Origin: Neophaeotheca triangularis
Lineage: Eukaryota
Reading direction: 5' to 3'
DNA: 64,000 bases
Assembly (NCBI GenBank): GCA_054600435.1
Contig: BAAIJX010000062.1
Span: 1-64,000, forward strand
In this document: positions 1-64,000 of the stretch, one piece after another
Position numbering within the stretch: the stretch's first letter is position 1
How the letters are laid out: every line of letters begins with the position of its first letter
Made by a program: the position numbers and the translations under genes
Notes under the pieces: model-generated
The model's input: only the letters and a program-made list of their open reading frames with translations
The model's database searches: none
What the model was told of the DNA's origin: nothing

Positions 1-2
1 AC

Positions 3-117
3 CCGCCTCAACAACCGCAACAACAGCAACAACAACAACAACTCCACCACCACCACCACCACCAACAACAGCAACAACAACAACAACAACAACCTCCTCC
101 GCACCACTTCACCCAAC

Positions 118-119
<2 letters not shown>
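3..119 (+). repeat. CAA/CAG/CAC trinucleotide tract; possibly the polyQ/polyH part of a gene entering from the left edge
   Basis: The frame from nt 3 reads PPQQPQQQQQQQQLHHHHHHQQQQQQQQQQPPPHHFTQL. A possible intron follows (GTAGGT at 196, GCTAAC at 256-261, AAG at 277-279). Coding status is unproven. Confidence 0.5.
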
Positions 120-158
<39 letters not shown>

Positions 159-180
159 CGGGGGGGGGGGGGGGGGGGGG
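119..180. repeat. C39-GC-G21 homopolymer pair
   Basis: C run 119-157 and G run 160-180, read directly; the lengths may be unreliable in the assembly. Confidence 0.85.
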
Positions 181-1815
181 AGAGAAATGGGACAAGTAGG
201 TGTCTGTAGACATGTAGGAGGGAGCTAGCGGAGGAGGTGTCGACGGGAGGAAAAGGCTAACGATTAACCTCCCATCAAGGCCCGATGCGGTGTGTATGGG
301 CCATGTGCCCCGTGCAGATCAGGACAAACTCTAAAGAGCAGAGTTTGTAATAATTAATACCGTACCAGGTTATTTTATTGTAGGTACTTGAGTGTAAGGC
401 AGCTGTTTGTACGCTCTCGCCCAATGGTATGTATGGTCACTGGAGGTATGGTGTCCTCGCCTTCGTCTTGCGGTCCAAGAGTCAGCCGCATCGATGTTGG
501 CAAATGTATGCTTCGAAGCATTCTCATGGTAGAGCGGTATCGTGACTTACGGACAGAGTCGATCATAAAAGGTACCCGCGCATAGTAGACGGCATGGGGT
601 AGAAGAATGTGTCAATACCTTAACCGGTCGGCCATGTTCATTATTCATATTGACCCGACAGTTTCAAGACTCATGATTCATCAACAACTCGAGAGTGTCG
701 TCGGACAAGTCCGCTGCCCACAATAACAGTCAATTGTTCAAACAAACACATCGGGAGGACAAACAACGGAGGCGGCAAAAGGGCCTAGCCGCCCAGGCCG
801 AAGAAGAAGGCGACCGCATCTTGAACCGTGAGCAAAAACGTTGGTGACTCTCGCGCAAGCCACCTGCATGCACGAGCAAGGAGCAGCAAGAGCAAGACGC
901 GAGATGAGGCCGTCGGGAAGCTGTCTCCGACCGAGCCTCTAACAAGCCTCTTCCCCCACCCTCCACTTTCACGCCACGCTTTCATCAGCCTTGTTTCGAA
1001 TAACCACCAGACTCACCGCTCCTCTCTCACCAAGGGCAGTCACTTCAGAATCCTCACTCTGCGCTATGTACATACAGTACAGCACAGTACAGTACAGATA
1101 AGGAGAGTTTACCTATGTACTAGCATATGTTCAGCCGTGGGGTGGTATTAATATTATCATTGACTTTCGAGGCGAAGCGGTTGAGCGGACGGCTCCCGAG
1201 GTCGTTTTGACATCTAGTCAGGTAGGTAGGGTCGAGCTGGTCTTGCTTTTCGCTTTGCTGCCGGGATCCTTGGTTGCGATGAATGATAATAATGTGTGAT
1301 GGTATGCCATCTTTAATCTTTCTACATTGTTATCGTTGCCATCGATTGAAACTTCATGATGCAGCGCGTCGCTCCACCGCTCCTAATCAACGGCAAAGTG
1401 GATACAGACTACAGTAGTACGTACTGTCAAAACATCAACTCCACCCCATCGACCCTCGAGTCTCGACCCACAAGATCAGGTGAGATCCTCAACTCCCTCC
1501 GTCCCGCTCTGCTAGGTACCTAGGTTTTTGCTTCCTGCACGCCATTGTACATATGCAGCTGCTTCTAGCTGCAGAGGCTCAAACAGCCTAACGACACCAC
1601 TGCGCCCTTCTCGCTGCAGAAGCAAGGTATAATCGCCATCACCGCACCAAAAGCCCCTGCCTTCTCATCTCTCAAGTCTCAACAGCTTCCCATGGAAACG
1701 GGCGCAGGCCATTTTCCCCAAGGATCTGGGAGGGTGAATCGGAAAGCCAACATCTCCCAGGACATACTCGTGAATCGTAGTAGGCTCTTGGCATCCGTTA
1801 CCCTAGGGCGTGCAA

Positions 1816-4141
1816 TCATTCCTGCAAGTCACTCGGATCGGGATACCGCAAATCAGCATGCTCCTCGAGAAAATCCATCCATTCTTTCAAAAACTTCGAG
1901 CCCCTGTAGTGATGGTGAAGTTAGCACAGAATCGCGACAAGCCCATCTCTCAGCACCCGAGAAAAGGCGACCAGAAAGCAGATGGGAAACTCACTTTGCA
2001 ACCGTCTCGGAATCCCCAACAACACAGAGCTGCCTTCTCGGTCTAGTCATCGCAACATTCAGCCTCCTCTTCTCCCCCAAAAACCCCACCTCCCCTTCCC
2101 CATTACTCCGCACCAAACTCACCACCACCGCCTCCTTCTCCCTGCCCTGGAAACCATCCACACTCCCCAACTCCAGCCCCACAAACCGCTCCTTCATCAA
2201 CTCCGCCAGCACCGCCAATTGCCCATTATAAGGCGTGATAACGGCAATATCCTCCGCCTTGACACCCGCCCCGACCAAGTCCCCAACATGCTTGAGCACC
2301 AGCGCCGCTTCGTGAGTGTTGACTTTGCTCTCGGCGAGTAGCGCGCTCTTGCCGCTTTTGCCGTTGCCACCACCGGGCTCTTCGTCTTCGACTTTCTCCG
2401 GGAAGTCGCCACCCTGGGTGTCGTAGAAAATAAGCGGTTCGCGAGTGTCTTCGGTGTCTTGGACGCCCGTGTCGGAGTAGGGGAGTTGGGTTAGGAGCCG
2501 GGTTTGGACGCTTTCGGCCGCGAGCAGTTTGTTTTCGTAGAGAGCTGCCGAGGGGTAGGCCATGATTTGTGAGTGCATGCGGTACTGGGTTGTGAGCATG
2601 CGTTTGATTTTTGTGCCGTGCATGGCGAGAAGGCGGTCGAAGAGGGTCGTTTCGAGGGTCGTCTTGTCTTCTTTGCTGTTTTTTGTGAGCTTGGGGGGTT
2701 TGTCGTCTTTGGTCTTCTTGTTGAGGTCTAATTTCTCGACGCCTTCTGAGGGATCTTTCGTGTCGGCTTTGGCTGGTTTGCTGGGTTTGGGATCCTTCAT
2801 GTTCAGGCTTTTAATCGTCGGGGGTAATTGGAGGTGGTCGCCTGCCAGAACCAGCTTCTCCGCGCTACTGTTGAGTACTGGTATCCAACATTGCGCCTCT
2901 AGAGCCTGACTCGCCTCGTCGACTAACACAACATCGAATCGTTCGTTCTTGAGATGGAAGCCTCCCGCTCCGTGCAATGTACTCAGCACGACCTTGCTGC
3001 TTTTGAGAAGGTCTCCTACCACTCTAGCCTCGCGCTGTCGATACTCCTTCCGCAGCTCCTTCATTTCGCCATAGATCGCACGCCTTTCCCTGCCGTTGCG
3101 AGTCTTGCTGATAGATGCTTGCTTGGCATCCATTTCGGCGCGAACATCTGTTACGATTGCGCTTGCGTCTGAGGTCTTTGTGAGCACTTCCAAGCTGTGG
3201 TTGAGCACGCTTGGCAGTAGACGAGCTGGATGGCCTAGGCGAACGATCGGCACCTTGTGAGGAGCAAGCCGCTCGACGATGTTGTCGACACTGATGTTTG
3301 ATGGTCCGCAGACCAGAAGGCGTTTGTTTTGAGAGACGAGCTGCAGAATCAGCTCAATCAGAGTGTGCGTCTTGCCTGTCCCGGGGGGTCCATGGATCAA
3401 CGCAATCTCCCTGGAAGCCAAGGCAAACGCTACCGCTTCCTTCTGACTGTCATTCAAGGACGGATCTCGCCACTTAATCTTCTTGACATCCAAATCCGAA
3501 TCACTTATAGGAGTTGCAGAGCTGTGACCGAATAAAACCTGCGTCAAACTGCTATGCTCTGAAGGCTGCATCTTCTGCAGCTTTGTCATGGTCTGCGAAA
3601 GGCGTTTGTGCGTGACATCGTTGGCGAGCTTGACTCTGTATGAAGGAGATGAAACCCATCAGCTTACCTTCGTCGTACCTACCGCAGCTTTCGCACCGTG
3701 AGAGACCTACAGCCATAGCTTGCCGCTCGGAACATCAGGCTCATCCTTGTCCAACGCGACCGTGATGTGCTCCCGCTGGACTTTCGTAACAACCCCTTCA
3801 ATCCCTCGCTTCTCCATGCCCTCGCGCTCTTTCTTACGTTCCGCGCCTTTTGGCTGCTCTGCAACGCCTACAATGTCACCGACTCTGAGGCCATGTTCAG
3901 GTAGTTCGCTGTGCCCTAAAGTGGGGTCTAGGCCAAGTTCAAGTAAGGTCTTGCCGCCGAAACCAGTTCGTTGCGATGAGAGCGCGAGGTTGAGCACGGC
4001 CAGCCCGGCACGCTGGAGAGTGGTGGGCGCATGGGTCGAGGTGAGAAGGGTGGTTTCGTCTAACTCAGCGTCCAGTTCTTTCTTGAGCAATGACAGTTGC
4101 GACGTTGCGAAGGCCGAGATGTCGGTGCCTTCTATGGCCAT
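1816..4141 (-). CDS. HCS1: SF1 (Upf1-like) DNA/RNA helicase, Hcs1/IGHMBP2(SMUBP-2) family; 3 exons (4141-3711, 3635-1995, 1903-1816), 719 aa
   Basis: Motifs LNDSQKEAV, IHGPPGTGKT (Walker A), VDEASQ, LAGDHLQLPP, LTTQYRMH, VITPYNGQ, SVDGFQGREKE and RRLNVAMTR. Introns 3710-3636 (GTAGGT..CAG) and 1994-1904 (GTGAGT..GCTAAC..CAG) join in frame; ends GSKFLKEWMDFLEEHADLRYPDPSDLQE*. Confidence 0.93.
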
Positions 4142-5477
4142 GATTTCTTTGAGATTCTGCTGGAGACTAAGGCCCGCTGGGCACCACGAGCTGAATGTTA
4201 CTGATGCTAGCAGCGTGTCAAATTGTGAGGAAACATATGTTGCCCTTGAGCAGAGGAAGTCGTCACGATTGGGTGAATGTATGGCTTCCTATTCCGGCTA
4301 GCGCATTCTATCTGTGTCTAGCACCTCGGGACCTACACTACCTACTGTACCTTAGATTCCTGAGACCGCGGTACTACTAGTACTTCGACTTGGGACGATT
4401 ACCGACTTCTAGAGACAACCGCGTCGGCTTGCGGATTTAAGAGCGCCCGGCGCTTTGTCGCTGCTAGGTTGAATGTCGCGTCTTGATTCTCACCGGTCAA
4501 CGCCACAGCCAATGGAAAGACCAGTCTACAATGCTCACACGTACTATCAATCCGAGCATGTTCCTTTCTTCTCGGCTCGGATCTCCATGCCTCCCAAGAA
4601 AATTCTTCATTCTTGGAGCGCGCGGCGTCTGGGTGGTTTCTTCCTCCAACATTGAAGTATTGCGGAAGCCATGGGGGCACTGGTTACATGAGTGATATGC
4701 ACCGCATCATTCCGTGGCATACACATAATCCTTCTTCGGATAGCGGACTCTCAAAGGCAACGCATAGTAACATGTGTGCCGAGCACGAACGTGCCGGAAA
4801 CACGCAAGAATGCACCGGTGAGCCTAAATTGAGAACATCGAGCCAAGGCAGCTAGAAAACGAGTGTGTTTCCCGAAAGACAGCCCTTTGGAATCGGTGCT
4901 TCGAATCGAGCATCAAGAATAGACGCTTGGGTGGCAGTACAACCTCGACGCCGTTCGCGCCCACTGTCCGTGCAATAGAGCCTCACGCTTCAGGGTGATC
5001 ATACTTCGACCACACGAATGCCGCCAACAAAGCCCAGCGAACCTTTGAGGCGCGGGGAGTTGGCATTCTTGAAGGAGTCTGGTGCCTGAATGGATCGTAT
5101 GCCACTAGATGGGCAGACGGGATGGTAACTGTGACACAAGCTACCCTCAACTCAGCTAATCCTTCGCTGAGACTTTCTTACCGGACTCCATTTGTCAAGC
5201 GTCAGGACTAGAGACCGGAGATCCGTTTGACAAGGCAGTATGCCAGAGTAGCACCGTCGTAAGCGCAGCGTTCCTTCGCCAATCCTTTCTGGGGCTGAGC
5301 TGGGTAGTTGAGACAATTTCCTTCACGATCAACACCAACACAAATGCCCAGTCCTTGGGATGATTCCCCATGAGGCAGTGTTGAGAAGGCATAAAAGCCG
5401 CAACCACGCACCTCAACATCGTTTTCCTTGTCCTCATTACAGCTCGGTTCTCATTCTCATTAAATAGGAAACATTCA

Positions 5478-5503
5478 AACATCACCCAACATCACCCAAC
5501 ATC
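5478..5503 (+). repeat. short tandem repeat (AACATCACCC) x2.6 just upstream of the secreted-protein ATG
   Basis: aacatcacccaacatcacccaacatc read directly. Confidence 0.7.
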
Positions 5504-5516
5504 TTTCTCCTCCGCT

Positions 5517-6183
5517 ATGATGTTCTCCCCCTTGAAGATCATCATTGCCATTACACTCTTATTTCTGCAAGTGAATGCCTGGACCCTGGATATATGGGGC
5601 GTCCCTCAATGCTCAAACGCCGGTAAGACTCTACCGCTTTCGTTCCTTCTGCATAACAAAGTCAAGTACTGAGCACACTCTAGGGAAACCCCGAAGGACA
5701 GAGAGAGGAACCACAGACTCGGCCCGCGGAGAGGGCCGCTGCTTCAATATGGCTAAACTCGCTCGAGGCTTCATCTTTGATCAACGCAACGACCAAGGTG
5801 TGCCCGGCGACTGCATCGCCACGATGTACGAACGCGACAACTGTCAGGACTCCGATGCCATCAGGAACAGCATTGGCGCTTGTGGCAGATGCACGAACCA
5901 TTACGGCATCGATCTAGGCGGCCTCGCGGTGAACAAATGGAGGTCAGTTAGAGTTCGCTGTGGAGAGTCAAGCTGTGGCAGTGCGGGCGGGAGCTGGGAT
6001 TGCGGAGTGAATTGTGGAGGTCTGGTTCGACGTACTGATCTCAACAAGACGAGTGGAGACGAAACGATGGTCTTTGAAGACCTGGAGCCTTGGACGGATG
6101 AAGAATTCTATGAGGTTCCGTACAGTGCAGATGGAAAGGCGAAGACTGAGGAAGGCCATCATGGACGACGCTTTACAGCCTGA
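5517..6183 (+). CDS. small secreted cysteine-rich protein (effector-like), 2 exons (5517-5622, 5684-6183), 201 aa
   Basis: Exon 1 gives the signal-peptide-like MMFSPLKIIIAITLLFLQVNA-W. The 61-nt intron (GTAAGA..ACTGAG..TAG) joins in frame to ORF 5575..6183. Ten Cys in the mature part. Confidence 0.8.
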
Positions 6184-6729
6184 GCACCGCGAGCGTCGTC
6201 ACGTGTATGGGAATGCAAAGTCTGCGCCTGTTGTGACAGAGGAGCGACGGTTGGGAGGACCGGTAACAAGAACAACGAAATGGGCACATCGTGTCTAAGA
6301 CTGTCGTTTATGCAGAGTACTTCCGATTCAATGACTTGATGATTTGTTTGACGATTCCAAAGCCCCCTCCCCGGATCTGAAAGATGGTTGAAACGCTGCA
6401 CCAAGAGATATTTGCTTGTTTGTAAAGCCGATCATACTGGACGTAAAGCGTAGAAGGCGTAATCATCTGGCAAAGCAGTGCCTTGAGAGTGCAGGGGTTA
6501 AAGAGCAAAAAATGTACCATTCCCCATGAGGCTAGCGTGCCCCCCTGTCAGTGCCTGAAGAAGACCTCGACTCGACGTCCAACTTGACAAGGCGACACGC
6601 TTGCTATGTAACATATCCCAAAAACCGCTCGCCTCCGCACATCTCAGATATCTAGCATTTATTAAGAAAAAGCGTTTTGTTGAACATCACCAACTAGATG
6701 CTGTCTTTGCTTTGAGAATCCCAACTCCG

Positions 6730-7950
6730 ATGAGCACGTTGCCATCTTCCGCGGACGCTCCTCTCTCGACCAATTGCCATCGCGAAGAATTATCTATGAA
6801 CGAAAAACATCCGCTCCTGGAGAGGGAGAGCCCAGGCTTGCCGTACGATGGTTCTCTCACCCAAGCTCCCTGGAAGACCTTTCTCCGCCGACGATCTCGA
6901 AGTTGCGACCATGAAGAGCCACTCGGCGAATGCTGGATGTCAGGCATCCACGACGACATCATGGTATCCTCGCTCTCTATCCCAGGAACCCACGACAGCG
7001 CGGCATTCACGTCGAGCGTCCCGTTTATATCGACCCAAAACCTCAACATAACCCAGCAGTTGGACCTTGGCATCCGGTACTTTGACTTACGATGTGGCCT
7101 CCGCGAAAACATCGTAGAAATGGTCCACGGTATTAGCTTCCTCGGTCTCCGCCTCGAACAAGTGCTAGAAGCCATGTACACCTGGCTAGGCACGCACCCC
7201 ACCGAAGCACTCATAGTGCAGATCAAACACGACCGCGAGGACGAGAAATCGTCCATTCACTTCTCCCAAGGCATCATCAATACCCTGACCCAGCACTCGG
7301 AACGCTGGCGAACCGCAAATACGACGCCCACGCTTGGTGAGCTGAGAGGCAGGATCCAACTCTTCCGACGCTTCGCGGGCAGTTGGCTGCATGCTTATGG
7401 CATTGACGTGTCCCGCTGGCCAAACAACCCCGAGTTGCCCTTCACGATCCACACCTGGCGTGACGTGCAGGTCACTATCCAGGACCACTACACGTGTCCT
7501 TCCGCCGAGTCGCTCCCCTCAATGATCTTGAAAAAGGGCGGGGATGTGGCCGGGCTGCTGAAAATGGCTTCGACGGACGTTCTTCCTGCGCATTGGTATA
7601 TCAACTTCACCAGCGCGTACGAAATCAATATCTGGCATCAACTAACTCCGCGAGAGATTGCGGTGGGAGATTGGTGGGGGTTCAAATGGGAAGAGGGCAT
7701 CAACGTTCGTCTGAGAAATTCTCTTCAACGCCAACCGGGGAGGAGGCGGTATGGTATTATCGCGATGGACTATCCTGAGCTCGGGTCTGATGATCTGGTC
7801 ACTACTGTTATCAAGGCGAACTTTGGCGAGAAAAGCGACTGGTGCGAGACTCTGCTTTTCGTTCTACCCTTGCTGATATTGATTACCTTTCTTGTGGTCG
7901 GTGTGGTTTTCTACTTTGACAGCAGCGCGGTTGATCACTCTGTGTCGTAG
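6730..7950 (+). CDS. bacterial-type phosphatidylinositol-specific phospholipase C (PI-PLC X domain) with C-terminal TM helix, about 406 aa
   Basis: Motifs LSIPGTHDS, TQNLNITQQLDLGIRYFDLR, VHG, PTLGELRGRIQLFRRF, IQDHY, WYINFTSA and GIIAMDYP; hydrophobic LLFVLPLLILITFLVVGVVFYF near the end. First in-frame ATG at 6730. Confidence 0.88.
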   Translation: MSTLPSSADAPLSTNCHREELSMNEKHPLLERESPGLPYDGSLTQAPWKTFLRRRSRSCDHEEPLGECWMSGIHDDIMVSSLSIPGTHDSAAFTSSVPFISTQNLNITQQLDLGIRYFDLRCGLRENIVEMVHGISFLGLRLEQVLEAMYTWLGTHPTEALIVQIKHDREDEKSSIHFSQGIINTLTQHSERWRTANTTPTLGELRGRIQLFRRFAGSWLHAYGIDVSRWPNNPELPFTIHTWRDVQVTIQDHYTCPSAESLPSMILKKGGDVAGLLKMASTDVLPAHWYINFTSAYEINIWHQLTPREIAVGDWWGFKWEEGINVRLRNSLQRQPGRRRYGIIAMDYPELGSDDLVTTVIKANFGEKSDWCETLLFVLPLLILITFLVVGVVFYFDSSAVDHSVS

Positions 7951-8159
7951 CAGAGAATCAGATACTTTGGAAGCTCAACCTGCAGGCTCAATGACCCGGA
8001 CCACCATCTCCCGGCGCGATCGGCAGACGTACGCAGGAGCACCTTGATGGATCGCCAGCTATACAAAAGCTACGAAACGCTCCCGCGGGTTGTGCCACGG
8101 GGCCCCCACTACAGGCAATCCACGCTCGCCAGAAACGCTCACAAAACCTACCCACCACC

Positions 8160-9548
8160 TTACGGCTCGCCAGGCCAGACATCATCCGCAATGCTACGGA
8201 CCAACTTCAACTTCTTCACCATGTCATCCCAGCCGAGCAAGTTGCCATCTTCGTGAGATGCAAATCCGCATTGCGGGCTCACACCCAATCGCTTGACAGC
8301 CTGCTCCTTACTTTGGCCGCTCCCGGAAGCCACAATCTCCGCAGCCTGCCAGATCCTCTCCTTCATCTTCTCCTTGTCCTCCATTTCTGGGAATTTGGAC
8401 GTAATGACACCAAGAATGCAGTTCTTGTCTTTGGGCAACTCCTTTAATGGCTCAAAACCTCCGGCCCGTTCGGTGTCGTACTCGAGGTAGTAAGTACCGA
8501 CGTTGAGGTTGTTGAAGAGCTTGGTGGCGATGCGATCATAGCCGCCTTCGCTGAAATGTCGGCTGTTCACGAAGTTGCCGCGACACAGATGGATGCCGAG
8601 GTGCATGTCGGCGGGTCGTTTGAAGCAATCGTTGTAGAAGGCAATGTAAGCATCGAACAGCTCCTCGGCGCTGCGAGTGTTCATGGGGTCCTTCTTCCAG
8701 CCCTCGAGCATCTTCTCCGAGCAGAAATCTGCAACGCGTCAGCGCTCAGCACTTCGAACAAACCCGCCGTCAACCCTCCCGAGGACAACTCACAAGCCAA
8801 GTTCGGATCATCAACCTGCGCATTCCTCAGCCCGGCCTGGTAGAGAATCTCCAACTCCTTCTGATACGCCTTGGCAATATCGGCGAAATAAATTTCGTCC
8901 GAGGAGTAGACATCCTTCGGGTACGCTTTGCCCTCCTTGTACCGAAGGTGATACCAGTTCGGCGCTGCGAGCGTGAGCTTCAAATCTCCGTGCTTCTCCT
9001 TAGGCGTGATGCTCTTGAGGTACTCGAACTGCTCGATATAAGAGCTTTTGCCGCTGTGGCTGATCTTGCCCGTGCAGATGACGGACTCGCCGGGGACTTT
9101 TTCGGCTTCCAGGAAAGCCGCAATATCTGGGACCTGGGGCTTGTTCAGCGATTATCCCACCGACCGCTGGGGCTGGTTGGCGGCACTAACATATTCGCGA
9201 AAGATCTTGGCATCCGGGCCAGTGATTTCTTCCATGCCGTTGAGGCTGGGGAAGAAAGTGCCTGCGAGTGTGAAAACACATCAGCTCCACGTGTTGCGGT
9301 CTTGCGTGAGATCTTGACGAACCCCAAAACATATGTCTACGGTACTCCCCATCGCTGATAGAGTGGATGCCGCAATCCTGCTGGACCTTGACAATCTGCT
9401 GCACACTCTCGTCTTCGAGCTGGGGCAAACCCTCGCCCGAGTCTTTGTTCTGCTGGATCGCGTGGCGTTTGTCCAGGAGCTTGGAGGGGCGGAGCAAGCT
9501 CCCCAGGTGCTCTGCTCGGAAAGGAGGGTTGCGAGGTGCGGCTGACAT
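8160..9548 (-). CDS. cobalamin-independent methionine synthase-like protein, single catalytic barrel (YxjH/MetE C-terminal type); 4 exons (9548-9323, 9261-9191, 9133-8794, 8728-8160), 401 aa
   Basis: Motifs RAEHLGSLLRP, SDGEYRR and QVDDP, with Zn-ligand motifs IHLCRGN, YLEYD and SPQCGFAS. Three GT-AG introns (GTTCGT, GTTAGT, GTGAGT) restore one continuous frame. Confidence 0.9.
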
Positions 9549-10030
9549 GTTTGGAGCTGTCGACTTGTGGATTGGAAGTTTTCAGCTTTGAACAATTGGG
9601 TGGTGATTTCTTTTGGAGATGCGAGGAAGTGGGAAGAATAAGACAGGAAACAGTAGTATGATAACCTCTTCTCCGATCTGCTCTGCCCTGGTTATGAGAG
9701 CTCCCCTCCCTCCCCCACTATAAACAGCCGGCCGGCATTTGAAGTGGACGTGGGGCAGCAGACTCAGCCCATGCCCCACCTCCTCCCCAATGAGCTTTGC
9801 CGGGAAAAGGCCACACCATTGGCCCGTGACGAAGAAGACGGGACAACTGCCGACTACCTTCACTACCTAGGAGGTACTCTTGAGTCTTGCTAAAATGTTT
9901 CCGCTCTCCTCGCTCAGGCATGAAAACAACACCATCACCAAAACATTACAGTAGGTCAACTCAGGTAATTACCCCAGCCCCCATTGCAGTCTTCCCAGCG
10001 CCCTACTTCCCACACACTACTATTCTTCAC

Positions 10031-11362
10031 TCACCGATTACTCAAAAGACCCAAAGCAATCATCCCAATCGACAACAGCAGCAGCAAGAAAATCAGCATA
10101 AAGACTCCAAAAATTCCCCATTTCTGCTTCTGCTCCGCTTTCGAAAGCCTTCTGCCATGGCGACGGTTTCCTTTCCCCGGCCAAAGCGGGAGGCAAGAAA
10201 TCGATGGCGAAGTTGGAGTCTTGTGCGTATGTTTGCGCAGTAGGGCACGGGGAGGCTGGTAGTCGGATGGCGGAATCCTGCCGCCGGTCGCTGGCTGCTC
10301 TTGCTGTCTCGCGCTCTCTCGGTCTGAAACCGGAGCGCTATCATTCCCGCTTCCATTCGTCGAAACCGCGCCATCGTACACTCGTCCATGCTGGCAGGTA
10401 TCCGTGGCGTCCGCGTCCCTTGGCCCCGTTGCCAACATCTGCGTCCACCACGATGCCGAATTACGCCCACTGAGTTCCATTGACCTGTTTCTTGCCCTCA
10501 CCCTCCTTACTCTTGGTGGCGGGAGCATGGGGGGCAAGCTGGTATCTCGCTGGGTTGCGGTTGCTTCGGCGTAGGTAGGTAGTCTGTCGGTATTGCGTCT
10601 TCCTGTGGGGTTGAGTTCGCATCTGGGTGTGGTGTAAGGCCAGTAAGTGTCATGATGGGAGCAGTCTCCGTTGCTAAATCGACTTCTTGGCGCACGAGTG
10701 TGCTCCTAGCCACCCAGTCTACGGCGATGGCTTTCCCTATCGTGAACGCGTCTGGCAGTCGCCGGCAAGCGGTAGAGTGGTATAGGCGGTGATTGAGCTG
10801 CAGAGTCGCCTTCAGACTCTAGGACATCGCTATCAGACAGGCTCTTCCAGCCCTCCGCCCTCGTCCAGGAAGCGATGGCATAATTCTCCGGCTGCCGTGG
10901 ATATGACTCGCCGACGACCCAATCCCGCCCCTCGCCGCCCCCTCTCAAGGCACCTCCCCCACTACTACCACATTCCCCATCCGGTTCCCACCCCCGCACC
11001 CTATCCCCAGCTCCCCCCTCCAGCCCGCCCACTCCGAATCCCCTCGCACTCTCACCATCCCTCCACCCTCCATCCCCCTCTCTACCAATCCCCCCAAAAG
11101 GCCAACTCCCCGCCATCCCCTCCCGATGAATCCGCAAGCTCTCCTCCCTCCCCTCCCGCCCGGTACGCAAAACACGCAAAGCTCTACCGTCTCGTCTGGT
11201 TTCTGCGCGACAAGCCCGGCGGGGAAGTCGCTCGGCTGGAATGACGGCGGGTGAAGGTCCAGATCCAGGGGTTGAGGGACGGAGATAGCGGATTAGGGGA
11301 TTGGTCTGGGCAGGGGGTGGTGTGAGTTCTGGCGACAGGGTTGGGGTATGGGGATCGGACAT
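10031..11362 (-). CDS. hypothetical low-complexity protein with an LPTY motif and C-terminal TM helix; 443-codon frame interrupted by one TAG at 10708-10706 (recoded gene or recent pseudogene)
   Basis: ORFs 10706..11362 and 10031..10537 share a frame, and the 56 codons between them are open (EHTRAPRSRF...DRLPTYAEATATQRDTS). The C-terminus is KWGIFGVFMLIFLLLLLSIGMIALGLLSNR. Confidence 0.55.
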
Positions 11363-12106
11363 GGGTGCCGAGGGTTTTGGCTGGTGGGAATGATCGGTGG
11401 TTTCTTGTAGTCGGTACGGCGTAAAAGGCTAGAGGTTGGAGCAGATGTGGGCCTCGGGTAACGGTTATGATGGGTTGGTGTTGACGATAGCGAAAGCGGC
11501 GGAATTGAAGGCGACTAGTGAGTCGAGCCGATGTAGACGTGGACGTGGTGGCGGTATCAATATGTGCCAGCGCGAGAGGCGAGGTTATTTAACGAAAGTA
11601 ATGATGCAGAGGCTTTGCCGTGTTGCGCTGGTTGCGAGATGATCGTGAGGAAGGGATTTTGGCTGCGGCTGAAAGTAGGTATGTACCCAGGTAGCCATAG
11701 CTGAGGTCTCGCTTGGGGTTGCTGTTGCCGCGTTACGGTGTAATGTGGCTCGCTAGATGAAGCAGGGTAGGTGCTTCTTGGAGGTGATGCCGAAAAGGGA
11801 GGTACGATCAGTTCACTGAGCGGGATGGCCGTCTCAGCTTCAATGTGAGATGATACTTCACGCTCAAGTACGGGCCAAAGGTAGAATACGACACAACGGT
11901 TGTCAAAAATCGTTGGTGTACAGAGTATAGCGGACAGTATTTTTGTAGAGTCTAGCTTCACATACAAATCCCAACGCCTTCTACTAAACGAGTCACGAAA
12001 CCTTCGCGATATCTCAGGAAGGGCATCGCAGAAACCGGCGATAAGCCCCCCAACTGCCAAAAGCAACGCTTCTCCTCAAACCCACTTCCTCAACCTCTTC
12101 CACACA

Positions 12107-12649
12107 CTACCTCCACCAGTGACCACGATGATCGTCATCAAGCGCCCACTCCCCATCGGGCCCCTGAAAACAAAACTTCCCTTTCCCCTCCTCTCGACAC
12201 CTCTGCTCTTCCTTCTGATCGTGAACGTAGTACGCATACATGAGCCCCGCGAAAGCAGCCGCGCACAAGACCAAGATGACGAAAGAGACGCTGCAGCCGA
12301 GGCGGGCTTTGCTGGGGGCGCGAGGGGTGGGAGCTGGGGCTGGCGTGGGGAGGGTGCGGGAAGCTGCTGCTATCGTTATTCCGGGGCTGGTGGTTGCCGG
12401 GGGAGGTTGCGTGTGCGTGGGTACTGGGTAGGCTGGGGGTGGGGTTTCCGGGTCGTTGTTGGTTTGGATGCCGGTGACGATGGAAGGCCTGGCGCGGCCG
12501 AGGGTGGATTGCAGGATTGAGAGGTTGATGTCGCGGCTTAAGTGGCCTGAGAAAGTTTCGGGTTCGGGAGTCGCTGTGTACGCTGGTGGTGGCGGGTTGT
12601 GAGGGAACCCGCGGCCCTGGAAGAGGTTGGAGGGAGATGACTTGTCCAT
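12107..12649 (-). CDS. hypothetical single-pass membrane protein with two PPxY motifs, about 180 aa
   Basis: Starts MDKSSPSN; PPPPAY and PPPAY lie in a Pro/Thr-rich N-terminal part, followed by TM CSVSFVILVLCAAAFAGLMYAYYV and a short Cys-containing tail. The start codon is uncertain (upstream in-frame ATGs at 12763 and 12814). Confidence 0.65.
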   Translation of the reverse strand: MDKSSPSNLFQGRGFPHNPPPPAYTATPEPETFSGHLSRDINLSILQSTLGRARPSIVTGIQTNNDPETPPPAYPVPTHTQPPPATTSPGITIAAASRTLPTPAPAPTPRAPSKARLGCSVSFVILVLCAAAFAGLMYAYYVHDQKEEQRCREEGKGKFCFQGPDGEWALDDDHRGHWWR

Positions 12650-13898
12650 TTTCGTGAAATAGTGGCTGTGAGCCGATCGGGTCCGAATTGAAACGCTGTA
12701 GAACTCTGAGATTGATTTCTGACCTAGGGACTTCTGTATTTGAGTCTGTGTGATGAAAGACATATCGCTCGGTAGCGGCGATGTAGGAGTATTGATATAC
12801 AGACAAGAGGACATTTGAGATCTGGAGAGGACGTTCCACTTCTTTGGACGACAAGATGATTAGCAGCCCGTGACCGACCTACCGGATGCAGTCGAGAGCA
12901 TAGTTCAGCTATAGAATGGCCATATACAGTCGGTCTTCTTTTCCTAGGAGGTTGGACCTGGCAAGACAACACCCTCGGCATCAGTTCTATCTGCTGCGAA
13001 TCCCATACTTATGCTGTTGGACGGTCGTTCGGTCAGCAGTTTGACACGCAGCGCAAGGAATGATGGCAGCAGCCGAGGACATGTAACTCTGAGAAGGCTC
13101 TGTCTCTGAAGTAAATGTAGCACTGCCTTTGGATGGTGAGGTCGCTTTGGTACGGTACAGTAGGCAGCATGTCTCGATCTCGCTCGCTGCAGTCTGTCGT
13201 CAAGCTCTTACAGTATCTGTGCTCGCGGACATGCAATGGTTTTGGTCAGCACCATCGCATCGAGCAGGCCTAGCAGGCCCTTGTTGGTGTGAGACGTCTA
13301 CCTCTCGTACGATTATTATTCAATGCTGAGCTGAGTTTGTCGTCTTCTCCACCGGATGGCTACCCGCCTGACGGTATTAATCAAGTCCGACAGACGGACT
13401 ACCTCCTAGCAACCTTAAGACATGCATGCATTGGTCCATTGGTACTTAAGTGTATAGCTTCCATTCATTATTGTACAGAAGGTAACGAGTAACGACGCAC
13501 TTGACGGAGGCAGCCTTGGAATAAGAAGCATCGGCAGAAGTTGCTTCCGAGCCCCGATCCCCGATACCCGGAGCAACAGCCACGCGAGCGAACCTTGTCA
13601 CGTGCCCTGCACTTCGTTCCCGTCTGCACCGCCACATCTGGCGTGATTCTCGACGGGACCTGCCTGCCTGCCCAGGTGGACTCACCGCGTCTGTGACCTC
13701 CAGCTGTCGCCCCTCAATCTCTATCAATCAGGACTTCATCATACCTTACCTCGAACAACAACAGCAACAGCAACAGCAAAACAACGAGTTTTCTGCTGTC
13801 GCACCACATGATGCGCGTCTAAAACATCCGTTGCCGCTACCTTTGTCGACGGTCAGAAACTTTGCTCGCCCCTGGACTACCGAACACAAATATCTGAT

Positions 13899-16800
13899 AT
13901 GGACGCCCCGAACTGGCCAGAGTCATCATTCCCAAATGGAGACGTCCCTTTCGACTCAGCCTTCAATATTGGTCAAAGCAACGAAGAATGGGAAGACTGG
14001 CTAAGGTGGGACCCTGCCCAAGACGCTACATCGCCTGAGAATGCCACCTCAAACTCAAGCCATTCGCAAAACGATTCTCCCCTTCAAGATCATGCCTTTC
14101 CACTTGGTCACGATCTATCTGGCAAACCGGGATGCAATGACACGCTGGCACCGCCCATGATTGCAGGCGAGGATGCCTTAGATCTCGGACTAGATGATCT
14201 AGCCGGTAACGATGCGTTTATCTTCTCTGGTCAGCCCGAGGATTCTGCTGGCTCCGCCGGCTTTGACTTTGCACTGAACTCCCAATCAAGTCTTCAGCAG
14301 CCTTCGCAGCAGTACGAAGTATCCGGGGGAGGCTTCAATGATGCTCCTTGGCCTGTGCCTTCAAATACGGACCTAGATGTACAGGACTACAGCATTCCAG
14401 CCTTGACTGAAGAACAGATGTCCGCCCTGTCAAACGTTGCACTATCTACGACAACAGTGCCTAGCTCGTATCAAAGTCCGGACTCTCAGACAAATAAGCG
14501 CACCAGCTCGTCTTCAAACACATCACCAGCCGCTGCCGCTCCTCCCGCACCGAAGAAGCGCGGAGGTAGGAAGCGAAAAGCTGAGGTAGAGCAACCTAGT
14601 CCTGAGAATGGTGGATCACAGGACGGGGACGAACCACCAGTCAAGAAGACCTCTCATAATGTCATCGAGAAGCGGTACCGCAACAATCTCAATGACAAAA
14701 TTGTAGAGCTGCGGAACAGCGTCCCGAGTCTACGTGCCATGGGTCGGTCTAATGGTGGTGGCGATGAGGACCTGGAGGGCTTGACTCCGGCGCATAAACT
14801 CAACAAGGCAACTGTCATGGGTAAGGCCACGGAGTATATCAAGCATCTGGAGAAGAGGAACAAGTCAATGCAGGAGGAGATGGATGCGATGAAGGCCCGT
14901 CTTAATGCAGTCGAGGCTGCTATTGGAAAGACCAGGAGTGACAGTTCGACCAACAGCTCGCCGAACACTAACCCCAGACAACGACAGCAATCTTCCGCTT
15001 CCCAGCAGCCTGGACAGCAAACTTATTTCAACCCTGCAACCGGCAATTCTGCTGCCCAACAACAATACATTCAACAACAACAACAACCCGCTTATGCTCG
15101 GCCCCCTAACCCGCCAGTCGAGGCCCAAAATCAACCGCAGTTTGCCGACGGCAGAGGAGGTCTCCTGAACAAAGTCATGCTTGGCGGTATGGCCGGACTC
15201 ATGGCTATGGAAGGCTACCACGAGCATCAACAAGCGGGAGGAGATACCTCAGCACGTGGTCTTCTTGCAGCACCTGTCCACCTCTTCAGACGAGGCGTAA
15301 TAGAGTCACCGTCATCGCCAGCCGCTTTCTCTCAACAAGCACTTATGCCGTTGCTTAAGATGGCACTTATTGTTGGAGCCCTGATTTACTTGTTAGCCCC
15401 ATTGCTCACGTTTTCTCCGCGGCGGAAAGCGAGACCTAACCAGCAGCGGCAATCAGTCCGCCTCGCTCACGTCCCTTCTCTGGCATCCCCGGTCGAGGTC
15501 CGCCGCAAAGCCTGGCTGACCGCTGTGCAGTCCGTCTGGGTGCCCAAGAACTTTTTGCTCGAGGTAGCAGCGGTGACATTCAAAATCACCAAATTGTCCC
15601 TTCGTCGCTTGATTGGCTCCGAAACCTTCACCATCCTCGCTGGAACCACTCCTGATGACGAAGCAGCCCGTATCAAGGCCTGGGACATTGCAATTGACGC
15701 GCAGCTTGCTGGAGGAGACGCCGAAGTGTCTTACTACCGCCTTCTTCTCACGCTCATGGCAAGCGGCACTCTCCCAGACAGTCCTACTCGCCTCATGCAA
15801 AAAGCTGTGCACTTCCGCGTCTTCTTCTGGGAAGTTGCCAATGCTGGCTACGGCAATCTCGTCATGTTCAAGCAATTCACCGAGCACGTGGGCAAAATTT
15901 ACTGGGACAGCGCTAGGAAGCTCCAGAAAGAGCTCGAACACGCAAAAGTTCAAGGCCGACTACATTCCGACGGGCTTGGCGACGAGGATGAAACCGAACT
16001 GCTTCCTGACCACCTCGCTCGCTTGGTCGAACTTGATTGCGACACGGTGCTAACAGACGAGATGATCCAGCGGGCATGGAATCTAGCGTGGAACAAAGCT
16101 TCAAACTACGCTTTGGCTACACCTCTCAACGCGGCTCGCGACAGCGTCGTCGAAGATCATGCCATTCGCAGCCCTCTTGATGCCGTAGCTGCTTGGTTTG
16201 CCCACGCCACGGTGGACGACACCCTCCTCGACAGTCTCAGCCAGAATTCCAACCGTGCCAGTGCCCACCGCAGAAGTCACTCGCTAGGCTCAAGCTGGGA
16301 CACGCAATACAACCTCACCCTCGCCGTCTCAGTAGCACCACCGGCTTCCGGCGCTCTGGCTCGCGCTCTAACAGCCAAAGCACTACTAGGCCCATCACAA
16401 AACCGTGGCAACAATATCATAGCCGCTCTCGAAGCCCTACCACCTCCATCCACTCCCTCCTCAACAAACACAAGCCCCGCAGCTACAGCCTCCACTCCAG
16501 CATCAATGCTCACCTCTCCCCAGGCCCCGGCGAGCCCAGACCTGCGCACTGCCCTCAGCATAGCCAAGATCCAACTCCTTCTCGCTACGTCCCAAACCCC
16601 AACCCCAACTCCCTCTCAACCCCTCACCTCCGCCCTCACGCATCTCAACCACCTAACCACCCATCTTCTCCACCCCACTCACCTGACCGTCCTCACTGCC
16701 ATCGGCGTCTGGAACCTCCTAACAACACTACAAACCGTTTCCTCTTCCACCACTACCACTTCCCAGCAAGAGCTATTCGCAAGTTCTACGGAACTTCTAG

Positions 16801-17075
16801 CCAGTAATCTACGTATCTGGGCGGGCACGACGGCGGGTAAGCGGGCGGGGCTGATGGGTTGGCAGAGGGGGAGGGTTGTCGAGGGGTGTTTGCGCGTTGT
16901 TCGGGGAGTAGGGGGATGGAAGGCCGGGGTTGGAGAGGCGGAGGGCGAGGCGGAGGTAGATAGTGGGTATGGGAGTGGGAGTCGGGCGGGGAGCCGGGGT
17001 AGTGGTGGGAGTAGGATTAGTGGGAAGGATGGGAATAGGGGACGTGGTTTGGAGGGGTTTGGAGTCGTGGGGTAG
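13899..17075 (+). CDS. srbA: sterol regulatory element-binding protein (SREBP; SrbA/Sre1-like bHLH transcription factor), 1058 aa
   Basis: bHLH KKTSHNVIEKRYRNNLNDKIVELR...KLNKATVMGKATEYIKHLE with the SREBP-diagnostic Tyr (KRY), two hydrophobic segments, and a C-terminal region (RRKAWLTA, AWDIAIDAQLAGGD, RSPLDAVAAW) resembling DUF2014. Confidence 0.9.
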   Translation: MDAPNWPESSFPNGDVPFDSAFNIGQSNEEWEDWLRWDPAQDATSPENATSNSSHSQNDSPLQDHAFPLGHDLSGKPGCNDTLAPPMIAGEDALDLGLDDLAGNDAFIFSGQPEDSAGSAGFDFALNSQSSLQQPSQQYEVSGGGFNDAPWPVPSNTDLDVQDYSIPALTEEQMSALSNVALSTTTVPSSYQSPDSQTNKRTSSSSNTSPAAAAPPAPKKRGGRKRKAEVEQPSPENGGSQDGDEPPVKKTSHNVIEKRYRNNLNDKIVELRNSVPSLRAMGRSNGGGDEDLEGLTPAHKLNKATVMGKATEYIKHLEKRNKSMQEEMDAMKARLNAVEAAIGKTRSDSSTNSSPNTNPRQRQQSSASQQPGQQTYFNPATGNSAAQQQYIQQQQQPAYARPPNPPVEAQNQPQFADGRGGLLNKVMLGGMAGLMAMEGYHEHQQAGGDTSARGLLAAPVHLFRRGVIESPSSPAAFSQQALMPLLKMALIVGALIYLLAPLLTFSPRRKARPNQQRQSVRLAHVPSLASPVEVRRKAWLTAVQSVWVPKNFLLEVAAVTFKITKLSLRRLIGSETFTILAGTTPDDEAARIKAWDIAIDAQLAGGDAEVSYYRLLLTLMASGTLPDSPTRLMQKAVHFRVFFWEVANAGYGNLVMFKQFTEHVGKIYWDSARKLQKELEHAKVQGRLHSDGLGDEDETELLPDHLARLVELDCDTVLTDEMIQRAWNLAWNKASNYALATPLNAARDSVVEDHAIRSPLDAVAAWFAHATVDDTLLDSLSQNSNRASAHRRSHSLGSSWDTQYNLTLAVSVAPPASGALARALTAKALLGPSQNRGNNIIAALEALPPPSTPSSTNTSPAATASTPASMLTSPQAPASPDLRTALSIAKIQLLLATSQTPTPTPSQPLTSALTHLNHLTTHLLHPTHLTVLTAIGVWNLLTTLQTVSSSTTTTSQQELFASSTELLASNLRIWAGTTAGKRAGLMGWQRGRVVEGCLRVVRGVGGWKAGVGEAEGEAEVDSGYGSGSRAGSRGSGGSRISGKDGNRGRGLEGFGVVG

Positions 17076-20000
17076 CGGTTCCAGCTGTGACATGGACTCG
17101 TCTGGACGGATTACGGGATATGAGAGATGGGTCACGGAGTAGGAAAGGTGATCCAACGCAGGTTCTAGCCGACCGAGAAGGAGTGATGCGTTTGGCAACC
17201 TCCAAGGTGCAAACGAAGGGTTATATGGTTTTCAAACTTGATAGAGGCACGAATGTAGGAACTATTCCCCTGGCCGCTTGCGGTCCTGGACAAGCCATCA
17301 AAGATGTACTGAACGCTCAGAGCAACTTATGCTCAGAGAGCGGCGAACAGCCCAATCCAGACCCAAAACATGACAGACCGTGCAAGGTCGCAGAAAGAGG
17401 CCTTGGCTCGCGTAATACTCAGAACGATAGCGAGCGCCAGCGTAGGTACCGATGCTAAGTTACTAAAAAGTCGTCGCTGCAACTTCTTAAGACTATACTT
17501 CTGCTCTACAGGATAGTAACAAGCCTACTGCGAATCCGCGCCGACGAAGAAATAATACATTGGCCGGAGCGCGGAAAGAGCAATCAACGACGATGTCCTT
17601 CGAACTCGTTCGAGACGACCTGCGATGCTCTGCCCCAGCTGTTGGCGGTCCATTGCTAGAAATGACGAATTCACAATTGTCGAGGACAACGTGCAACCCT
17701 CCCAAACCCAGAGGTCAAGACACAAGACATACCTTCACTGATCCTAACGATAGCTTCGATAAACTTATTCACGAGGGGTTATGATTCCGGCGACTGACGT
17801 AGCCACATCTTCGAAGAGTTCGTGAAAGGGGGTGAACTGCGCGAGAAGGCTTTGTTCGCCCCTGCCAGATACTATGAGGAGCGCAGAGATCCCAAAGCTG
17901 ACCCATCTGGCACGCCGACAGTGGGGCAAACACGGCGACCTCCAGCCGGTCTACCACGACACGATAGAATTCGGCCCAGGCCAAGGGCCGACGGCGAGCC
18001 TCGAAATGGGAAGCGTCCACGCCCCCGTTTGTGGCCAGCGGATACCTTCAGACAAGGCTCTGATGTTTGGCCGCGGTCGTCAGGCGGGACGGCCGGCAGC
18101 GCGTATTCTTCCTCTTCCAGACGGCAATTCAACGCAGAGCGAGAGCACGAGGACTGTTTTCATTCAGAGGAGTGGCCGCATGGCGATACTGAAGGGTGGT
18201 CTGCGACGACAGCTGAAAGGCGACAGCGGAGAGCAGGTTATACCAGGGAGGCTCCATGGCAAGCACTTCAATCATGGCTGAAGCATTTTTGAGGACCAGT
18301 ACAACACCGAGCAGGAAGGCTTGCGGGCCAGGCACGGAGATCCTTGCCTATCTTCGGGGAGCGAATAAGGAGGGGCAAAGTAGACTTGAGGCCGCGACCA
18401 GACAGGAAGGGAAGAATGCAACGACCGAGAACGACGCCTTTGAAGCGCACCGACAGTTCCTCTGGTTACAGGCTATTACCAGCTTTCCAAAAGCTGAATC
18501 CTAGTTGTGATCAGCCAAGCGTCCGTCATGTTCCGCATCACCGATCTGAGATGGATTCCAGACAAGAAGGGGGCAATCGCCATATCTCACACGTGCAGAA
18601 TGGCCGCCGATTCACCAGACGTGAAAAGCCATTCTATAATTCTAGGTCTGGTAGTCTGTAGCCGAGGTGACTGCTCCTGTTCACTGCAAGCGAACATTAC
18701 GTACGCGTCTGCAAGAGGTGTGATGAATTCATCGTCGAATAACGGAGGCTGCCAGATTACCCAATAGCCTGGCGAGACCACAACGGGAGATACCACAAAG
18801 CAATGCCTGGCGATCACTAAATTGCTGCCGCTCCAATTGCATTTCACCAAAAAGGGCAATGTTCGATTATGGGGCGATTCGAATGTTCCTCTTGCCTACC
18901 AAGGGTCGACGCGCCGGAAATGATCTTCTTGTGGCGTGCCCTCGTGTTTTACGGTCGAACATGGTGGACGCGATGGAAGAGCAAATGGTATGAGAGGGCC
19001 GTGACCAAGTCACAGCCGTTCGCTGGAAGAAGGAACCTAGGCAGAGGCGGCTTATTGTGCTTTTGGACACAAGTGTCGAGTAAGACCGTAGAGCATGCAC
19101 AAAACCGCTCAGGTGAGACACAGTATCAGTCTCTAGGCCGATCAAACACAATAGGTGAGGCTGCGAGTGTAAGATGAGCAGAATGACCGCGTTGATCTGC
19201 GCCGTCAACACGAAGCCTGGGAGAGCTGCAGTGGTAGGTAGTATATCCTTGACTCAATCCGAGTTTATCAGGTCTAGAATAAAAGTGTTGCCGTAGCAGA
19301 GCGGCCTACCATTAGCTCAATTCCTTGAAAGGGGGTCTCCTTCTTGATAGCGCCTTCTATTGTCCGTACATAGAGTCGGGATCCAGATACCGACCTCTTC
19401 TTGAAAGTTTTAGAAGGTGGCAGGATGCTGAGTGCTATGGAGTGAGGAGGTATGAAACGGAGCCGGGCTCAGCAAACTTAGTGGGGGGCGGGAAGAAGAC
19501 GTGTCCCAGCCGGAATGTAAGTCGTATGAGCGACGAGATGGAGTGTTTGCTTGATGGGTGGCTTGTCCCTCGTTCTTGAGATTCTCTTTGTACTGTTGTG
19601 GCTGGAAGCGGGTGATTGATCAAGAGGTTGGCAATGACTAGACAGAGCCGCGGATATCTCGGTGAAAAGGGAGAGCGCCTCCTTTTGTCGAGTGACCAAC
19701 CCTCGCCAGCGTGAGGGTGCGTGCGTGTGGAAGACGTGCCACGCATCAATAAGGTTGTGAGCATTTGATTTGTAGTTGCTCGAATCAGATGGGATTTGCA
19801 TTCGCAAAGATATGGGATGGGATGCACGCTGGCTGGCTCTCATGCGATGAGGACCTACCTAGTCTTATGTGGCGATTCGCGACGGCTAGTGCCCATTGGC
19901 TTTGTTATTCGACTTACTGATATTTTCCTGGCACAACTCATCATGCGGCCAGAGCCTCATGTGAGAGAAAAGTGTAAGCGTAGAACGTTCGATCCGAAAT

Positions 20001-20099
20001 TGTGGTCGTGCTCTCGTAACTTTCACCCAGACAAAATTATCCAACTGCATCACGATTTGCTCAATTCAGAAAAAACCGAGTTCGCTATGCAACCTGTTG

Positions 20100-21464
20100 C
20101 TACTCTTCGCCATTCCTTTCGGCGCCGGCCCTCGTGTCGAAAATGGGGGGCTGGCTTACCGTGGGAGCGGCGGTGAAGCTGTCGCCTTCCTCTTGCTCTT
20201 CCTGTCTCATCCTTTCATCGTCTTCATGTTTAAGCCGGTTCCAAACGTCTTTCGACTTATAATTCTCCGGACCGTCCCACTCAAGGCCTTGCTGGTTGTC
20301 GTAGTAGGGGTGTTCCAGAGGTGCAGGTTTCAAGCCCAATGTAAAGCCTTTGGCCTTTTCCAAGACTTTAAGTGCCCAGTTTTGCCAAACATCCGTCGCT
20401 GGGGGAAACTCCTCTGTTCGAATCCATTTGATGTTTTTGGTAACAAGTATGACTTTCCAGAGTGCCTCTGTCATGTTGTCGTTATACGGACCTCCTTTGA
20501 TGCCCATCTCCTTCACCTCGAAGCGTGAGAGGTCCCAGTGCATGTCCTTGGGTAACGCCGCGGCGACCCAATGGGCGGCATTCAGGATGATGTACGCTCC
20601 TCCCCAGGCTAGTTGCAAAGGCAGAGTAGCGTTGCCCAGCGTGACCACACCCAACATGAGCATCAAGGTGCCGACCAGGGAGATGAGGCGGTACTGTGTC
20701 TCGTCCTCTATCTTGTAGCGTACCTCCTCAGGGGCAAAGTAAAGCTCGCGGGCAATGTCCTCGTCGCAGCGGACGACCAGATAGGCGCCGTTGGGGTATC
20801 TTATGACAACGTTCTGTTCGCTTTTTGCTCCGTCCGGCGGTGAGCTGGGCAGCTTTAAATCCCACTTGTTGCCGATTCCAATTAGAGTGGAGAGGCCCGA
20901 AAGAAGTACGACGGAGTAAAGAGACATGCCGTCGCCGGCCACAAGCGAGAGGACTAGGAGCGTGACCGACAGCATGAACCCGATTATCGTCACAACAGAT
21001 AGGGGACCTGTCGCTCGTGCTTGCACGTTGTGGCAATTTTCGGCTTTGCTGACTTCAACGCAGCGGACAGAGAATTTTGGCTGGTTTCTATCCCTACAAG
21101 ATGAACAATTTAGCCACGTAAATGGAAACTCAATCGGAGCATCAAGGCGAGCTTACAGCAAAACGTGTGCCACATGGTGTATATAGTTTTTGCGATTGCC
21201 AGACTTTACACCAATTACCCGCGCGGGTGTTGTGTCCAGACTGAGAGGTCTCGTTGGTCGCATCAGCGCCTGGGGTGCTGGCAAAAGCCTAGGAAGGAAG
21301 AACAGCGGGGAGAGAGCGGATACTTGAGCGATAGAAAGCAGAGAACCTTCTCCCAGTATAGCAAGGAAGCCGACCAAATCCAGTTCAAGCTCCTTGAAAT
21401 CGTCGTTGAGCCAGTGCCATTTCCTCGGCCAGTCCCAGTGATTGTCTTCGATATCGGGCGTCAT
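20100..21464 (-). CDS. hypothetical multi-pass membrane protein, 2 exons (21464-21157, 21093-20100), 433 aa
   Basis: Intron 21156-21094 (GTAAGC..TAG) joins ORFs 21153..21713 and 20100..21026 in frame. About four hydrophobic segments; protein-like motifs LDLVGFLAILGE, LPRLLPAPQAL, VIRYPNGAYLVVRC and ARELYFAPE. Confidence 0.8.
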
Positions 21465-22881
21465 ATTTTCCGTTTGCTTGCGATTGAAAGCGTGTGAGAG
21501 ATGTGGGGTGGTGGGCTCTGCTTGCCCATTGCACAAGCGGCAGTATAGAGGGCAGCAGAGACCTGGAACTTTATAGACGTGAGGGTCGTAGGAGACCCTA
21601 CCTACTCCCTTCCTACGATGCGAGCCGTTTTGCCTTGAGAAGGCAGACATGGGGCTGATGAGATGCCTACCTGGATTTCTGGCGGCCTCTTCGCAGACCG
21701 GAGCTATCTGCAATGCAAGAGAAGAAGCTGACGATGATCGCTCAGCCCCGACTAATAATCTAATGCAGGCGCGCCGGTGTAGCTAACCACCAAAGCCATT
21801 ATTGGTGGATGGTGGTTTTACAGCCTCAGCGCTTCGCCAGTCACCAACCCTTGGAAGTGCTCAGCCTGGACGACGCTTTTGTTGTGGTCCTGGGCAGTAC
21901 AGTAAGTAGCAGGACGTTCCAGGTTGGTGACGAGGAGCAAATTGCTGAGGAAAGGCGCAGCAGTAGTAGTAGTGCTGGCTGGCATGCATCGTCGCATTCC
22001 GCCTTGTAACATGCATTGGTTAGTTTGGGGGGGGGAAGGAAGTGGGAGGAGGGGTGTATATGCATCTCGCTTACACCTCTCCCAGCCCAAGTCCAGCCAA
22101 GCCACCCCACCACCTGCAGTTGTGCTAGCCTCCATTCGCTACCGTACTTGCAGGTACATATCTAATACCTAGTAGACCAGACCGTAGGAGCAAGGTCTCT
22201 CTCTCTCCATCACCTGCACGCTCTTCAGAGCACCCGGCTCTACCATTTTCGGCGCTTAATTTCTTCCTTGAGGTGTCAACCACCTACTACACTACACAGT
22301 AAAGTCACCTGTTCCTATCCAGTCGTCATCTCCACCTGCGCACCCAGAGAGCTCAATACTGGACATTCGATAGAGGCGGCCGGATGTTTCGTTCATGGTT
22401 CATGCCACATCCAATGCCATCGACCCAGCCTCAAAAGCACGACATCAGTCTCAAGTGAAGGGGCTGTGCACTTTGCTGCCTGTGATAAAGGAACCCATCA
22501 CCCTCCATACTCCGCCCTCCGGGCTCGGGAGCAGTGAACTACATCTGAGCGGCCCTCGACTGTACTGCCTTGCCACCAGGCTTCGTTATTGTTTTGCCCC
22601 AAGAGCCATCGGCTCAGCCTCAGTCGCGCTGCCACCGACGGCGTCGTCCTTTATAAGATTGTCCGTTTTCGGACTACTTAGGTAAAATCACCTCATTTCG
22701 TAAAAGCCACGTTTCATATTATCGTTGTTAAATGCCACGCATTTCGGGGAGATGTCTGATTTTCTGATCACTGCCATGCAGGAACTTTGCAAAGTACAAG
22801 CGCTAAGGCAATGGTAAAAACCTACTTCCACGGAGAGGTATTGCTCAAAGCGCAACCATTCTCGCTGTTACGTGGGTTGGC

Positions 22882-25084
22882 ATGGTCAAAAGCAAGGTGA
22901 GCCTGCCTTAGCAGACATGCGATGAAAAGTGGCAAATCGATCGTTTACCTTTTTCAGCCTCAGATATGAAGTACTTGCAATCTCTGGCCAAAACATACTA
23001 ACAAGCAGTGCCCCCAGGAAAAGCGGCGCAAGGACCACGAAGAGGGAGGTCAACCAGAGGCTAAGCAGAGAGCCGTACCCTACCGTCCAAACGAAACTAG
23101 CTCGATTACTAGGAGGTTCTCAGAGCGTGTACGTGCAAAGTTCGGCACTTCAGTCGCACCGGAGATGCCTCCCATTGCTCACGAGGGAGGCCAAGATGGC
23201 TCTATGTCGGAAACATTAGGGCGCCATTTTGAAGCTGCGGCGCAGGACACGCGGTATATCATCGAGCGACAACGCCTTCTCAGCGACGAGAAAGCACACG
23301 TCAGTGCGTGGCAGGAGCCCGCAAGATCGAACGCGAGCACAAACGAGCTCAAGGCGCAAGAAATCATCCTCAAAATTCGGGAGCATGAGCGCAAAGATGA
23401 GGAATTATTCGGCAATTTACCTGGAGAAGCCGTGCCTGACGACGAGAAGACACGCGACATGGGCGGACGCTTTCTCAGGAACCTTGAACGTATCGAAAAA
23501 AGTAGCGTCTTCAACATCGCGAAGCAAGCACCCAAAGGTTGCCACTTGCACATTCACTTCAATTCGGAGCTCGATCCGGAACCTTTGTTTGGACTGGCCA
23601 AGGAACTCGTTCCGGAGACCATGTTTGTACGCTGCACACGTGCATTACGTGAGGAAAAGGACTTTCGAATCGCTGAGATCGTCTTCAATGTTATGCCCGC
23701 AGGAACCTCAACTTCGAATGTCTTTGCGGATGACTACAACCCGGATGTAAAAGTTCCTGGCAATTCGCCGTGGATGAATTGGCAAGACTTTTGTGAAGAG
23801 TTTCCAAAGCAGCCAGCAGTCCTCGACGAGCTGTTGCCCAAGCTTGATAGGCCTGAGATGAAAATGAAGCTAGGGAAAGCCGAAAATTGGGCTCGCGAGA
23901 AAATGGTGATAACAAATTCCAAGGAGCATGGCACCTCCATCGAGCCGCAGACTCACAATGGTGCTTGGGCCTGCTTCAACATAGGTACTCGAGCTTTCAA
24001 GGGGCTTCTGAACTATCAGAGCATCTATACCAAGTATATCGGCCTGGCGATCGATAACATGGTTAAACAGGACAAGATCATGTACTGCGAGATGCGGCCA
24101 ATGCTTCTTGATAAGTCAATTCCGACGGACGATGGGAAAGGGCAGCTGAATCATGCCGCTCAGATGAAGATCATCTGCAGTGAGGTGAAGAAGAAGCAGG
24201 ACGAGCTTGAAAAGCAAGGTCGCCTTGACGACTTTCCGTTCGGGATTAAAATCATTTACTGCACGCCGAGAAGCATACCGCGAGCTCGGATGCAGGCCGA
24301 GTTGCAAGATTGCCTAAAGCTGAAGCTCGAGTTCCCTGATCTAATCTGCGGCTTCGACCTCGTGGGCGCTGAAGACCGCCCCAATAGCATCTCCTTTTAC
24401 GCCGACCTCCTAGTCGCTTTTGCCAAGACATGCGATGAACTCTCGATAAAGATCCCCTTCATGTTCCACGCCGGAGAGACTCTGCTCGACACTGGCGGCT
24501 CGGACGACCCCGACAAGAGCAACCTCTACGATTCGCTTCTTCTCAATGCCAAACGCATAGGTCATGGCTACGCTCTCCTCAAGCACCCATTGCTCGTGGA
24601 GCGCTACAAAGAGCGGGGCATCTGTCTCGAGCTCTGCCCAATTTCCAACGAGCTCTTGCACCTCTGCGGCAACGTGCGCGAGCACCCTTTCCCCGAGCTG
24701 CTAGCGGCCGGACTCCACTGCACTCTCAATAGCGACAACCCATCCCTCTTCCGGTAAGTCCTCCCCTTTTTCCTTCCGCCGTCAGCCCTCGAAGCTGCTT
24801 CTGCAGCTCGTGCCGTCACTAAAACTGCGGGAACGCTGCTCAGATCTAACGCAACTGACAGCTCGAGTCTGAGTCACGAATTCTATCAAGTCATGGTCGG
24901 CGATACCCGCATGACGTTGCATGGGTGGAGACAGCTTGTTGAGTGGAGCGTGCAACACTCGTGCTTGGACGAGGAACAGCAACGGAGAGCGATGAAGATT
25001 TTGGCTGCGAAATGGGAGGCTTTTTGTCAATGGGTGGTCGGGGAGTATGGTGAGTATGCTCGGAAACTGCCCGTGTCGCCTTGA
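22882..25084 (+). CDS. adenosine deaminase, ADGF/CECR1(ADA2)-like; probable exons 22882-22896, 23009-24753, 24862-25084 (about 660 aa)
   Basis: Motifs PKGCHLHIH, GFDLVGAED, FHAGET, SNLYDSLLL, KRIGHG, LELCPISNE and NSDNP. The 3' intron is GTAAGT..CTAAC..CAG. The 5' micro-exon MVKSK (intron GTGAGC..ACTAAC..CAG) is less certain; alternative start at 23165. Confidence 0.9.
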
Positions 25085-27744
25085 TGTTTTTTATGGCTAG
25101 TGATTGAATTACGATTTCATTGATGATCCTTCTCACTTTCATGGCGAGACGGAGAACGAAGCTCGGCACCCGTGAAGCCTTTTGGACAGGAACCCATGCA
25201 TACGCTGTCTTGCGGGGTTGAGCATGACTTCAATGTTGAGCGGAACGGGATGAGAATGAATTTCCATCTGGCTTCTAAGTTGGTAACATAAACGGAGAGG
25301 TACGAGTGACAGGTGAGAGGCATCGACGAAAAGTTACATTCCGTCCATCGACCTCCTTTCCGACTTTCGGGGACACTCGCCCTCGCGCGCAGAGAAAAAA
25401 AGAGGGCACGCACACAAGTCCAGAGAAAATCAGCAACAAAGAAAGCCGCCAGTCACTTGAGCATCGAAGGGAAAGTAAACTCATCCACGAAAGAATTTGT
25501 TTTAGCTTTCGGGGCAGTTGTATTTAACGTCGGTGGACTGCAAGATGGGTAAGTCGCTGATTTTTGACGTCGTAACTGAGGAAGGGGACAGCGGTCGCCA
25601 CGGGGATTCGACCGTGGGCTTATAAAGAAAGGGGAGGGCGGGTCTGGAGGTTTGGCTGTCTAGCGTCCGGGTTGGGATTTAGTAGAGCGAGAACGTACCA
25701 AGTGTGCCACAGGGGTGAGTTTGATGGAGGTTTTGATGGGGGTCGAATATACTATTTACATGGGAGTTGATTGTAGGTGCTGCTACTTCGGCTCTCAATT
25801 TGCAAGGCTCCGCACTTTTAGGGGTTCCGTGAGTGAGGTGAGGTTGGAGCTAGGTTACGGAAGGTCACGTGGTCCATGTTCAAGAAGCTTCGCGGCCATA
25901 GGCAGTGAAGCGTCACCTTCAATTTCACTACCTCTACCATAACCTCCGTTCCCTCAGAGATTCGTTTCTTTGACACTTCATCAACCCCACAGCGTTGTGG
26001 CTAGCAGGACTCAACTGCCTCTTACACGAAGCATATGCAACCTCTTGGTTTACTTCATCCTCACCAGGCGGAGTAAAACTTCCCTTTTCTCCCACCATCC
26101 GACTGCTGAATGGCAGACGCAATATCCAAATCACCACAGTGTCTCCAATGACGAAGGCTCCGATGCTGTCTGCAGTCGCGATTGCCCTTGGACTGCTCCA
26201 TGAGCGAAGCGTGCGTGCTTTCGAAGAGGTGGAAACTTAAGCTGCGCGTTGGAGCTTCACGCAAGATGGGTCCAGGACTTGGGTTGAAGGGGATTTTTGA
26301 TACATCGGCGGGTGGTCATTGAGTAAGTCTTCCCCCTCCACCACACCTTCGCTGCCTCTACGCTTTCATGATGAAAACCAAGATCGGGCAATCGTAGACA
26401 GTCCTTTCCTCGGAGAGGGGTGCGTAGGGCGTTACTAGCACTCTCTGATGGCCTCGTTTGATGAGAGTGCTGGGGAAGTGACCACCGCTGGCTGAAAGTC
26501 CGTCGGCGTGCCTTGATGCGGTACCTCGTTGAGTTGCTGCTCGGATGAGCTGGAAGGATCAGTAACCGCTGTCCTGGACGAGAGATCTGTTGGAAAACTG
26601 ATGTACATCTGCCTATGTTTGATGCGGAGGAAGTTGTGGTTTGGAACTTAGCTGACACGATACTGTTGTAGTACTGGGAGAGACTTTTGGCATCCTCCGT
26701 ACGGTGGATATCTACAAGAGGCGTTTTGGAGAAGCATGTGTTCTCGGTACTGTGGTGACTAGTGATGCTATCTACAATTAGATACAGGCAAAGAGCCAAG
26801 GAGTCGAATGAAGGCGTGCGCGTGTTTCAAAGTTGCAGGGATGAAACGATGAAGGCAATCCTCGCCAGCCCCTTTTAGCAGTACACGGCAGTTCTAGACT
26901 TCTAGTACCTAGCTAAGTACATAGGTAGTGATGAGAATTTGATGGCTTCAGCCTTCCCTTCCTGAGTCGAGGGGCAGAGGCTGAAAAGAACCTTACAGAT
27001 TCTTGTCAAGCGGTGTGGCATGCCACTTCCCAAGACAGGTACCAAAAGCAATAGTGTGGAATAGTGAGCGTAGTAGTAGGTACTAGTGAAGAAGACGTTA
27101 GGGGGTCGGTGATGGACGTGCATATACATTACTAAGGTATTATTTCTGCCAATCTGCGCGCTTAGACAGCTGCCCCTCGTCACGTGTCCGCCAGCCAACT
27201 TGTGGGGTTCTGCAGACGGCGACGTCTGGTTGGCTGGCGGGCAGAGGCAACTAAAGATTGCCCGCGCTTTTAATCAGGTTAGCGTGCGAAAGGCGGCCAG
27301 CTTGGCGAGGCAAGTCTGCACAAGCGACGCTTCTGGACATTACGGGAGGTGCCCCCTACGTACCACTAATTCTCTCTCCGTCCGTCTCTCTCATCACTCC
27401 TTACCACCACCACCACCACCCTCCTAAACCGTCCTCACCTCTCCTCACCTCTCCTCACCTCACTTCACCGCGTAGTCGTTGCTTGTCAACCTCCTCCCGC
27501 CTCCTTCCCCCACCCACCGAGCTCTTTCTCTTTTTGCACTCTTCACCGCGCCTACCTGCGCTTGCATCCACATAACGCTTTCACTTATTTTTTCTTGTTC
27601 TTTACCTACTACTCACTGCCACATCCATCCAACAAGCTTAATCTACCAACGTCCACGCTGCGTGCGCGCTGAAACGCCGACCTCAGTTGTGGTCTATTGT
27701 CGTCGACGACACGCCTGACACTCAGAGTCGCTAGAAGCCTCCTC

Positions 27745-27786
27745 CACACGCACACGCACACATACACAGACACACACACACACACG
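27745..27786. repeat. imperfect (CA)n microsatellite in the upstream/leader region of the Q-rich gene
   Basis: cacacgcacacgcacacatacacagacacacacacacacacg read directly. Confidence 0.85.
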
Positions 27787-28268
27787 CCTGCCCTCGACCC
27801 GTCGAGCACTTCTTTGCAGCCTACTGCAACCTCATCTCGCGAGTCGCTTCCCATCGATACCCTTACCGCTTCTACCATACCAGAACAAAGCTTGGGAATC
27901 TCTTTGCTCCAGATTGAGCTCATCTGCCGAACAAAGAAGGCGTTTCCATTGTCGACTCGACTCGAGCGTCTGCCTTGGTTGGATATTCAGTATTCATTGT
28001 AATAAAACTACACACTACCGGCCCGCTTTCTTTGGAAGAGCAGCCTAATCTCGGTGCCTGCATCGGACAAGGACACTTTACACGCTATTTCCCCCGACAC
28101 CGCAACCCTCAACTACAAAACACTCACACATTTAATCTCCCGCTCCTTGACGCTTTCTGCCTTTCAACAGCTGCTATCGTGTTTGGACAAGCAGTCAGCG
28201 GATCTTCATCGACCTCGCTTTTCCCGTGACAACTTGCGGCCCTACACTCTTAACGATCATCACAAACT

Positions 28269-28937
28269 ATGAGCATTGGCGCTGGCGGTCTTGCTCAAAT
28301 GACTTATAACGCAAACAACACCAACCCCTTCTCCAACGGCAACAATGGCCTCGGTGCCCCTGGCAATGGTTTTGGCCAGCGCGGCTCTCGCTACAATTCG
28401 AAGCGTTTGAGCGTGGCCCTACCGCCCAAGGTCAACCCCATCAACGAGGAACAGGTCGACAACCCGACCCCTCGAACCAGCCGTTCCCACCTGCTTGCAG
28501 GTTTACGCACTCAGCCGAAGACTTCTTCAGCTCCGGCTTCCGCTCCTTACGATCAGACTCAGCATCAGGCGCAGAGTCTCGGTGCTTCCTCTTGGGCAGA
28601 ACAGCAGGGCTACAATGGGTACAACCAAGGTGCTCCGCAGACTGCTACTGGCTCTGGCTTCAATATGAACCAGCAATACGGCATGAACGCTGGACAGCAG
28701 ATGTACTCTCTCCCCGAGCAGGTCTTGGCTCCTCCCTCTCTTCAAGAGCAAGAAGAGATGGACCCGGCTGTGCTTCAGCAGATGCAGATGACCAGCCTCT
28801 ACCTGGCACAGCGCCAGCAACAACTGCAGCAGCAGCTCGCTAGTATCACTCAGGCTGCCAACCAATTCCAGGGCTTGAACCTCAACACCAACCTTGGCCA
28901 GCAAGGCTACCAGCAGCAGCCGCAGAACTTCTACGCT

Positions 28938-28973
<36 letters not shown>

Positions 28974-29954
28974 CAAATGCAGTCACCCATCGCAGTGCCA
29001 GGTCAGCCCGGCGTTTACCTGGTCTACGATCCCGCTCAAGGCGGCTACAGCTATGCTTTCGACCAGAACATGTACCCTCAGGCTCAGTCGGCGTCGTTCT
29101 CTCCGAGCCAGCAGAGATCTGCCTATTCTCCACCGAAGCAGCCGCCGACACCTGTCGTCAGCGTCTCTCCTCCTGCTCCAGAGCGCAGCACGCCGTCCAA
29201 CAACGGCTTCCGTTCCTTCACCCCACCAAAGAAGACCAACACGCCGCCATCCAACCTCGAGCACGTCGAGCCGCTTCCTCCACCGTCAGCTACTGCGTTC
29301 CGTCGCGGGCACAAGAAAGGAACGTCTTCTCTCTCCATCAACCCTGCCGCCAACGCTGAGCGTGGCCCTCAAACTGCATCCGCAGCCACTTTTGGTTCCC
29401 AGCGTTCTGCTTTGCCAGCAGCGCCCATGACAGGCACGTTTGGCCCGGGCGCCGCCCGCGCTGGAGAGCACCCTACCCGTCAGCCCCGTGGCCCACCAGC
29501 GCTGGACGAGCTTGTCGCAGCGCCAACGAGCTTGTGCGAAGGCAGCAAGAACTTCGCTACTCGCCAACGTCGCCGCGCTCTTGACAGCTTGCTCCGCGCT
29601 GGCACCCAGCGCCGCGGCGTTTCCCGCAGCTCCAACGGGAGCCCCGTCTCCGAGTCTGGCAGCAACAGCTCGATCGCGGACGCCGAGTTTGACACCTCCG
29701 GTAGCGGCAAGAAAATGAGTCCGATCGGAAGCGAGATGCAAGAGAAGCGCAACTCGAGCGGCTCGAACGACGGATACTTTGGTGCGACTGGGGTACCCAA
29801 CTCTGCCAGCTCTAGTGAGGCTGAAGATGGTGTGTACAAGCTGCCGCCTACTCCCATGAACACCGCGCCCCCCGGTTCTGCGGGCGGCGACAGGAAGAAG
29901 GCCATGCTTGGCGTGCTCAGTGCGGCGGAGAAGAGGAGGTCGTTCATCTTTTAA
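28269..29954 (+). CDS. hypothetical Q/N/P/S-rich low-complexity protein, 561 aa
   Basis: Long intronless ORF with C-ending codon bias and a polyQ from a CAG tract at about 28938-28977. Ordered-looking islands PTPRTSRSHLLAGLRT, FRRGHKK and GTFGPGAARAGEHPTRQPRGPP...GSKNFATRQRRRA. Confidence 0.85.
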
Positions 29955-31049
29955 CCTGGAAAGTCATTATTTTGGAAGGGTCACGGGACGGGATACTGGC
30001 TCGGACTTCGGTCGGTTTGGAGCGCTTCTGGGATAACGCGTATACTGAGACGAAGATGAGCACCATACCGACGAGCCAAGGCTATTGCGCTCTCGTTCCA
30101 AGCCATGTCGCTGCGCGGCCGGTCTTGCGACACGAGAGCCGTAGTAGTTACTAGTGCGCTCGACAGCAGCGCCTTGTGCATTGCTTGCTGCTTTTCACTA
30201 CAACCTTGTGCATAGCATTTTTCTTTCTTCCCTAGAGGCTGCAGGGATATAGCCGGGCGACTTTTGTCTCTTTCTAGATCGAAAGACAAGGCGCTGAACA
30301 TGGCTGCTTGCGATTCTCCTTTTTAGTAGTTATAGTCCGGACTGCGGATTTTTGGCTGCAGTCTGTGTATTCACGGCCTCATGATCTACTCGAGTTGTAC
30401 TACTTTGTTTGGTAACTGTATAGCCTCCTGTCCTGCTTTTTTGAGGGAGAGGTACATCAGATTGTGAGCCTTTCGGCACAGTTATTTTACGACACCTTGA
30501 TCTGAACGCCGCCGGGACGAGTCTTGAAGCAGGGCCTTCACCCTCTTCTAGATTTAAGGGTCCTTGATTGACTTCGTCTGCAAGGATAGTCCTCTGCCCG
30601 GAACCACTGAGACAGAGTGATAAAGCATTGTATTCATCGTTGAACATTCATCGTTGAGTGTCTTGTATAAAAGCAGCAGAGTCTCAAACCCGAACCCTCT
30701 GAGCTCGACGCCAGCGCATCTTTCCCCCCTGAATTTCCACCGAACGAGTCCTGGCTCCGAAATACCAAAAAGCAGCAAAACGATGTGAAACGACGCGAAT
30801 CAGCCTGGTCAGCAGCTGTTCAGGGGCAAAAAGAGTGAATAGACGATTTGAGAGCAAAAGCTAAAACAGGTGGGAGTCTCACGTCGTCACCCACGGTGGT
30901 ACTAATAATCGAAGACGGCCGCCTACCGCACGGCATGAGCTGCATCTGCATGCAGGTGATGGGCAGAGGTCCTTGTGCGCCCAGCATCCGCAGTTGCAAC
31001 TCTTCAGCCTACACAAGTCAGCATCGCCTCGCATAGGCCTAGTTAGTAG

Positions 31050-32127
31050 TCCTCACAATCCCTCTCCAGCCTCAGAACTCCGAATTTTCCACCTTCGCCA
31101 CCATGACTATCCCCCTGACGTCCGCTATTGTCTTTGACAAGCTTCACAGTCTCATCCAACTTCGCTACTATGCCCAACCAACGCCCGAGCATTGCTATGG
31201 CAACCCAGTCTCACACAGCAGCCCAGCGAGATGTTCAAATCCCTCCGAGCAGAGGCGAAGCTGCTTTGGGATTTTGCCGATTCAAGGCGCAGTTTGCCCA
31301 GAGCCGCTGTATCGTCTTTCCTCTGCTGCTTGGCTTTGGCCGCAGCGGATTCGAGAAGCCTGACCGTGTGGTTGGTGGACCCCAACCAAGGCTCTCGTCA
31401 CAGCGCGACACACGTCCACGCTGACGCCGACGAGTCTCCGCAATTTGGTGAGGGAGGCTTTTCACAGGCGCAGCGGCGTCCGAGGCGATTCTTGTGCACT
31501 CCGCGAGCAGCGGATCCAACTCCCGCTCGGAGGGGCAGGTTGGCTACGGAAACAATAACGCAGGTGCGTGCGCCCTCTAGCAAAGTATCCCGAGCGAGCA
31601 ACTATGTCCTGAAGTCGACAGCCACATCCTCGATCACCTTGCCCAGTGTCGTCTTTTGGTCCGCTAGCTCTGCTTTGAGCTCGACACTGAGCTCGCGGGT
31701 TCGATTGGCGCCTTCGGTGATGAGGGAAGGGTGCGTCCGTCGTTGGGCTTGAAGGTGCTGGACGAGAGATTCGAGCGCCGTCGCCCTTCGCGCTCTTCTC
31801 GAGGTCAGCTACCGCGTGGTCGGAGCCGGAGACATCCGTCCCACCAGCAGCACTTATTGCCAGCGCGGTCCTTGTAGCGCTCGCCACCTTAGTACCCGCT
31901 ACGAGGCTTCTTTTCCTCTCGGCGGCATCTGCCACATCTGGTGTGCCACCCTTTGCACCCCTTCGCCTCTGGGTCTTCACCCAGATCAGGCAGGTAGCAA
32001 ACGTACAGCAAAGAAAGATCAGCTTGAGCCAGGCCGATGTAAGAGGGAACTTGTCAGACATCATTCTTCGACTTACCAGCCTGCGGAGAGAATTCCAAAG
32101 AAAAGAGGAAAGAGGAAAGAAGAACAA
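31050..32127 (-). pseudogene. possible decayed coiled-coil protein gene
   Basis: Helical, protein-like segments lie in shifting frames: ATALESLVQHLQAQRR...ELSVELKAELADQKTTLGKVIEDVAVDFRT*LLARDTLLEG (TAG at 31604-31602) and VRLLESAAAKAKQQRKDDTAALGKLRLESAK. Boundaries are approximate. Confidence 0.3.
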
Positions 32128-33375
32128 AGCCGGTCTTCACTATCTTGGCCCAAGCAAATAAGCCACCCTACCAGCTTAACACATGGAAAGCAAAGCGGTC
32201 TTCTCCGTCACAGTTAATTCGTACACTCGTGTCACTTAGGATACCAAATACGAACTCCAAGGGCGTTGTGCTGACCTCGATCAATCCAACCGACCCAAAC
32301 GCAGCCAGGCCTTTCACTCACTCCGTTCGTACATGGGACAGGAGTCATCTGCCTCCTTTTCCCCATGCTATCCGCCCGCATGCGCAGTGGGTTCAAAAAA
32401 GAGCGCACACCAAGGGCCGGCGATGAAGTCAAGCGTGGACAACCACGTTAGAAGATCTATGGAGGATTCCATACGCAAGCGGAAGGGTGCGGGAAAGTGA
32501 GAACACCAAGACGCGATAGCATTCTCCCTAGAAAGAAGCCGGTGTCATCCAAATTGACGACCGCCTGACTTCCAGGGTGGAGAAGCTGAAGGCACAAGTC
32601 GCAGCAGGGACCACGGAGCCGTAAGAAATCCATATTGCGACCGGAGAAGCCGAGCGATGGGTGCAGGATCGAAACACACTAGTCGACGGTGCTGAGCCAG
32701 CAGCAGCAGAGTATCACCGCGCTGGTCGCATAGATCGCAGTGCTGAGAGCGGTTGCGATTCAAGGACAAAAATTGCAATTTGAGGGAATTGAGGGACGTA
32801 CGGCACTTTCTGGCAGAAATGCGCCGGGAACGTGGCCCAGGAGCCGAAGGCTGGATGTTGACGATAGCAAGCGTCGGATGGATATCCATGTAAGGCGCGG
32901 GGACGTGTCGATTGCTAATATTCGGTATTGCCTACGGGGTACTTCAAGAGCAGCGGAGAGCCGTGGGTGCTTAGTGTGTTCGGCGAGATAGCTATCTAGG
33001 CCCTTCTGTAAATGGTTCTTAGCTTCGACGTTCCTTGAAGTTGACTTATCGATCGCGTGCACGATACTCTGATGGTGTCAGCTCCCCAACCACCTTGAGG
33101 AAATCTGAAAGGACTAGATTCGTAACGTACCTTACTACTGCAACAGCTCAACGAGCTGAATGAAAGCGCAAACTTCGTAGTGAAGGGATGTGAATCATCT
33201 GCCATTTGGACTCCAGGCCGATCGTATACGTAAGCAAAGAAGGCTCTGAAGCCCTGAGAAGCACCGCAGTTCCGGTGAGGCACGGCAGCTGCAGCACCTC
33301 CTTTCTGGTAGAAACTCGAAGTTCAGTTCGTATGTTCAGGGCCAAGTACTGCCCTGCACAGTCAATCCTGCGCAT

Positions 33376-34746
33376 TCATGAAATGTACACTTTCTTCAGC
33401 ACCGTTTCTTCCCATTCGACACCCATGGCTTGTCCATTCTCCCCAGTATCAACAGCAGTCGGATCCCTGACGAATCCCTCCTTGACGCCCATCTTTTCGT
33501 TGAGTTCCTTCAGCCTCTGCCTCCCCATCACGCGCCCATTCGGCAAGACGACTGGATCCTCCTCGATAAAGCTCTTGGTGTGATGCGCATACGGCACGCT
33601 CTCAGCCAGCTCGTTCAGTTCAGTGCTGCAGATTGGACAGATGCCACCGTTGATGGTCGAAGAAGTGTTAGTCTTGTTGTGCGAGCTGTGGCAGGCCGGG
33701 GTCTTGAGAGCAGAGAGTCCGGCGGAAAGGGCGGTATAGAGAAGCGGTTGTTCGGGGAGGGAGAGGAGTTGTTGTGCGTTGATGAGGAAGAATTGGGCGA
33801 GGTCGTCGTAGCGCTTAGCATGATAGAGTGCCTGTATTTGGTGAGAGTTTGTCAGCATCTTCTTGTACTTGGCCCGATCCATTCTACAAAGCTCGCTATG
33901 GAATGACAAGATATTGCCATCAGGACCCGCAGATCCCGAGTAGTTCTCCCTGAACCCCATATGGATGTGACGAAGGAGAGTGGGAATACGAACCCTGTAC
34001 ATGCCCACTGGGGTATCGGCGTCATGAGCGAGCAGACCAGCAGCTTGCATACCGTACTCGAGGGTGGTGTCGCTGGTCAAGTACTTGCGAGCGTGGGCAA
34101 TGAGTTTGAGAGTCTCTCCAGCGCGAGCCATTTCGATGCATTCCTGAAGTCGCAGCTCAAGCTCAAGCTTGCTATCGATCTTGCGGAGGGCTTGCTTGTT
34201 CTCGCTGCACCAAGCCAAACACTCCCCCATCCTACCTTCCTTCAAGCTGTTGGAGATGCGATCAAACTCGGCAAAGACCGGTATGTCGACAAGATCCTCA
34301 ATGCCCTTCTCTTTCGCCAGGGCCTTTGCGGAATCGGTGTAGCCTTGGCGCATCATGTAGTCTACCAGCAAGCGGTCGAGGCGCGTTGCAGCCCAGCGCT
34401 CGTACTTGACATCGTCGACACTTTGAACGTCGAAGAGTCCTTGCAAATGATCGAGGCGTGCCTTTTGCTTGCGGTGGAGCTCATTTTCCTTTTCTTTCAG
34501 CGCGACGATTTTGGCTTGGAGCGTTTTGGCCTTTGCCAGAGCAGACGAGATGGCGGCGAGCGACTCTTCGGGCGTTTGCTCTCCATCCGAAGTGAGAGAG
34601 GCCATGATGCCTTTGTTGGCGACTTCGACGGCGCGCTGGGCATCCTTGAGGTTCTTGCGGAGGAGCTCTTGCGGCAGCTTGATCATGGATTGGTCCAATA
34701 GGAGATGCGCGTGGGGATCAAACTTGCCGTTGGAATGCTCTGCCAT
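33376..34746 (-). CDS. FYV10: GID/CTLH E3 ligase subunit Fyv10/Gid9 (MAEA homolog); 2 exons (34746-33994, 33831-33376), 402 aa
   Basis: Motifs KLPQELLRKN, LisH-like RLDRLLVDYMMRQGY, CTLH-like LAWCSENKQALRK..SKLELELRLQE, ALSAGLSALKTPAC, RING-like CPICSTELNELA..VPYAHH and DPVVLPNGRV. The 162-nt intron is GTTCGT..GCTGAC..CAG. Confidence 0.92.
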   Translation of the reverse strand: MAEHSNGKFDPHAHLLLDQSMIKLPQELLRKNLKDAQRAVEVANKGIMASLTSDGEQTPEESLAAISSALAKAKTLQAKIVALKEKENELHRKQKARLDHLQGLFDVQSVDDVKYERWAATRLDRLLVDYMMRQGYTDSAKALAKEKGIEDLVDIPVFAEFDRISNSLKEGRMGECLAWCSENKQALRKIDSKLELELRLQECIEMARAGETLKLIAHARKYLTSDTTLEYGMQAAGLLAHDADTPVGMYRVRIPTLLRHIHMGFRENYSGSAGPDGNILSFHSELCRMDRAKYKKMLTNSHQIQALYHAKRYDDLAQFFLINAQQLLSLPEQPLLYTALSAGLSALKTPACHSSHNKTNTSSTINGGICPICSTELNELAESVPYAHHTKSFIEEDPVVLPNGRVMGRQRLKELNEKMGVKEGFVRDPTAVDTGENGQAMGVEWEETVLKKVYIS

Positions 34747-35063
34747 GTTTGCAATGGCCTTTGTGCGTGATATAGTACCACGCGTGATGAATAGGCCGGT
34801 GAGAGGCAGGGAAGCTGGTCAAGGATAGTAAGAGTAAGGTAATAAACTAGGTATCGGAGGTCCTCAGGTGAGCATGTGAATGCAGCTCGAGCTTCACTTC
34901 ACCCTTGATATGATAAGATAAGGCCCATGGATGTCTTTAACCAAGAATTGATTAAGGATTTGATGGGCAAATTGGTTGAAAAGGAAGATTGGTGGGGTTG
35001 CAGCCCGAGGTGGGGACGGAGTAAAATTGATGTCATGGCGTATCAGGCACCGCACAATTTGCA

Positions 35064-35112
35064 CCCCTCGTGTTTCGACGTGGGACAGTCTTCACAAGTC
35101 ACAATACCCCCT
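35064..35112 (+). promoter_or_regulatory. two STRE-like CCCCT elements upstream of the hydrophilin-like gene
   Basis: CCCCT at 35064-35068 and 35108-35112, 150-200 nt before the ATG at 35265. The motif is short and could occur by chance. Confidence 0.3.
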
Positions 35113-35264
35113 ACCTACCTACACATCAACCAGCAATTCCCAACACCTACAACCTAGAAACGTGAGATTCAGCATCGGCCTGCATTCAAAATTTACATTC
35201 CCACTAACCACCACGCCCTATCAGTCACTACAACCCAACCACAACCACCACAAGACCACTCAAA

Positions 35265-35828
35265 ATGTCTGGGCAGACCTACCACACGACCAAGGAGGAC
35301 GTCAAGAAGATGGAATCCAAGGACTCTAATGTCCACAGCGGCAACGTCGCCGCTGGCTCTGACGCTGCCGCCATGCAGTCGATCGTCGACAACTCTGGCG
35401 AGAGCAAGAAGGATGTCATCAACGAGCGCCAGGTTAGTATCTCATGCAACATTTGCATTCGCGCCTTCATCTGGTTAACCGCCCCTCTATAGTCCAACCT
35501 CCCTCTCCCCGAGCAGCCCCCGGTCAAATCCGACTTCCACTCCGCAGACCAATCCACCGTCAACGTCGGCTCCGGTGGTCTTTCGGACTCTTTCTCCAAG
35601 GGTAACGATGCGCTCCGCGAGCCTGCGACCGGCGACTCCGCCGTGCGCGCCGACGCCGACGCCAACAAGGTCCACACTCTTGGCCAGAACGTTGGCCGTG
35701 AAGCCATCGAGGGTGCCATCCCCAACGATGCCGTCGCGAGAGGCAGCAAGGGCAAGGACGGCTTGGCCGACACCACCAACAAGGACTACGGCTACCCTCA
35801 GAAGAACGACCCAGCGAACAGCAAATAG
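35265..35828 (+). CDS. small hydrophilic protein (hydrophilin/SMP-LEA-like), 2 exons (35265-35432, 35493-35828), 167 aa
   Basis: A 60-nt intron (GTTAGT..TTAAC..TAG) joins MSGQTYHTTKEDVKKMESK...GSDAAAMQS to SNLPLPEQPPVKSDFHSAD...; the protein is G/S/D/N/K-rich, lacks Cys and Trp, and has strong codon bias. Confidence 0.85.
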
Positions 35829-36597
35829 ATTGCATCGTAGAAACAAAAGTACTGTCTTCTGCCTGAAATATGGCTTGATATGAGAAGCCGCTCGCGGAAA
35901 GTGTGTCCGGCAGCGCCTGCCGAATTCCATGAGCAATTCACGGTGCCTTTTGCTTAGGATCACGTCAAGCTCACGATGAGCATTTTGCATGGAATACAGC
36001 AATATTACGAGCGTACCGAGTTTCATGAAATCAACCCATAGTCTTTGACTCTACCATGGATGTCGTTTGACCACGCTAAACACCGCATCTTCATCCAAAT
36101 CTGTGAATGTCCACTCGAAATTTCAGAAATTGCATAAGCCTTCTCGCCATTTCATCAACACAAACAATAAAGCCAGAGAACAGCTAGGTTGATATTGTAA
36201 GGCATGGAATCGTGTTGCGATACCCAGATTTCTTACGCACTGACGGCAGTACACGGCAAAAAGACATTTAACACAGACATCGTTGCTACCCACTAGCATA
36301 TAGAGTGTGGTAGAGACGGCGACTTCTGCCCCACGTCGACAGCGGGGCTGCGATTCCAAGTTGGAAGCACCTGGTCGTCCATCAAGCATTACCCTCTGTG
36401 ATGTCAGACATATGTAACTCACGTACAAGAACTGACATCTATCTGCAAGGTACCTGAAGAGCTTTCTTTTTCTTCCTACATCATTGCCAAATCAATCTTG
36501 CTTGTACTAACAACCTCGACTCAAACTCGAAGCAAAATCACAAGTCCCAGCAACAACTATACTCACTGCAACACAAGCTACAAGCAGCAACAGCAAC

Positions 36598-37343
36598 ATG
36601 GCATCTTCTGAAGGCACCAAGGTTCGTACACTCCCTTCCGTTCAAGCAATTCTCACAGCTAAACAACAGTCGACATTCAGGTCACCAAGGACCCCCAAGC
36701 ATTCGAGAACCCCAAGACTGAAAACCCCGGCGTCGTCCCCAAGGACAGCCTAGCGGGCCAGTCCGTTCAAGGCGGAGGCTCTTTCGCCGCCAACAGCTCT
36801 TCCAGCGGCCTCATGGACCAAACCGCCGGTAGTCTGACCGCCAACACAACCGACACTAGCAACGCAACGAAGCTCGACGCCGCCCCTGACGCCGAAGCCA
36901 GACAAGCGAGCGGCGCGTGGCAAGAGCAGGGTGCCCTGAACGCTGGCACAGCAGGCAAGGGCCCGACCTACGTTGGTGGCGGCGGTGGCGTCGGCGCCGG
37001 CACCACACAGTCCCAGTCCGCCGCCGGCGGCTCTAGTGGCGCTGCCTCGTCCGGCGGCGCTGCCACTGCTGGCACTGCTCCCGGCTACGCCTCCCACCCC
37101 GCCCCCGTCATGGGTGACAACTTCCAGCCGCACGGCAAGAACATCACCGAGGGCGGCTTCGACTCCAATGCCCCCAACGCTAGCTTTACGACTGACATTG
37201 GTGGCAAGAACGACCCGTCCAGGGTGGCTCTGCAGGGCGCCGAGAAGAACAACGTGCCCGTTTCCGGTGGTGCTGGCGCCAGGTCTCAGGGCCCTGGTCA
37301 AGAAGGAGGCCAGTACGGGAACTTGGATGAGACCTCCGCGTAG
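36598..37343 (+). CDS. Gly/Ala/Ser-rich hydrophilin-like protein, 2 exons (36598-36621, 36681-37343), 228 aa
   Basis: MASSEGTK plus a 59-nt intron (GTTCGT..CAG) joins in frame to ORF 36813..37343. Motifs DSLAGQSVQGGGSFAAN, PHGKNITEGGFD and NASFTTDIGGKNDPSR. Confidence 0.85.
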
Positions 37344-38540
37344 AGGGGCGTCTTCTTGTGTAGTTCACGCATCATGAGATAAATTCTGTTTAATGAAAAG
37401 CGAAAAAGGTGTGAACTTCTTGGGCTACCTTAGTGTCTTCAATCGACGTGATGAGTTTTCCCATGCTATTTCTTCGGAAGAATAGTTCAAGGTTAGACTG
37501 GGGCAATGACGAGGCGATCTACGGTGCTTGACACTCGCTTCGTGTAGGGGATAAACTACCATGTCAGGGGCTCTATGGGCTCTTGGTTTGTGGCACCCCA
37601 GCGACGGCATGCAACCAATCGCCCTACAACAGGTCACTTAGCCGTCACCAATGCCCATAGCACCCCATAGTTTCCTGGTTGGTAGTTGTAGATATTCGGG
37701 AGCGGGACGTTGAGCAGAATGATCACGCCAAGCGTGCGCACCATCCAAGTAGTTGGGTGAGTGATTGCGTGAGAGCGAATTTTGGGTGAATCCGGCGGCG
37801 GGTTGCGAGGTGGAGGGAGAGGAGGAAGATCATACATGAGGGTACCGGGGAGGGGAGGCTCCAGGCTATCAGGCTTGAGGGTGGGAAGCGTTTGGGAGGG
37901 GCTGCAATTCTGAGGAGGCAAACGTGATGGAGAAATTTACAAGTAGTTTTCAGCGGTTCCTGCTCCGGTTATGGTGAAGGGGATTTGGAAGACGGATAGG
38001 AAAGATATCGAGAGGTGCAACGCCGTGAATGATCCACTGCGCCTGTTTGTGCCGAGGATTGATGGTCTCGAGGGAAGGGTGAAGGTTTGACTTAAGGCAG
38101 CGCACATCTTAAGCAAGATGCCGAAAAGAATACTGACACTCGAGGAGTGCAAAGGGACTGGTTACGTTGTGGTTGAAATGATCGCTGCGGTTCGTGCTAC
38201 TAATATGATCTTGTTCACAGCTAACTTTCTTGGAAGAGAGCAGCATCGCTCGATACATTGTCACCTCACTTGTTCATCGTAGATAATTGCCGCATACCGG
38301 ATAGTGTATGTAAGCTCGGGTAGTCTCAGGTATTGCAAGCATCACGACAGTATTCCGTCGGGAGGTGGGTGGAAGTGGTTCACGGTGGTTGTATCTTAGG
38401 TACCGGGAAAACATCGGGCGGTTCAGAGAGCTGGGAGATGGTAACCCAACTGCACATGTTCCAGTGCTTGTATGCGCAATACATACGTATAAATCCAACA
38501 CCAGCAGTGGCAATACTAGCTGGCTACCGACGTGATTCCA

Positions 38541-41390
38541 ATGCTCGCTCGGACGCGTTTCGCCTGGCGCGTGAGAACGAGCACTCCTGGACGGGGTGGC
38601 ATACGAAAGCAATGGGGCTACCTACACCTTCCACACCGGTCGTGGAGCTACACGCCTCGAAACCGACAGAAGATAACCGACCAGGATGAATTTGAAGCTG
38701 CCGCCAGCCATGCCTCACTTCTTCCGGTGTACGCCGATGGGCAGCATGGGCATGCCACAGAAACAACACTTGGAGCAGAGACCGTGCTCGGCTTGATAGC
38801 CAACACAGGAAGAGGCAATGCGCCATGGCATGTGATTCTGAATGGCATTGGAGTATCAAAGAGCCGTGCGAAACCAAGACTAGGGCAACATGGTAGCTTG
38901 ACGCTCCTCCTGACCCCCGAATATGCTCCGCAAGCCCTCGACAAAAACCTCCCACTTGAAGTACTCGCTCTACTAAGGGCAGAAGATCAGCACATTCCTT
39001 CAACGGTCGATGTAGTGGTTGCTGTCGTAGACAGTCTGCCTCGTTGGAAGAGCACCCAATGTTGCCAGGGCATGGCATACCTTTGGCGTCCAGTGGAGAA
39101 GGAGATTAGCGAGAGCATAGATGATGACAGGGCAAAACCGCTGCAGCGGGAGGCTACGAAGCCAGGCAATGCTGTTTTCAATCTTATAGACGCTCACAGC
39201 GAACCAGCATCAAGCTTAGATATCGGTCACCAGCGGCTGCAGTTGCCTTTAGCCCAGACTGTCTTTTCAACTGGCCTAGTCTCGACGTGTATAAGGCGAC
39301 ACTACCGCAAAAACCAGGACGCAGCCGCAGGCAAATCACTTCAGGAGACACTCATACAAACGAAAGAAGATAAGCTAGAGAGCTACCGAATCGATGTACC
39401 CATAGCACTGCCCCAGGGTAGCACTGTTGCGTCAGTGAAGTTTGCGACGCCTCTGCTGCCTCTCACACCTCTACGACGAGTGGAGAACAGTATGGGAAAT
39501 ATTGTCCGCAAGTTGTCATTCGTTACTGCGCGGCAGCTGAACATGTTGGAATCAACTGGTGAGCGAAGTGGAGTAATGCGAGAGCAAGCTGAAGCGGAAC
39601 CCCTGCCCGCTTCCAGCGAATTGGAGGCCATGGTGACCAAATATTTCGAGCACCTCTCCATACCGCCAGAGACTGTCAACGTTTGGGCACTTGTTATTCC
39701 TAAACCACTGGCTGACCTCCTGGCCACTGGGCGAGGCGTAACCAGGACCGGAAAACGCCTTCGCGCTCTCACACCCGAGAACATTACGTCGTGCTGGCCT
39801 GGAGGAAAGGACTCAAGAGGAGACGATAAACACAACTCGGAGAGGTGGTCCAGAGTCTTGCAGCTTGTGCAAAAAGGCGCCAAGCTTTGCAAAGTGCTAT
39901 CTGGGGGTGGCGGCTGGGGTAAGAAAGCTGGCCTGCTGTCTCTAGATCCGGATGTTGAGTATTCTACTCGCGAGCTTAGACAAGATAGTGGATGGGAGTT
40001 TGATTTCGAAGACGACTCTGAGCAAGGCGTTGCGAAACAGCAGCGCCAGGCACTTGGCGAGGTCGTCGGCGAGGGAGATGGCATCATGTTTTTTCTATCA
40101 CCGAACGATGAACACATGCCCGAAGTCCACAAAGCCAGCCACCTTCAAATAGACCACGGCATAGGGAACCCGGAACGTCGAGTTGACTTCGGTACTATCC
40201 CCTCGACCATGGACGAGATACCAGATAGTCAGGAGAGTGAGGATGGGCAACCGCTTGCCTATAGAATCCATCATTATCACAATTTCTTCGGGGCTATGTC
40301 AGAGGGTGGAATGGCAATGTCTTTCAAAAGGATTGGCGATCGTACCGCTGCGCGTTTACAGGATGCAACCACATCTCCCGCTGCGGCGCTTGATTTGCGA
40401 GCTCAATCGAAGTTTGACGTTCCTAATACACGCTTCAGCATGATCATCGGTGGGGACAAAGCAGTGCCCTCTACCGCCACAAACGCCAGTGAACACGCTA
40501 GTCTTAGGACTAATGAAGGAGATTTAAGACCTCGTTCGAATCGCAGAATCCACCAGTCTCGTAGAACCGATCATGGTCCTCGGATTCGCAGAGTTGAGCA
40601 CGAAAAGGCTCCGCCATTACCAAAGAAGAGAAATCCACAAAGCTCGCAGAACCGGCCGATAGAGAATCAAAACTTGTTCAGGACTCACACTATGTCTTCA
40701 GGCGTAGCAAAACATTCTCTCTTCTCCGGCCTACCCTCACCTGGATCACGCAGATCTGTTTCCACCTCAACCAGGTTGGCAAAGCGGCCACCTATAGGGG
40801 AAGGACGCATGTTCATCGAGGAGCAGAGGAGGAATTGGACGGCGAGACTGGAAGCCGCGGCTTCTGCCGGGAGAGGCACGGGAGCGGGCGCTTTGCAATA
40901 CCAGAGGCTACAGGTTTCCCATTCGTCGGAGCGCGCCAAGAGTGCCAATGAGGAAGCCAAGACCAAGGAGAGGCAAAGCGAGATGCCCAGAAAAGTTGGT
41001 ACCCCTCAAATGGAAAGAAACCTCGTCAGGAAGTTTCACGCTAAAGCGATTCCTAGGAAGCCAGGCTTTGTCGACAATCTTGATCTGAGAGAGGAAAGCA
41101 ACAAGAAGCATAACGCGAAGCGTGAGCAAGTCTCGAGCGATTCGGGCCAGGGACCGCACACTAGCCGATGTGCCCAAGGTAGAACAAAGGAAGGCCCGCT
41201 TGTGGCGAGCAAAGAGCCATCTCGCCCAAACGGCATGCCCTCGAGGGATGAGCTTTGCAACGGACGAGATGAATCCACCATAGGAGAGCGCCCTACTCGT
41301 GGAACTGCTAAGCAGGTTCGTGTCAATGGGGACCCCGACCTCGACGAGTTTGAGGCCTTCACCAAACCGCAGCGGAGAGCCAGCGCTTGA
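38541..41390 (+). CDS. hypothetical protein, probably mitochondrial, 949 aa to the first stop (TGA CTA G)
   Basis: Arg-rich, acid-free N-terminus MLARTRFAWRVRTSTPGRGGIRK; structured-looking core (VAVVDSLP, LPLAQTVFSTG, PLLPLTPLRRVENSMGNIVR, KVLSGGGGWGKKAGLLSLDP); basic disordered tail. Confidence 0.85.
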   Translation: MLARTRFAWRVRTSTPGRGGIRKQWGYLHLPHRSWSYTPRNRQKITDQDEFEAAASHASLLPVYADGQHGHATETTLGAETVLGLIANTGRGNAPWHVILNGIGVSKSRAKPRLGQHGSLTLLLTPEYAPQALDKNLPLEVLALLRAEDQHIPSTVDVVVAVVDSLPRWKSTQCCQGMAYLWRPVEKEISESIDDDRAKPLQREATKPGNAVFNLIDAHSEPASSLDIGHQRLQLPLAQTVFSTGLVSTCIRRHYRKNQDAAAGKSLQETLIQTKEDKLESYRIDVPIALPQGSTVASVKFATPLLPLTPLRRVENSMGNIVRKLSFVTARQLNMLESTGERSGVMREQAEAEPLPASSELEAMVTKYFEHLSIPPETVNVWALVIPKPLADLLATGRGVTRTGKRLRALTPENITSCWPGGKDSRGDDKHNSERWSRVLQLVQKGAKLCKVLSGGGGWGKKAGLLSLDPDVEYSTRELRQDSGWEFDFEDDSEQGVAKQQRQALGEVVGEGDGIMFFLSPNDEHMPEVHKASHLQIDHGIGNPERRVDFGTIPSTMDEIPDSQESEDGQPLAYRIHHYHNFFGAMSEGGMAMSFKRIGDRTAARLQDATTSPAAALDLRAQSKFDVPNTRFSMIIGGDKAVPSTATNASEHASLRTNEGDLRPRSNRRIHQSRRTDHGPRIRRVEHEKAPPLPKKRNPQSSQNRPIENQNLFRTHTMSSGVAKHSLFSGLPSPGSRRSVSTSTRLAKRPPIGEGRMFIEEQRRNWTARLEAAASAGRGTGAGALQYQRLQVSHSSERAKSANEEAKTKERQSEMPRKVGTPQMERNLVRKFHAKAIPRKPGFVDNLDLREESNKKHNAKREQVSSDSGQGPHTSRCAQGRTKEGPLVASKEPSRPNGMPSRDELCNGRDESTIGERPTRGTAKQVRVNGDPDLDEFEAFTKPQRRASA

Positions 41391-42686
41391 CTAGCCGTCT
41401 GGCATCGCAACGCAGCGGCGCTCTTTGCTACGAGATTGGGGGCTGCCACGCCCTCCGGACGTGCAGACGCAGTAGTTTCCGCATCTCAGCCACGAGGGCC
41501 TTTTCGCGGAATGATAGCAAAGCAAGAAGTGTTCGCCGTTTCCAATCCATTCCAGGTCGTGACGAGGGCTCGCTGTCTTTGTAGCGCACAGCTGCCAGTT
41601 TTTGAACAATCTTTCTCTACTTCTACCAGGCTATCGAAAGGGCCCTTAACAAAGGAGAGGCGTATGGAAATCAAGGAGCGCCAGCGTGCAAGGAAGAGAC
41701 AAGAGACCGCGAGGCATGAGCGCGCCCGCGCCGATGCGGAGCTAAAGCCACGCCAACAGCAGCGCTTTTCCGAGTATGGCGTAAGGAAGAAACAAGAAAT
41801 CGCGAGGTATGAGCGCGCCCGCGCCGATGCGGAGCCAAAGCCACGCCAACAGCAGCGCTTGACCGAGCATGGCTCGACAACCAACTCTGTCGCGACGACT
41901 TCTAAGACTCAGAACAAGTCCACCTTCGACAGGACGCAATGGCCAGTCAAGTACCAAAGCCTGCCATTCTTGGACAAGGCGGAGCTCGAGAGGTGCCAGC
42001 GCGAGCGACGCTGCCACAGGTCCCGCGAGCCTGGCCACTCGTTCTTCGAGATGCCAGCCCGGGCGGATCGTGAAAATTCCCCGGCCCAATATTCCCCCAT
42101 GCCACCCGGCGCGTACGAGTATCCAGAAGTCGAAGGATATGAAGAAAAGGCTCACTCAGCCAGCCGTCGAAATCAGCGTTCGCCATTCTCCGAGCTCTCC
42201 TCCCAGTTCCCCGTCCGAAACAGGCCGTCCCAGGCCCAGCCATTGCGCGACCCTCCGATAAGAAAGTATGCCGGACGCGTGAAGGACCTGCTGCCAACAG
42301 AGGCAAGAGATGCTCTCAACAACTGGTTCGTCAAAGGCAAGCGCAACTGGCTACAAAACCGCCAAAACAAAGCCGCCATGCGCTCCCGAATACTGCAGCG
42401 CTCGCGCCCCCTGCAACGCGCCGCCAAGCGGCAGGAAAGTCCCGAGCTTGGTACTCCGCTGGCCCGCCGCTTCCCTGCGTGCAACGCTCGTACGAGGCTT
42501 GTGAGGCCGGTACGCCAGGATGAGACGCCGCTTCAGAGGCGGAGAGCTAGAAGAGCGGAACATTTGAGGCTGGCGAGGGAGGAGAAGGAGAGGGTGATGG
42601 AGAAGTATCTGGCGAGGCGGCAGAGGGCTATGGAAATGTGGGACGTTGCGCAGCGGGCGGCTGGTGTTGGGCATTCCGACGGCTAA
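41391..42686 (+). CDS. 431-codon Arg/Gln-rich frame in phase with the preceding gene: readthrough extension, or a separate gene from ATG 41511
   Basis: 41436-38532 = 2904 (divisible by 3), and the 15 codons after the TGA are open. The frame contains a paralogous copy of an upstream 27-aa module and an in-frame 93-nt duplication. Confidence 0.7.
   Translation, partial: LAVWHRNAAALFATRLGAATPSGRADAVVSASQPRGPFRGMIAKQEVFAVSNPFQVVTRARCLCSAQLPVFEQSFSTSTRLSKGPLTKERRMEIKERQRARKRQETARHERARADAELKPRQQQRFSEYGVRKKQEIARYERARADAEPKPRQQQRLTEHGSTTNSVATTSKTQNKSTFDRTQWPVKYQSLPFLDKAELERCQRERRCHRSREPGHSFFEMPARADRENSPAQYSPMPPGAYEYPEVEGYEEKAHSASRRNQRSPFSELSSQFPVRNRPSQAQPLRDPPIRKYAGRVKDLLPTEARDALNNWFVKGKRNWLQNRQNKAAMRSRILQRSRPLQRAAKRQESPELGTPLARRFPACNARTRLVRPVRQDETPLQRRRARRAEHLRLAREEKERVMEKYLARRQRAMEMWDVAQRAAGVGHSDG
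41691..41873 (+). repeat. 93-nt (31-aa) tandem direct repeat, 2 copies
   Basis: Copies start at 41691 and 41784: RKRQETARHERARADAELKPRQQQRFSEYG and RKKQEIARYERARADAEPKPRQQQRLTEHG. Confidence 0.92.
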
Positions 42687-43065
42687 AGTGATGGTGCGGG
42701 GGTCATCTTGACTGGTGCAGTTGAAGAGCGAGCTGTTGCGGTGCTTGTGAAGGCATAAGACTGGGAAACAATTCGACGAGAATGTATATCTTGTACCTAA
42801 TCGCACCTTTACGGATGTCTGCTGCAATTCACAAGTGTTTGACCACAGCACATTGATACATCTTGCAAAGCTACATGGATATACACATTCCTCCCGTCAT
42901 CTGTTTCATCTGTTCCCGTAAACATCGCAAACAGTAGAAGCTGCATTGAAGCACTTTCAGCAGCAAGTCCGCGCCCTCCCAGCCCCAAACACCAAGCTAA
43001 AACGCTGCAAATAGTAGACAATGGGGACACGCATCTGTGTAGGCACCAGCTATGAGGCGTATGCA

Positions 43066-45521
43066 TCACTTCGCCTTCACGCTCGTCTTCCGACCCTTCT
43101 TCGCCGTGGCAGTGGCAAGTTCCAGCTTGAACTCCGCGCTGTCGAGATCGACCGCGCCGCGCATGATGCTCTGCCTGAGGAGGTCCTTGTGATAGACAGT
43201 GCGGTCGTGCTCGTCACGGAGCGTCGCCGCATCTGGGTCGTCTGCCAGGCCAATGAAGATGATGTTCGAGGCGCCGCGCTTCGCGCCTCGGGGAGTGACG
43301 CCTTTGGCTGCTTTGCCGTGATCCACGCTTTTGGCTCCGGCACTCTTACCAAGGGCCTCGATGCTTTTCCATCCAGAGAAGCCGTAGGCCTCCTTAGCCA
43401 TCTCGGTGAAGAATAGCTCTGTGCCTTTGAACAGCTGTGAGCGGTCTAGCTCTTGCGTGTCCGTAAGCGCCTCATGGACGTAGCCAGCTGGATCGAGAAA
43501 AGCACCCTCAGCCTTCGAGTCCACTAGCCATCCCTCTGTCACGACAGGTCGCCCAGAAACCAGGGTGCGTAAAACCTTTGCGGTAGCTTTCAAGTCGCCG
43601 TGGGCAACGATGCAGATGAAGTGGGTGCGCTTGGAAGGAACGTCCTCTACCACTTGTACACCCTTTGTGTCGAGCCACGCCACGGTCTTCTTGTCCAGTG
43701 AACAGCCACTCAAAAGCAAGCTCGACGGCTTGTGTGTTGTCGCAACTGTAGACTCGGCAGTCGAGGGCGGCGGAACGGTTGAAGCTTTGCTCGTGCTCCG
43801 CTTATTAGTGCGTGGTGGGATTTTGACCTGAGGTGATAACAGAGCCTTCTTCCTGGGTCGAATAGTGATCTCATCACCGCTTGACACGCTGACCACACCA
43901 ACAGGCTTTAGACCTCGTCGAGAATTTGAAGAAGGTTTGGAAAGGGCTCCAGCTCGCTTCTTTACCGGCGCGCTGTCCGCTGCTGTGTTGACGGCTTTTC
44001 GAGGTGGGCTACTAGCAACCTCTTCCTCGTCCTCCTCGGCGTCTTCGTCCTCCTCGGCAGCAGACAATACCGGTGCGGCTTTGGGTTGAGGGATATCACC
44101 GGCGCTGCCTAGCTCTTCGGAGGGCTCCCTCCTTGGATTAGATTTTCGTTTCTTCGGCTTCGGAGACTCCTCGACAGGTAGGCCGTACGGATCCTGTTTG
44201 CGCTTGAGTGAGCGGCTTGCCGCTGCACCGGCAACTTGCGCATCGTCGTACGCTTCGGAAGTTGGTACATTAAAGGAAGAGCTTGGCTCCCGCTGCACGC
44301 TACCATCACGGGCAATAGCAATAGCAATGCCATCGGGTTCCTCGTCCTCGGACTCCTCATCCTCCGATTCCTCACGCTCGTCATCTTCATGCTCGGCTTC
44401 TTCATCCTCCGGATCCTCACTCTCATTCTCGGGCAGGACGGTACGGTTATTTTTGCGGCCATAGGTCGCAGTCTTTCCTCTCCGCGCCTTCTTCTGCGGA
44501 CTTTCGGCAATGACGGTGCTCGGCTTAGAAGTAGAAGGTCCATGGGGATTCAATCGGCCGCTAGCCCGATGAGGAAAGGAATTCTGATCATTCTTGTTTG
44601 CGGAGGCTGGTACCTCGTCCGGGCCGCGAGAGGCGTCGAAAGGGGGCGATGCATCTACGACATGAGTAGATTGCGGTTGCTTCCCTCCGACGCGCATGAA
44701 TTTGGTGCCGGGAGACTCATCGCGCTTCTTCGAGGGGCTCTCGGCACTCGGCTGAGGTGCACTGCTAAAGACACCGTCACGAGCGGGAGCTGAAGGTGCG
44801 GTAGAGAACGGCTGGTGACTGTCTGCAGTTGGCGACCTTGCGCGGAATGTCTCTTCAGCATTCGTGCCAGTGATGACTGAAGTTGCTGGCGTCTCCAAGG
44901 CGGCGGTGGCTCTAGGCATAGATGTCGATGACACTTTGTCAAGATCGTCCTCATCCTCGTCCTCGGTATCGGACCCTCCGGCATCGCCAGCATCTGAAGC
45001 TTTGGGGACGGAGGACGCAACGTAGTCGGCCGTAGTGGCAGCATGCTCTAGTACGACCTCGGAGCAGTCTAGCGCAAGTTGGACCTTGAAGCCATTCCTG
45101 GAAAAGTTGATCGTGTCTCCAACGCGCAGGTGGATGTAATGATGCTCGAGACCTGCGCTGGCCGGGAGAGGAATCCTATTCAACGTGCTATGGTTTGGAA
45201 GCCCAGTGCTCAATGGCGATTCGATACAGACGCCTTCCACAAGAGGTTCCAGCTTCATCGAAGGCAAGTGATAGTCTATCAGACGGTGTTAGTAGACATC
45301 CCTGGCTCGGATCAGACGTTTCGTAGTGGAAACTCACGGAGCTTGGCGATTGGCTGTTTTTGCTTTCCATCACGTGACACATCACCATCGCTCGAATTTG
45401 TGAAAGGTTTGCCGTATCGTTCCTCGATGTCAAGGCATAGCTCATTCTCTTGGGCAAGAAGTTGACGCTCAACGGCGCCGTTGCAGTTCATAAAGCGCAG
45501 TTCAACTGCTTGGCGCGTCAT
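43066..45521 (-). CDS. tandem-BRCT DNA-damage scaffold protein (MDC1/Mdb1-like architecture), 2 exons (45521-45338, 45275-43066), 797 aa
   Basis: C-terminal BRCT signatures KATAKVLRTLVSGRPVVTEGWLVDS..GAFLD..Y and LFKGTELFFT...VYHKDLLRQSIMRG; long acidic, SP-rich linker; intron GTGAGT..ACTAAC..TAG adds the N-terminal exon. Confidence 0.8.
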
Positions 45522-45724
45522 GATGGCGGTAGAATTATTAGCGGCGATGCGGTTGATGTGGCTGACGTTGTATTAAAGGCATCCTCGTAGCCGTGGAAAG
45601 AGGTCGAGGTTAAGTACTAAGATGGATGCTGAAGTGTTACCTCCGATAAATGTTGAGGTGTTGCCGTTTGAAGTGAGTGAATTCACTAGGCAGTCGTGTA
45701 CCTAGGTACCCAGGTAGTCGTAGA

Positions 45725-45747
45725 ACGCGAAACGCGTAAAACACGTG
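45725..45747. promoter_or_regulatory. overlapping SCB/MCB cell-cycle boxes plus an E-box, about 200 nt upstream of the BRCT gene
   Basis: ACGCGAAACGCGT (CGCGAAA 45726-45732, ACGCGT 45732-45737) and CACGTG 45742-45747. Confidence 0.5.
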
Positions 45748-46990
45748 ACCGAGCACTTACAGCATCAAACAATCAGCTTGCACCATGAACATTCAGGTCA
45801 GGTTGCGCGAGACGAGAGAAAAGACTGCCTTTTTAGCTAGCGGTAGGATGAATTGGAGCTCTCACACGAACGCACCCAGGGCAATGGGTTTTGCCGTCAG
45901 GTCACCTCCCCGTCCTGCAATGGTGTGCTATGCAAGCACGGGCCATATATATGGAATTCAGTTCTTTCTCGGCGACTTCAGCTTGATTTAGCGACCTACC
46001 CTACTGCCCAGCAATCTTCAACGTCGGACGGTCACCCTGGCAGGACAATGCAAAGAGACTACCCTACCTAGGCAAGCCACCTCCAGCGCTGCCATCACAT
46101 CGCAAGCCGTAGACAATACAAAGGCTTTCAGCTTCCTGCTGTGGCGTCTCTCGCAGCATGCTGGGTCCGTGCAACTACAATATCAAGCTATGTGAGACTC
46201 GCATTTAGGTCGACGGCAATGTCGCTAGATGCGTTAAAATGGTATTGGTGACTTGGTTATGTATTCTCCCATCGTAAACAGGAGACAAGAAAGTTCCAAG
46301 GTTCGGTACAAGTAGACGATTCCAGCTCGTATCAACCTTCAGTTTCCGTCCTGTCGCCGTTCCTCCCTCAAGGTCAGCAACCGTTCGTTCCCCTTCCGGA
46401 AGTCAACAACGTGCCTGCCACTTTGGCTCCTCTTCCACCTCAACAGGCAGCCGCAGCTTTCTTGCCATTCTTACTTGTACCTTCTCCACCTCACCTCACA
46501 GGCATCTTTTCTTCTTGCCTCACGCCAATACCCACACTTCAAATTCCCTCGTCTGTACGGGCTCCCTTCACTCTTCACTCCCTCTTCCACGCTCCGACCA
46601 CAACCTTCACATTCACCCACCACTTGCACCACCACCGTTTGCCATTGTCTCCTTCACAATCGTATCATCTGCACTCGCTGTCGCCGACAACAATCGCAGC
46701 GGGTCGCAATTGTGCGCCGCCAACAAGGCATTGTCTCAGTACAATTGTTCGACAAGGTACAAGACGTGCTCTGGCGCCCTCTAGAAGGCGCTTCTTCTCT
46801 CTACCATACCAACCACTGACATACCAGTCTCTTGAAGCTTCCAAGTCTCTCGAGCCACCGCTACTTCTGACAACCCACCACTGCGGCCTCCTACCAGGCA
46901 CCAAGTTATCCATCTACAGCAGGTTCTCAACACTGCTCCATCACCGACACCCTCCTCCACCACACAATACCCGCTCCACGCTCGCCAATC

Positions 46991-48245
46991 ATGGCCGATT
47001 ACGCGGAAATGCCTTACAACAGCTCCTTCGACGCTCTCAACCAGGATATCACTATCCTCGGTCCTGATGGCCAGTCGCCCATGCTCTTCACCCTCGCCGA
47101 CGTGGCGTTCCTCCAGATCAACGCCGTTCGCCAGGGCATCATGTTCGGCACACAAATCGGCGCTTCCGCTCTTCTCTTGGTCGTCCTTATTCTTATGACC
47201 GGCAGCGACAAGCGCAAGAGCTCCATCTTCCTCCTCAACGGCATGGCTTTACTTATCAACACTATTCGCAACATCTTACAGTGCCTTCAGCTTACCGGAC
47301 CATTCTATAACTTTTATGTTTATCAGACGGAAGTCTATGACGGCGTCCCAGGGCTGTCACACGCCAAACGAGTCTCCATCACCGCTGGCGTGCTCACCTT
47401 TCTGGTCATCGTCTGCATCGAGGTTTCCCTTGTCTTGCAGGTCAGGATCGTCTGCGTGACGCTCAACAAAGCCAAGCGCTACGCCATTACCGCACTCTCC
47501 ATCATCGTCGCTCTCCTCGCGATCGGATTCCGCATGGCTCTGCTCGTTATCAACAGCTACAGCGTTGCGAACGTTGAGTCATACTCGGACAGCATGATGA
47601 GGCATCTCAACATGGTCGCTTCGGCTACGAACATCACCCTCACTGTCAGCATCGTCTTCTTCAGCATCATCTTCTGCGGCAAGCTGGCCATGGCCATCAT
47701 GTCAAGGCGCACCATGGGTCTCACCCAATTCGGACCCATGCAAATAATATTTGTCATGGGCTGCCAGACGATGTTACTGCCAAGTAGGTCTTTACCCCTT
47801 CCACTCCTGCTGAATCTCCGCTAACTTGCATGCAGCTCTCTTCGCCATCCTCACCTATTTCGTTCTTCCTCAAACCCAGCTGAACAGCTTCGTTGCCACG
47901 ATCGTCGCCATCTTCCTGCCGCTCTCCGGCATGTGGGCAGCAGCAAACGCCCACTCTCGCAGGATCGGCGGCAACAAGTTCGGTCGCAAGATGATGCCTC
48001 TTGGGCCCTCTGACCCGACCACGCTCTCCAAGAAACATCTCACTTCGACCACCTACAATACGTACGATGAGAAGACCAACTCTCTTGAGGGCGGCAGCTC
48101 TGTTGGCAAATCGCCGACCAAGTCTTCGCCCGGCATCAAGTCCGAGGACCGTATGAGCATCATCAGTGGCCTTGAGGATGGTCGCGATCTTGAGATGGGC
48201 GATGGCATCAAGGTGGACCACACATACAGCGTTCACCGTGGTTGA
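46991..48245 (+). CDS. STE2: alpha-factor-type pheromone receptor (Ste2/Pre2 GPCR), 2 exons (46991-47783, 47836-48245), 400 aa
   Basis: Seven hydrophobic segments; motifs FDALNQDITI, IMFGTQIGA, KRKSSIFLLN, IEVSLVLQV, KLAMAIMSRRTMGLTQFGPMQIIFVMGCQTM and VAIFLPLSGMWA; 52-nt intron GTAGGT..GCTAAC..CAG. Confidence 0.96.
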
Positions 48246-51200
48246 TCGCTATCGCCATCTCCAACATGCATCGCTGCAACCGACGCGGTGCGAAGGAGCG
48301 GCAAGTTTTGTCACTGAGTGCCGGGTCCGTACTGTCTACGGTCATGCTGCTCGATGCCGTTCGTTCTCCATTGTCACCTTCTCATCATCAGCTAGCTAAC
48401 ACATTTCTTTGAAGCCCAAGGACGTACATGAACGACATCTCCTTCTTTTTCTGAAACAAGAAACCCGAAAATGTATTTATGTGGAGACTGCGCACTTTTT
48501 GAAGAGAAATGGGGTCAAGAGCTTGCTGAACATACGGAATGGGTGGATTTGCACTTACCTGTCCGGCGGCGACAACGACACTTGTGTTGTTGCATGCTGC
48601 TACCATGGTAAGGAAGGCCAATGGGTATGATGCCGGGTGCTTGCTTGATAATGCCAACGTGCAGTGCAGGATGGCCCAGATAGCTTGCGCAGACATCGTA
48701 TTGCATGCCAATCACAGTTCCTTTTTTTTTTCTTACCGTTTCGTGTGCTTTGCATGCCATATTGACGCTCGGACGAGAAAAGAAGACTGGAGAAGAGACA
48801 ACGGGCGACGCCGACATGGTAGCTTTCAAACGCAGCACCTTCCTCACCTCTAGCCTACATCAGCTCAAGTCTCATCGCAGTTTACAAAGCCCACCACCTC
48901 CGCAACGTTGCACACCCCATCCCATGTATCCAGACCTCACTCAAACGCACGCCAAAAATTTGCGACGACTCACCCAAGGCCCCACCTGAGCGTGTTTGGT
49001 CATTGTTGCAGTTGTGGAGGCTGTGAGCTGGGGGAACGATGGAGAAGGAAATGGAGACATCCGAGCGTTGCGGCCAAGAAGGCAGCCATCTGTCGTGCTG
49101 GTGGCGTGATTGGAATTTCGTGGTGAAACGAAGGCAGCTCCGCTGTCAATGGGATTGTAGATTGAGAGGGGAGGATGCTGAGGTCGTCGGCAACAGTTGC
49201 CTGCCTCTGGCTTCGTTGCGCTGTGATGTGGTGAATGGTGATCCCTGGTGACAACGATGCTTTGCTCAAAGGGAGGGGTGATTGCGAGGCCGTCAACCTT
49301 GCTTGGGTGGCGCTCAAGATCCAGAAACGGGTGCCTTACCGTCGATTTCATGAACTCGCCCCGGGGCCTGCTTTTCTAGTTGGCTCCCCTTCTGCGCCAT
49401 TCTCTTTCGGCAACGATGAGCGAGCTTAGGTTCAATACCGTTGTTACCTCGTAGATAGGATACGGCCTCTCTCGCTGACTCTCCAGAGGATGGTACAGCG
49501 ACGGACTCAACGATAACAGGACCCGGGGAAAGAATAACCACCAGCACAGACCTGGAGGATACAGAATAGGCGCTCCTTGCAACGCTCACTGCGGGAGAAA
49601 TTCGAGCGAACTTCGACGCATGAAAGAGCGGGAGCACAACATCGGGGGCACCGCAGCGGGGACACATGTCGCGGCAGGGCAAAGGTGGGTGTGGCGCTTG
49701 TCAGGGCCCGTTTCAGCCTGGCGTGCGTGCAGCAGCCTGGTGGGTGTGTCAGCCCTGGACGTTTTGAGATGACAGGTGCGGTGACCCGAGCGCTGTAACG
49801 GCGACGTTTGGTTCAGCGGTGGATTTGGGAGCGCCGTGTGGTTTTGTGAGTCGTGGTGCTCTGTCAGTGTGCTTTTCTCGAGTCGTGCTTGTTGCGGGAG
49901 ATTTGCACGTTTCTTGCTTCGTCGGCGGATGTTGGACTCCTCCGTTACTGACGGCACGTGAGCCGCATGGCTGGCGATACTATAGCCGGGGCGTAGTAGC
50001 AGGTATTGTTCATGCAATTGCAACTGCACTTGCACTGGTGTATCAGAAGTCGAAGAACGTGCTCGCAACCGCTGCAGGGACTCGGTTCGCTTGGCTTTGG
50101 GGAGGTCGACAAGCTCTTGATCATCTGGCCAGCCATAGGCTTCCTCTGATCAAGGTAGATAGTACTTGCGGCTGGCACGGCATCAGGCCATGGGTCCCCC
50201 AGGGCTAGCAGGAGTACTCACCTGACCGCGGGGAGTGGTGTTCGACCGGTGAAGGTAGTAGAAGCCATGTTGCCAGTCACACCGCTCAGGTGGAAGCGGT
50301 GTGCTTGCCGAGGAACAGCTCGGTGCTTGCTGAAGCACGTGTGCGTAGCAACATCATTAATAATAATGTTGGACGGTGCCAATTGCATCACTCGGTGTCG
50401 GCGACACTCGAAAAGGCGGTGCGATTCGACGAAAAGGTGAAGTCGGTGCCGGCTAGGATCAGAAGACTACACGATAACTTAGTGCGCCCGAGGAGGGAGA
50501 AAAGAACTATCAATTGAGTACCAGTATAGTAGGTAATTCAAGCCACCCGAAAACAACCAGCAACAGCCGTGGACCTTCGCGGAAAAATGTCCCTCGGCGT
50601 ACTTTTACTGGAACGACTAATTGGAGGCTCGGAGCTCCGCGCCGTTGCTGTGGTCACACTGTGCTGTCGTTGGCGCCAGCGCCATAGAAAGGAGATGAAA
50701 CTCGGCGCCGCGAGCGCCGTTCAGCTTCAGCCTTATTTTCCAATCAACATTTAGAGCCTGCCCTACCGACGTCAAACGGCGCAGATCTGTGTGCCCTCTG
50801 GTGATTTCCAATAAAATCCTCGCCGTACACTTTTTGGCGCCATGTCGAAATGGCGATTTGCCGGCGCCGAGCCGCGAAGGAACCTCACCTGGGTGGTTTG
50901 CCTGGGCAGCTGCTCGTGTTCAAAATTACCAACCAGACCAGAACTAATCTCGACGGTGGGATTGATTGCAGAAGACGTCAGGTTGCATCAGTTCCGTCAT
51001 CGACGGCCTCGTGCTGTGCGTTGTTCGCTAACTTATGTATGCGATACGACAAGACAACGCCAACGCACCGCGCCAGCTCAAGACGCGAAGGAACAACAAT
51101 GTCAAACCTGTGAGTACATGAATGGGTACCTACAACACAGCCACGAGAACTTGAGGGAAACAAGATGCTGGAAGAGGATATGATAGCTCCGAGCCAAGTC

Positions 51201-53057
51201 GATAAAGTACTGGCTAAACAGCACCCCGCCGCCCACGGCCGCCTCTTGTTCTGTACCACCATGAGTCTCCAGGCTCCTGGGCTCGTGAGAGCTTCGCCTG
51301 CACGACCTGCTCGTTTGCAGCATGACGGCGTCGCTGCAGTGTAACGAGTAGGCTGTGCAACAACACCAGCTCCTCTGAGCGTATCGTCAAATTCCGCCAA
51401 GCCATGGCGGTCATCCCACTCGCGCGAGCATCAAGATGCGGGAGAGGTGGGGAAGATAGCGCGAGCATCTTTTGAAGTTCTCTGCAGTTTGCCGGCAGTT
51501 GTACTGCTGCAGTTAAGCGCCTCCAGTAAAGAATTGGTATTGATGCCCAGCTTAGATTAAATTGCCTCGAGCGTGCGATAGTGGCTTTCTGACTCAAACT
51601 TGACAACCGCGGGTCTTCTTTGACCCTTGCCGTCACATCACAAGGTCAAGCAACTGTTTGAATGTACAGAAGTATTTGCATAAGATTGCTGGACATGCTT
51701 TAGCAGCAGAGTTGCAGCTTCTCGCCGGGAGGCTTCGGTCGCGGTGTGCGGTACCGTGGGCTGACATACGGCTAAAGTTGTCAAAGCATCTCGAGCTCGA
51801 CAGAAGGTGCTTCATCATTGGTCAGATAGCGGTGCGCAGCAGTGGTGTCTAGGAAATTATCTCGCAAATTCGCGAGCAAAGCGAAGCTCCAGCTCGTTCG
51901 GATAGCCCGGCGACCACGCTGAACCTTCGGTCATGCCCTGCCACGATCTTTGCTGGAGCAACGAATTTGACCAACCAAACTCAGCAGCCAAGTCTGCTAC
52001 CTTGTCTGCAATCTTGAAGTCTGCGTGCGTTGGTTCTGCAGACAGCGCATGACCGACAAGGGGCGATATCATCCTCCACATGCATGCATCACAGAGCACT
52101 CCGGTCGAGACTGGCTGCAGAGCATCTCAGGCGAGTCAGGCCGGTTCTCAGACAAAGGACAAGCCGCAGCCAAATCTTGGGGGCGACCCAGACAGCCGTT
52201 TCAGCTACGTCAGGGTTGGCGTGAAGTGGAGGGCCAAACCCAAACCGTGGCCGTGTTGCCGAACTAAAACGGCGACTAGCAAGGACGTTCCTGAGACTAG
52301 CAGATGGACAGCCGAAACGGTCGCAAACTGTAGGGAGAAAGGGGGGGTTGCTTTTTGTGGGAATGCGCGCAAAAGTGGTGTCGTTGAGTGCCGAACAACT
52401 GCGTCCCGGGCGTGGGAAATTAAGTAAGACGTATCGCGAACGCGGACTTACGAGACATGCAGCGAGGGAAAGGAAAAAGGGTGCCCTCGTTCCAAGATCA
52501 TTATTGTTGTGGATGGATGCTCTCACACTCTCACATGCTCCTCGGGTTTTACAAGGACCAAGGACGGTAAGTGCCTTGCGGGGTTTTGGGTCTGGCTTGG
52601 AATCATCGTTTTGTTGTCGCCGTCGTCGTACAGTGGTGTCGGAGTTGCTGGGCGGAGGGCGGAGGGCGGTGGCGGTAGCGAGGAAGGAGCTGGATAACAC
52701 GCTCATCACTGACGACGGGACGACGAATTAAAGGTCCACGGGTATTATGATTATTATTATTGGTGTGATGACCCAGGTTGACGTTTGAAGCGAATGTCAT
52801 CTTCCCTGCCCCAGTCTTCCAAAATTGGCTGTGGGCACGCAAAACCCGGCCTCCCTCCATCCATCCCTTTCCCGTGTCCCGGTCAGGCCGTTGCTTCAGC
52901 CCACTCTGCCCTGCCATGCTGCCCTGCCCTGCCATGCCTTGAATTATCCTGCCACTGCGCGACGACATTAATGTTATCATGTCATCGTTAATGTTATTAC
53001 CAACCTAAGGTATTATTACATAGCCGGCTCGTGTGCCTGCACTCATCTTCTCTCCCG

Positions 53058-53058
53058 T

Positions 53059-53089
<31 letters not shown>

Positions 53090-53112
53090 TAACCACAAGA
53101 CTAATAATAATT
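53058..53112. repeat. (AAT)n microsatellite upstream of PLC1
   Basis: tataatgataatgataataataataataataataac ... taataataatt read directly. Confidence 0.85.
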
Positions 53113-54307
53113 ATCCACCGAGGGCATGCACGCTTACTAGCTTCCCGCACTACTAGGTACTACTACTACTACCGCATCTCCTCTACCTAATCCTCAAAAA
53201 TCCATCCCGTGCCGTGCTCAATCTCATCATCATTTGTTGTTACCTTCCAGCTTACTTTCCAATCCGGCTCCTGCACCCAACCCTTTCTGCTTCCTCTTGC
53301 AGCTGCTGCACCTCGTCTCGACACCGCTTACTTCCGACCGACCCCAAGACGCTCCTTGACCATATTACCGTTTATTACTGCCCCCTTCCTTTTCGATTCC
53401 TGCCCGCATTGGGATTTGCGCCGCCTCACACTGCATCATCCCACCACGCCCACACAACCACCCACACCGCATACAACAAGCTCCGCGAGACATCTACCGT
53501 GTATCCTTGATACTCGTCTGCGCCAGACCGCAGTCGAAATCACCCGCATTTTCGGGTAGCCGCTCCTTCCATCGCCAAAGCCGCCTGCGTCGATCAGATC
53601 CTCCTCGAACCCTGGCCTCTACGCGCACGACATCCCCAACCCGCCCCTACACCGACCCTGTCAAGGCTTTTTGCAGAACCGTCTGCACCCCACGTCTGCT
53701 TCTTCAACCTTCTTGGCTGCTCAGAGAGACTACAGTATCGTCGTGCTCGCACATATACGATTCCGGTACAGCACGCGAGCAGGGGGTTTCTTCCGCACAG
53801 CCCTGCAGGCAGATCTCCACAGGTACCTATATTGTTCGCTTGCCGAGCGCAGAAGGCGCAGCACCCGACCTGCTGCCTGGCGCAGCGTCAATAATAGCGA
53901 ACTAAGGCCGGGGGTCATTAATCTTACTGGAAGCCCAACCGACTCAGAGGCAGGCCTCACGCTCGCGCTGGGCGCTAGGTGCAATACTTCTCGAACATAC
54001 TCGCATTGACTCTTGGCTGGCTCAAGGCAACCTTCACCAATCGCCTTTGGACCTATACATCCAACGTCGTCGCACCACAAACTGCATTGATCTTGGGAAG
54101 GAAGCGCATTATCCTAAACAAGGCAGGCCCTCTGCAAAGCTGAGAACAGATCTACCAACAACAGTCGGCCTTGAACTGCAAGTAGAGGCCGCCCCGCGCA
54201 TACATTGTGACATTGTTTGCTGTCCACAATGCGTAGGCGGTACGGGACGAGGTAGCCTTTCCTGCACTCAACCCTCTCCCGCCCATCTATATCTACGTCG
54301 AGAAGCA

Positions 54308-57300
54308 ATGGATTTTCCAACTCGAAATACCACTCCTCCCAACGAGGGCGGAGCGCAATTGGATTTTGACGACGATGTCATCACACCAAAGGCACAATCC
54401 TTTCCGGTCTCAGACCTCGATTCCTCGTTGGCCACGAACGCAACTCCGCCCCCTACTAGGAGTATTCCAATCTCTACCCCCAATCATACCAACCGAACAA
54501 GTGTTCTCAGTCAACTTCCAGACTTGAAGACTCAAACAACTGTAGCGCACGAGCGTGCGCAAGAACTCGGCAGATCACAATCCTACCACTCTCCCTCGAT
54601 GCTCGCACAACGGGCGCCTGGGATCGAAAGGTCTTATTCCGAACGATCACCATCCCCACACACACGAAGAGCACCCAACGGCGCTTTGAGTGAGGCTATG
54701 AACTCTACCAAGAGCCCTGGCTTGATTCGAAGGGTGTCCAGGGGTGCTGCTAACAGGATCAGACGCCGAGCGTCAACGACCACTACGATGCGCATGCGCG
54801 ACCAAAGCGCTGGTCCCGTGCTAGTCCGACGGCGTAGCGATAGCAACGGCGCGTCGGATCTTGCGCAAGACGTTTCAGACCTTGACCTGGATAGTCTCCC
54901 GGACGAGGCTGGGGAAGAGCCCGAGTACACAACTCACATTGGCCGTACTAATGGCCTTGGTATCTCCATGGGTCGCACCAGCAACGTCAGCAACGGTTCC
55001 ACTTCCTTTGAAGGCGGGATTGCTCCCGCCATCTCGGCAGTGCTGGAGCAAGGCACCTGGGTGGTTAAGGTCACTTCCAAGAAGCAAAAGAAAATAAAGT
55101 TGTGGCTTGATACTAACTCAGCACGAGTCTGTTGGCACCCCAGCAGCAACTCCAAATCCTTTTTCATCGACGATGTTCGAGAGATTCGGATCGGAGCGGA
55201 TTCTCGAAACGCACGCGACGATGTTCAACTACCAGATGAGCACGAAGATCGTTGGGTGACGATTGTTTACGACGTTCCGGAACGCTTCAAGGGACGAGCC
55301 ATCAAGACCATGCATATCCTCTGCCCGGATGTCTTCATCACCAAGCTTTGGTCTGACGCGCTCAACGTAGTGACCAGAGAACGCATTGAAATCATGAATG
55401 CTCTTGCACCGTCTGTCGAGAAGAGCGAAAAGTCCATGGCCATGGCTTGGCGTCAAGCGATGGCTCGCAAAGGGCCCGACGCCGAGCAGAGCTTCACTCT
55501 GGAAGACGCGCGATGGCTCTGCCGTAAATTGGAGATCAACTGCTCGGCCAATACCGTCAAGACTCACTTTACACGATCGGACACTGATCACACTGGCCTG
55601 CTGGACTACACTCGTTACCGTGACTTCGTCAACTCGTTCAAGGAACGAAAGGACATCCAGAATCTGTTCCGGAACACTCAATACGGCACGGAGCTGGACA
55701 TGAGCATCGAAACGTTCTTCCAGTTTCTCAAAGTTGATCAAGGTACCGATGTGGACAAGGACCGTGCCTACTGGGAGGGTGTTTTTGCCAAATTCGCAAA
55801 AGAAACCCAGCCCAGAAGCTTGGCGGACACTGAGCCGACCACGGGAGAACGCAAAATGAACATGCAAGGTTTCCAGAACTTCATGGCGTCAGGCGCATAT
55901 ACTGCACCCCTTACGCCACTCAAAGGTGAACCGACCCTGGAACGGCCGCTGAACGAGTACTTCATCTCGTCCTCGCACAATACCTACCTACTTGGTCGCC
56001 AGGTGGGTGGTCGCTCCAGCGTGGAAGGCTACATCGCAGCGTTGGTCAAAGGATGCCGTTGCATCGAAATCGACTGCTGGGACGGCGAAAATGACCGCCC
56101 AATGGTCACCCACGGCAGATCTCTCACCACGCGAGTGCCATTTGCAGACTGCGTCGCAGTGATCAACAGATACGCCTTCCACAGCACACCTTACCCTCTG
56201 ATCGTCAGCTTGGAAGTGCACTGTTGTGACAAGCAGCAACTTGTCATGGTAGAACTGATGAAGAAGCACTTTGGCGACAAGATGATTACGGAGCCGTTGG
56301 TATCGAACTCGGTCAGCCTGCCATCGCCTGAGGAATTGAGGCACAAGATTCTCATCAAGGTGAAAGCATCTTCCGATCTTATTCCTAGCCAGCCCCCTGC
56401 TGCTGTGGAAAATTCTAACGGGCGGAGTCGTGCGAGGAGCATTGGTAGTGCCTTCACCCGAACACCATCCATCGAGACGGCTGCATACACGTCTTCACCT
56501 TTGGTCTCGAGCCCATCCGCAACGAGCCCTTCTGAGCAGGGTACTGGTCTGGCTTCTACGCCACGGGGTTCCACAGCTTCAGGACCGACCGCAACACCAA
56601 GCACGTCCACCGATGACAGCGACGACATGCCTGCATCTGCAGAGAAGATGAAGAAAAAGAAGACGACCACGAGCAAAATAAAGCCTGAGCTGGGTAGGCT
56701 CGGCGTCTATACGCAAGGCGTGACCTTTACCGACTTCGATCAACCGGAAGCACGGTGGTACAACCACATCTACTCCTTCAACGAAGGCACCTTCAGCCGA
56801 GCTTCGCGGAAGAGCCATGAAACCAAGGAACTGCTCGAGAAGCACAACCTTCGCTATCTCATGCGTGTCTACCCTGCATCGAAACGGGTGGATTCTTCAA
56901 ATTTTAACCCACTGGCCGTCTGGCGACGTGGGGCGCAAATGGCGGCTCTCAACTGGCAGACATATGATGTTCACATGCAAGTCAACGAAGCCATGTTTGC
57001 AGCCGGTTCTGACAAGTTGGGCTATGTGCTCAAGCCAGAGGAGCTGAGACGCGCAAAGCATTTACCCATCACCGACACCCTCGCCGACGCAGCTGAGAGG
57101 CGCGACAAGAAGGACAAGAAGCTCGTCAAGTTCAGCGTTGAGATCCTGTCCGCTCAACGTCTCCCACGCCCGCGCAACGCCAACGCCGATGCCGGCATGA
57201 ACCCTTACATTGAATTCGAAATGTACAGCGCCGAGGACAAGGCGCGTGGCATTGCCAAGGGTGAAGGCGGTACCGATGCTTCAGCCCGCGATGGTTCGTC

Positions 57301-57811
57301 AGGCATCGGCTCACCATTGCGAAAACGAACGAGGGTCGTCGAGGGCAACGGCTTCGACCCCAGCTATTATCAGAACATCGACATGAGCGTCGAGACCAGG
57401 TACCCAAGCTTGATCTTTGTGCGCTGGACCGTTTGGAACTCACCCGACGCGAAGAAGAATAGCGGCAACAACACGTTGCTGGCCACGTTCACGGCGAAGC
57501 TCAGCAGCCTCCAGCAAGGCTACCGACACCTGCCCCTCTTCAACCCCCACGGCGAGCAATACCGCGACGCTAAACTCTTCGTGCGCATCTCTAAAGAAGC
57601 TCCCGTTCCAATCGAGCGCGACGAAACCGCCTACGGCATCATCGAGCCCTCCTCTTCCCCCCGACCGGAATCCACCCGCATCGGTCGCTCGTACGGCTGG
57701 CCACGCAAATTCTTCAGCCGCAACAACAGCCGACGAAGAGACCTCGACGCCGCCGAGGGAAGCACCTTTAGTCGTACTAGCAGCATGGAGCGCGACGGCT
57801 CCGTGGGTTGA
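54308..57811 (+). CDS. PLC1: eukaryotic phosphoinositide-specific phospholipase C (PH, EF-hand, X, Y, C2), about 1167 aa
   Basis: X box PLNEYFISSSHNTYL, GCRCIEIDCWDG, VTHG, PYPLIVSLEVHC and LPSPEELRHKILIK; Y box LMRVYP..RVDSSNFNP..GAQMAALNWQT..GYVLKP; C2 VEILSAQRLP...LQQGYRHLPL. First in-frame ATG at 54308. Confidence 0.96.
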   Translation: MDFPTRNTTPPNEGGAQLDFDDDVITPKAQSFPVSDLDSSLATNATPPPTRSIPISTPNHTNRTSVLSQLPDLKTQTTVAHERAQELGRSQSYHSPSMLAQRAPGIERSYSERSPSPHTRRAPNGALSEAMNSTKSPGLIRRVSRGAANRIRRRASTTTTMRMRDQSAGPVLVRRRSDSNGASDLAQDVSDLDLDSLPDEAGEEPEYTTHIGRTNGLGISMGRTSNVSNGSTSFEGGIAPAISAVLEQGTWVVKVTSKKQKKIKLWLDTNSARVCWHPSSNSKSFFIDDVREIRIGADSRNARDDVQLPDEHEDRWVTIVYDVPERFKGRAIKTMHILCPDVFITKLWSDALNVVTRERIEIMNALAPSVEKSEKSMAMAWRQAMARKGPDAEQSFTLEDARWLCRKLEINCSANTVKTHFTRSDTDHTGLLDYTRYRDFVNSFKERKDIQNLFRNTQYGTELDMSIETFFQFLKVDQGTDVDKDRAYWEGVFAKFAKETQPRSLADTEPTTGERKMNMQGFQNFMASGAYTAPLTPLKGEPTLERPLNEYFISSSHNTYLLGRQVGGRSSVEGYIAALVKGCRCIEIDCWDGENDRPMVTHGRSLTTRVPFADCVAVINRYAFHSTPYPLIVSLEVHCCDKQQLVMVELMKKHFGDKMITEPLVSNSVSLPSPEELRHKILIKVKASSDLIPSQPPAAVENSNGRSRARSIGSAFTRTPSIETAAYTSSPLVSSPSATSPSEQGTGLASTPRGSTASGPTATPSTSTDDSDDMPASAEKMKKKKTTTSKIKPELGRLGVYTQGVTFTDFDQPEARWYNHIYSFNEGTFSRASRKSHETKELLEKHNLRYLMRVYPASKRVDSSNFNPLAVWRRGAQMAALNWQTYDVHMQVNEAMFAAGSDKLGYVLKPEELRRAKHLPITDTLADAAERRDKKDKKLVKFSVEILSAQRLPRPRNANADAGMNPYIEFEMYSAEDKARGIAKGEGGTDASARDGSSGIGSPLRKRTRVVEGNGFDPSYYQNIDMSVETRYPSLIFVRWTVWNSPDAKKNSGNNTLLATFTAKLSSLQQGYRHLPLFNPHGEQYRDAKLFVRISKEAPVPIERDETAYGIIEPSSSPRPESTRIGRSYGWPRKFFSRNNSRRRDLDAAEGSTFSRTSSMERDGSVG

Positions 57812-59145
57812 CGTACCCACCACGACATCCTTTCCTTATCACCCACAATTCTTGTACCCAAATATCACGAACCACCGGCGTTTTTCTGGGCACGCCTTTC
57901 ACAAGGCTACCCTATTGCAGCCGGCGCGCTGTTGTCTTGTCGTTTTGACTCTATATACCCCATATCGTTTTCACTGGACAAAGAGAGTTTGGCACGGCGC
58001 AAGAAGATCTTTTGTTTATCCCTTTTCCTATGTTCTTACAACTAGTCACTCGCTTTGTAGCATGAAGGGCGGTGGGTGCATGGCTGCCGTTGTTGGCGGA
58101 CTGCAAGTCCTGCCTTGGTTTCTCGAAGTGGAGGCGGGGATGTAGATTAGCCTGTCGAGGAAGTCGAGGACAGAGGCCTTCTATAGTAGGAGCACCCTGG
58201 GATTTTGGGTTGGATCGTCTTCTTAGTGCTGCAAACCGTCTCTGCCGGACGGAGGCGCTCACATTAGGAAGAGATTAGATAGCCCATTCTCATTGCGTTA
58301 CTGGCGCTTGTCACTAGCATTTGGATCGCTTCCTTTTCATCCTGTTTTCAAGCCGTCCCAGTCTAATCACCTGTATCCATCGTTCCTGTCTGGTATTCCT
58401 CGTTTACGAAACCAGCCGCCAAGAACATAACTCTAGATCACACAAAACAATTCTCGGAAATAGTGATTATATACAAACACCAGGACGCGCCTTCCAGATA
58501 CGACCATAGCTCAGTGAATCTAAGGCAATCCGCCACATGTTCCAAAGCCAGAATATGTAGTAACACAACGAAAAGCCACCGAAGCAAGTAAAGTAAGTAC
58601 CTAAGAAACGTTGTGTAGCAACTTCTCGAGTCCGTGCGTGGTTAGGGTCAGAGTTGTTGTTGTCGACCATCTCAGTGCAACTACCCCAAGGCTCTCTGTT
58701 GGTTCTGACAGATTGTTTGACGTGTTACGCTTGATCGATATAGGTCGGTAGTTGCAACGTCGTTTAGGTGATTGCCGTCGGAGACGGTCGTTCAAGCTAT
58801 AAAGTGCACTCACCCGACACGATAGGGAAAAAAAAAGTCCGACAATTGCGACTGGAACAATAAAACGATCCAAATACTTCGACTCAAACGATAGCCATTG
58901 AGTATCTGGCTGTGTGCCTTTGATAGTAGGAGGTATGGCACCGAAGTCTGTGATCGCGCTGACCCTGACCTAAGCTGGCCCTAGAAATAGTTTCTACTGC
59001 TTCCTATACATTAGTATAAGTATCATCAATGAACGACTAATAAGAAGGTCATGAAAAAGAGCTACTACTTACTTACATAGAACCCATTCAAAAACAAATC
59101 GGAGTTCAAAAGAAGAAAAATGAAACTTGATTGGAGGGTTGGGAT

Positions 59146-59273
59146 TGCTATGAGCAAGGTTCGAACTTGCGCGGATCGCTCCAGTAGAGTGTAGTGCTGT
59201 GTCATCATGTCCTTATCAATCGGAGCATGTGGAGACTTAAATCTACCGCCTTAGACCACTCGGCCATCATAGC
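59146..59273 (-). tRNA. tRNA-Leu (anticodon TAA) with a 46-nt intron (59235-59190)
   Basis: Reverse complement: acceptor stem GCTATGA/TCATAGC plus discriminator A, D arm TGGCCGAGTGGTCTAAGGC, anticodon arm GTAGA-TT-TAA-G[intron]C-TCTAC, long variable arm, T arm GCAAG-TTCGAAC-CTTGC. A T5 run follows at 59120-59116. Confidence 0.93.
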
Positions 59274-59756
59274 ATGAAGCAGAATTACCGATTTTGCAAA
59301 TATAATCCTTCAAATTGCTCTGTGACAAAGAATACATGGATACCTGCGTGCAGTGAAGAGATTCTAGTATTCAGTATGGGTGGATGTGATTGGCAGAAGT
59401 TTGTCGAGATATTATGTTGTGTATATTGGGGATATCTACAGTCGAGCGCAAATTTGGCGATAACAAGTCTTGCGGAGAGGGATAACATCTTGACTCCGGC
59501 TCAGGACATGAGCAAAGAGCATCACCGCATGGTCTTGTTAGCCGACTGAAAGATTGGATGGCTGGTCGGGGGAAGTAAAGGTGATAAGAGAAGGTATCAA
59601 AAAGGGCCGCAGCGCTCGCTGGAAAGTCTTTCTTCGCTGCACTGACTTGATGTCTTCGCGTAGCAATCACAGCTTCTGGCAGAAACACACGACTGGAGTA
59701 GGTTACCACTGCTGAGACCTTCGTGGCAAGCATCACCGCCTCCGCTCAGCAAAGCC

Positions 59757-61790
59757 TTACCCCGCAGCATCCAGCCCACCCCTCACCTCCTCCTCATTAC
59801 CATCCCCTTCCTCTTGTGCAAGCTTCTCCCTAGCCTCCCTCTGCTTCCTCTCCACTTCCTGGTTAACCTTAGAAGCCGAACTCACCAACTTTCCACCCTC
59901 AATCTTCCACTCCTGAGTCTTCAGGTTTTTCCAAACCTCCCCAACCTTCACTCTAGCCAAATCCCCGGTCGCACGCGCGTCCTCGAGAGAGTCATGGCCC
60001 CGGTCGCCACCAGTCTGAATGTCTCTCTTCAGGTACTGCGCCGAGAGTTTCTTCAGACCGAAGCGCAAGGGCAGGCCTTTTGGGTGCGGGAATTGCAGGA
60101 TGGTGTCTACAATGGTTGGGTGACAGAGGCGTACGGCGTTGAGATCGTTTTCGAGACCGTGGCCAATTAGTGGTGTAACGGGAGTGAGGTAGGAGCAGAG
60201 GAGTTCGCGCGCTGCTTCGGGAGAGGGGACGATGGGTAGGATGGTGGGTGCTGCTGCTGCTCCGTCGGGGACGGACGTTGATGCAGGAGCTGTGTTTTCC
60301 CATTGTTCGTGGGGGACGGCGTTGGCCCAGTGTTCTGGCCAAATACCGCTGTAGCGGCTGTTCAGGTCGACGATTGTCCCGCGTGGCCGGACGAGGACAT
60401 CGATAAGTTCTTCGCCCAATGGCCAGGTGACTGCGGTCAGGCGGAGGAGCTCGAATCCAAACGACGTGTAACCCATTTCACAATCGAAGGTAACCGCTTC
60501 GACCTTGTTGCCGCTTTTCGTGTTTGATGGCTTCTTGTTCTTGGGAGTATTGATGAAGGGGGTAACGGCGGCTAAGCGAGCTGCATGGCTGGGCTTGAAG
60601 ACATGGCTTTGGTGGGTAGTGCAGCCGGCCGTGCCGACGGTCTCGTTGCAACAGGGAAAGTAGGCCTCTTTGTGCACGGGGTCTCCCTTGTGTCTGTCGG
60701 GAAAGACGCGCCTTGCGAAGTGATATCTGCAAGGACCGTTTGTAGAAAGCATTCCTTCTTCGTTGCGTTCCGGAAAAGCTTGGAAGCGGTTGCCACAACG
60801 ATCGCATTGTTCGTAGTGCTTGCTTGACTCTACTCCTGCAGTAGCCTCGGCGGCAGCCTCTTCTGTTGGCGGTTCGATGATGTAGCCATATTTGGCGAGC
60901 GACTTTTGGTTGGTTACCACCAATCTAGGCAAGACTGAGAGCTCTTCCGACGTGGTGAGTCCAGTGTTGATGACGTTTGGTTGCTTTGGCGCATTTGGAT
61001 CTACGAACGTATTCTTGAGATGTTCGATCCAGGCGTCAATTTTCATTTTCTTGTAGGCAGCAATGCGGTTCTTGATGACATTCGCGTAGACTGACCCCTG
61101 CTCACGCGCAAACTTTTCCTCTTCATCCAGAGCGAGCTTGATGAGGTCCTGTTGATTCATGTGCAGTATGCGAGTACGCTCTGGAGGAAGGTTGGACGTC
61201 GCCACTTGGGAGTTGAGAACGCCCATGGCTTCGTGCAAATACTTGAGGTAAATGGTTCGTTTGTTGTGCCCAACGGGGTCCCTGGCAATCATTCGTGGAT
61301 TGAGGCTCTCCTGGGGTTTGAATTGAGATTTTGCAAGTGGCTTCGAGGTTGATGTGTTGCCTGTGCCGTTCAAAGCTGTTGGCGGGGTTGAGGCCTTCTT
61401 ATCAGAGGGTATTGGAGGTGAGACAGGTCTCTCGAGGCTTGTTGGCGGTTTCAGAGCAGGATCTCGCGGCTCGCCAGAACCAGTCTCAGATTGGTTGGAG
61501 CCTGCATGCTTCTCAGACTTGAGGTGATCGAGTTGACTCCTGATATGGTCCGCTCGACTGGATGGCTTGGCCTCCTCGCTTTCATATGCTATTTTACGGC
61601 GCTTTGTGACGGGCTCAGCAGGCTCGTCCCTACCACGTTTGCTAGTTTGCATCTGAGTATAGCTAGTGGTCTCCACATCGGCTGTTGTTTGTGCAGCGTC
61701 ATCGTGCGCGTAGATGCAGTGTGTCAGGCGGCAAGCTTCGCCCTTTGGACATGGGATGCCTTTGAATAGGTTGGTTGTAGTGAAGACCAT
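59757..61790 (-). CDS. REX3: RNA exonuclease 3 (DEDDh family), about 677 aa
   Basis: N-terminal CCCH motif CPKGEACRLTHCIYAH, Cys/His cluster CDRCGNRF..CRYH..PCC..GC..H..HVFK, and exonuclease motifs FDCEMGYT, LIGHGLENDL and GHDSLEDARATGDL. Confidence 0.92.
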   Translation of the reverse strand: MVFTTTNLFKGIPCPKGEACRLTHCIYAHDDAAQTTADVETTSYTQMQTSKRGRDEPAEPVTKRRKIAYESEEAKPSSRADHIRSQLDHLKSEKHAGSNQSETGSGEPRDPALKPPTSLERPVSPPIPSDKKASTPPTALNGTGNTSTSKPLAKSQFKPQESLNPRMIARDPVGHNKRTIYLKYLHEAMGVLNSQVATSNLPPERTRILHMNQQDLIKLALDEEEKFAREQGSVYANVIKNRIAAYKKMKIDAWIEHLKNTFVDPNAPKQPNVINTGLTTSEELSVLPRLVVTNQKSLAKYGYIIEPPTEEAAAEATAGVESSKHYEQCDRCGNRFQAFPERNEEGMLSTNGPCRYHFARRVFPDRHKGDPVHKEAYFPCCNETVGTAGCTTHQSHVFKPSHAARLAAVTPFINTPKNKKPSNTKSGNKVEAVTFDCEMGYTSFGFELLRLTAVTWPLGEELIDVLVRPRGTIVDLNSRYSGIWPEHWANAVPHEQWENTAPASTSVPDGAAAAPTILPIVPSPEAARELLCSYLTPVTPLIGHGLENDLNAVRLCHPTIVDTILQFPHPKGLPLRFGLKKLSAQYLKRDIQTGGDRGHDSLEDARATGDLARVKVGEVWKNLKTQEWKIEGGKLVSSASKVNQEVERKQREAREKLAQEEGDGNEEEVRGGLDAAG

Positions 61791-62665
61791 ATTGACTGAG
61801 GATGTAAGCGATGAACCGCACCAAGGCCACTGTTGGAGAGCCTCATGGTCTTGCAATCTTACCGTCACGGGGGAACTCTGCCAGGTGTTAGATGTCTGAA
61901 GAGATGCGGTAGGGCTTGCTCGAAAGCCCTTGGAACACTTTGACTGTTGAAGCTAGACCACCCTTTCACCTACCCTCGCATTGGGAAGTCTAGTTTGTGA
62001 AGAAACGGTCAAAGATGTTGCTTTCGGTGTTTAGCATGTGTTGTTGGACTGCACTGGTAGATATCTGCCTGCAGAAAGAGTGAAGGTGAAGGGGGCCAAG
62101 GGGGCGTGAACTGAGGTTCGATAGGAAGCACAGGACGTTTGTTCTGATGGCGCTACGGCCACTTTAGGAAGGGTCCGCCTTGACCACAATCCACCTCACT
62201 TCACCAAGAAGGCCACAACATCTTGTACCGTACTTCCTCTCGCGAGGCTCCCAAACGAGACCGACGGTAGGACAGGTAGTTAGCATACGTAGACGGTTGA
62301 AATATAGGTACTTTAGTTCATGTTCTTCCATCTTCCATGTTGCGCGCGTAAGGGCGAGAATCGGGAAGTCGGATAGATTTTGACCCCGACGACAGATCGC
62401 GGCACAAGCATCGGCCGAGCCCGAACCCGAACCCGAACCCGAGATGCTGATTGATGACGGGAACCTCCAGCACCTTGACTCGGGCTTTCGTCACTACTTT
62501 TTGGACGTTGCAACGTTAAAACCGACGGTCGTTTCGCAGCGGCCGTAAGCATCCACGGTCCGGGCATGTTATCCTAGACCTACCGGTATAGTTGGCTGCC
62601 TGCCTGCGTCTTGTAGGTGGTGCGCCTTCCTTTCTCTACCCTTTCCTACTACATCCTATCCGACC

Positions 62666-64000
62666 ATGGCAGATCACCTCTGTGTTCTAATCCACGGCTT
62701 ATGGGGAAACCCAAGCCATCTCGAACAGTTGCGCTCAACACTGCAGGCGCAACACGAAGGCCTCCATATCCTCGTCGCCAAGTCGAACACTGATTCCTAC
62801 ACCTACGATGGCATCGCGCTCGGCGGTGAGCGTATCACAAATGAAATCGAGCAACAACTGGCCGATCTTTCCTCGACAACAACTATAACCAAAATCAGCA
62901 TAGTTGGCTACAGCTTGGGTGGTTTGATCGCTCGCTACGCTATTGGCCTGCTCTACAAAAATGGCGTTTTCGATGACATCGAGCCAGTCAATTTCACCAC
63001 CTTCGCGACACCACATCTGGGAGTACGGACACCGACGGTAGGATGGAAGGGCGATTTTTGGAACTCGCTAGGCAGCAGGACACTCAGCACGAGCGGGCAG
63101 CAGATGTTCCTCATCGACGATTTCAGGGAGACTGGGAGACCTTTGCTGGGTATCATGGCTGATGCGAACAGTGCCTTTATCAAAGGGCTGGCCAAGTTCA
63201 AGAGCAAGAGCGTGTACGCGAACATCATCAACGACCGCAGCGTACCCTTCTACACTTCTGGAATCTCAGCCACCGACCCATTCGTAGATTTGGAAAGGGT
63301 AAACCTCAACTACGACAAGACCACCGAACCCGACCCCGACGGCAAGCTCGTCATCCTCGAGTCCGAGAAACCCGCGACACCAAAACCCGACGCCCTTGTC
63401 CAGACCTGGGGTCAAACACTCTCGCAAACAGCAAGCAACGTCCCATTATACGCGCTTCTGACCGTCCTCGTCCCTATCGGCGCAACGGTCTTCCTGATCA
63501 ACAGCGGCTACCAAACCTACCAGTCCGCGCGCCGCGTCCGCCTGCACGAAGAGGGCAAAGCGGGCATCAGCCTCGGACGCTATCGAATCCCGCTCCTGGA
63601 AGAAGCAACGCAAATGCGCGATCGCGTGTACTCGCAACTCGCGGAAAGCGAACGGGAAGACTACCTGCCTACCCCTCCGCCCGAAACCTCAACGGGCTCC
63701 TCTTCCGCCGCCTCAACCAACAACGATGTCGAAAAGGCAGTCGCTGGTCCTCCTTCCGTCACTGCAGCTGTAGCGGAGCACCACAGGAAAATCAGCAAGG
63801 ATGAACAGGGGTTTCCCAAATTGGCGTTGACGGACGAGCAATTCAAGATGATTGCGAACTTGGATAAAGTCGGTTTGCGCAAGTTTCCGGTGCATATTCG
63901 CAAGGTTAGGCATACGCATGCAGCTATTATTGTGAGGACGAAGAGGGAGACATTCTCGGAAGGTTGGGTTGTTATCAATCATTGGGCGGAGAGGTTTGAA
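62666..64000 (+). CDS. putative serine esterase/lipase, DUF676 (Rog1-like alpha/beta hydrolase); 3' end beyond the window
   Basis: Absent from the ORF track because no stop lies in the window. Reads MADHLCVLIHGLWGNPSH...TYDGIALGGER...ISIVGYSLGGLIARYAIG (GxSxG)...FTTFATPHLG...YANIINDRSVPFYTS...RHTHAAIIVR. Confidence 0.92.
   Translation, partial: MADHLCVLIHGLWGNPSHLEQLRSTLQAQHEGLHILVAKSNTDSYTYDGIALGGERITNEIEQQLADLSSTTTITKISIVGYSLGGLIARYAIGLLYKNGVFDDIEPVNFTTFATPHLGVRTPTVGWKGDFWNSLGSRTLSTSGQQMFLIDDFRETGRPLLGIMADANSAFIKGLAKFKSKSVYANIINDRSVPFYTSGISATDPFVDLERVNLNYDKTTEPDPDGKLVILESEKPATPKPDALVQTWGQTLSQTASNVPLYALLTVLVPIGATVFLINSGYQTYQSARRVRLHEEGKAGISLGRYRIPLLEEATQMRDRVYSQLAESEREDYLPTPPPETSTGSSSAASTNNDVEKAVAGPPSVTAAVAEHHRKISKDEQGFPKLALTDEQFKMIANLDKVGLRKFPVHIRKVRHTHAAIIVRTKRETFSEGWVVINHWAERFE

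Follow-up and report, generated by a model that had tools for sequence, protein, structure and literature searches.

Candidate programmed UGA CUA G readthrough adding a long, non-peroxisomal extension to a FIST-like protein family of Capnodiales-type Dothideomycetes

Results

Organization of the locus

The window analyzed here is a stretch of 64,000 nucleotides of Neophaeotheca triangularis DNA (contig BAAIJX010000062.1, positions 1 to 64,000 of the forward strand). It contains an open reading frame of 949 codons (ORF1, 38541-41390 with its stop codon) that ends AGC GCT TGA CTA GCC, after which the same frame remains open for a further 431 codons. Re-derivation from the sequence reproduced these coordinates of the preliminary description and confirmed its placement of the terminal TAA and of the first in-frame ATG, 120 nt past the stop, as well as the C-terminus of the long form, GHSDG, which is not a PTS1. 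The features of the locus are collected in Table 1. Public gene annotation of the contig represents the region by two proteins (P0001 and P0121).

Table 1. Features of the ORF1 locus in the window
Feature	Position	Strand	Remarks
ORF1, short isoform	38541..41387	+	presequence-like N-terminus, FIST-like domain, disordered tail
Residues 1-79	38541..38777	+	basic N-terminus, predicted disordered (pLDDT <50)
Conserved N-domain, residues 80-640	38778..40460	+	invariant alignment columns; FIST-like predicted fold
Invariant motif SGGGGWGKKAGLLSLDP of the N-domain	39894-39950	+	invariant columns of the family alignment
ORF1 tail module	40659..40832	+	motif RRSVSTSTRL at 40755-40784; second copy inside the extension
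Earlier-proposed 174-nt intron, in frame	41316..41489	+	judged unlikely; no branch site
Acidic-aromatic motif DLDEFEAF	41337..41360	+	9 residues upstream of the stop; kept in P0002
In-frame TGA, proposed leaky stop	41388..41390	+	TGA in 15/15 distinct family sequences
CTAG, UGA CUA G readthrough context	41391..41394	+	C, T 15/15; A 10/15; G 10/15
Candidate readthrough extension, 431 codons	41391..42683	+	coding-like in the ORF1 frame only
First 40 codons of the extension, stop to first ATG	41391..41510	+	weak coding signal
First in-frame ATG, extension codon 41	41511..41513	+	start codon if the downstream ORF is a separate gene
Tail-module copy	41514..41687	+	PFQV at 41547-41570, SFSTSTRLSK at 41610-41639; matches the ORF1 tail module
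Two tandem 28-residue basic repeats	41697..41873	+	41697-41780 and 41790-41873; inside the extension
TAA, end of the long isoform	42684..42686	+	end of the open frame

ORF1 belongs to a protein family with a FIST-like predicted fold

We identified 159 homologues of ORF1, and all named ones are from Dothideomycetes. The start of the protein (MLAR..RFAWRVR) is common to ORF1 and the protein of the nearest relative (P0002). Its first 46 residues include 11 R/K and no acidic residue, the first of which is residue 47, and this N-terminus is possibly a mitochondrial presequence, as its composition suggests. The N-domain is predicted to fold with a pTM of 0.75, and the top structural match, over residues 80-637, is the FIST region of FBXO22 (8ua3_C; Z 7.4, rmsd 6.0, 223 aligned), the next row of the comparison having a Z of 3.4. 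A Foldseek search with the predicted fold gave no match at E ≤0.001. Pfam yielded no family for ORF1 at E ≤1, with the FIST and FIST_C profiles unmatched, and none for the ORF1 of two relatives at E ≤0.1; homologues from Cercospora are named 'FIST domain-containing protein' in UniRef. Unlike FBXO22, ORF1 has no F-box and no Pfam FIST match, and the fungal family carries an invariant motif of its own (Table 1). The tail module, also present in P0002, matches its copy in the extension with BLASTP E-values of 6e-5 to 9e-5. Both ORF1 and P0002 end 9 residues past the common EFEAF motif.

The downstream frame in the window is coding-like

With a stop rate of 0.032 per codon expected from base composition, an open run of 431 codons would arise by chance with P ~7e-7, and none of 20000 shuffled extension sequences was fully open. 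In comparison, 11 other long ORFs in the window stay in frame for just 4-108 codons past their stops. From the first ATG onwards (41511-42683) the codon score is +0.13 per codon, compared with -0.30 and -0.19 in the other two frames. The 40-codon spacer that precedes it scores -0.15, which is non-coding-like, with a GC content of 0.72, 0.70, and 0.50 at codon positions 1, 2, and 3, and its openness is unremarkable (P ~0.27 by chance).

No homologue of the window's extension was found among 5.8 billion or 1.84 billion proteins, and its comparison by hhalign with the extensions of 13 relatives gave only a non-significant match of 17 columns (E 0.26). The part that resembles the conserved block of the relatives begins right after Met41. 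The terminal motif of the relatives is missing, and the extension ends 11 residues past its W-D motif. Because no homologue of the N. triangularis extension was found, the case for this species rests on family membership, stop codon context, frame, and coding statistics.

Stop codon, context, and frame are conserved in relatives

Among 80 family loci, 18 show an in-frame TGA followed by CT and a long extension; these represent 14 distinct sequences from metagenome contigs of relatives, in each of which the TGA ends ORF1. Seven loci reach the contig end without meeting a stop, and in the remaining 55 TGA CT never occurs together with a long extension, the longest continuation there being 95 codons. 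Together with the window this gives 15 distinct sequences, in all of which T-G-A-C-T is invariant and the continuation is in the ORF1 frame. Position +6 is A in 10/15 and position +7 is G in 10/15, and positions -9 to -1 vary freely. The continuations are 188-564 codons long, apart from those cut by a contig end (21 codons in L013, 197 in L003). In a phylogenetic tree all 15 group in a single clade (31 rows, support 100) of Capnodiales-type Dothideomycetes that includes Teratosphaeria, Friedmanniomyces, Cladosporium, Cercospora, Septoria, and others; of the 33 locus rows placed elsewhere, none shows the pattern. No sense codon was seen at the stop site in clade relatives represented by DNA; one in-clade locus (L016) has TAG CTC instead, with 74 codons after it.

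Four of the family sequences were assembled independently in two data sets (L004/L005, L007/L008, L010/L026, and L023/L024), so the TGA is not an error, and the presence of TGA CT in 14 other distinct sequences rules out a private nonsense allele. For the window, a second sample (X2) provides a 176-nt contig over 41235-41410, in which a single letter differs somewhere in this span. Contigs L007 and L008, from two data sets, start at most 2 nt apart, approximately 57 nt upstream of the ATG; both, from libraries of unstated type, contain the TGA and resemble complete transcripts, and L007 ends 86 nt past the last stop, as expected of an unspliced mRNA in full length.

No RNA structure past the stop is common to the family sequences, and 11 of them showed no fold of unusual stability around it (z -2.2 to +1.8). 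Rfam gave no match at E ≤1 within 38000-43400, SECIS elements included, and to our knowledge Dikarya lack selenocysteine.

The extensions of relatives evolve as coding sequence

Evidence from coding evolution comes from the extensions of the relatives, that for the window's own extension being its ORF length and codon usage. In 5/5 pairs of relatives the extension has a dN/dS (Nei-Gojobori) of 0.21-0.38, against 0.26-0.46 for ORF1, with dS between family members of up to 1.2. Starting immediately at codon +1, and likewise on the ORF1 side right up to the stop, substitutions follow a codon-like pattern: in pairs from the clade, differences at codon positions 1/2/3 number 31/21/60 over codons +1 to +8, and 56/37/160 over codons +9 to +40. 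The conservation check set beforehand in the preliminary description thus found TGA CT kept in all 15 sequences, A at +6 in two thirds of them, and a downstream dN/dS below 1 in the relatives.

Across relatives, the position of the first extension Met ranges from codon 9 to codon 139, with no conserved start codon; that of clade A, codon 74, comes after the best-conserved block. For one relative (L004) the extension is predicted to be helical from residue 8 on, with block-mean pLDDT values of 74-92 over the first 100 residues. The extensions of the relatives end in ...VPR, ...VSR, ...ISR, ...GKR, ...RRP, ...RRD, and similar sequences, none of which is PTS1-like.

An HMM built from the extensions of 13 relatives matches 10 long NCBI models from species of the clade. 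Models of Friedmanniomyces endolithicus skip different stretches around the stop, with mutually inconsistent introns, and the Elasticomyces and F. simplex models terminate at the stop. The model from Cladosporium fusiforme (P0027) aligns without a gap across the stop column, which may reflect a sense codon in this species or an intron put in by the gene model.

Discussion

Across a clade of Capnodiales-type Dothideomycetes, conservation extends to the stop codon, its context, and an in-frame coding continuation. Since relatives have kept both the same stop and the long coding continuation, the gene most likely yields two proteins, one short and one much longer. The locus is probably a single gene with programmed readthrough at UGA CUA(G) and an unusually long, non-peroxisomal extension. 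The preliminary description had proposed isoforms of 949 and 1381 residues, a reading that gains support from the invariant TGA CT and shared frame and from the coding-like evolution of the continuation in the relatives. It had also called the UGA CUA(G) context leaky; TGA CTA G is indeed present at the locus, and PMC4207609 describes UGA CU(A)(G) as the experimentally defined core for readthrough in Ustilago maydis and HeLa cells.

The ORFs could instead be two tandem genes, the downstream one initiated separately at ATG 41511, from a transcript of its own or a common one, with the frame and the TGA CTA G coincidental or irrelevant. Such an arrangement would fit the two proteins of the public gene call, the purine at -3 of this ATG, the non-coding score of the 40 codons upstream of it, the PFQV-block-like segment and duplicated STSTRL module that begin right after Met41, and a GC3 of 0.67 downstream compared with 0.53-0.54 in ORF1. 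In the relatives, however, protein conservation begins at the first codon past the stop and no Met is kept. All 15 sequences share one frame, TGA CT is invariant despite saturated dS, whereas a free-standing gene would allow the upstream stop to drift among TAA, TAG, and TGA, and the ORFs of the window are just 120 nt apart. We therefore consider two genes unlikely. Even if relatives read through, the downstream ORF of N. triangularis might be a decaying or newly diverged, untranslated remnant, as its orphan status, the absence of the relatives' terminal motif, and its end 11 residues past the W-D motif would allow. Against this stand the long stop-free run, codon usage that fits the ORF1 frame only, and the retained TGA CTA G; moreover, no frame-shifting indel is listed in the parts of the extension covered by X2, the sole nearby indel lying 12 nt past the TAA. 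Of the explanations weighed here, a remnant appears the least probable, and very much so.

Removal of the stop from the transcript, by splicing or by editing, would also join the two parts. For splicing, constitutive or alternative, the window offers an in-frame GT...AG pair (the 174-nt GTTCGT...CAG), the conserved TGAC(T) of the relatives resembles a fungal branch site, with a CAG 15-27 nt downstream in the sequences inspected, and gene predictors have placed introns here in several NCBI models. Yet a GT[AGT]NG[TC]...YAG pair across the stop is absent from 10/15 sequences, and an in-frame one from 12/15, in a scan that required GT[AGT]NG[TC] and hence was not exhaustive. Y-TGAC is not kept, the TGA being preceded by G in 7 sequences, T in 4, C in 3, and A in 1; codon-like substitutions run right up to the stop on either side, and all sequences share a frame, for which introns would create no need. 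For Friedmanniomyces, the models contradict one another on the intron, and the candidate intron of the window, already regarded as the weaker option in the preliminary description, has no branch-site match in our scan and would delete the DLDEFEAF motif kept in P0002. Splicing is thus about as improbable as a second gene. A-to-I editing of UGA to UGG, as in the sexual development of Sordariomycetes, appears much less probable still. Stop-loss editing that gives C-terminal extensions is described as widespread in Fusarium and Neurospora in PMC13123824, but the same paper presents the fungal enzyme as UAG-biased and the editing as having arisen in Sordariomycetes. The stop of the present family is UGA in all 15 sequences, showed no stable hairpin around it in the 11 examined for folding, and is followed by a conserved CU whose position fits readthrough. 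We infer that the continuation is translated by readthrough and not by splicing, editing, or separate initiation.

Under readthrough, both ORFs would form one gene of a FIST-like family with an evolutionarily maintained leaky UGA CUA G. The majority of ribosomes would terminate at 41388-41390 to give the 949-residue protein, and a minority would decode the UGA via a near-cognate tRNA and stay in frame to the TAA, giving the long isoform of 1381 residues. The segment so added would, in relatives, open with the confidently predicted helical region. On balance we lean towards an ancient, order-wide UGA CUA readthrough that adds a partly folded, helical half of 190-560 residues to a FIST-like, possibly mitochondrial protein.

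Several known systems are comparable. Readthrough at UGA CUA(G) produces cryptic peroxisomal isoforms of PGK and Rpe1 in Ustilago maydis and of human MDH1 and LDHB, as reported in PMC4207609 and PMC4359377. These genes have the same stop and 3' context (UGA CU, A, G), conserved across species, and two isoforms per mRNA, as proposed here. Their extensions, however, are short and carry a C-terminal PTS1, in keeping with the earlier remark that a very long, non-peroxisomal extension would be unusual; those of the fungal family span 188-564 codons (431 in the window), have no PTS1, and look like a domain-bearing protein half. The stop-loss editing of Sordariomycetes likewise combines a conserved stop with a translated extension in filamentous ascomycetes, but concerns UAG in hairpins and short disordered tails (PMC13123824), whereas the Dothideomycete family has UGA, a conserved CU after it, and a long extension.

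Long extensions have a precedent in animals. The kelch gene of Drosophila (ORF1-UGA-ORF2) is a readthrough gene with long coding regions on both sides of an in-frame UGA, and its stop and the coding signature beyond it are kept among species; it differs in kingdom and gene family. We know of no comparable long, order-wide case in fungi, and a literature search found no paper on one.

If the readthrough interpretation is correct, one gene would give two very different isoforms in a ratio set at the stop codon. In fungi it would be the first readthrough gene that is long, non-peroxisomal, and deeply conserved; it would exemplify a conserved, naturally occurring UGA CUA G beyond viruses and animals, and would offer a natural system for how stops stay leaky over very long times. 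A leaky stop would also explain why gene models of the family disagree, some ending at the stop and others bridging it with different introns, and annotation of such loci would call for a single gene model that includes a recoded stop. Scans for TGA CT followed by a conserved in-frame continuation could reveal more such fungal genes, and functional readthrough in fungi would widen from short peroxisomal tags to whole protein halves.

The stop codon and the open frame in the window

ORF1 has the 949 codons and the ending AGC GCT TGA CTA GCC that the preliminary description gave it, and the same frame does continue for 431 codons, with the first ATG where it had been placed (Table). With an expected stop rate of 0.032 per codon from base composition, a frame of this length would be open with P ~7e-7, and 0 of 20000 shuffles stayed open; chance cannot be the origin of the 431-codon open frame. 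A codon-usage score trained on the seven Pfam-supported ORFs in the window gives +0.13 per codon for 41511-42683 in this frame versus -0.30 and -0.19 for the remaining frames (GC3 0.67), and classes the 40-codon stretch from the stop to this ATG as non-coding. For 11 other long ORFs of the window, among whose stops TAA, TAG and TGA are all represented, only 4-108 in-frame codons follow the stop.

Table. Features of the window around ORF1 and its extension, and neighbouring ORFs
Feature	Position	Strand	Remarks
HLH + DUF2014, SREBP-like	13899-17075		
G/A/S-rich open frame	36663-37343	+	226 codons; lies upstream of ORF1, where G+C is 65-69%
ORF1	38541-41390	+	
TGA stop of ORF1	41388-41390	+	
Extension	41391-42683	+	same frame as ORF1
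First ATG in extension	41511	+	
Two tandem 28-residue basic repeats	41697-41873		in extension; ~70% identity by eye
TAA stop of extension	42684-42686	+	
730-residue ORF, weak BRCT match	43066-45258		convergent; its stop lies 380 nt past the TAA of the extension
STE2-type pheromone receptor	46991-47824		
Phospholipase C	54308-57811		

Contigs of X2, a sequencing run from a second sample with the same organism code, cover the stop. They are broken up between 40768 and 42100, and at 41101-41264 two of them, with 10 and 4 differences, each have about half the neighbouring depth, which would fit two haplotypes or copies. Contigs of the RNA run X4 cover 38990-40487 only, with short partial matches elsewhere; none reaches the stop, and they have no bearing on splicing or transcript ends there. 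No joint was reported from the four sequencing runs compared with the window. X2 and X3 share an in-frame insertion of 9 nt after 40569, within the disordered ORF1 tail. Beyond the TAA the frame stays open for 23 more codons (42684-42760), and the runs X2, X3 and X5 alike lack two bases (at 42698) of a G run that lies 12 nt past the TAA; at this position the window assembly is the odd one out.

Conservation of the stop and its context

Using an alignment (A1) of the conserved N-terminal part of ORF1 (residues 80-640) as query, 80 loci were retrieved from metagenome contigs, and each was walked from the end of this domain to the first in-frame stop. TGA CT followed by a same-frame continuation was found at 18 of the 80, representing 14 distinct sequences, with continuations of 188-564 codons, except that those of L003 (197 codons) and L013 (21 codons) are cut off by the end of the contig. 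At seven loci the contig ends before any stop, and none of the remaining 55 has both TGA CT and a long extension (longest, 95 codons). The 15 distinct sequences, the window included, all read TGACT at the stop; 10 of them have A at +6 and 10 have G at +7, and the nine bases upstream of the stop vary freely. Since four of the sequences were each recovered in separate assemblies of two data sets, the stops are not sequencing errors. The context is the same signal as UGA CU(A)(G), which PMC4207609 describes as promoting readthrough experimentally in Ustilago maydis and human cells. No conserved RNA structure was found after the stop, and a stimulatory structure is unsupported.

The extensions of the relatives carry a coding signature from the stop onwards. 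Within two sub-clades, pairwise comparison gives 31/21/60 differences at codon positions 1/2/3 in the first eight post-stop codons and 56/37/160 in codons 9-40; in L009, L012 and L013 the changes in the first twelve are almost all synonymous. The comparison originally proposed, of whether TGA CTA and the downstream frame are conserved with dN/dS below 1, came out in favor of readthrough: dN/dS (Nei-Gojobori) of the relatives' extensions is 0.21-0.38 in five of five pairs, next to 0.26-0.46 for ORF1, with dS up to 1.2. When 13 complete or near-complete extensions are aligned, L1, R76, W83 and W219 are nearly invariant. The extension of L004 is predicted to be helical, with block-mean pLDDT of 74-92 from residue 8 on within the first 100. 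The loci L007 and L008, from two data sets, start within 2 nt of each other, ~57 nt upstream of the ATG. L007 includes the TGA and ends 86 nt past the final stop, as would be expected of a full unspliced mRNA if the two contigs derive from transcripts.

Apart from the contig's own record, neither 5.8 billion proteins (word-indexed search) nor 1.84 billion representatives (full phmmer pass) yielded a homolog of the window's own extension. A module of ~50 residues (S-x-STSTRL-x-K-x-P followed by basic residues) is common to this extension, the ORF1 tail and the tail of P0002, the protein of the nearest relative (pairwise BLASTP E 6e-5 and 2e-5; E 0.002 when searched against 119 family proteins). 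Comparison with the 13 relatives' extensions by hhalign was not significant (E 0.26), and an HMM of the first 40 post-stop residues had no match on the window extension. By eye, this extension had seemed to end in the W-D and terminal motifs of the family, and continuous proteins from outside the clade had seemed to have them too; motif HMMs scored neither above decoys. As these HMMs failed and the extension HMMs match in-clade proteins only, it is an unsupported claim that the stop arose within an ancestrally continuous gene.

Phylogenetic distribution and public gene models

A FastTree tree of 71 rows and 547 columns was built from 49 of the 81 DNA sequences (80 loci and the window) and 22 named proteins, after duplicates, near-duplicates and contig-end fragments had been removed by hand. 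All 15 sequences fall within one clade of 31 rows (support 100), together with Teratosphaeria, Friedmanniomyces, Elasticomyces, Meristemomyces, Recurvomyces, Acrodontium, Cladosporium, Septoria, Cercospora, Polychaeton and Oleoguttula; the window and P0002 form the sister group of all its other members. L016 (position 2183), the one remaining in-clade locus with DNA, has TAG CTC, then Leu, and 74 open codons. Outside the clade, TGA CT with a long extension occurs in 0 of 33 locus rows.

Public gene models disagree over the stop. The extension HMM matches ten long NCBI models from in-clade species. Those of Friedmanniomyces endolithicus omit differing stretches around the stop, P0014 lacking 71 residues, P0035 lacking 27 codons and P0023 more, and the Elasticomyces and F. 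simplex models terminate there. Conflicting models of this kind are what an unrecognized recoded stop would produce. The Cladosporium fusiforme protein P0027 spans the stop column gap-free and may have a sense codon or a modeled intron there.

Elsewhere in the family, ORF1 of Pleosporales-type loci (L046, L049-L054, L064, L065, L067) stops soon after ...EDVGEP..., with TAG CTT, TAG CTC or TGA ATG, and most have a similar post-stop peptide (MYSD../MCSD.., then S.., then IH/VH). Short and long models of this group are both at NCBI, and another intron or recoding site may lie after ...EDVGEP.... In Aureobasidium-type loci (L017, L018, L020, L022, L030, L075) the ORF1 stop is TAG GTAG with just 20-23 open codons beyond; NCBI holds both 645-residue and ~1100-residue models.

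The encoded protein

ORF1 has 159 homologs at E <=0.001, the named ones all from Dothideomycetes, and most span only about the first 54 percent of ORF1. P0002 is 41% identical over 99% coverage and begins with the same residues; it ends nine residues past the EFEAF motif, as does ORF1, and the stop position is thus common to both. Pfam has no match for ORF1, the extension or the relatives. In the AlphaFold model of residues 1-640 (pTM 0.75) the first 79 residues are disordered. Among structural matches only FBXO22 stood out, through its FIST region (Z 7.4, rmsd 6.0 over 223 aligned residues; Z 3.4 for the next match), and Foldseek against the PDB returned nothing significant. The first 46 residues, with 11 R/K and zero acidic residues, have a composition that fits a candidate mitochondrial presequence. 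One reading, in which the RRxFST motif is a presequence belonging to a small gene of its own, was rejected: P0002 has no Met ahead of the motif, which in many species lies inside the ORF.

Alternative explanations and interpretation

Splicing could mimic readthrough if TGAC served as a branch site and a CAG 15-27 nt downstream as acceptor. However, TGA is preceded by G in 7, by T in 4, by C in 3 and by A in 1 of the 15 sequences, and codon-like substitutions run right up to the stop on both sides. With a strict, non-exhaustive pattern, no GT[AGT]NG[TC]...YAG pair crosses the stop in 10 of 15, and none does so in frame in 12; moreover, the frame is common to all 15, although splicing would not need it to be. 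The 174-nt intron at 41316-41489, which the preliminary description had ranked as a weaker alternative, keeps that rank: it is without a branch site and would remove a motif conserved with P0002. Stop-loss editing is known in fungi, where, according to PMC13123824, it is described for Sordariomycetes and favors UAG. Here, however, the stop is always UGA, with conserved bases 3' of it. Decoding of the UGA as selenocysteine would call for a SECIS, and neither this nor any other Rfam match was found; Dikarya are not known to have selenocysteine machinery.

For the window in particular, the downstream ORF could be a separate gene, as the first 40 codons past the stop resemble non-coding sequence and the recognizable parts of the extension begin past Met41. 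Among the relatives, the position of the first Met in the extension ranges from codon 9 to codon 139; in the best-sampled sub-clade it is codon 74, downstream of the block with the strongest conservation. Initiation at a separate start thus leaves the conservation unexplained.

A literature search, mostly short of full text, returned nothing on readthrough in Dothideomycetes or in this gene family. Judged from the sequence comparisons, the gene is probably a new example of UGA-CUA(G) readthrough, deeply conserved and with a non-peroxisomal extension of unusual length.
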